Origin: Octopus vulgaris | Lineage: Eukaryota | Direction: 5' to 3' | Assembly: GCA_951406725.2 (NCBI GenBank) | Contig: OX597818.1 | Coordinates: 73,346,001 to 73,410,000 of the forward strand | Length of the DNA: 64,000 nucleotides | Shown here: positions 1 through 64,000 of the stretch, piece by piece | How the letters are laid out: each line of letters starts with the position of its first letter | Position numbering within the stretch: the stretch's first letter is position 1 | Notes under the pieces: model-generated | What the model was told of the DNA's origin: nothing | What the model saw: the letters and a program-made list of their open reading frames with translations, nothing else | Databases searched by the model: none | Translations under genes and position numbers: made by a program

Positions 1-541
1 CTTACTGCAACAGACTGTCATGCCAAGCATTAGATAAGACTTTGGAGTGATAAGAGGATACAAGATGCAGACTCAATATTTTTTTTACTTTAATCTGTTC
101 GATAAGACTTTGTTTCAGCAAGATGGGGCACCTCCATACTACCATCGCGATGTTAGATCCTTCCTTGGTATGATCTTGCTAAACAAGAAGGGGTTTCGTT
201 GAATACCCTCCACGTTCACCGGACCTCACACACTAGTCTTTTTTTATGGGAATACCTAAAAGACAAAGTCTACACTATGAAACCTGCAACAGTCGCTGAT
301 TTGAGAGCAGCCATTGAACTAGAATGCACACAGATACCAAACCAATTGTTTCGTGATGTTTGCGATTACATTGCTTCGCGTTGCCAGTAGTGCCTGGACC
401 AGAACGGACTCAGTTTGTAAAAAGTTGTTGAAAAAACAATAAAATATTGTCTGTAGTTTCTATTAAATTTTGAAAACGAAATGTATTTTAATAAACTTTA
501 CAATTATCTAAAGTGTGTATACATTATTTGGGGACACCCTG
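1..541 (+). mobile_element. 3' part of a decayed Tc1/mariner-superfamily (DD37D/maT-like) DNA transposon
   Basis: Frames give FQQDGAPP (~113), EYPPRSPDLT (~201) and FLWEYLKDKVY...LRAAI...C, with frameshifts and stops. The element ends in a TIR-like ...GGGGACACCCTG followed by TA (542-543). Confidence 0.8.
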
Positions 542-1159
542 TATATATACATACATACATATATACTTTTTTCTTTTACTTGTTTCTATCCTTTGACTGT
601 AGCCATGCTAGGGCACGACTTTTAATCGAATTTTAATCGAACAGATTAAAGTTAAAAAAATATTGAGTCTGCATCTTGTAACCTCTTATCACTAACTAGA
701 AACATGACTAATACGATTTTCAACATTTGGAGCATGATAACTACTAAATTTGCAGCATTAGTTCGACCGACATAGAAACACGTATAGTTCCATCTATAGA
801 CTGTTCTATAGATTATTCCCTATATTCTCACGAGCCAACGAAGGGAGATCACAAATTCTTCTGGTAATGGAGTCCAGTTTTCCCTCATAACACACCATAT
901 CATCATAGAAAACTGACGTATTAGATACAAATACATGATGGTCGCGGCGTATTGTTATGAAAAGTTTTCGATGGTCATGTTCTAACTAAGGTTAATTGAA
1001 ACGAAAAAGATCTGATGAAAACTGATCTTGACCTAAGCGGAAATATGTATATATGACACCCTGTATATATACATACATATATACTTTTTTCTTTTACTTG
1101 TTTCTGTCCTTTGACTGTAGCCATAAATTTTAATCGAATTTTAATCGAACAGATTGAAG
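533..1159. repeat. ~110 bp direct duplication (533-651 / 1055-1159) flanking ~400 bp of other sequence
   Basis: GACACCCTGTATATATACATAC...TTTTACTTGTTTCT.TCCTTTGACTGTAGCCAT...TTTTAATCGAACAGATT occurs twice. Confidence 0.85.
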
Positions 1160-1520
1160 CCAGATATTTCTTAAAGTCTTATATTTTCTCCGCTAGGTTA
1201 CGAGGGCGTAACACACAATCACCGGTTGTCAAGCGGTGATTAGGAGAGAAGCACAGACACAATGACGTGCGCGCACACACACACAATGACGCGCGCGCGC
1301 ACACGCACACACACACACACACGTACGCACATACACTCATTCCTATATAAATGTATCCGAGAGTCTTTTTTCAGTTTCCGTCTACCAATCCACTCAGAAG
1401 GCTTTGGCTAGATGGATGCTATAGTAGAAGACACTTTCCCAAGATGCCACGCAGTGAGGCTGAACTCGGAACAATGTGGTTGAGAAACAAGCGCCTTGTC
1501 ACACAGACACATCTGCGCCT
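1085..1520 (-). mobile_element. tRNA-derived SINE family A (octopus OR/OK-like, with CORE-like ACCTTGGGCAAG segment)
   Basis: The minus strand begins AGGCGCAGATGTGTCTGTGT...; shares TTTCCGTCTACCAA.TCCACTCA, TAGTAGAAGACACTT, GTTGTCAAGCG and TTTTACTTGTTTC with the copies at 6560, 11611, 38715 and 57945. Confidence 0.8.
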
Positions 1521-1573
1521 ATTTACATTCATATATGTATATATACACAGACACACAAACATACATGCATATA

Positions 1574-1624
<51 letters not shown>

Positions 1625-1629
<5 letters not shown>

Positions 1630-1900
1630 ATTCAAATATGAACAAAGAGAAAACACAACAACGCGAGGACGTGGAACAAGTATAGTGTTAAGGAGGCTCA
1701 GGAAAGGAAAGAAAAAAGGATGATTTAACGTTTCGAGTGGAGCTCTTCGTCAGAAACATAGAAAAAGGAAAGGTCCAAGAAAGGGAAGGCGGAGAAAGAA
1801 AATCGCCAACGATAAACACGCGGTCCCATATTGAAATGAGGGGAATTGGTGAAGAAAAATTTCTTTCAAAGACAGGAGAGAGCAAGAGAAGGAGGTATGT
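1625..1900 (-). mobile_element. Short non-coding Penelope-type/retrozyme-like element next to (TA)n
   Basis: Contains the minimal HHR at 1723-1757. A truncated sibling (TATAGT.TTA..GGA.GCTCAGGAAAG) lies at ~25353-25400. Confidence 0.55.
1723..1757 (-). ncRNA. Minimal type I hammerhead ribozyme
   Basis: Minus strand: GTTT-CTGACGA-A-GAG-ctcca-CTC-GAAAC-GTT-AAAT. Helix I GTTT/AAAT, helix II GAG/CTC, palindromic AACGTT helix III, GUU site. Confidence 0.65.
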
Positions 1901-2572
1901 GTTTGTATGTCTGGGTATGTGCGTGCGCGCAGGTCTGTGTGTGTGTGTGCATACGTTTGTAATGAGAACACGTATATATATATATATATATATGGGTGAG
2001 ATCTGGACACCGCGAGGTGTTCCAGCAGCACGTAACCCAATTTTAGAATGGTTTGAAGTAATCGCGTGGCCGTACGTGGGCTTGCATAAAGAACACCTAA
2101 TTTGATAACAGACCTCGGCGTTTGATGCGAATTATTGGCTTCAGTTTAATGGCCAACATTTAGCCAATACAGGTGACTGCGACCCCTTTTCCAGTTAACA
2201 TTTCAGAATTGGCGATTACCGTTAACATCACATTTTCGACGGAAGTTTTAGACTTCTATTTATTTTTGCGCTGGCGAATGAACGTTAGAGATAGTTGAAA
2301 TGCCTTTTAAGACCTCTATCAGATTCTTCCTGAAATTGCTCATGATAAGTTGTTCATATGACGCTTGAGTGCCTGGCTGTTCTCCCAAAACAAGGCCAAG
2401 CTATGGAATTTGGGCACTTGCTTACGGTAACCAGGATAAATAAACCGTCGATGTCAGCAATTTCTGCTCCGTTCTACCTCCCATAAATACGTCAAACGGG
2501 AAGTCACCTTCCTTCGTAACCAAGTAGGAACCATCGCTTTAGTGTTAATTCTACACTAACCCACATACACAT

Positions 2573-2727
2573 AGGCGCGGGCGCGGGCGTGGGTTGCTCC
2601 CCAACCACATGGTTCCAGTTTCAGTCCCGGTGCTTGGAATCCTAAGCTAGTGTGTTCTGCTATAACCTTCGGCCGACCAAGACTATATCCTTGAATTTGT
2701 TTCGTGGAAACTGAAAAAAGCCTGTCC
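2573..2727 (+). mobile_element. SINE family A, 5' half
   Basis: AGGCGCGG...CCAACCACATGGTTCCAGTTTCAGTCCC...CTATAACCTTCGGCCGACCAA...GGAAACTGAAAAAAGCC, the reverse complement of the family A heads. Confidence 0.75.
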
Positions 2728-2831
2728 TATATGTATATACATATATATATACACACACATATAATGTATATGTATATGTATGTGTATATATATGTATATC
2801 TATCTATGTATTTTTCTCTCTCTCTCTCTCT

Positions 2832-2881
<50 letters not shown>

Positions 2882-2882
2882 T

Positions 2883-4091
2883 CAGGTCATGGATAAAATA
2901 ATTTAATACACCTAGCATCATAGCATCATAATTTTGAAATATCTATAAAACCGTCAAAAGCATGTTTATTTTTATTCTTTTTGATTTATTATTAGTGTTG
3001 CTAAATATTTTGCTAAAATTGCTGCTTCGTTTCAGATATCATCAAAAACATGTAATTAAAATTCATTAAAGCGACAGATCTATCGAAGTTCCAAAGTTGT
3101 AAAATTGTTGTTGCTTGGATGGCAGACGCTAGCGTAAGGAAAACAGCCAAAATGTTTGGGGTATCAAGAAGTACTGTCTCGAAAGTTATGACACCTTTTA
3201 AGAAAGAGGGAAAAACCTCTTGTCGAAAAGGAAGGAAACCAAAACTTTCAGATAGGCTTAATGAACACCTCGAAAACCAAGATTCCACAAAACTGTCCGC
3301 CGGAAGCTGTACAAAGCCGGATTTCACAAGAGGGCTGCAATCAGAAAATCACTATTTTCAGAAACAAAGCGGCGCAGCGTTTTGATTGGATTGGAACCCT
3401 TGAGAATTGGTCCCCAGAGCAGTGGAAGAACATTATTTTGCGGGCGAGTCATCCCTTACCTTATCTCCGACCACCGGCCAAGTATGTATGTGGAGACAGC
3501 CAAAAGAAGCATTTGACCCAGACTGCCTTCCTCCAACTGTTAAACATGGAGGAGGATCTGTGATTATTTGGGTTTGGGCTATATCTTGGAAATGCGCAAG
3601 CTCAATATTTTCCCTTCATGGTAGAATTAACAGTCAAGACTATTTAAACATTTTAACTGTTCAAATTCCTTCTATGGCTGCGGAATTGTTACCAGAAGGA
3701 AGCGCAAAAATAATCTTTCAGGATAATAATGCACTAATTTACCCAGATAAATTGTTACTGAATGGCACGAGGAACATTCTAGTGTAGTTGAACATCTTTT
3801 CTGGCCACCACAACCCCCAGATCTCAAAATTATTGAACATTTATGGTGCATTTTAGAAAAACAAGTAAGGTGTCGATATCCTCCAGCATCATCACTATAA
3901 GAACTGGAGCCTTTTAGCGGAATAATGGAAAAAAATTTGTTGGAGACAATTCAAACTTTGTACGAGTCCATGCCTTGTAGAGTTCAAGCTGTAATTACTG
4001 CCAAAGGCGGTCCTACCTTATATTAAAATAATTTGTTTGAAATTTGAATACTGAAATTTTAAGCTGTTTCCATTACTTTGTCCAAGTCCTG
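2883..4091 (+). mobile_element. Full-length but decayed Tc1 (DD34E-type) transposon
   Basis: Degenerate TIRs CAGGTCATGGATAAAATAAT / ATTACTTTGTCCAAGTCCTG-TA between (TA)n tracts. Paired-like HTH (ASVRKTAKMFGVSRSTVSKV...GRKPKLS), PTVKHGGGSVIIW, IFQDNNA and WPPQPPDLKIIEHLW motifs; several frameshifts. Confidence 0.9.
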
Positions 4092-4147
<56 letters not shown>

Positions 4148-5303
4148 TTATTTATGGGTGTGTTAATCTGTTAAGTTTGTGTATTTCTGAATGTAAATTT
4201 ATATTTTTTCTATGCGTTTACATTATAACTTCCTGTATCTGTGTACATGTTATATAAACCGTTTTGTTTTTGCGAGTGTGCATCTGTATTCATATATGTA
4301 TATCTTTGGTACACGTATACATATATATGTTTTTTATGATAGTGTGTACATATGTTTATCGACATTTTAATGCAATTTTTGACGTCGGAATTCAACAGTG
4401 AATATCACTATATATGTTTCTTTTTTCGTAAACACATACATACACACGTACATTCATTGATATATTAATATACACACACACAAATAGAGAGAAAGAGAGA
4501 GAGAGAGTGAGAGAGAGAGAAATGTCAGTATATATTTCTATATTTATGTCTTACCATATGTACATATGTATATAAGAGTATACATTTTTCTTTGATTACT
4601 TATACGTTTCTGATCACATAACAATCCCCTTTATTCCTCTATGATATATCTAATTACATATAAAAGAGCTATCAATCAGAAATATATTAGAAATTGTTCT
4701 CATACTTTGAGTCTCAAACATAATTTTAAAATGAAATAGAATTTTTAACTGAACTTGCAAATCTAAGAAAAAAAAAGGAACATTGAAAACAGAGCATCTG
4801 GTTTTCTTTATAGCTTTCTTGTCATTGTTATAGCAAATTCGATTATCGTTAACGATATAGAATACGTTCGCTGCGTATGAAATATAAAAAAAATGTGATG
4901 TAAATCAACATTCAGACAGAACAAACATTGAAGCAAAATTCATTTACGAAAATAATATAATTCCATTCTGGGAATAATGATTCCTTCACTCAAAGATTTG
5001 TGTTATTCTAGATCGATTTAACTATTCTGTTAAATCACTCAAGCTACATCTTAGAAAACATCAGATATTTTCCTAGCCAAATATTATTAACTTATACCGA
5101 AAGTAATAGAGTGTAGTTCAGAATTTCACACTGTAACATATCATTCCGGGATCGAACTTTTCTATTGCTTTAGTCTGTATACATGTATATAGTGCAATGG
5201 TTAATTCTTCATTGAAACCTTTTTCACTGTTCTCCTTTCTGTTAACGGCTAGGCGTTCAGGCAAGTATACAGGCATTGATGTAGCAACATTTGAAATGTT
5301 GTC

Positions 5304-5389
5304 CGGGTAAATCTAGATGAAGAAGACTAATCAAATTTACGATAACAAACGTATTTGAAGAGTCCGAAAACTAGGTACTATATTATCCG
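5304..5389 (+). ncRNA. Degenerate type I hammerhead ribozyme
   Basis: CGGGTAAATCTAG-(A)TGAAGA-A-GACT..TCAAAT.TACG..CGTA.TTTGA..AGTC-C-GAAA-aCTAGG-TA-CTATATTATCCG. Helices I and II pair, helix III is near-palindromic, and C3 of the core is mutated. Confidence 0.55.
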
Positions 5390-5399
5390 ATTCCGGGTT

Positions 5400-7676
5400 G
5401 TCCATTTAACTTATGTTCTTCCTATATATATATTGGATGAGTTGGTCAATAAACCCACTGACGTTGATCTCTGTTATTGATAATATACCTGAAATACCAA
5501 CAAAACATCTTTTAGTAGAGGTTTCAAACCTGGCTATAATAAAAGCGGCGATCGGGAAATTGAAAAATAGAAAGACTTCTGGTGTGGATGGATTATGTGC
5601 AAAGATATGCACATATGGTGGTGAACATCACTTCAATACTCTATAAATCGAAAGGTGAAAAGGATGTCTGTGATAACTTTCGCGTTATCTCTCTGTTAGC
5701 TGTCGCTGGAAGAGTTCATTGTAGGGTAATGGTGGATAGATTGCTCCTGCACATTGCCCATCAATTTCTACGTGAATCACAAATGGGTAGTAGGAGTTCT
5801 ATGGATTTTTTCAGCTGGACAGTTACAAGAGAACTATTTCGAACAGGATATGGACTTATATAAGATTTTTATTGATCTGACGAAAGCGTTTGGTTCTGGA
5901 AATAGTTACACTTTGGGAGATCCAGAAAAAAAGCCAGGATGTCCTTAAAATTTATGAGAATGCTTAGAAAATTTCATGACAAGATCCAAAGCTATCTTCC
6001 TGCTCCTACATTGTTTGCTCTGCATTTTACAATAGTCATCAAAAAAGCTTTCCAAAATTGCGCAGAAGGTGTCTATATAAAATATAGGACAGCGGGAAAA
6101 CTTTTGAACCTCCAAAGATTTAGTGTCAAAACAAAAGTTCTTCATTCTCACATCATTGAGTTTTTGTATGCATTTAATTGTGACCTGCGATTTCAGCATC
6201 GTGTAGAGCATTGGACCTTACTGTCAACTTGAAAAAAAAAAAAAACAGTTCTAATGTACGATCGTGCCTCCTCTAAACTTTATGTGGAACCTTCTATAAA
6301 TGTGAATGATCAAATGTTAGAAGTTGTTACCAAATTCATTTATTTTGGAAGTACTTTGAGCACTGCTGGTCTGGATGATGAAATTTCATATAGAATCAGC
6401 AAAGCTAGTAGTGCCTTTGATATGCTTAACAGGCGTCTCTAGCCATAGTATATCTTCCCAAATTAAAGTTAGGATTTATAACACACGTATCCTGCCATCT
6501 TTGCTAGGTTGTTTATCGTTGGCAGTTAAAGCATTTGAAACGATATCATAAATATTTTCTCATTCTTTTATTTGTTTCAGTCATTTGACACTAGGACTTA
6601 TTCTTTGTAAGATTAGTACTTATTCTATCTGTCTCTTTTGCCGAACCGCTTAGTTACGGGCACGTAAACACGCCAGCATCGGTTGTCAAGCGATGTTGGC
6701 GGGACACAGACACACAAACATATAGACACACATACATATATATATACATATATATGATGGGCTTCTTCCATTTTCCGTCAACCAGATCCACTCACAAGGC
6801 TTTGGTCGACCCGAGGAGATAGTAGAAGACACTTGCCCAAGGTGTCACACAGCAGGACTGAACCCGGAACAAGCTACTGACCACACAGCCACTCCGTAGG
6901 AAAATTCTTGGGATAAATTGGAAAATGGTCATCAGTGATTTGGAGGTACTTGAGAGAAGTGGTAGTAGAAAAGTAGAATCAATGATTCTGCAAAGTCGTT
7001 TGAGATGGGGTGGACATCTGATAAGAATGAATGATGAAAGTCTTCCCAAGCGACTTTTGTATGATGAGATAGAAGATGGTAGGTGGCAAGCACATAAACC
7101 CAAAATGAGTTATGAGAACTGACTCAGAATGGCTCTGACACAGACAGGAATTTTTGGAGAGGGGTACACAAGACCGCCGAAATGGCTGGAGGAGGAGAGT
7201 GCACAGTGAATGTTCGAGGTTTGAAAGAGAGATAATGAAGCACAAGAAGATTAGGAGAAGGCTTAGAAGGAATGAAACTGTGGAGTTTTGGCTTTTGGGT
7301 GCGTGGTTTGTGTGTGTTGGGGGGGGGGAGGTGCTTGAGTCGTGCGGGCCTGGGTAGCCATCAGACAACTCACAGGATTCGAACCATGGTAAATTGTGAT
7401 ATGGCTATTGTTCAGAACAGAACATGTGCAACATGTGGAAAGACGTGGCTCTCAGTTGGAAGACTGAAAAAGCATGTCAAAAGAGTTCATACAGTAGCGC
7501 CTGTTCTCTCTGCCAGCCAGAACATCATCACAGTTGTATATTATGTAATAGAATGTGCAACACTTACACCGAGCTCAAGAGTCATAGAGGGGGGGGTCAC
7601 ATTTCATCAACAATGATTCATTTCAGTGATTCTTTCTAGCAATGGCCTTGCTCGTATACGAGAAAGCAGCTAAAGA

Positions 7677-7680
<4 letters not shown>
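5400..7680 (+). mobile_element. 5'-truncated, decayed RTE-clade LINE (reverse transcriptase plus C-terminal C2H2-like fingers)
   Basis: LKNRKTSGVDG, LYKSKGEKDVCDNFRVISLL, FIDLTKAF, LYAFNCDL (dead YADD), LEVVTKFIYFGSTLS...EISYRISKASSAF, RKILGINWK, RLRWGGHLIRMNDESLPKRLLY; many stops and frameshifts. Confidence 0.9.
6560..6896 (-). mobile_element. SINE family A inserted into the RTE LINE
   Basis: Family A sequence interrupts the RTE frame between ...KHLKRYHKYFL and RKILGINWK. Confidence 0.85.
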
Positions 7681-7717
<37 letters not shown>

Positions 7718-7822
7718 CATATATCGGACAAACCATGCCAGACCACCAGTACCAGCGAATCCAAAAATACAAATGAGATCTAGTATTCTCCTAGTATTTT
7801 CAAATCCAAATCAGAATAAATC

Positions 7823-7886
7823 TCTGAGCTGATGAAGGAAATGTTGGCGTTTAGTCAACTAATCCAGAAACAGGCTTGTCCTCGGG
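7823..7886 (+). ncRNA. Type I hammerhead ribozyme, copy 1
   Basis: TCTGAG-CTGATGA-A-GGA.GTTGGC-gttta-GTCAAC.TCC-A-GAAAC-AGGCTT-GTC-CTCGGG. Helix I TCTGAG/CTCGGG; quasi-palindromic ACAGGCTTGT helix III; predicted cleavage after 7880. Confidence 0.75.
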
Positions 7887-8383
7887 TGATCTCAAATGGA
7901 TGTGATCTTTCGTTGATTTTTCCTTTATACCTATGTGAGTTATTTCTGAGTATGCATTGTCTGGGAGTCTTTTCTTGCAGTAGAAGAAATAGCCAAATTT
8001 TTGGCTGCTATTTCTAAAAGCTCGGTATGTGGTAAAGTAAATTATTTTACTTTACCCTATTTTTATAAAGTAATATTTCAAATATACCGTAAAAGGTCGT
8101 TTTACATACCGAACACTGCTCGGTCAAATTAATTAATAATTAAATAATTTTACCCTTTTTTATTGACAATTTAATAATTTCTCCCCAAAAATGTTAACTA
8201 CAGTTTTGCCTCGTAGGAATGCACTACTCTGTAACTCACGTGGGTGGACAGGGAGAATACTAGATCTCATTTGTATTTTTGGATTCGCTGGTACTGGTGG
8301 TCTGGCATGGTTTGTCCGGTGTTACTCATATCGGACGGGTATGTTTGATTTTTAGTACTTTCAAATCAAAATCAGAAGAAATC

Positions 8384-8447
8384 TCTGAGCTGATGAAGGA
8401 AATGTTGGCGTTTAGTCAACTAATCCAGAAACAGGCTTGTCCTCGGG
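8384..8447 (+). ncRNA. Type I hammerhead ribozyme, copy 2
   Basis: Identical to copy 1 and 561 nt downstream; predicted cleavage after 8441. Confidence 0.75.
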
Positions 8448-8631
8448 TGATCTCAAATGGATGTGATCTTTCGTTGATTTTTCCCTTATACCTATGTGAG
8501 TTATTTCTGAGTATGCATTGTCTGAGAGACTTTTCTTGCAGTAGAAGAAATAGCCAAATTTTTGGCTGCTATTTCTAAAAAGCTCGGTATCTGGTAAAGT
8601 AGATTATTTTACTTTACCCTATTTTTATAAA

Positions 8632-8677
<46 letters not shown>

Positions 8678-8680
<3 letters not shown>

Positions 8681-9272
8681 ATTAATCAATATAGGGTAGC
8701 AAAAAATTCAGCAGAAATTATTTTGCTACCAGCGGTCTAGTGAGAAAAAGGAAATAGTCAGGGACTATTTATAAATTCAACATCAAATTAAGGAACGGCC
8801 ATAATAGGCCGTTCAACCCACTAGAAATAACAGCCAAAGCTTCAACCGCAAAATAGTAGTAATTCCGTAAATCAGGAGAAAATTAAAAAACATTTAAACT
8901 TTCCACTTTATACAATGCATCGTTTCATCGTTTTTTAATGGTAAATCAGCCTGATTAAATTAAATCAAGCTAATCTTCCATACGCCAACAGATTCATCAG
9001 TAAAGTAAGCCAGGAGGGAGAGATATTTACACGAGGCAGCACCACTACCGCTTCGGCAATATCTAACCTAAAATTTTCAAAATCATCGTACTCGCGCCAA
9101 TTTATCGGCAGCAAATATAAGCTGACGATTCCAATTCGGAATTAAACAGATCTAGTATTCTCCCTGTCCACCCACGTGAGTTACAGAATAGTGCATTCCT
9201 ACAGAGGCAAAACTGTAGTTAACATTTTTGGGGAGAAATTATTAAATTGTCAATAAAAAAGGGTAAAATTAT
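8678..9272 (-). mobile_element. Second HHR-bearing non-coding element, tail-to-tail with the R-U-R unit
   Basis: 9148-9272 is the reverse complement of 8144-8267. It carries a different HHR (8905-9006) and is bounded by TA-rich tracts. Confidence 0.65.
8905..9006 (-). ncRNA. Type I hammerhead ribozyme with long helix II
   Basis: Minus strand: ACTTTA-CTGATGA-ATC...GATTAGCTTGATT-taattt-AATCAGGCTGATT...GAT-GAAAC-GATGCATT-GTA-TAAAGT. Helix I is 6 bp, helix III is the palindrome ACGATGCATTGT, GUA site. Confidence 0.75.
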
Positions 9273-9693
9273 ATATATGTAATAGACAATTTAACATAAT
9301 AGTCATTACATATAATTCCTTTATTATACAAAAATTGGCTTCCCACTTTTTTCCAGTTGTCATTAGTAATAGGTTTTCTCAATTCGTCTATTGAACTGAG
9401 GTGAACTGAAAGACCTAAGAAACAATAAACAGAGCACTTGAAGAATGGCTATTGTATGGGGAAACCGGGGGAAGTTTGAGATGTTTAAGTTGAAAAGGTA
9501 AAGGCAGGTACGATGGACTGGTAGCAATTGAAGGAGCGGTACTTAGTAGAAGTAGCAGTAGTAATATGAGTAGTAGAAATAGTAGTAGGTGTAATAGTAG
9601 GAGTATTAGGGACAGTAATGTACATAGGTCGGCAACATTACCATATTGGCATTAACCCATAATCTCTCACTGTTTGTTGTCTCTCTCTCACTC

Positions 9694-9771
<78 letters not shown>

Positions 9772-10695
9772 CTGACTCATGTGATAGATGCGCACATGTG
9801 TGATGGCGTGTGTGTGTTTACATGTGCGGGTGTAAATATAAACACACGAAACGCTACGCTAACACGAGTATATGTACCTTTGGATTTACGGGTGTATGAG
9901 TGCAAAAGTATAGATACATTTGTATGAACGTAAACCTGGAACTGTAGAAATATTTGGGTATGTATGTGAAGTTATGAATGCACGCGCGCGAGTGTGCGTG
10001 CATCGCGCATATGTGTCTATATTAGTATGAATGTGTCTGTCATTGGTGATAACTAACAACCCGGTACTATTGATACAGCTATTGATACAAACTTAATATA
10101 ACACCAGTTTAAACGTAACTATAACCTTAATATAACTGTGACGACAGAATTTTAATATCGTTACTCAACAGTCTTATGTGTATCGCCCTCCCAGACAATT
10201 TCGCTTTTATCTTCATTTCATTCTTTTTTCTAGTACCCTTCCCTCGCTTTAAACTTAATATAATTTTTCTCTGCTAACCTCATATTTTCAATATTACTTT
10301 GCCATGATAAAAATAGATTTTACTATTTTCTTATATATATCGTAGCAGTACCTCACTTCCTAAATGAAGCAGGCAGATAACAACATAACTGCCAAAGATC
10401 AAGATATTTAGTGAGACCCTACTTTATGTATGAATGTATTAGATAATTCCCAGAGTGCAAGGTTGATGCAAAATAGTATGATTCACAGCATCCCGTCTAT
10501 AATACACAGTTGCAGGATGGGTCGAGACGATCGTTGTAAAGAGTAAACCGTTATACAGTTTCCCTCTTCTATTCACTTAATCGATTATGTCTGTGTGAGT
10601 GTGTGTTTGTGTGTGTGTGTGAGGTGTATGTATGTATGTGTGTGTGTATATATATCTATTTAGATATGAATATATATATATATGTGGGTATATGT

Positions 10696-10747
<52 letters not shown>

Positions 10748-11083
10748 AAATCCATATGTATGCATGTGTATAACGAGTTTTCATGAAGTTTCGAATGGAA
10801 AGAGGTTGTTATATTTTTTCTTTATCTAAGCGTACACCGCTTTAGTTCCATATCGACTAATATTATTTGACTTTCATTAATCTATGTTTGTATTAGTGTT
10901 AACACTTATGAAGTTCCAGTTGTCGTTATAGATGTTTTTAAACATTCGATATAGAACGGAATTTTAATAATACAACAGAAAGAAAATGGAGAGTTTGAAC
11001 ATAGAAAAATCAATTTATTTATATAATTATCAGTTTCATTTCTGCGTACGTTTCAATTTCTTACTTATGAAAAAATATATATG

Positions 11084-11164
<81 letters not shown>

Positions 11165-11193
11165 GCATGTGAGTGTGTATGTGTGTGTGTGTG

Positions 11194-11491
11194 TATAAAT
11201 TAGAGAAAAACCACCATGAAGCAATCCAACAACAATATACTAAAATCATACCATATAGAAAAGAATTAAAGCTACGATAAAACATTTACCTAAAACTAAA
11301 TAAAGTACGAAATAATAAATAAATAGTATATAATTACTAATTATATACTAATTACATACTATTTATTTAATATTTAGTACTTTATTTAGTTTTAGGTAAA
11401 TGTTTTATCGTATCTTTAATTTTGTTCTATATGGTATAATTTAAGTATATCTTTGTTTAAGTATATCATGGTGGCTCTTCTCCAATTTATA
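11194..11491. repeat. ~300 bp AT-rich palindrome (foldback)
   Basis: TATAAATTAGAGAAAAACCACCATG...CGATAAAACATTTACCTAAAACTAAATAAAGTAC is mirrored by GTACTTTATTTAGTTTTAGGTAAATGTTTTATCG...CATGGTGGCTCTTCTCCAATTTATA. Confidence 0.85.
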
Positions 11492-11559
11492 TACAAATAT
11501 TATATATTGTGAAATTTTATTCAGTATTACTCAATTGAATATTTTCCTGTATGTTTGGA

Positions 11560-11610
<51 letters not shown>

Positions 11611-11612
<2 letters not shown>

Positions 11613-12023
11613 TTTATTCTTCTACTCTTTTACTTGTTTCAGTCATTTGACTGCGGCCATGCTGGGGTACCGCATTTAGTCGAGCAAATCGACCCCAGGA
11701 CTCATTCTTTGTAAGCCTAGTACCTATTCTCTCAATGTCTATTGCTGAACCGTTAAGTTACGGGGACGTAAACACGCCAGCATCGGCTGTCAAGCGATTT
11801 TGGGGGACAAAGACAGAGACACAAACATGTGCACACACATACATACATATACATATTTACAACGGGATTCTTTCAGTTTCCTCCTACCAAATCCACTCAC
11901 AAGGAATTGGTCTTCACGAGACTGTAGTAGAGGAGATTTGCACAAGTTGCCAAGCAGTACGACTGAACCTGAAACCATGTGGTTGATAAGTAAGCTTCTT
12001 ACCATACAGCCACACCTGCGCCT
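11611..12023 (-). mobile_element. SINE family A, full length
   Basis: Head AGGCGCAGGTGTGGCTGTATGGTAAG (A box), GGTTTCAGGTTCAGTC (B-box-like), central microsatellite and a GAAACAAGTAAAAGAG tail; lies between (TA)n tracts. Confidence 0.9.
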
Positions 12024-12034
12024 GCGTATATATG

Positions 12035-12130
<96 letters not shown>

Positions 12131-12133
<3 letters not shown>

Positions 12134-12602
12134 CATGGAAAAATGGTATGAAAATAATATTGTTAAGATTATAAACCTGGAAAAGTAGAGGACAATCTAT
12201 TACTTCTAGAAAAGTAAAGAATAAGAAACTTTTTACTTAAAATATTGCAGCAAAGAATGCCAGTTCTAATTTATCACTGTTTACATATCTCATCTTTTAA
12301 ATTTATTGTACGAAACTGTTCACTTATTTGTAAGTTTGTCTAGTCAATTTTTTGTGCATTGAAGGTAGTAAATTAGCCAAATTCTACTTAAATAAGTAAA
12401 CTGTTATTTGTAAACTATAATAAAATGAATTTTAATATTCAAATTTTAATTTAAGCTGTAATATTCTAAGTAAAAATTCCTTATTTATTACTTTACTAGA
12501 ATAGCTTGTCCTATACTATTACAGGTGCAGTAACTTGCCTTGTACTTTTGCAGCTTATAATATTAAGAATATTACATTTCATCCTCGCATTTTTCTATGT
12601 AA
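12131..12602. mobile_element. MITE/foldback with ~130 bp imperfect TIRs
   Basis: TTACATGGAAAAATG...AAGATTATAAACCTGGAAAAGTA versus TACTTTTGCAGCTTATAATATTAAG...CATTTTTCTATGTAA. A one-arm copy lies inverted at 23900-24152. Confidence 0.7.
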
Positions 12603-12959
12603 TCCATAATTTTCCAGGCATTGCTGTTATAATATAATTAATAATGTGTCAATTAATAATTCAAAATTTTACCTTATAAAATACTGCAAGATAATATTTC
12701 AATTTTTACCTGTAAGTGATGATAATATTTCAATTTTCTCCATGCTTAACTTAAATATATGTTGTGATTAAATTATTTGATATTACGCATCCACACCAAA
12801 TTAATGGAAGGGATGTAATTTAGGTAGGGGGTTAATTTGGTTTCTATTTTTAGCATAAAGAGCGACCAGCTAGAGGCTTCGATTGCGTGATGAGATTCTT
12901 TTACATATATATGTAATATGTATATATATCATCGGCAGAAGCTAGAGATTAAATCAAAA

Positions 12960-13097
12960 GCTGAGAGTTTCGCGTATTGGCACTTACCAAACACGAACAA
13001 GACAACCTCGTGAAATTTTGAAATCCAGTCGTAAACAAACGAAATTGCAATAAGCATTTCACCAGGCGCGCTAAAGTCTCTGCCAGCTCGCCGCCTT
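12960..13097 (-). mobile_element. SINE family B, decayed
   Basis: GGCGCGCTAAAGTCTCTGCCAGCTCGCCGCC is the reverse complement of the head at 34803. Confidence 0.65.
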
Positions 13098-13521
13098 AGA
13101 ATGTAAACATTAATTTTAGAGATATATTCTTTATTTTTACTGTTTAAGCGTTTCTTCTTACTTCCTTACTTACTGACATAACATTTCGTAATATCTTACC
13201 TCATAACAGTTTTCTAATACTTTTTTTCAATGCGACTAACGATTCTGAATTCATCATGCATTTTGCATCATTTAAGCCTAAGAAAAGTATACTTTTAATT
13301 TAAAATTTAAAATTTTATGTTAATTGAAGACGAATATCTGCCTTTCTTCGCACTGGAGGTCTGACTAATTTTGATATAACTTTCTTTTCTAATGAATCAA
13401 ATCTCATCCTATTAATGCCAAAGGGTAGCTGAGGACGTGTCCTCTTTAAAACTATAGATTGCAATTTATTTGAGAACTGAATTAGTGGTAAAGTTTGGGA
13501 GCTGCTACATATGTATATACG

Positions 13522-14405
13522 TTAGCAATGCATCCCCGCGTTGCCTGGGTGTTGTGGCCTAGAAACATATCGTTTTATTTGTTCCGTTCTTATGGTCAGA
13601 TCTTTTTATCCATGTAGAATAATTCAGAGATTACGAATCTGGCAAATATATATATTTTCAAAAATCAATTATTTCCCGGAGAAACACGCAATGCCCATTC
13701 CTCCACGTCACCAACCCATCGCATACCCGCTTTCAAATAGCTAAAAATACCCTCTGTTTAAGTTTCGTCTGATGATTCAGGCATGCGTATTGAAATAGCA
13801 GACGTAAAAAATAATAGAAGACCAGCAGAAAATCCGACATGCTAGAAACAACAGGTAAGCGACATCATTTCTGAAGAAACTTCTTCGTTTTCCAAAAAAG
13901 CTGAAAGTGATACTTTGGGAGTACGTAGCTTTTTGAAAGTGATGACGTGATGGGTGGATGTTAGGGAAGGAGATTTTAGTGTTTCTATAAGGAAAAAAGA
14001 AAGAAGAAAATTCTTAAAGAATCGCACTCTCTGTTTTTTCTTCTTCGTGGATATCCAAGAAAAAACTCGAAAAAAGTAAAAAATGAAGAAATTGAGATGG
14101 GTGGCAGACAAAATTAAAAGGTTGAGAAGGTGTTTCTTAGGCGAAATCCTAATCGCTTGTATTGAAATCATGGGAATCGGAAGAAATTTAAGAAAGGCAA
14201 AATCAGTGGAGAGGGCGCAGATGACATCTTTGACATACTAGAAACAGCAGATATTTCTGGGAGAACTACATTTTAAATTTATATCGAAAATAGGTTTTTA
14301 AATACACTTATCACGAAAACTAATTACAGAGTAAAATTGGATTTGAGCTGTAATTATGTCCGTGCACATAGGAAGAAATAACATAAATCTCTGTTTTACC
14401 TAGAG
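13522..14405 (-). mobile_element. Non-autonomous Helitron-like element (decayed)
   Basis: The minus-strand 3' end ACCCAGGCAACGCGGGG hairpin is followed by ATGCATTG-CTAA (CTRR). The putative 5' end TCTCTAGGTAAAACAGAG is at ~14405. Confidence 0.5.
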
Positions 14406-14602
14406 AGAGAGAGAGAGAGAGTGTGTGTGTGTGTGTGTGTATGCGCGTTTACGTGATCGTGTGTTTGTGTGCCAAAGGAAGTTATTTCATGGCATTCTTT
14501 CGTTTGAAGTAGGAAAGGTGTCAACACTATCATATGGTCGAGCATATTGGATCATATATCTGTTCGTTAATTTCCCTAAGAACTTTTGAGTTTTTATACT
14601 TT

Positions 14603-15746
14603 GAAGAGAACAGAAATTAAAAGAGAGGAGAAAGTGAAACGGAGACATTTGCTTTGAAGTGAGAGCAGAAAGTGAAAGAGAGGAGAAAATGAAAGATATA
14701 TGTACGTGTATGAAATGGGCGTGTGTATGTGTGTAACAGCGAGTGAATGAAAGTGTGTGTTGTCATTTGTGTATTTTTCGCATGTATGAGTAAGTGGCAC
14801 TCAATCGATCTCCCCCTCACACGCACACTCATTATCTTTCGTATACACGTACATAAATACATATACATACATCTTTTTTATGCATGTGAGAGAGAAAGTG
14901 AGTGAGTGTATTTCCTCATAATACATAGAGAAATAGATGTCATTTAAGGTACACACACATATAGAAAATGTGACGTCATCATCGTCGTGGTATAAAATGT
15001 CGTTTAGGATAGTTGAATTATAGAAAGATTATAACGCTAAATTTTTGTAATGCAAATATGTAAATGAAAATAAAGTTTATTTGTTAGCCAAAAGATTACT
15101 GAAACTGTTGATGCCCTATACGTCAAAATCGGCAACTCTTTTTTCGAATGTATTCATTATTTACTGTACGTTTATAAATCTTTTTTTGCTATGAAGAGAG
15201 CAGAAATGGAAAGAGAAGAGAAAGTGAAACTGCGACATTTGCTTTAAAGTTGGAGCAGGAAGTGAAAGAGAGGAGAAAGTGAAAGATATATGTATGCATG
15301 TATATGTGTGTGAGAGAGAGAAAGAGAGAGTGAGTGAATAAGTGAAGATGTGTGTTGTGATGTATGTGTAAGTGAAACTCACTCGGCCTCACTCTCTCTG
15401 TATCACACGCATATTTCATATACACATACATATATACATATGTATACACCTTTTTGTATATATGTGCGCGTGTGCGTGTGCATGTGAGAGAGAGAGATAG
15501 AGTGACTGCATTTCTTCATAACAGAGAAATGAATGTCTTTTAAGTTACACACTCATAGAGAAAATATAATGTCGGCGTCGTTGTAGTCGTGGTATAAAAT
15601 GCTTACGATAATTGACTTATAGAAAAGATTATAATGTAAAATATAACGCAAATATCTAAATAAAAATAAAGTTTATTTGGTAGTCGTAAGGTTACTGAAT
15701 TTTCTGATACCCCATACGTCAAAATCGGGAACTCAGTTTTCGAATG
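14603..15746. repeat. Diverged tandem duplication, unit ~590 bp
   Basis: 14603-15150 and 15193-15746 share GAAGAGA.CAGAAAT..., GAAAGTGAAAC, GTCGTGGTATAAAATG, AATAAAGTTTATTTG and ATACGTCAAAATCGG...TTTTCGAATG. Confidence 0.85.
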
Positions 15747-16449
15747 CGCAAGCAAGATACACACAAATACGCCCACCCACACACCCACACACTCGTACAC
15801 ACGCACACACTAACTCACACAAACACGCACGTATTCACATACCCACTCACACACACACACACACTCTCTTTCATATATATGTAGAAGACGTCCCTCTCGG
15901 TCATTCTCTCTGTCTGTCTCTCACATTCCCTATGTGTCAATGTTTTCATGTCTCCTCCCATTCTCTGATATCAGCCACCCACATTATGCCACGTTTCCCT
16001 GAACCTAACACATTTGTTACCCATTCGGTTCATTATCGATTTTTATTGCAATCCAATTAGCTTGTAATTGAACTGGGTGGTAATTCAACATGTAAACAAA
16101 GTTTGGTGATGATTGGTTCCCTGGTGTGGGCAGCAAGAAGGTAACAGTCATATGAAGAGACAGACAGAAATTGTCGTTTATATATAAGATATATTATACA
16201 TACATACATACATACATACATACGTACATACATACATACATACATACATACATACACACGTAGGCACGCAAAAGTGTGGGCTCAGAACTTAAATGTTCGT
16301 AAGTTGGATATAAAGGAGTGTTGTGGGAGCTGTGAAATCGTGCATTTATTAATTTCAAAGCACCTTATTAATAACTGCACTGCATTTTGCTAGGTAAACT
16401 GACATCTGACTGTTCAAGCAAAAGTAGGTAGGGGCGACTTCTCTTTAAA

Positions 16450-16965
16450 ATAGACAAAATATAACAACATGGTGTTATCAATATCTGCAGAATAATGCTC
16501 TGTCCGCTAACCTAAGTCCTACATTAGGGGATCACGCTCCCATTTTATCAACCGGGAAAACTTGACGGCCGAAATAAAGAGAGGTATGGAATATATTGAC
16601 GATGAACCAATGTCGAGAGATTCTATAACTGTCATCACTGAGTAAGACATTCATTGTGTTCACCACACCAATCCAATGCCCTTAGCATATCTCCTGAGAG
16701 AGTTGAGAATATTCTTCACAATGGACCTGGCATGGCAAACACTTCCCCTCAGAAGGTGCCAAGTCTTCTGACATTTAATCAAAAGCACACCAGGGTGGCT
16801 GATCACATCAGAGGAAAACTAACATTGTTTAGATGTGAATCCAACTGGATTCCTTGAACTTGTCGCAACCCAGGATGAGCGTTGGTTGCATCACTTTCAG
16901 CCAGAGCCAAAGAAACTAACCATGTAGTGAACATATACCCCCTCATCTGTTCCACAGAAGGAGGT
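16450..16965 (+). mobile_element. Old mariner transposase fragment
   Basis: TLGDHAP, EIKRGMEYIDDEP, NALSISPERVENILH...KVPSLLTFNQKHTRV and TQDERWLHHFQPE align with the 47189 transposase. Confidence 0.75.
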
Positions 16966-17040
16966 GTACATTTAAACACATTTTTCTATACGCTAGGCCA
17001 CTGGTAGTAAACATTTCTAAAATCGTTATTACCCTGATAT

Positions 17041-17119
<79 letters not shown>

Positions 17120-17619
17120 CATTATTTGTTTTATATATAGGCTATATATTATTTATATATATGCACACACATATATGTATAGATACATATACATATATAT
17201 GTGTGTGTATATAAATATATATATATATATATATATACAACACCCGGCTATGTTCGGATTGTCTTTCCATCCGCACTCATGCCTTTGCTGTGAACAGGAA
17301 TTAATATCCTCTTTTCATTGATAACCTCTCCACTCAATACACCTAGATCCCCATCCCACACCCCTTGTAATACCACTCACACCCCCACGCAAAGCACACA
17401 CCTACACATTAAGGACGTACACACACGCACACAACCAGTCGCCAAAGTGTGGGTGTGTGCGTGTGTGTACGTCTGTAATGTGCATATTCTGTATCCACAT
17501 TTACACACACTTTCTCACACACATACGCAAGCGCATCTTCGATTTGGGATCGCCAATACTTTATTATCTCCCTTTCATGCTACGTCTCTTGCTAAACCAT
17601 TTTCGCCAACCAGCCGCCA

Positions 17620-17803
17620 TGCTTGATCGCTAAATCCACAAGTTTTCTTTTTATTCTCCCTTTGTTTATTTTCTCTTAATCCTTTCTGTTGTAGAGCGTA
17701 GGCTCGAAACATAAAAGAATTCCTTACTTTCTCAAGCGTCAAACTAATACATCTGCTTGCTGTGCATACACCTGTCTTCATGTTTTGTTTGTAAATTTCA
17801 ACT
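17620..17803 (+). mobile_element. Short element with a degenerate minimal HHR (17682-17717)
   Basis: CTTT-CTGTTGT-A-GAGC-gtag-GCTC-GAAAC-ATA-AAAG. Same family as 61672-61830; ends at (TA)n. Confidence 0.55.
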
Positions 17804-19120
17804 ATATATATATATATATATATGTATACAATCTAGCATTGGTTTGCACTGTGCATGTTAGCTTTAGCCGGAACTCTCTGTACTACCTGGTAGGGCCCTT
17901 CCATCCTCTAGGACCTCTAAGGCGATTACTGGAACTTCGGTAATCATGATTAGATTTGGTATGTATTCTGAGGTGGTTTCCTATTGCCTTCTCTATGTAG
18001 GTGGGATTTGAACTTAGAATGTAGACAACCGAGTGATACACTGTAAGGAATTTCTTCCAACACGCCAACGTTTCTACCGCTCTCCTACTCACGAAGCTAT
18101 ATAAAGCGGAGTGTGTTGCTGAAGAACGCAATGCATCACCGGATCCAGAAATCGACACCATGATTTTGAGATTGTGAGTACAACATCCTATGTGGTGGTT
18201 ATCGATCTGTAACCGAGGAAGATTCTCACTCACCACAATGTGCACTCAAGAATTTCAGAAGAATTTATAACTTTGGACTTGTGGCTTCACTGGTCACTAA
18301 TGATGATATATATGTGTGTGTGCGTGTGTGACTGTGTGAGTGTGTGTGTGTGCGTGTGGGGGGGGGGGATAATGTGAAAGTGGATGTGTTTGTGCTTATG
18401 TAACCGGGGTAATTCGGCTTAAATCCATTTTGATATATACTCGAAACAAAACGTTGGTGGTGACCTGCTAAAGAGAAGCAACTCTGGTAAATTGTTTGGT
18501 AAATAGGGGATTGTAATAAAGATCACAGCAAATTGTACGAAGACCAACGTATTCAACTAATGTATTTTCAACCAACATCGTCAGTATGCCCCCCATGCCA
18601 GAACTCAAGTGAAATGAAAGAAAAAGTGAGTCTGATTGGTAGTTTGATTGTTTAAACTGTAGCACAATTTCTATTTTTCCTAATTTCCATATCTCATCAA
18701 ACATGAAAAGGAAGTTCTGATAGAGCGGTTTAATAACAGGCCAAACCAATCCAACAATTTCCTATGCCTCCAGAGAACACTCTTCTACCATTAAACGTTG
18801 CTTTATCTCCTTTTTGTAGAATGTAGAATATAACGAATTCCCCAACATCAAAGCAATTCAAGAATATTGATGTTGATTATTATCCGATAAACAATTATCG
18901 GATATTGGATGAAATGTCATGTATTAGGATTGGAAGTTCGTATTAAAATCTAAACATTTTGCCTTAATTCTTAAATCCATTCGACTTTACGGCGTCTATT
19001 TCAGCTGTTTCCCAAGTCCCCTAACAATATGTATGTTTGACTGCCTGCCAGTCTTCCTCTACCTCTCTTACACCATATACATATATGCATAATTATTTAC
19101 ATATATTTGTAGAAATATAC

Positions 19121-19161
<41 letters not shown>

Positions 19162-19574
19162 ACAGGAATATATACATATGTACATATACATTTTTTCCTT
19201 ATTTTAAATGAAATGACGATATTGTTATTGGTGCACGTGGTGAAAACCACAATCTTGATACGCGAAATAATTTTTCCACAACGCTGCAAGTTACCAGTTG
19301 AGTTTTAGTACTAGCTGTGAAAATATAACTGACAATGTTTTGGGATGGTTCGTTCGCTTGAGTTTGATACGTTGCTGGAACTGTCTTTCTGCTATACGCA
19401 TATTTGAAATATGGTACGTAAAAGGAAAAAAAAGTAAATAAATAAAATGCTTTGCAAAACTTCATGTATTTAGGAAGAATATGTATTTATGGAACATAAA
19501 TTTACCTCCAATTCAATAAGATATTTCATACTGTAGGCAGAAAATTGTTTTGTGGCATTTTGTTGTTGTTGTGA

Positions 19575-19715
19575 GTTCAAACTTGGGCAAGGTTGACTTT
19601 ACATTTCATCCTTTCCGGGCCGATAAAATAAATACCAGTTGAATCCTGAGGTCGATGATATTAATTTACCTTCTCCCTCGAAAATTCTGTCCGTGTTCCG
19701 AAGATTGAAACCATT
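19575..19715 (+). mobile_element. SINE family B, partial
   Basis: GAGTTCAAACTT...GGTTGACTTTACATTTCATCCTTTCCGGGCCGATAAAATAAATACCAGTT matches 34870-34940. Confidence 0.65.
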
Positions 19716-21224
19716 GTTATAATCCATACTCTATATAATCGTTTTATTTACAAAGGATATTGTTTCTGAATCCATATGTACGATTATCGATAGATTATGA
19801 CACCCTTTTTGTTAAACTTCATCGACATAATATGTTTTAAAGACTCATCTCGAGTGCAAAATGTAAATTCATTTCAAGAAATGTCTCAAAATTACTATAT
19901 ATTTTGAATACAAAACGCTATGCATTAAAAATATCTATATATCACATTGTTGAAGTGCCATTTTAACTCCGGGAAAAGGCATGACTTCTTGTAAAGTTTT
20001 TCCTATATTTCTATATGGATCAACATTATGGTCACTTAACTGCACGGACCTGCTAACACAATTCAACTGCAAAATGATATACGACGTTAGTAATCAGGTA
20101 TCAGTAAAGCAACGAAAACACTGACAATTAAGAAATATATGCTAAATAAGTGAATAAATAATGAGTTTGTGCCGGTTGAAAATATTAAAATGTCTATTGC
20201 ATTTCTAAATTTTTTATTCGCCATAAGGTCCCGATCAAGTTATATATGAGTGTATGTTTGTATGTGTATGCGTGTTTGATTTCGCGTGCGTCGTCTCTTC
20301 AATAGAGACATTTTCTAACTGATTTTCAGCTTTTCTTTCTAATTTTCGTATGGTATATCACATCGTTAAAAACTTGCGATCACTTACAAAGAACTGGCAG
20401 AATTTCGACAGTGAACAGAGGGGAAAATTCCGACATTGCAGTTATGTGTTTGTGTGTGTGTGTGTGTGTGTACACATATACATATATATGTATATCCCTG
20501 AACATATACACGTACAAACACAAACATACATCCATACATACACACACAAAAGAAATATATATTTATATATACACATACAGAAGTAGTTTTAGAGAAAAAA
20601 ACCACCCTCAACTCAATCAACACTGAAAGATTGTATACCTTATCACTCCATAAAATGTTAAAAATTAAATCTTATACTAACTATATCAATTCTGAATCCG
20701 GTATTTTCGGTTTATAAGATTAAACGTCTTTCATGAAAGTACGTCAGTATTGATTAGATACGAATTATCTAGTTTCAACACTTAATGGGGTTGACATACT
20801 CTCAATCTTCAGGTCTGGATTCCTCAACATTTTTCACTACACCTACTTCTTATATACCTCCATGATACTCTATATCTTCAATATAATCTTCCTTAACATA
20901 TACAAACGAATAGAAATACAAGTAATAAATAAATAAAAATAATAACTGAATATTAAAAAAATTAAGGAGTAAAATTTTAAGGGATAAAAATTCAAGGAGT
21001 AAACATTTAAGGAAAAAAATTAAAGAGAAAAATATACGAGTAAAAATCACGAAGAAAACTTACGAATAACGAATAAAGAATTGCTAAAAACAAACACTAA
21101 ATAAAAAGGAAATAATAATGATGAAATAATAATGAAATAAAAATAGAGACGAAAATAAAACGAATGTTAACTAATCTTTTCTTTTCTCGGTGAGGAAAGA
21201 AAAGATAAGTTAACGTAAGATAAG

Positions 21225-21336
21225 TTACTAGTACGTATTTACGACAGCACCGGCCGTAAAGCATTGGTTGCGGAACAAACGTGGAGACAAATACACACGC
21301 GCACACATACACACACAACACACACACACACACACA

Positions 21337-21368
<32 letters not shown>

Positions 21369-21558
21369 GCGTATATACACTATGTTTTTGTGTGTATATA
21401 TGTATGTATGTATATCACGGTCTTTTTGTTTCCGTCTACCAAATCCAATCGCAAGTCTTCGGCCTCCTTGATGCTATTGAAGAAAACACTTACGAAAGTG
21501 ATACTGAACCCAGAACCATGTGGTTCGGAAGCAAGCTTCTTCCTATAGAGCCACGGCT
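21225..21558 (-). mobile_element. SINE family A, decayed
   Basis: TTTCCGTCTACCAAATCCA...CTGAACCCAGAACCATGTGGTTCGGAAGCAAGCTTCTT. Confidence 0.7.
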
Positions 21559-22241
21559 AGTACAAACATATATTGGTATTTCTTCAATTTCAGTATTATA
21601 GCTTCATCGGCAAAAACTACATTGCTCTACTTGAGCATCTTATAACCGAAAGTGTACGAGATTGTACACCGTTTGGTGCATTGACATATAAAACCAAAAA
21701 CGCCTCCAGCATCGAAAATAATCATAAATATAATGATGTCCTGACTAAAAGTCCTTCATAAATAGAAAGAATAAAATATACTTTAGGATGTATAATCTAT
21801 TCCCATTACTTTTGAGCGGTCAATGCCTTATATCAAAAATGTAAGAATCGCTTCGACTTTTTACTTTTGCACATGTTATCAAAATCATATTTTAAACAAT
21901 ATATCTTGCTATTTAACTATTAAATATTTAATCACTGACAGTTTTCTCACCAAGCTTATTTTTAAAAAAAATAAAAGAAATAAAAGGTAAACTTAATCTT
22001 TTAAGCAAGTAAATTTATTGAGCAACATATATACTGATATAAACAAATTTTGATTCAGAGAATTAATTATTTAGTGTAGGCTGAGATTAATAAAATGGCG
22101 TAAAATCCATTGTAGAATGGTTTTAGACAAACACTTACACACACATACTCGTGCGCGAACATACAAACGCACGCATATGAATGTATATACAAATAAATTT
22201 ATATTTACATATATATGTGTATATATGTCTTCCTATCCCCC

Positions 22242-22323
<82 letters not shown>

Positions 22324-22352
22324 AAATAAGCAAAAAGGATTTCCAGAAGTAA

Positions 22353-22446
22353 CGCAGTACGATCGTTTCGTACGGCTCCATTTAATTGAACAATGCAATT
22401 ATTTCATTACATCAATGTAAAATGTAGAGCAACCTTCTGCAGCACG
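22353..22446 (-). ncRNA. Degenerate hammerhead ribozyme (same family as 33426)
   Basis: Minus strand: CGTGCTG-CAGAAGG-...TTGATGTAATG...ATTGCATTGTTCAATTAAATG...-GAAAC-GATC-GTA-CTGCG. Helix III is the palindrome ACGATCGT; the CUGANGA core is mutated. Confidence 0.55.
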
Positions 22447-22531
22447 ATGATATAGAATTTAATTAAATTAGAAGGCCACATTAATATATTTTTACCCCCC
22501 AAAAAACAAGTTTTACCAACACCATCATAGT

Positions 22532-22569
<38 letters not shown>

Positions 22570-22599
22570 AACATTCACACTTTTCATTTGCAAAGCATC

Positions 22600-23482
22600 A
22601 AGTCGCTGTTTCCACTCATGGTCCTCAGGTTGACGAGAACCACACTCTACATGATCTGACAAAATCCATGTGCGAGATACTTCAATGACAATACTGCTCT
22701 GTCTTCAGTAATCCTAGTGCGGTTGATCTGGCTAGTATTAGTGATGACAAACCCTCAACTAACCATATCTAACATAACGTTTGGTGCTCCTGCTACCCTA
22801 AGAGAAATATATAAGATCAATCACAACGCGGCAGGAGGACCCGATGAGTTCCCGGCCACTCTCCTGAAGATGTGTCGACATCAAATTGCAACCCCACTAG
22901 CTGAACTCTGGAGAAACTCACTTGATGTAGGCTACATTCCTGATAATTTTCGTTTCCAGTCCGTCCTTCCAGTTTTCAATAAGGGAAACAAATCTCTTCC
23001 AGTGTACTACCGTCCGATTTCACTTACTTCTCATATCATTAACATTTTTGAGAGGGTGGTAATATCGTGAATAACTCACTTCTTCGAAGTCAACAATCTG
23101 CTGAACCCCAGCCAGTATGGTTTCCGTGATGGCAGGGACTACCTGTCGCAGCTTGTGATGACATTTTGATGACATCTTAAAAGCGTTGGGAGAAGGCTTC
23201 AACATTGACGTCATATACTTCGATTTCAGCAAGGCATTTGACAGAGTGGACCACAAAATCCTGCTGAAGAAACTGTCCGACATTGGAGTCCTTGGAAAGC
23301 TGCTGCAGTGGATAAAGTGTTTCCTCACGAACAGAACCCAACATGATGAGTTTGAGGGAATAGGATCCAGCTCAGTGAAAGTTAGTAGTGGTGTCTCAGA
23401 AGGTACTGTGTTGGGCCCATTCCTCTTCATTATTTACAGAAACGACATAGATGTCATCAAATATTCTACACTGAAAATCTTG
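22600..23482 (+). mobile_element. CR1/L2-type LINE reverse transcriptase fragment
   Basis: AGGPDEFPATLLK, PVFNKGNKS...YRPISLTS, QYGFRDGR, VIYFDFSKAFDRVDH, SGVSEGTVLGPFLFIIY; truncated just before the FADD motif. Confidence 0.9.
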
Positions 23483-23557
23483 TTCTATATTTAAGAGATG
23501 AGGAATTATGTACTTTATTTACAATTGATGAATAATTGTCCTAATCTTTTTGTTGTT

Positions 23558-23603
23558 AACACAACGTTTCGGCTGATATAACCTCCAGCCTTTATCAGGT
23601 GTC
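23558..23603 (-). ncRNA. Minimal type I hammerhead ribozyme (core G8->A)
   Basis: Minus strand: GACAC-CTGATAA-A-GGCTG-gaggttatat-CAGCC-GAAAC-GTT-GTGTT. Helices I and II pair; helix III is AACGTT. Confidence 0.65.
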
Positions 23604-23654
23604 TTGGGGAAATTTCGAACTTGGATTCTCATTCCTAAGGTATTCTTCTATGTC

Positions 23655-23691
23655 GTTGTTATCATTATTATTATTATTATTATTATCATCA

Positions 23692-23780
<89 letters not shown>
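23655..23780. repeat. (ATT)n microsatellite
   Basis: About 40 near-perfect ATT units; source of the poly-I, poly-L and poly-N ORFs. Confidence 0.95.
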
Positions 23781-23781
<1 letters not shown>

Positions 23782-23793
23782 TGGTCACTGCTC

Positions 23794-23900
23794 GTGGGCA
23801 TATGGCGTAGTGATTTAGAGCGCGGGTTACTAACCCCAAAATTCCGAGTTCGATTCCAGGCAGTGACCCAAATAATAATAATAATAATTCTCATACCTTA
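23794..23900 (+). mobile_element. tRNA-derived (Ser-like) Pol III head followed by (AAT)n
   Basis: A box TGGCGTAGTGA (23803), anticodon-like arm GGG-TTACTAA-CCC, B box GAGTTCGATTCC (23846), then GCAGTGACC-(AAT)6-...ATACCTTA. Confidence 0.7.
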
Positions 23901-24148
23901 TTAGACAAACTAAAGTATTAGACAAACTTACAAATTAGCTGAACAGTTTTGTGCAATACATTTAAAAGATGAGAAATATAAAGAGTTCTTGCATTCTTTG
24001 CTGCAATATTTTAACTAAAAAGTTTCTTATTCTTTACTTTACTAGAAGTAATAGATTGTCCTATACTTACAGGTGCAATAACTTGTCCTGTACTTTTCCA
24101 GGTTTATAATCTTAAGAATATTACTTTTTCTTTTCACATTTTTCCATG

Positions 24149-24152
<4 letters not shown>
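23900..24152 (-). mobile_element. Half copy of the 12131 foldback MITE
   Basis: Reverse complement of ~12131-12343. Confidence 0.7.
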
Positions 24153-24179
<27 letters not shown>

Positions 24180-24190
24180 CGCATGTGTGT

Positions 24191-24266
<76 letters not shown>

Positions 24267-24278
24267 TGTGTGTTTGTA

Positions 24279-24800
24279 TACTGCCTGGTTGAAGAATAAC
24301 TCCCTATTTCAAAATAACTATAAATGATTTATTAACCGGAATTTTTACAAAAAATGTATACACGAGGAAAGATTTTAGTATAAGCTTTTATTTTATTCAA
24401 AATTCGATATGGGTTCCAGATGTCGCCTAGGAAATGCGTCAACTGATTTCACCAAGAACTCTTGAGAGATGGAAGACATAACTTCTCATATTTGGCCTTC
24501 AAGTTCTTCCAAAGTGTTTGGCTTGATTTGGTACAGTAGATTTGTTCCTTGAACCAACTGCAAAGAAAAGTCACAGGGTGTTAAGTCGGGACTCCTGGCT
24601 AGTCACTCATCCGAACCACGACGAGGCATCCATCTCCTGAGGAAATGGGAATTCAGTCATTCACGATCGATAAGAGCATAATGTGGAGGAGCACGATCTT
24701 GCAAGAAAATAAGAAAATAAAATCAATATTCTCCCAAGCACTGATAACTGGCCAGGTCCCACCTTGCAACAGAATGAGGTACCATAGGAAGTTACTTTTC
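24279..24800 (-). mobile_element. Tc1/mariner-superfamily (DD37D-like) transposase relic
   Basis: The minus strand encodes QDRAPPHYAL...LNSHFLRRWMPRRGSDE*LARSPDLTPCDF. Confidence 0.75.
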
Positions 24801-25322
24801 AATCACTCTGTACAAAGCTGCTATACAGTGAATCGTCTAATAAATATGAAAACAAATGTAAAAAGCAGATGTATTTTTATTACTTCCTTAGACTTCTCTT
24901 GGAGAAGTTCCTCATCGGAGTATAATTGTTAGAGAATTAGTGAGCATTTAAAATCTAACATCGGTTATATTTCTCTGCCTATGCAAAGAATTGTTAGGAA
25001 CTGGTATGAATAGATTAATCAATTATCTAATATTCGTTGAAATATACAATAACCGATGTTCGTTTAAATATATAAATTATTGCATTTGCTTGTTTATAGT
25101 TATAGTATGTAATAGTATAGGAAGTCAATTAACATAGAGAAAGAGTGAGAATATATTAGAGATAAACAATATGCAACACTGTGTTCTGTCACCAGGCTAC
25201 GGTAATGAATATTGGAAATGCGTTACAATATAGCGGCATATCAATACATTCTTCCGCGCAAATTTACAGATACACTTACACACATGCATACATGTATATA
25301 CATATATAGATAGGTATCTAAA

Positions 25323-25359
<37 letters not shown>

Positions 25360-26646
25360 TTATTGGACGCTCAGGAAAGAATGAAAAAAGGAGGGTTATA
25401 TATATATATATACAGTATATATAAGTATGCACGTGCATGTATATGTATATGTATATATATATAATTATATACGCATATGTATATATATATACGTGTATAT
25501 GTATATGTATGTATATATATATATGTATTTATATATATATGAATGTGTGTGAGTGTATATATATATATTTGTGTGTGAAGAGAGATAGAGAAAGACGCAT
25601 GCACACATGCATTCGTACCCAACAATGATATATATATATATATATATATCATTGCTATTATGTAAAATTGTCGTAAGTTCAGAACGTTGCTTTTTCAGAA
25701 AATGGTAGTTTTACCATTCCATAGCAAAACCATTGTACTACACTTTGACAATTTTTGATATCTTGACATCTGAAGCAGCTGGGGATACGATTGTTTGACC
25801 AAAAGAACCGGCTATTAGAAACATAAATAAATATTGAAAGAAAAAACGCATTTGGCCAAATTTAGACACACGACAGTTTAACATAATAGCAACCATATAT
25901 GTTATCATAGGAAATTATTTTAGACAATGTAGAATGAATATGATCCACACAAACGCTCGAATGAAAATCTTATAAAATTCCTTTCGGTCATTGGCATAGT
26001 GGCGTATCGTTTCACATGAAAACATTTCATGCAAAAGAAAAAAAGGGAAAAAGCCATCAGGAAAATGAAATGTGTGGGTTTCTGAAATTAAAACACCAAT
26101 ATGAGCATGTTCCTGATATTAGCAAAGCGGTTTCTTATTCTATAGTTTGCAGAATGCGTCTGTAAATTCAACGTAAATTTAGCTCCATAAATAAGTAAAA
26201 GCGGTTTAAACCATATCGAATCAGTAAGTAAATACATTTGTAAGGGTTCTCTATATCAGCTTTAAATACAATACTGTCAAATGAGAAGAAAGATATTGAA
26301 ATGAAACGGCATTAAAGGTACAATGTGACTGAATTCGTATTATGTAACTAAAATTTCTGCCAATACGCAAGACCATAAAAGAGACGATGAATGTAAAATA
26401 TGTAAGCATATATGTTGCCTTTATTGCCACTGTTAAGACATGCAACCTGAAAATAAATGAGTCCCCAAGAATTATATTTTGAAAGAAATATTTTACCACA
26501 AGCGAATAAAGATGTAAGATCATTCTTAGTTATTGCTCGTTTCCGTAAGAGTTGCAGTTTTATCTCATGGATTTCATTTCCTCTGGGTGACATTGAATAG
26601 AATCTTACCTGCGCGGATTATCTTAAAATGGATATATATGTATATG

Positions 26647-26697
<51 letters not shown>

Positions 26698-28069
26698 GTC
26701 TACCTATTTATCTACCTATCTATCTACTTATGTATGTATACATTTAGATGTATATGTGGGCATGTATATACGCGTGTGTGATATATATGTATGCATGTAT
26801 GTGTTTCTATACACACATATACACACACTTATATATCAATAGATAGATATATAGATGGATATTATGTTGGATTTTATATTTATTAACCCAGGTATATAAC
26901 AGTTAAGTATATATTACAAACTCTTTATCGGCAGGATGATATCTTTTAAACATTGTTTTCAAAAGTATAAGCCGGACATTTCAAGGACAGTTTGGAGAAT
27001 TGCTAAACTAACCTCTGGTTTAGAATTTGAGCAGAAATGATACTTCAACGGTCATGTTTCTGTTTCTTTATCTCGTTATGAAGTCATATATCGGTCCGTT
27101 GAATTATTAATTCATATTTGATTGTGTATGAAATACCTATTCTATGTGTGAGATACTAATGCACATCTTTCGAAAATACCTACTTTTATAACCTTGGATT
27201 GACTCTGGCATTTTGAGTGAAATTGGGCTGCTGAGATCTTTGCAGATCTGGACATTTATACTGAATATGAATTTGTGCTCAGTTATATAAAATTCTGCCC
27301 GCCCATTCATTCCCGCCGCCACGATCCTCTGAGCATGGTTTCCGATTGCTTAAATCAGATTATTATCACAACCGTTTATTTTCTGACCAAATTAAATCAC
27401 AATAAGAAAAAGAACACCGTATAACACGATTTTAGTCCTTGGGCATCAACTGTTATTTCCTATTTGCTTACACCTAGAAAGTATGAAAAATGACTTGTAT
27501 TTTCTTCAACCTTTGCTTTTGTTACGATATTTATCCAAGCCCCAAACAATCCCTCATAACACATAGCTATGATGCTCCCCAACTACTGCTGCTCATGAAC
27601 AGCGGTGCAAATATTGTCAGCTAGTAAGGGACATGGTCAAAAGGTTACGGTCAAGAGACTGATAGGCAAATATCTCTGGTAATGAGCAGAATATTTGCTA
27701 TAACGATATTTCTACTTCCGCATCCCAGCGCTGAATCTGTCTGAAATGGAAAATAAATCTCTGTTTCAAAACCTTGATGTCCAGGTCGCAAAGCAAAGTT
27801 TAAAGGAGATAGTAGTCAGTTCCTTTGATTTCTACATAGAAGCACCTAGTCAACAGCACTTAATGAACAATGAAGAAGTAAATAAAAAAATTGTTACACA
27901 GTGTAATCTAGTAAATTTCTTTAGATTGGATTATTTACATTGCATTATTACATAGTCCATTAAACAATTTTATTCCAGGGAGCTTACGATATCAGATAAC
28001 AATCATTACTAAATAAGATTATTATCCGTCATATAACGGGTAACTTTGGAAATATACTTTTGTCACCAT

Positions 28070-28438
28070 ACCGTGGTACACCGTCGGTTACGACGAGGTG
28101 GATTCCAGTTGATCCGATCAGCGGAACAGCCTGCTCCTGAAATTAACATGCAAGTGGCAGAGCACTCTACAGTCATGACTACCCATAACGTAGTTCTCGA
28201 GGAGATTCAGCATGACATAGAGTGTGACAAGGCTGACATTTAAAATACAGTTACAAGAAAGGGTGAGAGTAAGTTGTGGTGAAAGAATACAGCAGGGTTC
28301 GCCACCACCCCCTGCCGGAGCTTCGTGGAGCTTCTGATGTTTTCACTCAATAAACACTCACAACGCCCTGTCTGGGACCGAAACCGCGATCCTATGACCG
28401 CGAGTCCACTGCCCTAACCACTGGGCAATTGCGCCTCC
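28070..28438 (-). mobile_element. tRNA-derived SINE family C
   Basis: Minus-strand head GGAGGCGCAATTGCCCAGTGGTTAGGGCAGTGGACTCGCGGTCATAGGATCGCGGTTTCGGTCCC, with A- and B-box-like motifs. Confidence 0.7.
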
Positions 28439-30427
28439 TTTGCCACCATAGGTAATAACAGGATAAAAAAACACATATACCACCATAAGTATGCTTTAAT
28501 TTTTATTAAATGATGAAATAAATACTAATTTCCAAAGGAAGAGAACACACTCTGAGAATAAAATGTAATAAACACAAATTTCTCGCATTTTTGCAATAAA
28601 TGTTATTTCCTAAAAGTTTTTTCAGTGTGATCACAATCTACTCTATCGAAAATCTGCAAAATTTGATTTTTAGAAATATATATATATTTTTAGAACAGTA
28701 TAAAACATCTATCACTTCCTAAGCTAACACTCTCTTTCTTTCCTCTCTCCCGCCCGGCTCTTTTATACAATGAAAAGCATGAGTGGAGAAGCAATCGAGA
28801 ACGAACCAGCATTTATATGCGCTGTTTGTTAAATTGAGATATGCTATTAAAATCACCAACAATGACATAATCATGTAATGTGATTCTCACCAAATACGGA
28901 ACTTAATTGTGAGTACTTCCTCGGCAAGATTATGTTGCCTCAGCATCATGTATTTATAATTGAAGAATTTTGGTCGGCTATGTATGGGGGTAGAGTGCGC
29001 GCGCCTGTACGTGTGTGCCGGTATCTGTGTGTCTGTGTGTGTGTATATGTGTGCCTGTATGTGTGTGTGATTGTAATTCATCCATCAAATGGATATCTTT
29101 TCTAGAATGAACTTTCGAGAAACATAATTTATCACCGTTCAAGCGGTTATTAAATATATTTTCTAATTTTATTCAAAATTCAACGCACTATTCTTATATT
29201 TTTTTGTAAATATCAACTCTTAACGCTATTAGCTGATTGAATTCTTTGTATGTCTTTCTCATTAAGAAAATCTAAATGAACCAAATGACCTTGTTAGGAA
29301 GAAGCGCTAAACAGTTTTCATGCTGATATAATTTATATAATTACTAGCCAATCAGCTAATCAAAAATGCATGCACCACAATAACATGGGTACCACAGGAA
29401 AGGTGGGTACCGCTATATGGCTCCTACAGCTGCTAAATAACAACTGGCAAATCACCAACTAACCAAATATGTTATAGTCTTAATACCAGACATTAAAGGA
29501 GGAAGTCATGAATGCATATACTGAGACGACGGCAAGATTGCCTTGACTTAATATCATTTCATTCTAGGGCTCACTCTCTCTCCCTCGCTTGCTCTCTTTG
29601 AGTTTATAGTTAAACATCATTAACATGGTTTTATTTAAAGATAACGTAGATATAGTAACTTCTACTGAAAATAAATGACCAGCAGGAACAGCTGTACAAT
29701 TTAGAGTTTTGTACAAACTATTCAAATATACTGTTACATGCTGTTAATAGAATGTGGCTTTTAAAATATCATATTCTTATCGACATACTCAAGCATTATT
29801 TTTCTGATAATGTTACGAAACATATTACAGTGACGATAATTAGTAAATTCGTCAATTATTTCCCCCCATAAGTATTATGAAGTGAGTTCTGTTTTCCAGA
29901 TACTTCATCAAATATTTATCATTACTTTTGCTCAAGTAAATAAAGTTCTGTGCGAAATGCAAAATGCATCAAGTTTAAAGATAAATGTATGTTGGGTCTT
30001 TGCTGAAAATAATAATAGTTTCATTCCCTAGAAAATTGGGAAAATGAAAGAATCTAACATATTACCGCAAGCAAAAGATGCTTCTGATCTTCGACATGAC
30101 AGCTCGTAATTTCAGACACAAAAGTTATTCCCAAACCTACTTATTGGCACCTACTTATCTATATTTCAAATTGAATAAATGCACATTTTTACACGTTTGA
30201 CTGGAAAGTATTGAATGCATGCGAGAGTTCAGTATATTCAGTTACGACAATTTGCACAGAGTAGAGGAGAGTAAGATAGATTCTCATTTAGATTATGATC
30301 GGTTCTGATTTGAAGGAATACCGGTGGATGCCAATACGAACCAAGCTAATAACGTTCTATTAATGTATATTGAAAATTCGTTCCCTAAACCTAGAATAAT
30401 TATGAACTACATATTTTAGTTATTAAT

Positions 30428-30748
30428 ATGGTTCAGTGGTTAGAGCCTCGAACATACGATTTTGAGGTTGTGAGTTCGATTCCCGGACCGGCTGCGTGTT
30501 TTGTTCTTGAGCAAGACACTTTATATCACGTTGTTCCAGTTAACTGTAGAAATCAGTTGCGACATCACTGGTGCCAAGCTGTATCGGCCTTTCCCTTTCC
30601 CTTGGATAACATCAGTGGTGTGGAGAGGGGAGACTGGTATGCATGGGCGACTGCTGGCCTTCCACAAACAACCTTGCCCGGACTAGTGCCTCGGAGGTTA
30701 ACTTTCTAGGTGAAATCCAATGGTCATTCATGACCGAAGGGGGTCTCA
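30428..30748 (+). mobile_element. tRNA-derived SINE (family C-related)
   Basis: TGGTTCAGTGG A box, GAGTTCGATTCC B box, followed by GTTCTTGAGCAAGACACTT. Confidence 0.75.
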
Positions 30749-30774
30749 TCCAATATATGATTTTGTTAAATAAT

Positions 30775-30910
30775 TCGTAGAGCTGGTAGAACCGTTATTG
30801 CACCGAACAAAATGCTTTGCGGCTTTTCTTTCGGTTCATCACGTTCCGTGTTCAAATGCCGATGGAATCGCCTTTACTTCTCGTCCATTCGAGGCCGATA
30901 AAATAACAAA
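30775..30910 (+). mobile_element. SINE family B, decayed
   Basis: GAGCTGGTAGAACCGTTA..., GTTCAAAT and GCCGATAAAATAA align with 34803. Confidence 0.6.
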
Positions 30911-30955
30911 CATTTGGACAAGAGATAGTGCGTGAGGTGTCACCCCTCCTCTCAG

Positions 30956-31215
30956 AATCACTGATTTTGTAACTAGGCAACTAGTCCGTTAGAGTAGGAA
31001 GAGTTATCTCCCGCTTAGAATAAATCGTGTGCGAGAAACGCGCTGAATGAACCAGCTGGAGAAGATGTCTTCTCGGGCTTAAATGCTAGTATCGTCGTTT
31101 CTTAGAGGACAGGCACATTAATGTGGCGATAAACAACAATTTTGGGTTGGTATAATGCTTCTATCTCGAACAGATTTTCTAACGGACTAGTTAACTTGTT
31201 ACAAAATCAATGATT
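30956..31215. repeat. 38 bp inverted repeats enclosing ~185 bp
   Basis: 30956-30993 versus 31178-31215, 4 mismatches. GAACAGA..TTTTCTAACGG.CTAG recurs at ~31366. Confidence 0.75.
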
Positions 31216-32009
31216 GCATGACACTCTATTTTCTATATATAGCAAGCATGGTAAACTATTGTAACGGCTGGCAACGAGTACATACCACCGACGAGATCCA
31301 ATATAACTTTGTGGTCTGGAAGTCAGGGTGGCAATACGTGTTGGTTCGTATACTGCTGTTAACGTGAACAGAGATTTTCTAACGGGCTAGATCTTTTATA
31401 TTTTGATTTCCCATTATTCTAGTCCGATCTTGAACTTGAAGATTCTTGCTTACTTGGCTTGTATATATTTTCCACTAATTTGACAATGTGTGATTGTCCT
31501 ACATTGGGACTCTAATTATAGCTTGCTTAATACTTACTTAAAGATTTCTAGATTAGCGACGTTTTGTTGTATGTATGCATACATGCATGTATAATACATA
31601 CATACATGCATACATACGTAAATACATACATGCATACATACATGCATATTTACATAGGTAATACATACGTACATGCATGCATGCATACATACCTATATAC
31701 ATACATATAATATATTTTTAAAATGAGTAGTCACCTATGGAATTCGCTCGTGGCTCATCACGAATATAATTAACAAAAGACGAAACTTAGAGTAAGCTAC
31801 ACAAATTTTATGTAATATATATGTTCTTGATTTGAATATGGGATGTTTACATTTTGCGTTGAGCAAATGTGCATAACATTCTAGCAACTAGCTACAGTCA
31901 ATTTGTTGTTACTTCTTTCAATTTTGATTTTGAAACACATCGGTATTCGTTTCAAAGTTAGAGGTAGGCAAAGTCAGTAAAATCAATAGTAGCAGACGTA
32001 ACTGTGTGC

Positions 32010-32125
32010 TAAGAACTTTGCTTCGCAGTTTCATGGTTTCGTGTTCCGTCCCACTTCATGACATATACCTGGGCCGAGCAAATCCTTGTGAGTTTATTTG
32101 ATAGACGGATACTGAAAGAAGTACG
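32010..32125 (+). mobile_element. SINE family A head, decayed
   Basis: CATGGTTTCGTGTTCCGTCCCACT...CCTTGTGAGTTTATTTGATAGACGGATACTGAAAGAAG. Confidence 0.65.
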
Positions 32126-32389
32126 TAATACACACACATACACACACACACACAAACATATCTTTTAAATCTATTTACGGGAAACGTAAATGGATTATGC
32201 CGGCCGCAGTGATGCTAACTGGTTATCCTGTTTTTCGGGTTGCATCAAACTGCAGTGATACAATGGAGGATAATGATAGTAATAATAAAAATAATCCTCA
32301 GATAGATGTTATATATATATATATATATATATATACAGATAGATAGATAGAGAGATAGAGAGATACAGATACACACACACATGCACACG

Positions 32390-32435
<46 letters not shown>

Positions 32436-33120
32436 CGAAGGGTGTTCAGTAAAGATTTCCACTAGTCCACTTCCCATGGACTGGGTTAAACGAAACTTGG
32501 CATAATTATATGTCCACAAATGGCGATACATTTCTCTCATTGCGTTATGCACCTATGAAGACTTCGTCTGTAGAAATTGGTAGGTTGAGTCTGGAGCCAA
32601 GACTTTACCTCGGAAAAATGTTCATCATTATCCGAAAAGTGCTATCCATTTAAGTATGACTTCATGGTTGAATAGAGGAATAACACTTCATGGGATGAGT
32701 AGAGGACGTCGCGGAGAGTAAGCGCGTGAGGAAGGATTTCATAGCTGCAAGAATGAGCTTTCGTCTGAGCAATATGTGATTGTGAACTGGGAGTTGTCTT
32801 GGAGGACGCGGACATCATTGATCAGCATACCACGCCTCTCTGCTTTGATGGTGTCCCGCAATTTCTGCAGCAGACACGCACGATATTCCCCGTTAATTGA
32901 GGTGCTCATTGCCAGAAAACCCTGCATCACTACTCGATACTGGTCCCCAAATGCTGTTAACATTTCTTTGCCTGCTGAGGGTTGGAGGCAAGCCTTTGGA
33001 GGAGGTTAGTTATCATGTTTGCATTGTTTCGATTGGACTTTAGTCTCAGGATCATGTTTCATCCATGTGATAAGTCTGCCGAAAATGTCTTCCTTGTTTT
33101 CTTGGCACATTGCCAAAATT
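32436..33120 (-). mobile_element. Decayed mariner, relative of the 47022 element (3' half)
   Basis: TA-CGAAGGGTGTTCAGTAAAG TIR and CCACTTCCCAT...AACGAAACTTGGCA match the 48312 end. Protein QPSAGKEMLTAFGDQYRVVMQGFLA...LLQKLRDTIKAERRG...LQDN. Confidence 0.85.
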
Positions 33121-33425
33121 GCTTGGGAACAATAATCTTGACAAGTTTTATGACCATACCCACTATATTCTGTCAACTCTCTCCTGCTCTTTCCTTACAG
33201 ACACAATCCTCTAGTTTTAGATTTGGTAATTGATAAACAAGACTAATAAATTGCAACTTAACCAAAATCCGTTACAAGCTATGACCGCAACAAATTTTTT
33301 TCATGAAGTCTAGTAAATCCTAAGCTGATGTGGTAGCAGCACGGTCTTTGTCTGTCTTCTTACACTATTATATTAATTATATTAATGTGTCCGACTGATT
33401 AAAACAATTAAATATTCTTTTAATT

Positions 33426-33514
33426 TATGCTGCTGAGGATAGCCCTGCATTTAAATTGATGTAATGATTGCATTGTTCAATTAAATGAGCCGCTTGAATC
33501 GGTTGTACTGCATA
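33426..33514 (+). ncRNA. Degenerate hammerhead ribozyme
   Basis: TATGCTG-CTGAGGA-long helix II (CATTT/AAATG, AATTGA/TCAATT, TGTAAT/ATTGCA)-GAAT-CGGTT-GTA-CTGCATA; GAAA is mutated. Confidence 0.55.
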
Positions 33515-34802
33515 ACCTCTGGATATCCTGTTGCTTATTTTGATTATATTCGACTAAACCTTATAAATCGGTATACTGACATTGAAGCAGTCCAATCAGT
33601 CAAAAAAGTAAAAGATGAAAGAGATCTTTAACCCTGTCTAAACCTGATGGTTGTTAGCGGACGCGAACCACGCATCAATCGATATTTTTGATCAACATCC
33701 AAACAATTCAAATGTTGACTTTTGGTTCCACGTTTACATATACTTCCCACGTCAGTCATTATACAACTTGTGCAGACAATAAATGATGACTAGTGAAACA
33801 GCAATCAAAAAATTCTAATTGTGTTCTTGATAGATATCTCTAAATATAATTAACTGTTTGGCATGTCTTCAGGAAATTTTCTTCTTTTCTAATATGTCAT
33901 AACATTTTTTGTTTAATATCTATATACTCTTTCTCTGAAACCTCCCCTTCAATCATACCAAAGAATACTCGTGTAAGATATCGTCAGGTTGCTTTTTCTC
34001 TGTTGTTTTTCTTTTATGACGCAACGCTGTAATATTATTTGCTTGCAAAGAGAATCTAAAGAATAACTAACGAATCTTTTATCTTTGTGATTTATAATTT
34101 AAAAGAAGAACTGCAAAAGTTTTCCACAATAGCGTTTAGTCAACATGGAGACATAATTTTGCGCATTTATTTATTCACTGTGTAACATCTTAAGAAATAT
34201 TTGGTTGGTATCCAACTAACGTCACTGGACCAACAAAAAAGAAGCTGCATAATAATTTTTATGTACAGAATTAATGTTTTAGACTAAACGTTTACGTTAC
34301 ATATCTTTGTTGGTGTGAATTGTGATACAGTTGGTGTTGCGACTGTACTAATTGCAAACTAGTATTCAATATTGTGTACACTGTCTTGGTATCGCGCATG
34401 ATGCATTAGACAGTATTCTTATCAATGATATTGTTGGATAGAAAAATTGATTTTTCTGTTAGCGATAGGTTGTTCCTCGTAATGTCAAACAATAATACTT
34501 CTAACATAATGTTATCTACGATAAATATGATGTATCTTTGTTTACAGTAAATCTAGTAATGGTGACAGGCACTGACCCAGCATAAGGTAAGCTCTTTTAT
34601 GGAAGAAGCACTTTAAATCTGAGCCCAGTTATTTAGTGATATTTTATTTATCGATTCCGAACATTTGAGACCGGGGTATTTGAAACAGCAACAATAACAA
34701 CAACTGATGATCATAATATGCTTGAAATTAAATGTAAAGTGATATTGACTTCCATTCTTCTCTGAAACTGACTTACACACCAAAACACAGTGACGCACAC
34801 AT

Positions 34803-35030
34803 GGCGAGCTGGCAGAAACGTTAGCACGCCAGGCGAAATGCGTAGCCGTATTTCGTCTGCCGTTACGTTCTGAGTTCAAATTTCGCCGAGGTCGACTTTG
34901 CCTTTCATCCTTTCGGGGTCGATAAATTAAGTACCAGTTACGCACTGGGATCAATATAATCGACTTAATCCGTTTGTCTGTTCTTGTTTGTCTCCTCTGT
35001 GTTTAGCCCCTTGTGGGTAGGAAAGAAATA
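34803..35030 (+). mobile_element. SINE family B, full length
   Basis: GGCGAGCTGGCAGAAACGTTAGCACGCC head, GAGTTCAAATTT B box and TTTCATCCTTTCGGGGTCGATAAATTAAGTACCAG body; multiple partial copies in the window. Confidence 0.85.
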
Positions 35031-38000
35031 TATATATATGTGTATGTATGCTTGCATGTAGGTATGTATATATGCATGTGCGTGTGTGTGTGATAGAGAG
35101 ACAGAGAGAAAAAGAGAAAGAGGGAGAGACAGCTCGAGAGATAGACAGACAGACAGAATACAGAACACCTGAAACATACGGGCCCTCGCTAAAATAGAAA
35201 CGGGTCAATCAAACAATGATACAGTTATCTGAATAAAACTGCTTTTAGAATCCAAACGTAAACGTTTTTACGTTTTAGAAATATATAGAAATCAATGAGA
35301 ACAAACTCACTTAGACAACTTGAACAATGTGTGGGTGGGAGACGGATTATAGGCATCACCAAGGGAGACAATGATTAAAATGTCAAATACTGCATCTGAA
35401 CATTCTCCAGAAAAACTAAAGCATCCTCGGCTGATCACAATAATCTAAGCATTTCCGAAAAGTATCTAACACGGACACATCATTAAGGGCAGGTTTTGGT
35501 ATGATAAGGATGATTACCAGATAAAAAGAAAACAAATTTGACTATCTCGTTGTGAGGGGAAATCCATTTTAATCGTCCAAGACTAAAAAATAGCTACTCT
35601 AAAACCAAAACAGCATACTGAAATTTAATTGCAATTATATCATACGGAGTGAATTTATGAATATCTAGAGAAAACGAAAATCTGCTTCAGGAATACTTAG
35701 AACGGATGCTGCAACTGTACATATAGCTGTAAAGAGTAATTGCAAATGCAGTATACAATTATCGAGTGCTCGGGAGAAATGAAGAGTCTAATCATTCTAG
35801 AGACTTACTAGCTAACACCGATATCTATTCTAGTTATATATCTTATATTTACACTAATGCAATTGGAGGTTTGTTTTCTGCTTCATTTAAAATCACATGT
35901 TTTTACATATTTTCTCAATATTGGTTATTTTGTATCGAGAAAACACATTTTTTGCATTGCCCAAGTAAATATATTTAATCTCCAAAGAGTGAAACTAAGA
36001 ATATCGTAAGTAAAGTTTTGAATCCGATGGAGGATATCATGGCAAAATTTATAAAATAATTGCTGATTAGGACATCGTTTAGGAAATTATTTCTCTTGTT
36101 TAATGATTTGTTCGAAGTGCCTAAGGAAACTTACATGGAATGAAATAATTAAAATATGTATTTTTGTATTTTTTTAACGTAATATAATTCACCGATTTCC
36201 AATACTGCTAGCAAAACCGCATTCTATAAAGGAAACAATACTGATAAACTCCTTATTGGGTTCATACAGGTTAGAGAGGAGCAACAATTCGATGACGTAA
36301 GAAGAAAGTCATCAGCCTTGCGATGTAACTAAATGATTGAATCTCTGATTGATTCTGTTGAATTGCCTGGGTTTTCAATTACGTTTACTGACCAATATGT
36401 CATTGAGATTCTAAGATATAATACTTTGAGAGTAGGCTTTTCGGAAGAGAAGATGTATTAGAGACATTTGCGATAGAAAACATCTTTCTTCTTCCATAAA
36501 GCTGAATCAGTTAGGAGGACCAATCGAAAACTTCATTTAGGGTACAAAGTTTAAAACAAGTCGTTTTACCTTAAGGCATTTCATCGTTTCATATACATCA
36601 TTAATCGTATATGAACAGACGCCATGAAAGATATAAATAAACGCCCCAAAGCAAAGTAAACGCTGAGAAGATTGAAAACGGACATCTACAAAATTAGATT
36701 TTATTTTTTGAAAGCAAATTCCCATCACTAAAATAATTTCCCGCCAACTACTTGCAATTCTATCTGTACAATAATGATTTTAAGCCGAACCACTAATTCT
36801 GGGCCAGCCATAAGTATATTAAGTTACAATGAAGTTACTAGTGCCTACCTAATCCATAGTTACATTTCTATTTCCAAATATTCATGTAACGTATTATGAA
36901 TAATGAAATATCACGTGATCATAACAAGGAACAATGCGCTTATTCATTTGACGGAATTTTATTTCAAATGGTGCAGGATAATTTACAGAATTTCAAGCCA
37001 AAATATATAATTCTTCAAGTTTTCCAGGAAACAAGTGAATATTTATTGTATAGACTGTACAGTTGTTCTGTCATATTAGTGCATGCCATATTTGGTATTC
37101 ATAAGATGAAACCCGGAAAATGATATAATTGATGACAGGCTGCATTGTTAACAGACGAAGAGGAAGCGCTAAAAACGTTCGAATGTTGATACCTTAATTC
37201 ATTTGAATTTATTGCGCTGGTCAAAGAACAACTATTCTATTGAGAATAAAATATATCTACGTTGATGTTTACAGGAAAATGTAGGCAAACGGAAGCATTC
37301 AGTATTTTCTAGTCTTTATCATGAGAACTGTGTAAATACTGTTGTTCGGATATTTTGGGCAGATACAGTAAAACATGTTGGGAGAAGAACAGTGATGAGC
37401 GGTTTACTTAGTGAAGAATACAGGCAAGGTACCACACATGACGATCATCAGCTGTAGCAACTTTAGAATATACACTCAGGAGAAAGAACGCATCTATTCA
37501 CAGGAAGTTTTTGTTACTGTTTCCTGAATACATATTTGCTTGTTGCCGCATGATCTTTTATTCGAAATATTACGGACACATCACTCAGGAGGGCTTCACT
37601 TTGGAGCAAGACACTCTGGAATTTACTCGAAGTGTTTGCAGAGACCAAATGTGTTAGAACTGAATTAGTCAATTTCTCGAAGTGAAAAAGTAGATTGGAT
37701 ATAAAATACTGTAGGTAGTGAATATGTGATAAAAGAGTGAAGAATAGCAATGTTCAAAAGACCTGCCATTTGTAACAGTTTTCTATTTCTCTGATACCCT
37801 AGTAAATCAGATTATAGTAAACTGCATTCTTACTGTTTAAACATTTATCTAGCATTGGGAATATGAGAGATTTTGTTGCATCCTGTTCAGGTGCTAAATT
37901 TCTGAAGTGAATAACTCTTATCAAAATAAGTATACTCTTGCCCTACCAATGTAGAATACATTAGGGATAATTAGATCAGTTACATAAGTTTAAATTAAGG

Positions 38001-38072
38001 ACATATCAAAGCAGAATGAGGGAGAGATTCCTGGAAGGGCGTACTGGATCACAATGTGGTTAGCGTTTGGCG

Positions 38073-38200
38073 AAGGAGGAGGAGGAGGAGGAGGATGCTG
38101 CAAAGGGGGTAGGAGGAGGGGAGGGGGATTGAGGAGGAGAAGAAGAAGAAGAAGTAAAAGGAGAAAGTCAAGAAATGGGAAGAGAAAAAGTAGGAGAAGA
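38073..38200. repeat. Polypurine (GGA/GAA)n tract
   Basis: GGAGGAGGAG..., GAAGAAGAA... low-complexity run. Confidence 0.85.
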
Positions 38201-38714
38201 ATTGCTATTCAAGTTTAATATACGGTTCTGTTTGCCTCTCTTAATCCTCGTTGGAGTTTAAAGGATTTGTTATCACATCACCAGCTTTTAGTGTCGTTCG
38301 AGCCAACATGACCTCGAGGGAACTGAATTAGGGATTGAAATGCTTACAAACTATCAAACTATAATCACGTAAATGCCTTAAAAGGAAATTTTCAGAAGCT
38401 TTGGATGCTCTAGTAAACAGTAAAAAGCCTTCTGAAGCCCAATTATCTCAGTAAATGCCTGAAGATAATCATGGGGTAAGCAGTTAGTTATTTATATCCA
38501 TCCATTACATCACATAGTTGAAATACACAAATGTATATATTTATAATAAAACAATGCGGTACATTTTGCCGAAAGTTGTAGTTTGACGTATATTTTAACA
38601 CTGAAAATCATGTTGTCGATCATTAATGTTACCAGGCTTCGGTCAAAAGTCGCCTTTCCTCCGCCCACTTATGTGCATGTCTTAGGCAAATGTTTCCGGT
38701 GAGACTCAAGATTT

Positions 38715-39120
38715 TTGCATGTAAGTGTGGCTGTGCGGTAAGAAATTTGGTTTTCAATATATGACTCCGGGTTCAGACGCGTTGCGTTGCACCTTGGGCA
38801 AATGTTTCTACTATAGCCTCATGTCGACCAAAGCCTTGAGAGTGGATTTGGCAAAAGCAAACTAAAAGATACCTGCCATATATGTGTACATGTGTGTATG
38901 TGTCCTTGTGTCTGTGTTTGTCACCCACCACTGTTTGACAGCCGGTGTTTGTGTTGTGTTTATCTCCTAGTAACTCAGCGCGTAGGCAAAAAATCATGAT
39001 ACCATAAGTATTAGGCTTTAAAAATATTAAGTACTGGCATTGATTCATTCAACAACATATTCTTCAAGATGGTTCCCCCGCACGGCTGCAGTCTCGCGTC
39101 TAAAACAAATGGATAAGAAG
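38715..39120 (+). mobile_element. SINE family A
   Basis: GTGTGGCTGTGCGGTAAG, CCGGGTTCAG, GCACCTTGGGCAAATG, CGACCAAAGCCTTGAGAGTGGATTTGG. Confidence 0.85.
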
Positions 39121-42100
39121 AAAATTATATCCCCGCTTCCCATGTCACCGTGGTTTACTAATGAGAAAGTTCACGGGGTTGGGCAGATACAAATTGGTAT
39201 CAGTGTCGTGGCAGATGTTACTGCCAGAACACAAAGAAATAGAACATATAATTCAAGCACCTCATCCAAGCATCTAGCTATGCTGCCAATCCACCGCTTT
39301 GGATTCGTACATTTTTATTGGGAACCCTAAGAGTCTAAAAAGCGAAGTTGACTTCGGCGCAGTTTGAACTCAACACACAGAGATTTGGATAAAATGCCAT
39401 AATTCATAGTCTAAACATATCTGGGACGAATGTTGATTGTTTAATTGATTTCTTTATTGTCAGGAAATTAAAAAGGACAAGAAAGCGAGTGCAAGAGAAA
39501 TACATTCAGTTAATGTAAGAGGTGTGGATCAGTACACATGTAAGGCTTGGTGGCAGGCAATGAGCGAAAGATCGCTACACACACAGAGGAAAAGAAAGTA
39601 GTATAGATGTAGCGAAGGTAGAAGCTAGGAAGATAGGTATATGAGGGGATAGTTATGGGAGAAGTTATATATACAAATGAAAAAAATATTTTATTTAACT
39701 TTATTTTGAAGTGACAATTTTCTTTTCAAAATTAGTATTGTTACCCCTTTCATTATTTTATATAAGCATGAAGAAATTTGATAAGGGCGAAATTATTGTT
39801 ATTGAATTATGCTAAACTTCCTGATATTAGCGATGGTAGCAAAAATGCATTTCCAAAGTTACTCGTAGTATGCCAAGTAACACTAGTTTAAGGAATATTA
39901 GTATTGACAAAAATTTATTATATGAGGGATTTATATTTTGGTACTCAAATAATTATTCAGAACTTACGAGGTTTGATGTGGTGTGGGAGTCATTATCGAT
40001 TAGTCATTTCGCCCTGCAACTAATTATAGCAATAATAGACTATGTCATATGAAGCGACAATGTTTTATTCGTTATCTTTTAACTTCACATCAACGTTGGC
40101 CGAACAGACCTATGAACAAAGACATTCAAACCATCGCCATATTGCATTTTCATTTTGGCCTGATACAAATAAGAATATATTATGCTATGTCTTGACTTTT
40201 TAAGCTTTGCTGGATACCTTATAGGAGTTTCGCTTCTATTTCATCGATTGATATATACTTCGTTGATGTCAAATAAACTCCATCTCGAGCAATCCATAGC
40301 CATATTTGAAGGTGGGATCAATCACAACTCGCAGGCCACGGATCTTAACCATGACTTCTTCTAGACAGGGACCATACCGTTTTTCAAGCTTACATCTATA
40401 TAGGATTGCTATGACGTATTCTACGCACTGCCCAGTCTATTTTTGTGTGTGTTTTATGTTGTTTAGCTACAAATCAGTTTTATATGATCAGGTATGAACT
40501 CAAATTTGTCTTACCTTGATAAATTCGTTATTACATTATGAAAAGTGACTTTCTTTAATGACTATATGACCTGATTTCACAGATTATGGCCGCTATTTCT
40601 GGTAAAATAGTCAACATTTAAATTTTCCTCTAGTGACTGGGGAGTCATCATAGATGCAGGTGGTGAATATGATGGAGAAGAAAGCAGAATAAATCAGAAA
40701 ACGAGATTTGATGTGCCTTTATACTTGCTGTTGGTGGTGTACATACAAGCATGCCTCTATTCTACAACAGCTCAGAAATTCCAAGTACCCCTAATCTTTG
40801 TCTTATTTAATACACAACATCTATTATGCCATGAAAACACTCAGTTACGCGCTCACTCCAGACACTCGTTCACTCCAGACACTCGTTCACAAGTCTGCTG
40901 TCTTTCCCCCTCTTTTTTATCGTTTCACTTAGGAATCTCTTCGGGGTCACCTAAAATCATAACACCACATCACAGATGCTGCTGATCCACTCATAAATTC
41001 TTTTCTCATTACTATTATTTCTTCAGCACTTGCAGATTTCCGCGTTAACGACTATGCTCGGTCATTTCATCCTAGAACGTGATCTCTCGAGATTTTCCGC
41101 CCTGTACCTATGCTTCTGCACACATAGATGTATAACAGTTTCTATGCGGCTTTATAGGCATGTGTGTTACCAGTTTCAAACGTCTTGCAAATACCAGAAT
41201 CACACCCCATTTTTAGCATAAAATTAATAAAAGAAACAAACAGTTATTTGTGTCCACGATATGCACGTTAATATGACTCTACGCAACTCTAACCAAACTA
41301 GTCAGTAATTTAAAAACAGGCGGGATAGTTGCGCAACAATGCCTGTAAAATGGTGTGGGGGTGAGAGTGTAATGTCTTCTTTCCATTTATATCATGTATA
41401 TGCGGCAAAATAGGTTCAAAATCATGATTAAGAAGGTAGGTCCTTGAGTAATTTTCATAAAAATGAAGGCCTAGAAAATATAGTCTTGTACACTACAAAA
41501 ACGTTAGCGTTGAAGAGGTTAGCTCGTCTTTGTGGTTTTTGAATGCCCTGCGTTCAAAAACCACTAAGGTCAACGTTACTTTTCATGTATGTATGTATGT
41601 ATGTATGTATGTATGTATGTATGTATGTATGGATGTATGTATGTATGTATGTATGCATGTATGTATGCAGGTATGTATGCATATATTATATATGTGCGTA
41701 AGTTACATATATAGGAATACATACATGCACGCTCATACACACACATATATACGTGCTTTATATCTGATCATTTGAAATAAGTTTAGTAAACACTAATAAG
41801 TAAGGTAAAGTGTATATCTTTTCATTTCTTTTTTTACATTGCATGGATATAGAAGGTATTCTGGAAATTACGAAGGTATTTACCATTTTAATGAGATTCC
41901 TGTTTTTGAATAAAATCTTATTTCTCAAAATCATTTCATTCAAAGTAACGACAAACATAACAGCAGAAAAATCTCACTTATTAAATTTGCGTTTCACACA
42001 CACTGCTCTGAGCTACACGAAAATTAAACAATATAAGAAAACCTCATCGTTAAAATGTGAAAAGAGAACAAAAAAAAAAGAGGAAACAACTGCAAAAACA

Positions 42101-42486
42101 ATTAAATCTAATTTCACCAAGTCTTCGCATACAACAGCACTTGTACATGAGTAAATAAGTCTATACTAATTTATAATTCATCATATATGTATAATTCATG
42201 TGCTTCGGTTTCGTTTCTGATGAAACCCGAGTTAATTAAGGTTCGAAAAAGTATTTTATCCAACTTTATAAAATATTCATGTTTTCATTCAACGAAAGGT
42301 GATTGAGTAATATGTGTTTTGTCAGACAGAACAGTTCATGTCTCTCGTTCAGCTGTTTAAATGCATAGTAGGATATTGTTGACGTTACAACAGTACACGT
42401 AGGGACACTTATTGGGTATGGAATTGCTAATATCATTGTGATTAATATGATATGATATCTAACTCTCAGTTTATCTATCAATCAAT

Positions 42487-42529
<43 letters not shown>

Positions 42530-42565
<36 letters not shown>

Positions 42566-43281
42566 TGAAATGCGTTTCGACCGCTTGGATCGCTTTCAAG
42601 GCCACTACATCTCGTCGGATTCACTCCAAAATTTACAGAGACATGTAACATGAGGTGACGATGCCCGTGGGCTATCTTAGAAATCCCTATCTTAAAAGGT
42701 GTCGTTGCTAGGGCCACAAACCCACTTTGACAAGTCCACTCCCATTCTTTTACGTATCTATCTTCCTCACACACGCTATTTCCTCCATTCCCCTCTAACT
42801 CCCATTCAGTTTCCCTTTATCAGTTCGTCAAACGGCGTTCTTTATCTCGCTGTCTGCATTCATAGAGAGAATTATCATCGCCACAATCAACACACAATCA
42901 TGAGAACAAATATTATGAATCAGATATTTCTTGAGTTCATTTATATATGTGTGTATGTGTGTTCTATATATAAATATGTATATATAATGTATATATACAC
43001 AGTGTATATATCTGTATTTATGTATATTAAACTTTTTAATACTTTTTGATAGTTATATATATTTTTAAACAAATTATAAATATAATTTAATAATTTTTAT
43101 TTTAAATTTAAATAATTTAAATTTTTCAATTTTAGATTTTATATATTTTCTATATTATATTTTTATTTTTATGTTTTTGGTTTTGGTTTTTCACTGTTTG
43201 ATTTGCCTATTAGTGGTTTTATCTCTAATTTAATTTATATATATATATATAATTTGTATACATTTGTATATATAATCCGTG

Positions 43282-43353
<72 letters not shown>

Positions 43354-44446
43354 GTGTGCATTATGTGGTGGGTCGGTTCAGCTGAAAATATGTTAAATGT
43401 GCTGGTAAGTTTGCATGACAACTATCTTTTCCTCAAATGAAAGGCGTGACCTCTAGGACAAAATTCCTCATCTAATAAAATGTGTCCCGAGTAGACCTGA
43501 ATGGAATCGGGTTATATTAACGAAAATGTGAAAAGGGGTCTAACTTGGTCTGGAAGGGGATTAAAATTTACAGGAGCGAGTGTTTAGGAATTCTCTGTTA
43601 CATCAAGCTAAAAAATTTGCGCCAGCCTTTTAATCGTCAATGTGTTGCCGTCCATGATGAAGAAGTTTTGAATGCTTGCCATGGTGAGTGTACTGTCGTG
43701 AGAAAGTATCACTTCAAAACTTGGTGTTTACGATTTTTCTTTTACATCAAGTTCAAAATTTTACGCCAGCCGTTAAACTGTCAATACGTTGCTGTCCGTC
43801 GTTAAGAAATGCCACCCATGGTGACTCTACTATCCTCACATTCTATCCCTTCAAACTTTGGTTTCCATTATTTTATTATTTTTATTCAGCTCGCAAGTTC
43901 GTCTGTCCCTTTTAAATGTTAGCGTTTTGCTGTCTGCCTTGAAGCAGACCTTTCCGTTACCACTGCCTGATATTTATGACTGATCTTTCTAAATACTTTA
44001 TTTCTCAACTTACTCAAGATCTTTTGTTGTTTATAAATGGGAGAGAGATAGATAAAGATAGAGAGTAAGAGAAAGCGAGGGAGAGTCCGAGAGAAAAGAA
44101 AAGTAAGTGAGTGGGAAAGTGAGAGAGAAAGAAGAGAGAAACAAAGAGGGAGAATCATCATCATCATCATCGTTTCACATCCGTTTTCCGTGATAGCACG
44201 GGTTGGACAGTTTGACCGGGGTCTGAGAAGTCAGGAGGCTGCACCAGGCTTCAGTCTGATCTGGCAGTGTTTCTACAGGTGGATGAACTTCCTAACGCCA
44301 ACCACTCTGTGAGTGTAGTATGTGCTTTCTTCGTGCCGCCGGCACATATGCCAGGGGAACTCGCAGCTTTTTACGTGCTGAAAGGAAGCAATAGAAAGTA
44401 ACAACCACACTCTTACCCGCGCGTAGAGCGGGTCACCTCCAGCTAG
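42530..44446 (+). mobile_element. Non-autonomous Helitron-like element with nested insertions
   Basis: 5' TC-(TA)n-AAACTGAAATG; 3' hairpin ACCCGC-gcgtaga-GCGGGT (44415-44433) 9 nt before CTAG|T (44443-44447). Internal ~140 bp tandem repeat at 43600-43900. Confidence 0.6.
44155..44370 (-). mobile_element. SINE/RTE-type 3' tail ending in (GAT)n
   Basis: (CAT)n followed by CGTTT..CATCCGTTTTCC...GGTTGGAC and GGATG..CTTCCTAACGCCAACC. Confidence 0.6.
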
Positions 44447-45184
44447 TATATATATATATATATATATATATCCTTACCTACAGACCTACCTATCTACTGG
44501 GCCTCACAATCAAGTGACTGGGGCTGAGCTGCCTTATCCATTAGGCCTAGCGTTCACATTTATATATAAAATGATGTGATGGCTATTTTTATTATGACTT
44601 GCTTACGATATACATACAGGCATACATACATACATACATACATACATACATACATTCACACATATAAAAGCAAGACCAGCTAAAAGGACGGATAAACAGT
44701 ATACTTGATTGGTGTCGACAGTACTGGAGGACAACTTGAAGTGAGATACCGACTAGCTTTCTGTAAAGCATGTCTCTCGGAGATGGTCACTGTGATCTAA
44801 AATCAAATGTGCAGGGAATAGCATTGAACATCTTAGGGATTTTATTTTTTGCGCTTGAGATCATTGCACTCGTACATACCTAAGCCTACGTCCCATATTG
44901 GCACTTGCTATCTAACTCTAGTTTGTCTGTGTAGTGTGCAGAGAGTTTGTGAGGTACAGTGCAGACCTTAATAGACCTAAACTTTTAGATTTTGCAGTCA
45001 CCTGCAAGGTGACTCTCCGATGCCCAGTCAACTTGGCGGTGGATAGTACCAACATGAAAGCCGCGGCGCGAACACGAATGAAGTACTTGTGCAATAAGCT
45101 CATGCACGGCTACTGCTGGCATTTTGCATTCCCAATGGTCAGAGTAAATTTTTCTTGCTCACGGGTGGACAGATATTGCACACA

Positions 45185-45272
<88 letters not shown>

Positions 45273-45774
45273 AAACAATACACAGATTTTGTAAAGAAAA
45301 GAAGGCATGGACTCTAAAATGTATATAAATGAACAACGAACGATGATTCAGTCGAACACCGCATGATGATGGAGTTGAATATGACCTCTGTACAATTGAA
45401 TGTCAATTTTGTGTGAATCAGTTAACCCTATTCATTCTAGAATATCATTGCCGTTTTTACACAGTAGACTGCTCAAGCCAAATAACGCAAGTAGCGTGTA
45501 TTGTATGTGTCATTGACATGGGATTATATTTCTAGGGAGTTTAGTTTAATTTACATGGTTGTTACTGGTTAATGTCCTGCAGTATTTCTCTACGTGTAAG
45601 AAATCCTGAATAAACACAATGTTAGGATAAATTTTTATGATAGCCTTCTTATATAAAGTATTTGTAATTTTCTTCTGTGCGCCCTCTTTCACTCTCTGTC
45701 TCCCATTCTCTGTCTGTGTGTCCCTCTCTCTATATATGTATGTATACATGTTTCCTCTCTCTCTATATGTATGT

Positions 45775-45815
<41 letters not shown>

Positions 45816-46622
45816 TGCATATATACAAACATACATACATACATATATACATACATACGCATACATACATACGCATATATATATATATATATCATTCGCT
45901 CGCTCTGTGAATTCTTTCACCGTCTCTTACACGCTCTATTTATATGTTGACTATTGATCAATTCTTCCTTGTATATCATTTAATTAGATTTTCAGCTAAT
46001 CTTACATATATCTAACATCTGTCCCATGTTAAAATCATTGTAAATCCAGATTAACAACCGTTCTCAGTAGGAAAAGTAGATAAACAGACGCTACGAAAAT
46101 AAGAAAAAAAATCATTGTAATTCTTATTTTGCTTATAAATTATACTATCAGTTCTTTTCTTCACCAAATTATAATTGAAGGATGATGAAAGGAAATACGT
46201 CAACACCGAAATACGCAAAAATAATACATACTCTCATGCACAAACACACATATACTTTCTCAAGAACACACACACAGACATACACACACACAAAAAAAAA
46301 ACACATGCAGGTAAGTGTTTTGTCTCGCTGCCTTTTTAGTTCACATGCCGCCTAAGTCGTCTTTGCCTTTCAGATCTTTGATGTCGGTGAAATAAATACC
46401 GATGTCGATGTAATTGATTAGCCTTCGCTCCCAAAATGCTTGTACGTGTACCGAGACTACTTTGTACGTTATTTAATACTTCTTTAACTCTTTGGACAAA
46501 GGCAATGCTGTGGCACTGCTTTGAAGAAATTTAGTCGAATGAACTGTTCCCTCCTAGTACTAATATTTTTTTACAAGCCTGGTAAATTTTCTCTTGGTTT
46601 CCTTTCTATGTATGTATGTATG

Positions 46623-46681
<59 letters not shown>

Positions 46682-47021
46682 GTACGCATACATACAAACA
46701 TACATACATACACACACACATACATGCATACATACATACATACATACACACATACATACATACATACATACATACATACACACATAGATGCACTTATAAT
46801 ACGTTTATGGAGGGAAAGACGGAGAGATAGATATTAACCATCAAATATGTTTATACACAAACTGGATTTTAAAATAACACATTATTTGCAGTATATACAC
46901 CACATCATTTCATTCAGATATAGTTGCTTGAATGATTTCTTTATTAAGTTTTTTTTTTGTTTTGCTCAAGAACGTCTCGCATCGCCCGGTGCAGAAATCG
47001 AAGCACAATCTTGCGATCATA

Positions 47022-48312
47022 CGAGGGACGTTCAATAAGTAATGTCCCTGACCCACGTGCAGTTGTTTGATCTAGCTCAAATTTTGCATGTGTAATTATC
47101 TATATCTCTATAGATTAAGTGGCAAATTACAGCTCTGAACTAATTGTGGTTTCTGATTTATAGGTGTTTGAACTGAGTCAAGTGTGAAATGGAGCCTGTT
47201 GAGTGTCGAGCAGTGATCCGGTTTTTGTATTTGAAAGGATGCACACCACGGGAGACTTTTGATGAAAAGAAAGTAACTTATGGTGATAATGCCCCATCAT
47301 ATGACCTTGTAAAACGCAGACATCGTGAATTCAAACATGGTCGGAACTCTGTGGAAACATCTCCCAGATCTGGTCGCCCCCCTTCTGCCATTGATGAGGC
47401 ATCTGTCCGTCAAGTTGAGGCTGCCATTTTGGAAGATCGACGCATAACTATTCGCCAAATAGCCCATGAGGTCAAGATTAGTACCGGGTCTGTGGAAACT
47501 ATCATTAATGACCATTTGCATATGCAAAAGGTGTCTGCCAGATGGATTCCCAGGTTGCTCACACCTTTCCAGAAGCAAGAACGCGTCGAGTGCTCGAGGA
47601 TGAATTTGGAGATGTGTCAAGAAGATGAGTCAAACTTTTTCAAAAGTCTGATTGCACAGGATGAAACCTGGGTCCATCACTATGATCCAGAGACCAAAGC
47701 CCAGTCAATGCAGTGGAAGCACTGTGACTCACCTCCTCCAAAGAAGGCAAGGGTGCAGCCCTCCGCTGGCAAGGTCATGCTCACAGTCTTCTGGGACCAG
47801 GACGGAGTAGTGATGACAGATTTCCTAGCAAAGGGTACCACAATTCCAGGAGCCTATTATGCTTCACTTTTGAGGAAATTCAGAGAAGCTATCAAAATCA
47901 AGAGGCGGGGCAAGATCAGCAAAGGCATCCTCCTCCTGCAGGACAACGCTCCGGTCCACAACTCGCGTGTCGCCAGATCAGAAGCACAGGCGTGCAGCTA
48001 TGATCTCCTCCCCCATGCCCCTACTCTCCTGACCTTGCACCCTCTGATTTTCACCTCTTCCAGCCATGAAGTTGTTTTTGAAAGGAAAGCGTTTCCCAGA
48101 TGATGCAACCTTGATTTCTGAAGTGACGTCGTGGTTGGAGGACCAAGCTGGGGTCTTCTACAAAAAGGGTCTCCATAGCTGCATCAAACGATGGGAGAAA
48201 TGCGTAACTCTGGGTAGTTCCTATGTAGAAAAAGACTAATAACTGTGCCAAGTTTCGTTGCTCTACTGCTATGGGAAGTGGGTCAAGGGCATTACTTATT
48301 GAACGCCCCTCG
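47022..48312 (+). mobile_element. Full-length mariner transposon, 1291 bp
   Basis: 35 bp TIRs CGAGGG(A/G)CGTTCAATAAGTAATG.CC.TGACCCAC with 3 mismatches; TA duplication at 47020-47021 and 48313-48314. Confidence 0.97.
47189..48239 (+). pseudogene. Mariner DD34D transposase, 350 aa after repairing two single-C deletions (~48020, ~48060)
   Basis: PRSGRP, WIPRLL, DETWVHHYDP, QDNAPVH-(34)-YSPDLAPSD; C-terminus RWEKCVTLGSSYVEKD*. Confidence 0.92.
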
Positions 48313-49590
48313 TAAGTCCGCCTCCTTAACTACTAAGCCACGCGAAAATTGACATTCAGATATAGTTGCTAGAATGTTTCTCGCTTTATTCTCTAGCTTT
48401 ATTTCATATTTAACAGACAGAATATGAAGCAAAACAACAGTGGTATTTTAGCTGAAACTATAAAACAGCCGATATAGAAATTGCCGTTTATTCTCAAATG
48501 AGTAGCTGAAAATATTAAATTTGCTGGTCAACATTTTACTCACGACAGACGCGCCGTTTTCTTCTGGTTCCCAAACGAAAATTATTCTACTGAAAATCGT
48601 ATCTGTTTATTTGAACATGTAAGTAGTAATCGAGGTTGGTTTAGGGAATGTGACGCTCACTGTTTTAACTTTTATTTTATTACTTGGAAATTTAATTTCA
48701 CTGAAGTGGTGCACAATCGATAAAATGGCCGATCTTGTAATTATGCTTAGTTAGAATCCATTTCGACAATCTGAACTGAAATTGCATTTGTTGTTAAAGA
48801 GAGTGATGTCTTGTTATATACAAACCGTCTGAATTATAACTGATATTGTCGTTTGGAAGCGGTAGTCAAAATTTATGTCTTTATTGTTAGAGTTGAACAT
48901 ATAATTCCAGTTACTGGTAGAAAGGAGTAATTTTTATTCAGGTTGAGTCCCTGTTCAACAAGGGTGTTATATAATATGACAGATCCATTAAGAGAGTGAC
49001 TTACGGTCAAACATTCTGTAAGAGCATCTAACACTAATTATTTTCCGTGACAGAAGATCTCAGAGAAGCAAATATAGACAAACGTTATTTAACAAGTCAC
49101 CGTTCGAACAGTCTAAAGAAAATTATGTTGAGAAAGATAATACCCTTTTTGACAAAATACAGGAACTGTTTTAGAAGTTGGACATATTTACGAAAATACT
49201 AGACCAATGATCTGAATTAAATATGATTGTGAGTGTGCACGAGCGTGTGTGTGTGTGTGGGGGGGGAATTTATATATTTAATCAATAACGGAATATTTGC
49301 TTATAGGAAGAAACTCAAAACTGTCAATAGAAATTTATTTGTTTGGTAAAATTCGAGTTGACTTCAAATTTAATCTCGTCTCAAAGAGTGCGCAACGACT
49401 TTGATGGAATGAGCCGTTAGGGAAATATTTCAATTACCCATCATATATGCTATAATACAATATTGCATCATATATATAAAATAATACTATATCATATACA
49501 CATATAATACATATATATATATATATATATCCATGCCATGTATGTATGTATGTATGTATGTATGTATGTATGTATATATATATATATATG

Positions 49591-49639
<49 letters not shown>

Positions 49640-50284
49640 ATACATACATGTATGTGTGTGCATATGTATTAAGGCTGCCATTGGTTTCTTGTTAAAGAAA
49701 TTTTGAATAATTACGGGAGACAATGTTATTGGAAAAGTGGTGTTTGTCTCCGTTTTGGATTAAAACATGACGGGTCACCGAAAACAACAATGAAATCACG
49801 GGGGGAATTTTGGTAAACAAAATAAGAAGTCAAGAGGAACGACTTCTGGATGAGTATCTTCTCTGGATTACACTTTTGGGAAACTTGAAATATCAATGTT
49901 TTTGCATACACATAAATGAGTTTAGATTTATATTGATATGTATGTGCATCTAATAAAGAAGTGCTCATCATATTTTCACGTCAACAGTTTGCAGTTTTTG
50001 TAATTACATATATTATAGGTTGATATGCGTATTGTTTGTATATTCATGAACTTGAGTACATTTTTGCTTCAATCTATATATTAGGTTTTTGTTTGCATCC
50101 ATATATATCGGTATGCAGGTACATGCGCAGCGCACATACTCACAGAACACACACACACACATTTACATGTTGATACACCCCATAAAGTCAGGTATGTATA
50201 TATATTTATATATATATGCATACATATGTATATACACAGACACATATATATATATATATACCCGTATATATACATGTCTATATG

Positions 50285-50319
<35 letters not shown>

Positions 50320-50344
50320 ATGGATGGATGGATGTATATATGTA

Positions 50345-50550
50345 TATGTTTGCATGTCTGTGTACCCTCCATCGCTTGACAACCGATGTTGGTGTGTTTA
50401 CCACCCCGTAACTTAGCAGTTCAGCAAAAAGCGACCAATAGATTAAGTAGTAGAGTTATAAAGAAGGAATTCTGGGAGCGATTTGTTCGACTAAAAGCAG
50501 TGCCCCTGCATGGCCGCAGTCAAATGACTGAAGCAAATAAAGGAATAAAA
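50345..50550 (+). mobile_element. SINE family A, 3' half
   Basis: CATCGCTTGACAACCGATGTTGGTGTGTTTAC..CCCGTAACTTAGC...GCATGGCCGCAGTCAAATGACTGAA. Confidence 0.85.
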
Positions 50551-52039
50551 CAGTGAAAGAAAATATGTGTGTGTGTATGTGTATGTGTGTCTGTGTGTGC
50601 GTGTGTGTATAAAATGCCATTATATACACTCTTCTGTGTACATAATTTGGACGCCTACATTTCATTCAATAGTTTGAACGCGCTTTTTATAATCGAAAAT
50701 CTGTGAGATTTTACATATCTTGCTCACAATTTACATATTTATTACATGTATATTAGATATTCTTTCACGTATTTCATCCTCGAATTTATATGGTTTTGTG
50801 GCTGCTGAATGATAAGTTTTTTTATTATTCATATAATATCCTGGGTATATCTATTGTTTGTATATTTGTGTATTGAGGAATCTCAGCATGAGAAACCGTG
50901 TCTTTATGCATGAAATTGCTGTGATGCATATTTTTAATTTTCAGGGAAAAAATTCTGTCCTGAATGGAGTGGACTATGACACCTGTTTCAAATATCGGAG
51001 AGTAAAAATATTGCATATGCATGCAGGGAAGACAGCCTTCGGTTTGATGATATTTAGCATTGGAGTAGCTTTGGACTAGACGTAGCATCCGAATAACGAC
51101 AATTTGAAATATTAAAATGTCAATAGGCTGCAATTAATGTAATTAACAAAAGTTTGTATGGTAACAAGTGAAACATTACATACATACCTGCTCGATCGAA
51201 AGGTGATTTTGAGGGAGTTAGCATAAGATGTATTGGAATGGTGTCTTATAAATGTGTGAAAAAATACACATTTTTCATGAAATTGGGTGGAGATTGTGGT
51301 TTATTGGTTTGTTTATGTTTTTTGGAATTAACTTTAAAAAATAGTAACAATTATCTATAACAAATATCTTTTCAATATTAAGGAAATAAATATCTTTCAT
51401 TTAAAAAATTGATGTTCGTTTGATCATTTTTGTATAGGCATCTTGGATACATGCCATATTTCCTGGTATTGAACATAGTGGCAATAGAATGGCTTCAGAA
51501 TTATCCGTCGCACTACACACGGGCATGCTAGCGTCTGGACGTGCTTATCATAACTCTGACCAGTCAGCAGCTGAAAACACAGAAATACAATTACAACATA
51601 GCTGTACAACTCAAGCCGCCGTTCAAATCACTTTAAAAACTTAAAAGACCTAAATATCTCATATTTTCGGTAGTACATAAATATATGTATAATGTGCACG
51701 TTTCAATTAAAGTATATAATTCTAAACTAATTTTCTTTTACATGGATTGTTATAGTTATTAATACTATTTTTATATGAGCAGAATGTAAACACAAAATAA
51801 ACTCACTTTATTTTTCACAAGAAAATTAATATAGGATTTCGCTGCCGCTGGAAAACTTTGTTCCTACCAATAAAATTTGAAACTTATAACACATATGACA
51901 GTAAATTCAGTTATCTTCAAGTTACTAAATGTTGGTTTAAATATTATTTAATCTGGTGAAAGGGATATAATATTATGTAATATCCTATAACCTATAATAA
52001 TTTCTCATGTGTACATAAGACCTGGCATTTTCGACGGTC

Positions 52040-52170
52040 AATCACGGTAGCAGTACTTGACTATACATTATTTTTCACTCCTGATAGGATGAACGACAAA
52101 GTGTACCTCGGCAGGACTTGGATTTAGAGAGCAGATAATGCCGCTAGGCATTTTATCTTACCCGCAATGA
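52040..52170 (-). mobile_element. SINE family B, decayed
   Basis: GATGAACGACAAAGTGTACCTCGGCAGGACTTG matches the reverse complement of the family B body. Confidence 0.5.
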
Positions 52171-55100
52171 AATTGGTGCATTCTGTGATAGTTGGTAAGG
52201 ATATAATATACGATAATGTAGTGTAATATATAATATCGTATATAACGTAATATAGTATGTTTCAGTGTACACAATGTAATATTAATATATTTATATGCAC
52301 CGAAATGCATATCCAGGCATTAACTGAGGATTGCAATACTTAGTTCTGGATATGAGGCTGGTGGCATTTTATCATCAATATTCAAATACTATAAATACTA
52401 CTGAGTATGTAATATTAAAATTTATGCTTATTTATAACCGACAGCACAGTCATATGAATTTAAAAACTCCAGGAATGATTCTTTACAATTTTAATGAAAA
52501 GTCTATACAAATAACTCGTGTTCCAAAATTTTCACTTGTCTATTGGAGAAAACCGAAGGCTATGATAATTTACATATTGAATTCCATTAATTTTGGATAT
52601 TTCTCTGATCGTAAACTGTATTCACAACCAAGTACTACACTGCTCTTAGAGACAAAGAACTACTTTGTGGGTGGTAGCGACTTTCAAGAGTAAATGTCTG
52701 TCCACTTTCTTAGAAAATTAACGGGTTTAAAGCAGAAAACATTTAGTTTTGCATAAGAAATGCTCACTGGCTTATTGCAATGGCAGATATTAATGATGCA
52801 TGGCTGGAGGTCATAGATAGAGAAATCTACAGATGTTTAAAATAGTTTATTTTGAAACCGGAATATCGCTTGACTTGTGTAATTTAGGTCCCATACAAAA
52901 GAACTTTGAAATTTGGAGCATCAGTGTGCATAAATTTCAGATGAGGAGGGAAAAGTTCTCACTGTCTATAAGAATTTTCGATTTAGAATAACCATGAGTG
53001 TGGATACCGAATCGGACGCTGATAGAGTGATCCAGCTTAGACGAGCTGAAAATGCACTCAAATACTATTCAATCATGCGTAAAATAAAATTTGCAACAAA
53101 CCTAGCTTGTAAAATATTTTTTTGGAAATCAATAAACATCAGGTTATTTGCTATGTATATAATGATGCAAATAAAAAAACAAACAGAAAGACTCACAAAG
53201 CTGAAGGCTACGCACAATTCGTTTATTTATATGGTCTGAAATAATTTCTTCTTTAAGATATTTCGAAAATTAAATACTATTTTTCAATGTCTCCCCCTCT
53301 CTCTCCCATTCTCTGTCTCTCTCAGTTTCTCTCTCTCCCTCTCTCCCTCTCTTTCATTATCACCCTCTTTTCTTTGAGCATGCATTTATTATTCTGATTT
53401 AATGAAAGATTTGCAAATATATTCATTAATTACTTTTCTGATTTGACTGTCTATGTCTTCAGATCATCACTCCTTTCAGGAAGACCAATTTAGATTGAAA
53501 TCCACTGATTAAATAAGAATATAAATGAAACAGTATTCAACAGCTGATTTTAAAAATTATTATTGCTCTGAAACACCTGAACAAGAAGAATATATTATTT
53601 CTCCGCATTAAACACAAATGCCTGTGCCAATCAAAATCACGTTTCAGAAAATAGGAATCCGAGTCATCACCCATTGTACGTTTGAATCATTCCTCGTGTT
53701 TTCGATAGAGCTGACTCTCGATATTACAACATACAATGTTACGCGTCAGAAATAACCATTGGTATGCAATGAGCTATGTATATGAAGCTCACTCTGCTTA
53801 ATACGTTTGTACATGCAGGAGCTTATCTACAGCATTAAACTAAGAGAAAAATGACTTGAGCGGAAAATAATTTATACGTATACATTTATAACAATGTTTA
53901 TGTTCGGTTAGCTATAGCATTTGTAAAAAATAACAGGTTGCTGTTATCAGACAACTGCACTGGTAAGTTGACTTCTATGTGATATTATAAATGCTTCAAA
54001 CAATGCAACAGCACCATCAGCGGCAGCAGCAGTAACTGCACCAGTGAAAGGAACACTACTACTACTTGAAAATCTATATATAACTAATACAAGGAACAAC
54101 TGAAAAAAATCAGCTGATTTCTTTACTTCATAAAAACTAAGTTTTGTTGATTGTCCGTATCACGTGTTTTTTACACCATTAATATTATCTTGTTTTCTCC
54201 GCATGCGTTGATGAACGGAATTGGCAAGTGTAAAGACTAACTCATCCTTTTTGATCATCAATTATATCAAAACAATATTCTTATGAATTATTGTTTTGAA
54301 ATGCCATCAAAAGATATGAAAGATATGAACTTTAAATACAACAAATGATGAAATCGCATTTTCTTGTTTGTGGACCATGCTTCAGTAATAGAGAGAACAA
54401 CTGAATGCGCACGTGAAAACTACAGATAACTCTATAAGTATAACAGCGCGAATAGAGGTACAGGCGTACCTCAGAAATTCATTGATGCCACGCGTATTTA
54501 AAAATAGCAAAGTCGAATACATATAAAAAAATAATAGTGACACCAACATCAATAATAGAGCACTTTAAGAGAGACCCCTTCTGAAGCTATTCAGCCTACT
54601 ACAATTAGCTGTGGATGTCTTTCATAACCTATTCTGTAGACTTATATACTGAATAAATGAAATTATGTATACTAAGATACACTACAATGTAAAAATCAAA
54701 TATCTGAATTGATGTAAGATAAACTGATTTTGTCCATAGAATAGATTTTGTTTAGAGGCGACTTAAGTCAAAGCACAGCACTAAAATCAGGCAATGAAAT
54801 ATAAGAGGAAATAAAAGAGCTAACTTAGATATCATAGGAATAAAACAGGTAAGATCTGTTAAAAGACGTATCACAGACAATAAGTTTTTATTTCTCGTCT
54901 CATAGCTCAACAAAGACCAAAACATACCATATTTCAACAATCAAATGACAAAGTTTAGGTACTAAAAAAATGTGCTGATACTGACATTACTTTTCCTAAC
55001 TTCTGTCAAAAACTATTACAAATAATCCGCATAGAGTGTTTGAAAAACTCAACGCGTAGAAACATATTTTAAGCTGTAAGGTGCCTCAAGCTTTCGAGGT

Positions 55101-56904
55101 GTAAAAGATGAAAGATTAATTGAATGAACACCACAAATCATTTAACCACGCTGAAAGATAATACACAAACGTGTACCATTTTCGCTGTAGAATTGTATGT
55201 ATTAGATGTACTATTATATTACTGGCTGCATGACATTTATTATATTTGAGCTTCATACAATACTTTTGTAGATGACATGGTTGAGAAATTTTTCTCGAGG
55301 TTGGGGAACATTGTAACATTTGTCATAAATTATCAGAAAGAGAGATAGAGTGAATGATAGAACAGTTCTAAAAAGAAGAGTAAGACAGTTTTTAAGTTTA
55401 CCTGGTTTCCTACTTAAACCTCACTATTTATTTCTTGATCTTGAGTTTTTTTCTATTGGGATCCAGTGTCTCTAGCTTCATAATACTCACATATGTTGAT
55501 GTCACGCAAGACACGGCACCTGCTTACAGTGCCGCTCAAGAAGAGGTTCTTCACTCGGAAAACGACTGATGATATTGCTGTTTGACTTTAGATAAGTAAA
55601 CTTTCAAACACTGATGTATAGCAGATGGATAACCTTGTAACGAGAGATGAGTGCATAAATGCCCAAGAATTTGTACTGATGTAGATGTAATCGTCTTGTA
55701 ATTTCTGGCCTGGCATCCTGCAATGGACCGTTATCCCGTTCAGAAGGAATGTTGCGAGCGTGATAACGTATAAGCGAAGGAAACTGGGAGACCTACGTTA
55801 TGAGTCATAGGGCAGGAGTAAAACAACGTAGATAAAAAGTGTCCATAATATATTGTAGCATCCGGGATTAATGCAATTGAATTATATGTTGCTACTTGGC
55901 GATACACAATGAACTATACTATAGTCTGGTGCATGGAAATAATATGTATCATCTGAAGATACTGAGTTCTTTCTTTGCCAGAACTCCATTCTACTCAGCT
56001 ACAAATAATAACAGCTGGTTCCTAGAGCATCTCTCTCTCTCTCTCTCTCTCTCTCATTGTCTCTCTGTCTCCCCCTCCTCACCCCATGCAGCTATCAGAT
56101 CATGTATGGGCCACTAGGTTTAGTGTCGAATAGCCGAGAGAAGAGTATCTGTTTGCGTTTGCATGAGTTTCCAAAACACTTATCTCGTAAATGCTTAGCA
56201 TATTCCAACTAGACTTTCTCACTGAAGAGTGACGGTTGGCTCTAATGAGCTATTCTACTCTATATACTTGCAGCAGCTAGGTAGGTGGTTAATAGCAATA
56301 ACATAATTGATTCCATATCTCATATAACCTAAACTTATAACCTGACAACTATTTTCAATTAATCTAAACTTATTTTCACAAAATGTGAATTAGTTGTAAA
56401 TGTAATTTACAGAGATTGAATAATTATCTCGTTTGTTAATAGACAATCCTGATTCGGTAATTAATATAAATGAATAATTTAACCTTTTGATCCTTCTATA
56501 TAATGATTTGCTAACAATATTTGTTTTAGTTCCTCTCAGAAGAGTTCATTTCCAATCAATAGACATTGTTAACTCTCCATGGTGGCCTGTTGACATATAT
56601 TCTCATTAGCTTCACAAAACGAAGAAAAATCTTTGCATTTACACAAGCAAATGTATATATTGTTTCATTTAGTTATGAGCGTACATACATATGCTTTTCT
56701 GGGCATGCATGAGTATAGATAAATTAATAGATTGATTGATATAACTGTGTTTGTAAGCATTTGTAAGTTCGCGTATCTCTCTCTCCTAATAATAACAATA
56801 ATAATAATAAATAAAAATAATAATCCTTTCTATTAAAGGAACAAGGCCTGAGATTTTAAGGAAAGGAGGGGGACTATTCGATTACATTGACACCAGTGTC
56901 TCAC

Positions 56905-57465
56905 CGGGATTACTGCCAAGGATTTCTGGAAATTATCCGGCCTGAAATTACTCCTGGCATGACCAGGTAATTGATCCCTTTCAACGACCAGAATTTCCCC
57001 GCGGACATCGTCGCATTTCCCAGCCACAAATCCCATATAGAACTCCAATGTGCAATTTCCACGGACCACATTGCCCGACTGAAAGAGAGATGTAAGCGCT
57101 TGCCAGTACTTCTCGGTCTACTTTAATCCAGAACTGTAGGTAACTCAATGAGAAGAGCTGAGGAAAATCCTATCTGAAAAGCGGTGACTACATGTACTCA
57201 CTGTTATGGAAACGCTAAAGATTTTGCAGCTTCAGCACATGCCTGTGAAGCATTAGCCCAGTATTCCACTCAGTGACTGCTGACAGCAGATAGACCGCCC
57301 GACAAGCGGAACACGTCTCTTCCACAGAAATTGGAAGAACAAGTGCTCCAGCTTGATCAGCCACGGAGCAAGCTAAGAGACGACGGTCAGGCGGTAGTAG
57401 ATGACTGGAATGATGTATGAAGCTGTCGGACCGGCCTCTCCAAGTGTCAAGCTGTAGGTTCACCT
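56905..57465 (-). mobile_element. L1/Tx1-clade LINE ORF2 fragment (post-RT region)
   Basis: Minus frame YIIPVIYYRLTVVS*LAPWLIKLEHLFFQFLWKRRVPLVGRSICCQQSLSGILG resembles the Tx1 FLW...GGLG segment. GC-richer than the flanks. Confidence 0.7.
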
Positions 57466-57944
57466 TTTATCTGGTATATTTTTGTTTCTGTTGCCGCTTC
57501 TACTTCATTAAGGTTGTGGCGATAAGCTCAATTCCGAAGATATATTGGGGGTAAAGCGATAAATTTGTTTCCTTAAAATGCCAAGTAACTTCTGTGCGTC
57601 AACTAATTTCTCTCTCTCTCTCTCTCTCTCTCTGGCTTTCTTATCATACATACATACTGACATGTATTTCGCCTTGCCCAGCATGCTGTCAGTAAGATGA
57701 GTTTGGGGATCTGCGCACGAGCCATGGCATCATTCACGGTAATTCGCTAATTCTACTTGATGTTCAGGATCCGTCTGAAGCTGTGTAGTTACAAGTTACA
57801 CATAGACACTACTCATTTCGGAAAAGCTATCTCAATGCTTCACTGCAATATGTTCCAAAAATTTTGCAAACGTGAAACATATCGAACACAAGGAACATCA
57901 CACAAGATATACTGATTTATTTATTTAATTATCTATTTATTTAT

Positions 57945-58302
57945 TTTTACTTACTTCTCTCTCAGCACTGTGGCCATGCTGAGACTCCGTATTGGTGTTA
58001 ATCGACCATGGTAATCATTATCTTTAAATACTGGTATTTAATCTATCAGTTTTCTTCTCGAACCGCTAGGTTGTGGGGGACATAAACATATCAAGAGTGG
58101 TTTTCAATGGTGGTAAAGACAAACACAAACACGTAGACACGCAGCTATATATGAAACTTTACAACAAGCTCCCACATACTTTCTGCCTGCCAAATTCACT
58201 CGCAAGACTTTGGTCTGCCGGGGTTGTAATGAAAGACACTTCCACAAGGTGCCCTGTAGTGGGACTGAATCTAAAATCTTACCGCAAGAACACGCCCGCA
58301 CC
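57945..58302 (-). mobile_element. SINE family A, decayed
   Basis: CTGTGGCCATGCTG, GAACCGCTAGGTT, CCAAATTCACTCGCAAGACTTTGGTC, GGGACTGAA. Confidence 0.75.
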
Positions 58303-59320
58303 AACAAACTTTTCTTCTAAACATGATATCGAAAAGATATAATGTGGTTAAAGAAATATAACGAGCTCAGAGAAACTAAAAATCAATGAGTTAATCTGAG
58401 GTAAATGATGTACAAACACCATACACACCATAAGGCACAATTAAGCAATATATTTCAGTAGGTTTAAATTTCAGTGTTTCTTGTGTTCTAATTTCAGGAA
58501 GACGATCCTCTACATAAAATATCACTTAGAGGACTCAAACAATAAAGCCTGTTATTATCTTGTTAACAATGTGTTCAACTTAACAATATATATTCTATTT
58601 CTCTCAAAGATACACAAGGCGTAAAAATTAAAAGACAATGGAAATTGAGTCTAAACTATATCACTATGCAATATGCAATTATCTATTCTATACCACGAGA
58701 TAAATTATGGTCTACAGTGAATTATGCTTCGGTTAGTGTACCTGATTAAAGCAATATCTGATACGTAGACGAACATACACAAATACACACATATACATAT
58801 ATGCATACATATACATACATATGTATATTATATACACGCACAAACACAAATACACACACACGCGTGCAAACATGCACATGTGTAAGTTGCACACATACAC
58901 ACGCACGCACACACACACATATGTGCGAGTGTCTGTTGCGTGTATATGGGAATTTAGTTGTAGATTTAAACAACTTGGCAGAAAAAATTAGTAGTTCATA
59001 CTTAATGAAAATTCAGTCTCCGTGAATTCTTTTAGGCATCCCAGAATTATGCCACTTCATTTATGTCCAACAAAACTCTTAGCTGCTTTAGGCTTTTCTG
59101 ATATATATATATATTGTATGTATATTAGAAGGTTTGGAGATGATGTACAGGTATTATATATTAGAAGAAATGAGGTACTCAGAAGTCTGGGTGGTTTTGT
59201 ATTTACAGATATTTATTAATATGTCACATGATTTTATAAATCATATATTTTTATTGGTTGGCAATGGTTCTATCCGTGGCACATAGTTAAAAAAAACCTG
59301 GGTTTGGACTAGACTAATGT

Positions 59321-59364
<44 letters not shown>

Positions 59365-59371
<7 letters not shown>

Positions 59372-59935
59372 CAATTGAGGATAAAATCTTTAAAAGAAAT
59401 TATCAGTAGTCAGCGTGAAAAACCTCGTAAGAGAAAAAATTCGTAAATTGTTCCCCTTTGAAAATATTCATTTATATTATATTGAGGGTACTACTATTCG
59501 TTAATACCAACACGCTAAGAGGGACCAATGCGGTCAAAACTACTAAAATAAACAAAAACAAAATTTAACCGAATGCAAAACTTCAAAACACATCATTTTA
59601 AAAAAGAATTCAGTTACATATCACATGTGATTTCGCATTTTCATGCAGAATATGCATTTCATGTTCGTCAGTGCAACAAACTCAAGAAATATAAGAAAAA
59701 ACATAACATTACAAACTCGATAGCCAACCGTAGAATTCGTCGTAGCATGTACGAATGTTTATCCTTACATATCTATGAAAATGGCGGGCTTTTTCGCAAT
59801 GCATTTCGGTACCAAATTGTCTAGTCGGAATAAAAATTCAGTATTGAACTATTCCGGTGAAAAATATATTTTTAGTAGTTTTGACCGCATTGGTCCCTCT
59901 TAGCGTGTTGGTATTAACGAATAGTAGTACCCTCA

Positions 59936-59945
<10 letters not shown>
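59365..59945 (-). mobile_element. Foldback non-coding element carrying an intact HHR
   Basis: ~78 bp inverted repeats at 59473-59550 and 59866-59945; embedded between long (TA)n tracts. Confidence 0.7.
59613..59677 (-). ncRNA. Type I hammerhead ribozyme
   Basis: Minus strand: GTTGCA-CTGACGA-A-CAT..ATGCA-tattc-TGCAT..ATG-C-GAAA-TCACATGTGA-TA-TGTAAC. Helix I is 6 bp, helix III is the perfect palindrome ATCACATGTGAT, AUA site. Confidence 0.8.
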
Positions 59946-60002
<57 letters not shown>

Positions 60003-60724
60003 CGCGCTCACATGTATAGAAATGCAAGTTAGCTGTTGGTTTATATGTAGTGCTCTATGTGTGAATATGTATGTATATAAGCCGTAATACTAACCTATAT
60101 ATTTTTAACATTTCGGGCATCGATGCAAGCCAAGGAAAAACTAAGCTAAGAGTATTAGATTCCTTGGAAGAAAGCAGCGAATGTATACAAAAACAAGGAC
60201 GGAAAAACGGACAAAGTTACACAAATACAAATACAATAATAACTATAATATAAATAATAACAGGACATAACAACAGGTATCTTTCGACTAAGGGCGAATT
60301 GAATTAAGCTGGCGTGTGTGGAAATGAAGCCTTACGGCAGAGATACGAAGGTTTCACGACCACAGGGAAGAATATCGATGCTGCACGGACAACGGTCAGA
60401 GCGAGAATGAAAAAAACAGGCTACGTTGACCGGAAGTCACGAGGGAAAAGAAGAGAGAGAAGTAGAAGTAGAGGGACAGAAGAATAAAAGATGAGCGAGA
60501 TACATATATAATTCAGTCTGAGCAAGCTTGTTTGTGAAGTCCAGCAATCGCTCATGCCTACTAATCTCCTGTCACCAAGTCAAAGATGTTGTCCAAAGGA
60601 AAGGTAGAAACTGAAACAGCGCCGTTGTTGTTCATTTCTGCTCCTGACTGAACTGAAGCCCTACGTTCCAACTACAGGAACTATAGGAGATCCTATACTC
60701 AAGTCCTTTGAAAAACATTAGCTT

Positions 60725-60837
60725 ATGCACCTTGCGCTGATATATCATTAATTTAATTCAATTTTATTAATTTATTATTTCTCTTCAACTATGAATTTGC
60801 AAGATTTTATATCGGTGTACGAAGCGATCGTCTGCAT
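60725..60837 (+). ncRNA. Hammerhead remnant (core lost)
   Basis: ATGCA...GCGCTGATATA/TATATCGGTGT helix II, GAAGC-GATC-GTC-TGCAT; the CUGANGA box is deleted. Confidence 0.4.
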
Positions 60838-61002
60838 TAATTAAATTTTTCTTATATATTATAACATCTTGTCTTCTCCATTTTTAACAAAACCGTTGAG
60901 TTTTGTGGGATTCCTTTCCATAAATTCACAACACACTATATACAAGTATATATATATATATATCTGTAACATAATATGTGACAATTATTCAATAACCAAA
61001 TT

Positions 61003-61057
61003 AAAACTCTGAGTTTCGGATGCCGGAGTGGAAATCCACAACACCATCTCTTCAGTT
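61003..61057 (-). ncRNA. Hammerhead motif with intact core but weak helix I
   Basis: Minus strand: AA-CTGAAGA-GATG..GTGG-attt-CCAC..CATC-C-GAAAC-TCAGA-GTT-TT. Lies in a ~180 bp element (60965-61140) between TA tracts. Confidence 0.5.
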
Positions 61058-61442
61058 GTCTTACAGATAAATTTCCTTTATTTACGTAATATTGAGGTCT
61101 CTTTCTTTCTTTTGTTATCTTACTATTTTTACCAATATATATATATAATCAAAACAAGTATATGTGTATTTTTTTTAATATCTAGCAGAAATAACAAAGT
61201 GACTCGTGGTCCGAGATTTTCTTTTTGCATTTGCATATGTTAGCCGAATGTATCGACTCCAGTAATTATTTTTTTAAAGCTTGTTATTTGTATCCTCCTC
61301 GAATACTCAAGTGCTAGGTTACAGGAACGTAAACACACCAGATCCAGTTGTCAACCGATCGAGAGGGCGGTGTAAAAAAAGACACCCACAATGACACGCA
61401 CATCGATACATATATATGTGTGTTTATATATATACATGCATA

Positions 61443-61612
61443 CAGGGTTATTCAAAGAGAATGAAACGATTTCATGAGGCAATATCTTAATAAGGAAAAG
61501 CAAAAGACAACTCCAGTCAGTAAATAATTGTGACTTAGCTCGAGTTTTCTATAGCTTTTCCTTATTAAAATATTTCGCAATGAAATCGGTTCATTCGTTT
61601 TGAATAGCCCTG
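61443..61612. mobile_element. 170 bp Tc1/mariner-derived MITE
   Basis: TA-CAGGGTTATTCAAAGAGAATGAAACGATTTCAT ... ATGAAATCGGTTCATTCGTTTTGAATAGCCCTG-TA. Confidence 0.9.
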
Positions 61613-61618
61613 TACACA

Positions 61619-61649
<31 letters not shown>

Positions 61650-61671
61650 GCATATATGTATATATATTCAC

Positions 61672-61830
61672 CATGATAGATCGCTAGCCACTACACATTC
61701 TTTGTTTCTTTCTGTGTTAGAGAGTATGCTCGAAACGTTAAAGACTTTTTCACTTCCGGAGCGTTATACAAATACATCTGTTAGTTGTGTACACCATCTG
61801 TCATCGACTTTTGATTTTTATGAATTCTCC
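61672..61830 (+). mobile_element. Short element with a degenerate minimal HHR (61708-61743), same family as 17620
   Basis: GATCGCTA, CTTT-CTGTGTT-A-GAG..CTC-GAAAC-GTT-AAAG and AATACATCTG are shared with 17620-17803. Confidence 0.55.
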
Positions 61831-61998
61831 CTTCTTTCAGTTTCCGTAGACCAAATTCACTTACAAGATAGTAATCGACCTGAGATTATAGTATAAAACA
61901 GCTGCCCAAGTTAGCACGCAGTGTGACTGGACTCGGAGCCATGACGTAGAGAAGCAAGCTTTTTAATAGAGCCACCGTATACATACATACATACATAC

Positions 61999-62030
<32 letters not shown>

Positions 62031-62519
62031 CTGTCTGTCTGTCTATGTATGTATACATGTGTGTAGGCATCTATACGCGTGTGTGTATATATTTGCAAAT
62101 AAATTTAAGAAATATACGCTTCAAGAAGGAAATGATTAAGAAACCGAAATAAATTGAATATTTAACAGTAATCATTATTAAAATTATAAAACAGACTAGA
62201 ATAATATTATAAAGATCAGAGTATATTTATTATAGGTTAGAATACAAAAATTAGAAATAAATAACTTTTATATAAAAAATGGAAATGGGTATACAAATAC
62301 ACAGACACACTCACACACACATACAAACAAACACACATATACATATTCATATATATATATGTATATATATATGTATATATATAAATTTGCATACATATGT
62401 GTGTGATACTAGACAGACAAGGAAGAATGGAATATATATAAATTAAAAAGAAATGTAAAAATGCAAATGTAAAATATTTAAATACGTAAAAAAAAATATT
62501 TCAGTCTTACACTAAGTTG

Positions 62520-62565
<46 letters not shown>

Positions 62566-62603
62566 GAATGGAGTTGAACGACGATTTAACAAAATTCCTT
62601 TAT

Positions 62604-62684
62604 TCTCGACATATGTATCGAAGACTGCATATTTCTAATTTCGAAGGAATAAGGGGTGCATTATGCCGCCTTCTCATCAGGAAA
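62604..62684 (-). ncRNA. Hammerhead ribozyme with GAAA->GATA substitution
   Basis: Minus strand: TTTC-CTGATGA-GAAGGC.GCATA...TATGC.GTCTTC-GATAC-ATAT-GTC-GAGA; palindromic ACATATGT helix III. Confidence 0.6.
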
Positions 62685-62815
62685 GACAAGGAACTTAAGT
62701 CAGCATCATGTCAGCATCATGATGAACAAAAACTTTCTTTATTTCTCTCTCTCCTCTCTCTCATTCTCTCTCTCTCTCTCTCCTCTCTCACTCTCTTTGT
62801 ATATATGTATATATG

Positions 62816-62864
<49 letters not shown>

Positions 62865-62981
62865 TTTATATAATTAGGGTTCAGCAAAAAATGTGCCTTG
62901 CCACATACCGAACTTTTGTGTGTATCTGCATGCATCTCTCTCTATCTTTCTCTTCTTGTGTGTGTGTGTGTGTGTGTGTGC

Positions 62982-63013
<32 letters not shown>

Positions 63014-63111
63014 CCTTGTTTGTGCATGTGTGTATATAGTATACACTGACACGCAATTATATATACTGTGAAGGTTTTGTTTGTGCAGACGGGGTTATCA
63101 GTTATGGTGTG

Positions 63112-63152
<41 letters not shown>

Positions 63153-63479
63153 GCATATATACATATATAAGTGTGTGTGTGTATCAATTTTCCAGAGGAG
63201 CGTATATGTGATTGATCAGAGTCACGTACATATATATACCTTCTTTAAATGACACACTATAATGATGTTAGAACCGACGATATCTATGTTTAAATAACAT
63301 CTAAGGAAGCGGAGTTTACTTTTCTAACTGACCCCTAACATAATATTAGCTCTCATCCTTGGAGGCATTCTGTCTTTCCTTTTGTTCTTGGGGTCCTCAC
63401 GAAGTATTTACGTGCTAAGAAATACCTAAAACATTTCCATATATCCACTGTTCAACTTTGTGTAGCCCTGTAACTACAT

Positions 63480-63675
63480 TCTTTTCTACTCAAGGCGCAA
63501 CGCCCTAAAGTTTGGGAGAGTGGCAAAGTCGATTAGATTGGCCCCCAGTACGCAACTGATTCTTAACTTATCGACAATGAAAAGATGAAAGGCAAAGTTG
63601 ACCTCAGTCGAATTTGAAATCAGATCGTAAAGACAGACGAAATACTCCTAAGCGTTTCTGCTACCTCGCCGCCTT
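63480..63675 (-). mobile_element. SINE family B
   Basis: GAAAAGATGAAAGGCAAAGTTGACCTC...GAATTTGAA...GACAGACGAAATAC...CGTTTCTGCTACCTCGCCGCC. Confidence 0.8.
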
Positions 63676-64000
63676 CTCTGTAGCTATATTGTTGAAGGGA
63701 CCCTGAGCATTCACACGTTACTCGCACAAAACAAAACGTTCCAGAAAGAGGAAATATTTTGCCTTATTCACGCATGTCCTTCATTCCGTTACATATGCCA
63801 ATATATAAATAGAGCCACATATGCCAGGGACGTCAAATACACTTCTCATTCTTTATATTAATGACATTTCGCTCTTAGGCATAGCTATACATAATACCTA
63901 CGTTAGTTGCACCACAGGCAGGATGAGAACCTTACACGGGCGCTATACTGTGAATACCAAAAATACATACACTTCAATAAGGATAAGAAAAAAAATAGGT

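Follow-up and report, generated by a model that had tools for sequence, protein, structure and literature searches.

Insertion ends like those of Penelope-like elements in a dispersed, hammerhead-bearing 561-nt tandem repeat of Octopus vulgaris

Published systems that resemble the locus described here fall into animal retrozymes, Penelope-like elements (PLEs) and plant LTR retrozymes, and what follows on them reflects the accessible portions of the cited sources. A link between animal retrozymes and PLEs has been proposed (PMC7229834) and is supported by a frog phylogeny in a 2026 preprint (10.64898/2026.07.22.740005), while the mechanism of mobilisation is left open in the available text of both. 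Animal retrozymes related to the present element accumulate as circles, and axolotl motifs with U·U at the 10.1-11.1 position cleave, better as dimers (PMC7229834); in the preprint, one of nine retrozyme dimers cleaved in vitro. PLE insertions are characterized by partial tandems, an inverted arm, a tail at one end and a bias toward microsatellites, according to the part of the description at hand (10.1101/2021.04.23.441226). The tail corresponds to the stretch between two internal start sites of reverse transcription, and the enzyme nicks AT-rich DNA on both strands (PMC11167929). In the sections available of the same study, the ribozyme of the Poseidon PLE is protein-assisted and dispensable for insertion in vitro, as hammerhead mutants inserted unaffected and no reads ended at the cut site. 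The cis-signals of the pLTR have been reported to suffice for integration in trans (PMC3846280, accessible text).

The window analyzed here is a stretch of 64,000 nucleotides of the O. vulgaris genome (contig OX597818.1, positions 73,346,001 to 73,410,000), and the element at 7725-8634 is a 5′-truncated, 5′-inverted copy, 1.5 turns long, of a dispersed non-coding 561-nt tandem repeat. We refer to the family with this 561-nt unit as family A, and to further families found in the genome as B, C and D. The first complete turn (unit positions 1-561) occupies 7792..8352 on the plus strand and is followed by a second, partial turn (unit 1-282, 8353..8634, plus strand) that stops at a fixed terminus, called terminus A below. 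Upstream, an inverted 5′ arm at 7725..7791 (minus strand, unit positions 527 to 461) is 100% complementary to 8252-8318 over its 67 nt. A (TA)n target tract abuts the element on the left (7680..7724), and another on the right (8634..8679) is common to the element and a neighbouring family D copy. The direct repeats, 7792-8072 and 8353-8634, are offset by 561 and measure 281 and 282 nt; they share 96.8% identity, with 9 of 282 alignment columns differing (8 substitutions and 1 indel), and are separated by a spacer of 280 nt (8073-8352). The longest ATG-initiated ORF in 7725-8633 encodes 61 aa on either strand, the GC content of the element is 35%, and two PLE proteins searched by tblastn had no match in the window, the element being without an ORF for reverse transcriptase (RT) and GIY-YIG nuclease.

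The anatomy given in an earlier note on this DNA was confirmed, namely the ~280 bp direct repeats 561 nt apart around a non-coding 280-nt spacer, the perfect 67 bp inversion, the (TA)n at both ends and two identical hammerheads with GUC sites at 7880 and 8441. Its reading of the unit as “R-U-R” was not, as the boundary between R and U is the 5′ truncation point of this particular copy, and other copies start anywhere and carry up to five hammerheads. Since the window copy comprises 1.5 turns, its R-U-R appearance is an accident of truncation. Two further observations concern the upstream flank. A short repeated sequence at 7594-7680 runs into the left TA tract and includes a CTCGTATACGAG hairpin resembling the tail of the 781-aa PLEs described below, and the left TA tract may mark the edge of an older PLE. 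At 7420-7495 (plus strand), just upstream of the element, a 125-aa stop-to-stop frame contains an isolated C2H2 zinc-finger-like peptide (CxxC...HxxxxH).

The two type I hammerhead motifs lie at 7824..7885 and 8385..8446 on the plus strand, with predicted cleavage after C7880 and C8441, which would release a monomer of 561 nt and 35% GC (7881..8441, plus strand). Stem I of motif 1 is formed by CUGAG (7824-7828) and CUCGG (7881-7885), and recurs at +561 in motif 2; the core of motif 1 consists of CUGAUGA (7829-7835), GAAA (7867-7870) and a GUC ending at 7880, and stem II is extended. Helix III (7870-7879) is a 10-nt palindrome, for which a dimer duplex of 10 bp and -12.3 kcal/mol is predicted. 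In the canonical type I consensus, positions 10.1 and 11.1 are paired and close stem II. The octopus motif has the core CUGANGA, GAAA and NUH and the paired stems I and III of that consensus, and 10.1-11.1 is unpaired, with one A on each side of the stem II base (A7836 facing A7866); this A·A is present in families A and B alike. Rfam searches returned no match at the gathering score over the whole window and, with E up to 10 in 7600-9400, 15 chance matches with the hammerhead among none of them, and folding the motif in isolation at minimum free energy (MFE) gives a structure other than the hammerhead (z -0.7 to -1.2). The hammerhead core is intact in 74 of 79 complete copies and stem I pairing is kept across families, suggesting that the ribozyme is under selection. 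The palindromic helix III fits dimeric cleavage, and the earlier proposal of a dimer formed through a quasi-palindromic helix III is compatible with this predicted self-complementarity.

The PLE hammerhead variants described in the accessible part of PMC4209133 share with these motifs a 5-bp helix I, a long helix II with an unpaired 5′ nucleotide, a small palindromic helix III and, in family B, the U3-A8 core variant, but in the octopus one more unpaired A, which families A and B both retain, lies on the 3′ side of stem II. We parsed 99, 26, 9 and 23 hammerhead motifs from 61, 29, 25 and 27 loci of families A, B, C and D, respectively. Between homologous families stem I changes and yet pairs (CUGAG/CUCGG, UUAUG/CAUAA and CCAUG/CAUGG), and the commonest helix III variants of the families are different palindromes; keeping both features fits dimeric cleavage of the kind reported in the sections available of PMC4209133. 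The core varies among C3-G8, U3-A8 and U3-G8, the second being found in the sister family B.

Family B has a unit of 554-556 nt that can be aligned along the unit of family A, family C has a unit of ~594 nt, and family D, with a unit of ~482 nt, is almost without similarity to family A; tandems and two termini are found in each of B, C and D. Families A, B and C are 70-75% identical in their best-conserved module, which in the window copy lies at 7979..8172 (plus strand) and has hairpins around terminus A, here at unit ~278-295, and terminus B, at unit ~366-384. We infer that this module is the region of RT recognition and initiation. The family D element next to the window copy spans about one turn (8680..9147, minus strand) and stands tail to tail with it; its hammerhead motif (~9005-8906) has a ~60-nt extension in stem II and a 12-nt palindromic helix III. 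Fused without TA to the 5′ end of this D copy is a 128-nt piece of the 561-nt unit (unit 350-476; 9148..9275, minus strand), with 3 differences from the window unit and at least 5 from other sampled copies. Elsewhere, the reverse strand of L085 (~5880-6780) holds, within a TA tract, a tandem that has a period of ~495 nt and a hammerhead motif of its own; it is probably a fifth retrozyme family. Degenerate fold-backs between microsatellites at 11190-11500 and 61417-61638 of the window have no similarity to families A-D, and a 308-aa mariner-type transposase frame (PF01359) lies at 47177-48103 (plus strand).

A similarity search with the unit gave 142 matches, mostly at 85-97% identity, with 40 scored of 1974 candidate places in the 2.8-Gb genome. 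The 43-nt hammerhead core occurs exactly 15 times at 14 loci and never when reversed, which excludes a one-off local duplication or chance; exact searches with an internal 36-mer of the main subfamily and with a motif common to the related families found 122 and 1616 matches, again with 0 in each reversed control. At least 61 distinct loci were mapped after removal of overlapping records for one place (similarity gave 33 of them, the exact hammerhead 10 and the internal 36-mer 18, the last picked irrespective of ends or ribozyme), and the count of genomic copies called for in the earlier note thus reveals a dispersed multi-copy family. Copies range from fragments to arrays with 5 hammerheads (L007), and the arrays are spread over nearly all large contigs and end at fixed termini in TA. 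Units within one array differ at 0-5 positions, an identity equally compatible with a circular template, local duplication or a homogeneous master. In L007, on contig C14, the units alternate between two variants with 0-3 differences, which may point to the duplication of a pair of units or to a dimer template.

The divergence between the window repeats is 2.9%, compared to a median of 0.8% in 31 multi-unit loci, and is the second highest, with one locus higher; at 7 of the 8 substituted sites, one allele is present in at most 4 of 83-96 other segments. The window copy is an ordinary member of the family and older than most of those sampled, and the suggestion of a recent insertion, previously drawn from the high repeat identity, does not agree with this divergence and these private or near-private alleles. 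The family as a whole is recently active, with near-identical copies at different loci.

The ends of the 61 loci were informative about insertion. The 3′ end falls at terminus A (unit 274-300) in 40, at terminus B (366-384) in 11 and elsewhere in 10, two of which are borderline (L002, assigned to B by another mapping, and L031, ending at 302), so the two fixed termini, ~100 nt apart, account for 51 of 61; in the 18 loci picked by the internal 36-mer the corresponding numbers are 13, 4 and 1. The 5′ ends are scattered over the unit and often inverted, and TA abuts the right end at 59 and the left end at 53 of the 61 loci. Target site duplications (TSDs) are unreadable inside a (TA)n target. An inverted 5′ arm was found in 30 of 61. 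Of these 30 insertions, 12 have a fixed terminus at each outer end (10 A+B, 2 AA and 0 BB), and in the remaining 18, including the window copy, at least one outer end lies elsewhere. The combination of inverted arms, fixed termini and flanking TA upholds the view that this is a retrozyme-type element with a Penelope-like insertion. Direct arms starting within 5 nt of the cleavage site were found at none of the 61 loci, and copies read through the site, indicating that cut linear monomers were not the templates. In L136-L165 there are many fold-back insertions of family C, ~270-300 nt long, which contain only the terminal module and run from terminus A to terminus B; as these are without a hammerhead, a hammerhead is not needed in the inserted copy. 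A 70-nt terminal fragment at 62848-62917 of the window (minus strand), 79-84% identical to families A and C, also ends in (TA)n.

The circular MFE of the window monomer (7881-8441) is -162 kcal/mol, with 69% of the nucleotides paired and a z-score of -7.1; none of 60 shuffled sequences folded as low, and the reverse strand reached -121 kcal/mol. Monomers of other family A copies and of families B, C and D gave z-scores of -4.4 to -10 (12 shuffles each), and in all four families the monomer folds better on the ribozyme strand. RNAalifold of 13 A and 2 B monomers indicated weak covariation (term -0.58), with two-sided changes in 17 of 143 pairs, mostly reflecting the split between A and B. Public contigs from four runs (two presumed to be RNA and two unspecified) contain the family sequence in pieces and span the locus in none, but assembled contigs are by nature blind to transcript ends, strand and circles, so these carry no weight either way. 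Reads joining 8441 to 7881, put forward before as a check, have the same sequence as read-through of a tandem and thus prove a circle only with copy-specific alleles. Of such alleles, the A at 8368 in the second repeat is present in 0 of 83 other segments, and the first repeat has T at 7924 and at 7968.

The octopus genome contains candidate partners. A scan for GIY-YIG domains gave 148 matches, with 150 scored of 6136 candidates, and intact PLE frames of 781 aa with RT and GIY-YIG are present. Inspected by eye, their linker has the form CX4CXXC, in keeping with the description of Neptune/Nematis in the part of 10.1101/2021.04.23.441226 available to us; these PLEs end in (TA)n, their two termini are separated by ~35 nt, and their hammerhead is of the U3-A8 type with a palindromic helix III. 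Many near-identical intact 781-aa frames occur at L072-L080, preceded by an ORF-like frame and followed by 3′ regions of ~1 kb that contain many CCAAT-type repeats; they likely represent a young active family. A blastn of the unit against 30 + 20 GIY-YIG locus records, 50 drawn from the 150 scored of 6136 candidates, found only separate TA-flanked insertions and no shared PLE sequence, and a tblastn of two PLE proteins against the family loci found a PLE ORF directly adjoining none of the copies read. Among the loci read in detail, which leave aside L118 and L258, the apparent PLE links at L048, L081, L040, L023, L226 and L257 proved to be independent insertions with (TA)n or other repeats between them. 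At L226 (~1478-2640, contig C11), however, no TA separates a D array from the inverted 3′ end, with tail, of a 781-aa-type PLE; an 18-nt filler connects the two, the single place of this kind among 29 D records. A single enzyme may have made it as a compound insertion, or a deletion could have brought two insertions together; along with the fusion of A and D at 9148, each a single case, it hints at a common machinery.

Judged by its sequence, the element belongs with the animal non-LTR retrozymes, as far as these are described in the accessible text of PMC7229834 and 10.64898/2026.07.22.740005: both consist of non-coding tandem units of low GC (<50%) with a type I hammerhead each, have a short palindromic helix III suited to dimers and a monomer predicted to be self-paired, and live in a PLE-rich host, and 561 nt lies inside the 51-972 bp range of the preprint. 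It differs in a unit longer than the 170-400 nt of the invertebrate examples, in the A·A at the stem II base where axolotl Amex2 has U·U (PMC7229834), and in that we found no pLTR parent among the 50 GIY-YIG locus records, whereas 21 PLE matches are given for Xenopus (10.64898/2026.07.22.740005). With EN+ PLEs (Neptune-like; Craig et al. 2021; Frangieh et al. 2024, PMC11167929, in the parts available) it shares partial tandems, 5′ truncation, the inverted 5′ arm, an optional tail at one end, (TA)n targeting and a hammerhead upstream of the 3′ termini. In contrast to them, it is a closed repeat unit of ~560 nt without an ORF and without sequence similarity to the PLE families sampled in this genome, and its tail is ~100 nt rather than 30-40 nt. 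The element works like a non-autonomous PLE; its type I ribozyme and unfixed 5′ ends set it apart from LTR retrozymes, and the missing RT and GIY-YIG ORF from autonomous PLEs. The class is known, and what is added here is the mapping of two termini, inverted arms and TA targets on it; a literature search over titles and abstract starts, with most subscription journals and Repbase outside its coverage, found no PLE-type termini mapped on retrozyme insertions and, with the same incomplete coverage, no study of cephalopod hammerheads. The supplements of 10.64898/2026.07.22.740005 were outside this scope and may hold similar families.

Taken together, we favour, with a probability of about 0.8, the reading that a PLE supplied the RT/GIY-YIG protein which inserted the 1.5-turn copy in trans, and that dimeric self-cleavage of the RNA of this copy is predicted to give a 561-nt monomer, possibly closed into a circle. 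A tandem copy, when transcribed, would yield a multimeric RNA, whose conserved hairpin module would likely be bound by the PLE protein before starting at terminus A or B. The protein would very probably nick (TA)n and begin reverse transcription inside the RNA at one of these two fixed sites, and the inverted arm, whose ends are observed although the enzyme is deduced, would probably come from a further start on the opposite strand, in most cases at the other of the two sites. Reverse transcription would continue past the ribozyme site, the number of turns varying from copy to copy, with an uncleaved multimer or a re-ligated circle, never the cut linear monomer, as template; a circle in this role is a tentative suggestion. 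Two hammerheads would pair through the palindromic helix III and cut, probably slowly, a step that we hold somewhat more likely than not, and a host ligase might close the 561-nt monomer, an analogy to the retrozymes of PMC7229834 (in its available sections) on which we place slightly less than even odds. The mobilisation by a PLE is proposed because the ends, inverted arms and TA bias match the insertion anatomy reported in the accessible parts of 10.1101/2021.04.23.441226 and PMC11167929. The lack of a sequence-sharing autonomous PLE among those searched and the tail of ~100 nt instead of 30-40 nt count against it, as do the A·A mismatch, the misfold at the MFE, the low yield of cleaving dimers in the preprint and the dispensability in Poseidon against ribozyme activity.

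The strongest alternative, which we hold to be a serious though less probable option, keeps the PLE-mobilised element and makes the hammerhead weak or irrelevant, so that a linear, uncleaved read-through RNA would be the template, template jumps of the RT would build the tandems and no circle would form. Insertions that read through the cleavage site are what uncleaved RNA would give, the A·A at the base of stem II and the Poseidon results (PMC11167929, accessible part) point the same way, and the fusion of A to D at 9148 indicates that template jumps do occur. This alternative does not, however, account for a core, stem I pairing and helix III symmetry kept across families that are ~70% alike at their best-conserved part, for a whole unit that folds as one self-paired, strand-specific structure, or for the circles of related animal retrozymes (PMC7229834, in the text at hand).

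Far less probable is local amplification of solo PLE pseudo-LTRs by unequal crossing-over, in the manner of a minisatellite, a model set out in the available part of 10.64898/2026.07.22.740005. Near identity of array units (0-5 differences) and the alternation in L007 would agree with it, but the arrays, which occur on nearly all large contigs, have random starts, many of them inverted, and stop at the fixed termini inside TA, and none of the copies read adjoins a PLE ORF; random starts combined with fixed, TA-flanked termini are the pattern of tandems made at insertion. A comparably improbable explanation is a SINE-like element mobilised by a LINE, or else a one-off duplication or mis-assembly. 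LINEs also produce 5′ inversions, and LINE remnants are present in the window and in the family loci, but the use of two fixed termini at the two ends of a single insertion, like tandems of several turns, is characteristic of PLEs, and the many dispersed copies exclude an artefact. The idea of a plant-like LTR-type (R-U-R) retrozyme mobilised by Gypsy machinery can practically be set aside, since, even though the window copy looks like two repeats around a spacer and plant LTR retrozymes also have a non-coding monomer of similar size between two hammerheads (PMC4918200, as described in PMC7229834 and 10.64898/2026.07.22.740005), these have type III ribozymes, true LTRs, PBS/PPT and a 4-bp TSD, while the octopus ribozyme is of type I, copies hold 1 to 5 hammerheads and the variable, unfixed 5′ ends of the family contradict it.

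The value of the preferred reading, PLE mobilisation of a predicted self-cleaving RNA, lies in the genomic evidence that it brings for such mobilisation, and rests on family-level insertion data rather than on the window copy. The family offers sharp predictions for the in vitro PLE assay that already exists (PMC11167929, in its accessible sections), with two initiation sites, a ~200-nt module, a TA target and 781-aa candidate proteins, and it could decide whether tandems originate by rolling-circle reverse transcription of a circular RNA, from linear read-through RNA or by later unequal crossing-over. A bolder possibility, which we regard as speculative and rather less likely than its negation, is that these families are circular-RNA parasites of Penelope enzymes, in which the palindromic helix III would stop the monomer circle from cutting itself and the PLE protein would roll round the re-ligated 561-nt circle, writing the tandem at insertion. 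If so, the same enzyme would join different retrozymes and PLE RNAs, and the mobilisation step proposed for the retrozyme cycle would have left its direct genomic trace in the junctions mapped here.

What the first reader, a model, noticed from the sequence alone, without database searches (positions are those of the whole stretch)
59365..59945. Foldback element enclosing the best-formed hammerhead in the window
Seen: ~78 bp near-perfect inverted repeats surround an HHR with a 6 bp helix I, a two-part helix II, a 12 nt perfect palindrome as helix III and an AUA site. A further ~105 bp terminal segment precedes the left arm, and the whole element lies in (TA)n. Inference: a young Penelope-type insertion with an inverted terminus. 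Helix III is long enough that a monomer might cleave, making it the best experimental candidate.
Basis: partly seen in the sequence, partly recalled or inferred. Interest (0 to 1): 0.7.

Follow-up and report, generated by a model that had tools for sequence, protein, structure and literature searches.

The report
Penelope-type insertion with extended dimer hammerhead
A 577-base piece of DNA lying in a TA repeat, likely left by a Penelope-type jumping gene, has a perfect 76-base inverted end, a hammerhead RNA motif predicted to cut mainly as a pair, and a small predicted hairpin at each of its two possible ends that likely marks where copying starts.

Summary
Observation confirmed, with corrections. 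The arms are 76/76 identical (59473-59548, 59870-59945), a 104-bp segment extends the left end, and (TA)n flanks both sides. The minus-strand type I hammerhead is beyond chance (0 of 300 shuffles). It lacks G10.1-C11.1 (A·C instead) and has no Rfam hit.

A sequence-unrelated hammerhead in the window (7829/8390) has the same build: 6+6-bp helix I with bulged U1.7, a 3-bp stem plus internal loop in helix II, and a long palindromic helix III. All 9 core-adjacent pairs differ yet still pair.

The geometry matches described Penelope-like (PLE) insertions, closest to the Hydra clade. No ORF remains, so clade membership is untested. Folding does not favour monomer cleavage (active fold about 0.1%; dimer 10.7 kcal/mol better), and the 8390 sibling folds better, so this is not the best candidate.

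This is a candidate signal for two reverse-transcription start sites. Verdict: new variant of a known kind.

The parts
59324..59368 (.). (TA)n target array, left side (element 3' side)
59369..59472 (-). 104-bp 3' extension ('tail') present at one end only
   Evidence: no other copy in the window
59380..59404 (-). predicted stem-loop at the tail end; first four pairs GAUA/UAUC, a one-pair compensated version of the short-end hairpin, followed by CU and about 10 A/U-rich nt
   Evidence: z -2.3 against shuffles, 9 of 200 as stable
59473..59548 (-). 3'-terminal segment up to the internal ('short') end; left arm of the inverted repeat
   Evidence: 76/76 identity with 59870-59945
59487..59508 (-). 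predicted terminal stem-loop (7 bp, first four pairs GGUA/UACC) whose 3' arm carries the hexamer UACCCU, 12 nt before the short end
   Evidence: folding z alone only -1.5, so support is comparative
59606..59683 (-). type I hammerhead motif: helix I 6 bp + bulged U1.7 (59612) + 6 bp; core 59671-59665; predicted cut between 59619 and 59618 (AUA)
59620..59631 (-). helix III, 12-nt perfect palindrome (4 bp + tetraloop as monomer, 12 bp between two copies)
59635..59664 (-). helix II domain: A10.1·C11.1 mismatch, 3 bp, 3x4 A-rich internal loop, 5 bp, 5-nt loop
   Evidence: same shape at 8397-8427; 0 of 3000 shuffles for each, 0 of 5000 random window 30/31-mers
59684..59869 (-). 5' body, about 190 nt, no detectable coding remnant (3' UTR-like)
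59860..59873 (.). 14-nt A/T palindrome at the junction of body and inverted copy
   Evidence: chance of one within 10 nt of a given point about 0.006
59870..59945 (+). inverted, 5'-truncated 76-bp copy of the short 3' end (right arm), with its own copy of the hairpin at 59910-59931
59941..59999 (.). (TA)n target array, right side (overlaps the last 5 nt of the arm)

Best explanation
This is likely a recent, non-coding insertion of a (TA)n-targeting Penelope-like retroelement (Hydra-like), whose minus-strand RNA carries a hammerhead predicted to cut after A59619 mainly as a dimer. SHOWN in the sequence: the parts, their orientation, the junction palindrome, and the hammerhead build shared with an unrelated family in the window. 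PREDICTED by folding: the terminal hairpins and the preference for a dimer. INFERRED mechanism: a PLE protein supplied in trans nicks both strands of a (TA)n array. One nick primes copying at the outer hairpin (end 59369) and copies about 500 nt through the hammerhead. The other nick primes at the inner hairpin (end 59473, where the RNA itself reads like TA repeat) and copies only 76 nt in the opposite direction. The two cDNAs join at an A/T microhomology and leave the 14-nt palindrome. The 104-bp tail is the distance between the two start signals. In tandem transcripts two hammerheads would pair through helix III; bulged U1.7 and the last A of the helix II internal loop would give the usual helix I-helix II contact. 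This solo copy has no partner in cis and is likely a poor cutter by itself.
For: Geometry: an inverted 5'-truncated copy plus a tail at one end is the described PLE layout (PMC8557442 passages). Palindromes at the inverted junction are described (PMC3846280). A PLE protein cuts and extends both strands and starts at two RNA sites that bound the tail (PMC11167929). Hydra clade: (TA)n targets, 9-10-nt near-palindromic helix III, a 10.1/11.1 mismatch in 15 of 26 rows by my count, and one family with an inverted 5' copy (supplement table). Hammerhead: 0 of 300 shuffles. Sibling 7829/8390 aligns with one gap; 6 of 6 helix I pairs and 3 of 3 proximal helix II pairs differ yet pair, and U1.7 and the distal helix I are kept, while the elements show no significant overall similarity. 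U1.7 with the last A of loop II is a described rate-enhancing contact (PMC11875169 passages). Dimer: the unconstrained two-strand fold forms intermolecular helices I and III, 11.4 kcal/mol below two monomers; ensemble dG -10.7. Terminal signal: the arm's hexamer recurs at 3 of the 87 other (TA)n flanks, 0.19 expected, P about 0.001. 4 of 4 TA-adjacent exact hexamers close a 7-11-bp stem against 1 of 13 elsewhere after dropping 2 duplicate copies (P 0.002; 0.007 without this element). Two of the three other ends (8632, 8676) belong to elements with long-palindrome hammerheads in the same orientation.
Against: No RT or GIY-YIG sequence in this copy, and no second copy in the window, so family, boundaries and autonomy are unverified. 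The tail is 104 bp; published tails are 30-40 bp. In the one PLE studied in vitro the start site is not homologous to the target, whereas here the inner end is TA-like. G10.1-C11.1 is absent, and even in the dimer the lowest-energy fold misplaces helix II (comparative fold 2.8 kcal/mol higher). The hammerhead and the short-end hairpin are not unusually stable alone (z -1.3 and -1.5). The hairpin pattern was noticed after looking at the flanks, rests on 4 ends, is absent at a one-mismatch end (62881), and one end that has it (17043) has no hammerhead found by the scan. A target-site duplication cannot be read inside (TA)n.
Confidence: 0.7

Rival explanations
1. Same element, but the inverted arm arose by self-priming: the growing cDNA folded back at the junction palindrome, switched onto its own A/T-rich stretch and copied 76 nt until it met the (TA)n target. 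No second RNA start site is needed.
For: The 14-nt palindrome sits at the junction, and self-priming is the published reading of such palindromes. The template and the junction share an A/T microhomology with a one-base slip. The arm ends where the template is TA-like.
Against: It does not explain why the arm stops 12 nt past the hexamer, the offset seen at the true end of the unrelated element at 8632, or why direct-orientation ends of other elements carry the same hairpin.
Confidence: 0.15
2. The 473-bp foldback (59473-59945) is a miniature inverted-repeat DNA transposon with 76-bp terminal repeats and a TA target, which captured a hammerhead fragment and landed beside an unrelated 104-bp piece.
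For: Perfect arms, TA at both outer edges and no ORF. TA arrays are dense (44 in 64 kb), so two arrays 100 bp apart are not rare. Tc1/mariner remnants exist in the window.
Against: The arm carries the hexamer and hairpin found at single, non-inverted ends of hammerhead-bearing elements. The 104-bp piece ends in a compensated copy of that hairpin. Hammerhead orientation and the one-sided junction palindrome fit the PLE layout.
Confidence: 0.07
3. The hammerhead cleaves efficiently as a monomer because tertiary contacts (U1.7 with the internal loop of helix II) and the 12-bp helix I outweigh the predicted misfold. This is compatible with the PLE identity.
For: Helix III can form 4 bp. Natural type I motifs with 2-bp helix III cleave as monomers, one with a U·U base of helix II reaching 22% in an hour. 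AUA is a natural site (PMC1636495 abstract). Nearest-neighbour energies ignore tertiary contacts.
Against: Active monomer fold P about 0.0003-0.001. Helix III is fully self-complementary in all three long-palindrome families. Animal PLE hammerheads cleave poorly and as dimers, or need protein. AUA was the slowest of four triplets tested.
Confidence: 0.25
4. The motif is a decayed, inactive hammerhead: G10.1 was lost and an internal duplication scrambled helix II.
For: No G10.1-C11.1; near-duplicated 10-11-nt units in helix II give several competing folds; no Rfam hit.
Against: An unrelated family shows the same A-led mismatch, stem lengths and loop sizes with full covariation. All core nucleotides are intact, and the perfect arms argue for little time to decay.
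Confidence: 0.15
5. The inverted arm is an assembly or chimeric-read artefact.
For: Perfect identity next to microsatellites.
Against: The arm ends at a motif-defined position and a 321-bp spacer separates the arms. Similar short inversions occur in the cluster at 7725-9275.
Confidence: 0.02

Closest known systems
Hydra-clade Penelope-like elements (Craig et al. 2021, PMC8557442; section 11, Introduction, supplement tables seen)
   Same: (TA)n target; hammerhead near the 3' end; about 4-bp near-palindromic helix III; frequent mismatch at 10.1/11.1; inverted 5' copy in one family. The sibling's 10-nt helix III equals that listed for Penelope-1A_NV (by eye).
   Different: No ORF here, so the protein motifs cannot be checked. 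The mismatch is A·C (table: U·U or U·C). Helix II has an internal loop and 30 nt (Hydra rows up to about 25, by eye), helix III 12 nt (up to 10). The 3' end does not resemble Hydra-1_Obim by eye.
Metazoan PLE minimal hammerheads (Cervera and de la Pena 2014, PMC4209133; parts 1-2 of text and of supplement seen)
   Same: Type I, palindromic helix III, dimer design, located in PLE terminal repeats, mostly solo copies.
   Different: None of the 56 aligned motifs shows a helix II with an internal loop as printed; most have G10.1-C11.1 after one inserted base, a shorter helix I and a helix III of 2-10 nt. The motif at 1753(-) in this window is of that minimal kind.
Penelope/Poseidon insertion structure (Arkhipova 2013, PMC3846280; Frangieh 2024, PMC11167929)
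   Same: Head-to-head inverted copy, junction palindrome, optional tail between two start sites, initiation at a stem-loop.
   Different: Tail 104 bp against 30-40 bp; no ORF start in the tail; inner end is target-like; hairpin is not AC-rich and appears twice.
Non-LTR retrozymes (PMC7229834 passages; bioRxiv 10.64898/2026.07.22.740005 parts 1-2 of 5)
   Same: Non-coding, type I hammerhead, PLE-related, similar size.
   Different: Defined by head-to-tail tandem units; this copy is solo with an inverted end.

Membership tests
Type I hammerhead ribozyme | Core CUGANGA, GAAA, A15.1-U16.1, NUH triplet | tested here: met
   AUA is a natural triplet
Type I hammerhead ribozyme | Helices I, II and III can form around the core | tested here: met
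   constrained folds and covariation with 8390; not the monomer's lowest-energy fold
Type I hammerhead ribozyme | G10.1-C11.1 (or another pair) closing helix II | tested here: not met
   A·C; natural mismatches at this position are described
Type I hammerhead ribozyme | Match to an Rfam hammerhead model | tested here: not met
Type I hammerhead ribozyme | Mg-dependent self-cleavage 3' of H17 | not testable with these tools
   needs in vitro assay
EN+ Penelope-like element | RT plus GIY-YIG ORF | tested here: not met
   no ORF or remnant in this copy; expected for a 5'-truncated or non-autonomous copy
EN+ Penelope-like element | Hammerhead near the 3' end on the sense strand | tested here: met
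   146 and 250 nt from the two ends
EN+ Penelope-like element | Inverted 5'-truncated copy at the 5' end with junction palindrome | tested here: met
EN+ Penelope-like element | 30-40-bp tail at one end | tested here: inconclusive
   a one-sided extension is present but is 104 bp
EN+ Penelope-like element | Direct pLTRs from a partial tandem | tested here: not met
   no direct repeat in this copy; present in the sibling cluster
EN+ Penelope-like element | Target-site duplication | tested here: inconclusive
   unreadable inside (TA)n
EN+ Penelope-like element | Dispersed multicopy family | not testable with these tools
   one copy in 64 kb; no eukaryotic DNA collection available
Hydra clade | RWK and DKT motifs, CxCX5C linker, endonuclease without CCHH | not testable with these tools
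   no coding sequence in this copy
Hydra clade | (TA)n insertion and canonical-type hammerhead with short-loop helix III | tested here: met
Non-LTR retrozyme | Head-to-tail tandem units each with a hammerhead | tested here: not met
   definition
MITE (Tc1/mariner type) | Terminal inverted repeats at both element ends with TA duplication (definition recalled) | tested here: inconclusive
   arms are perfect but the left arm lies 104 bp inside the TA-bounded unit

The most novel reading that the evidence does not exclude
A group of (TA)n-targeting Penelope-like elements in this genome uses a conserved 3' stem-loop (GGUA...UACC-CU, then 8-17 A/U-rich nt) as the signal that sets where reverse transcription starts; this element carries two such signals 107 nt apart, which produces its long tail and inverted end. 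The group also shares an extended hammerhead, in which an internal loop replaces loop II and a bulged U1.7 keeps the tertiary contact, giving a fast, dimer-gated ribozyme unlike the slow minimal PLE hammerheads. I found neither feature in the papers I could read.
Probability: 0.3. Interest if true: 0.65.

Novelty: new variant of a known kind. Interest (0 to 1): 0.45.

Why it matters
Hammerheads in Penelope-like elements, inverted 5' copies and tails are all published, so the element as such is ordinary. Two details could matter. First, how PLE reverse transcriptase picks its two start sites is unresolved; a short hairpin repeated at both ends of one element and at the ends of unrelated families gives a precise mutational test. 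Second, animal PLE hammerheads tested so far cut poorly, and their role is unclear; a naturally covarying build that keeps the U1.7 contact is a good place to look for efficient, dimer-controlled cleavage.

Tried and rejected
Rfam: no hammerhead hit.

Second copy: none in the window. No similar DNA in 50,697 phage records or 72,556 plasmid records.

Decayed endonuclease C-terminus: one minus frame resembles the Neptune endonuclease end by eye, but the invariant E and N are not matched. Pfam found nothing at meaningful E in the 8 element frames among 22 proteins given. The word-index search with one 54-aa frame found no candidate. The full phmmer search with a 37-aa frame gave 1 hit, a tandem-repeat protein with no local alignment to the query. 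The third frame was tried only as a 34-aa stretch against Pfam, and no language-model search result was obtained for these frames. Rejected as unsupported.

Introns: 2 donor-like and 3 acceptor-like sites against 2.2 and 1.05 expected. Rejected.

Alternative helix II folds with G-C closure need 9- or 18-nt insertions in the core; set aside in favour of the covarying fold.

A 7-mer shared by the two ends is weak alone (P 0.007-0.04); it is absorbed into the hairpin result. A second hexamer in the sibling (8151) has no stem, so a matching two-signal tail there is not supported.

Whole-element alignment to the sibling scored below shuffles. Naiad membership: Naiads lack canonical hammerheads, and the cephalopod Naiad ends seen in excerpts do not resemble this element by eye. 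PMC12602865 passages held nothing relevant.

Unchecked: copy number, empty site and expression (no eukaryotic DNA collection); viral and metagenome contigs (closed); prokaryotic genome contigs (scan not used). Lünse et al. on dimeric PLE hammerhead variants was not held (seen only as a citation) and may already show this build. Supplements of the 2026 bioRxiv preprint were not seen.

Full report
SETTING. The window is 30-40% GC, rich in microsatellites, with mariner, Tc1-like, reverse-transcriptase and C2H2 zinc-finger fragments. This points to repeat-rich animal DNA. A cephalopod origin is my recollection of such sequence and was not tested by any search.

1. OBSERVATION. The inverted repeat is 76 bp and perfect, 59473-59548 against 59870-59945. 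A 104-bp segment (59369-59472) extends the left side, and (TA)n arrays bound the unit. The minus strand holds a type I hammerhead: 6-bp helix I, core at 59671-59665, 30-nt helix II region, GAAA, 12-nt palindrome and AUA site. A descriptor asking for helix I >=6 bp and a palindrome >=8 nt hit 0 times in 300 shuffles of the window. Helix I continues for 6 more pairs after a bulged U at position 1.7. Position 10.1/11.1 is A·C. Rfam has no matching hammerhead model at any threshold tried (one search listed 150 of 278 rows).

2. THE HAMMERHEAD BUILD IS CONSERVED. A relaxed scan found four motifs: 7829(+), 8390(+), 59671(-) and a minimal one at 1753(-). A longer-spacer scan added 9000(-); its strict version hit 0 times in 200 shuffles, its loose version 38 times. 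The 7829/8390 pair aligns to ours with one gap. Segment by segment both have a 6-bp helix I, bulged U1.7, a distal helix (6 of 6 pairs here, 5 of 6 at 8390, 4 of 6 at 7829), A at 10.1 opposite C or A, a 3-bp stem, an A-rich internal loop whose 3' side ends in A, a 5-6-bp stem, a 5-nt loop and a 10-12-nt self-complementary helix III. All 9 core-adjacent pairs differ and still pair. The helix II shape arose in 0 of 3000 shuffles of each and 0 of 5000 random window stretches. The whole elements are not detectably similar. An unpaired U seven bases after the cut pairing with the last A of loop II is a described rate-enhancing contact (PMC11875169, passages); that it forms here is inference. The 9000 motif shares A10.1 and a 12-nt helix III but has a 67-nt helix II domain and G at 1.7.

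3. MONOMER OR DIMER. As a monomer the lowest-energy fold pairs 59664-59660 with the palindrome. The active fold lies 4.3 kcal/mol above the ensemble with helix II free and 5.0 with the comparative helix II (P about 0.001 and 0.0003). Two copies fold unprompted into intermolecular helices I and III, 11.4 kcal/mol below two monomers, although helix II is misplaced in that lowest fold by 2.8 kcal/mol. For 8390 the monomer gap is 2.75 kcal/mol and the dimer's lowest fold is the active one. These energies omit tertiary contacts, and natural motifs with a 2-bp helix III do cut as monomers (PMC7229834, passages). Animal PLE hammerheads tested so far are slow, dimeric or protein-assisted (PMC4209133; PMC11167929; PMC6765202). 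The dimer is the better prediction; the monomer remains possible.

4. THE ELEMENT. Read on the hammerhead's strand the order is: (TA)n, inverted 76-bp copy, 14-nt palindrome, about 190 nt of body, hammerhead, 3' segment, 104-nt tail, (TA)n. An inverted truncated copy at the 5' end and a one-sided tail are standard for PLEs (PMC8557442, passages), and palindromes at the inverted junction are described (PMC3846280). A palindrome of 14 nt or more falls within 10 nt of a given point with probability about 0.006 here (19 in 64 kb). Hydra-clade PLEs target (TA)n, and their hammerheads have 9-10-nt helices III and a 10.1/11.1 mismatch in 15 of 26 table rows by my count. No coding remnant was found, so a 5'-truncated autonomous copy and a non-autonomous family cannot be told apart. 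Zero mismatches in 76 bp bound arm divergence at 3.9%; the sibling's direct repeats are 95.6% identical.

5. A TERMINAL STEM-LOOP. The hexamer 12 nt inside the arm end recurs at 3 of the other 87 (TA)n flanks (8632, 8676, 17043) where 0.19 is expected; the reversed motif occurs at 0 of 88. Of 19 exact hexamers in the window, the 4 beside TA arrays all close a 7-11-bp stem; of the other 15, two are duplicate copies of those ends (dropped) and 1 of 13 has a 5-bp stem (P 0.002, or 0.007 without this element). The tail end has a one-mismatch hexamer whose hairpin restores the changed pair (GAUA/UAUC for GGUA/UACC). Against this: the pattern was seen after inspecting flanks; only 2 of 6 one-mismatch sites beside TA arrays have a stem; the 17043 stem is not that region's lowest-energy fold; folding z-scores are modest (-1.5, -2.3).

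6. MECHANISM (inferred). A PLE protein acting in trans nicks both strands of (TA)n. One strand primes at the outer hairpin and copies about 500 nt; the other primes at the inner hairpin, where the RNA is itself TA-like, and copies 76 nt; the cDNAs join at A/T microhomology (junction shown). This follows the in vitro finding that a Poseidon protein cuts and extends both strands and starts at two sites that bound the tail, but differs in tail length and in target likeness of the start site. Self-priming foldback gives the same product and is the main rival for this step. If this locus were transcribed through both arms, they would pair fully (probability 1.0).

7. NOVELTY. The class is known. 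None of the 56 motifs aligned in PMC4209133 (supplement parts 1-2 of 3) or the 26 Hydra rows shows the internal-loop helix II with a 12-nt palindrome as printed. Ten paper searches (listings) turned up no title or abstract start describing this build or the paired terminal hairpin. That is limited evidence: the library omits most subscription papers, Lünse et al. was not held, Repbase was not available, and I read 6 of 59 parts of the Craig supplement plus two searches. Papers seen: PMC8557442 (abstract, passages, sections 3 and 11, those supplement parts); PMC4209133 and PMC11167929 (parts 1-2 of 4); bioRxiv 10.64898/2026.07.22.740005 (parts 1-2 of 5); PMC3846280 (passages, Discussion); PMC6765202, PMC11875169, PMC3088659, PMC7229834, PMC12602865 (passages); PMC1636495 (abstract).

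8. VERDICT. A real, likely recent PLE-type insertion; new variant of a known kind; interest 0.45. The value lies in the covarying hammerhead build and the candidate start-site hairpin, both testable, more than in monomer cleavage.

Noticed in passing
window 7713-8632 (+): PLE-like cluster between two (TA)n arrays: direct repeats 7792-8086/8353-8648 at 95.6%, each with the sibling extended hammerhead (cores 7829, 8390), plus a perfect 67-bp inversion 7725-7791/8252-8318. Two hammerheads on one strand could pair in cis; likely the best experimental candidate in the window.
   Followed up: partly
window 8676-9150 (-): Third hammerhead-bearing element, tail to tail with the previous one across a (TA)n array: core at 9000, 8-bp helix I, 12-nt helix III, 67-nt helix II domain, 10-bp terminal hairpin near 8698.
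   Followed up: partly
window 8141-8267 and 9148-9275: 128-bp inverted repeat at 97.7%, part of the same nest.
   Followed up: no
window 1727-1753 (-): Minimal PLE-type hammerhead (inserted A, G-C closed helix II, 4-nt palindromic helix III) 102 nt from a (TA)n array.
   Followed up: partly
window 62562-62690 (-): Hammerhead-like core at 62680 with a 5-bp G-C closed helix II by eye and an irregular helix III, about 70 nt from a (TA)n array.
   Followed up: no
window 17000-17043 (+): (TA)n-adjacent end with the terminal hexamer and an 8-bp stem but no hammerhead found upstream.
   Followed up: partly
window 47020-48314: Mariner-type transposon: 308-aa transposase frame 47177-48103 (Pfam Transposase_1, E 3.5e-23) with 37-bp inverted ends at 92%.
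   Followed up: no
window 3056-3787 (+) and 22660-23494 (+): Broken Tc1-like transposase frames, and a broken LINE-like reverse transcriptase (RVT_1, E 7.7e-10 for 23162-23491).
   Followed up: no
window 7239-7613 (+): Open frame with one C2H2 zinc-finger match below the curated cut-off (E 0.00046), just upstream of the PLE cluster.
   Followed up: no
window 6587-6870, 11585-12015, 38725-39045, 50305-50584: Dispersed family of about 280 bp at 69-79% identity, several copies beside microsatellites; SINE-like.
   Followed up: no
window 14591-15150 and 15181-15746: Old tandem duplication of about 570 bp at 73% identity.
   Followed up: no
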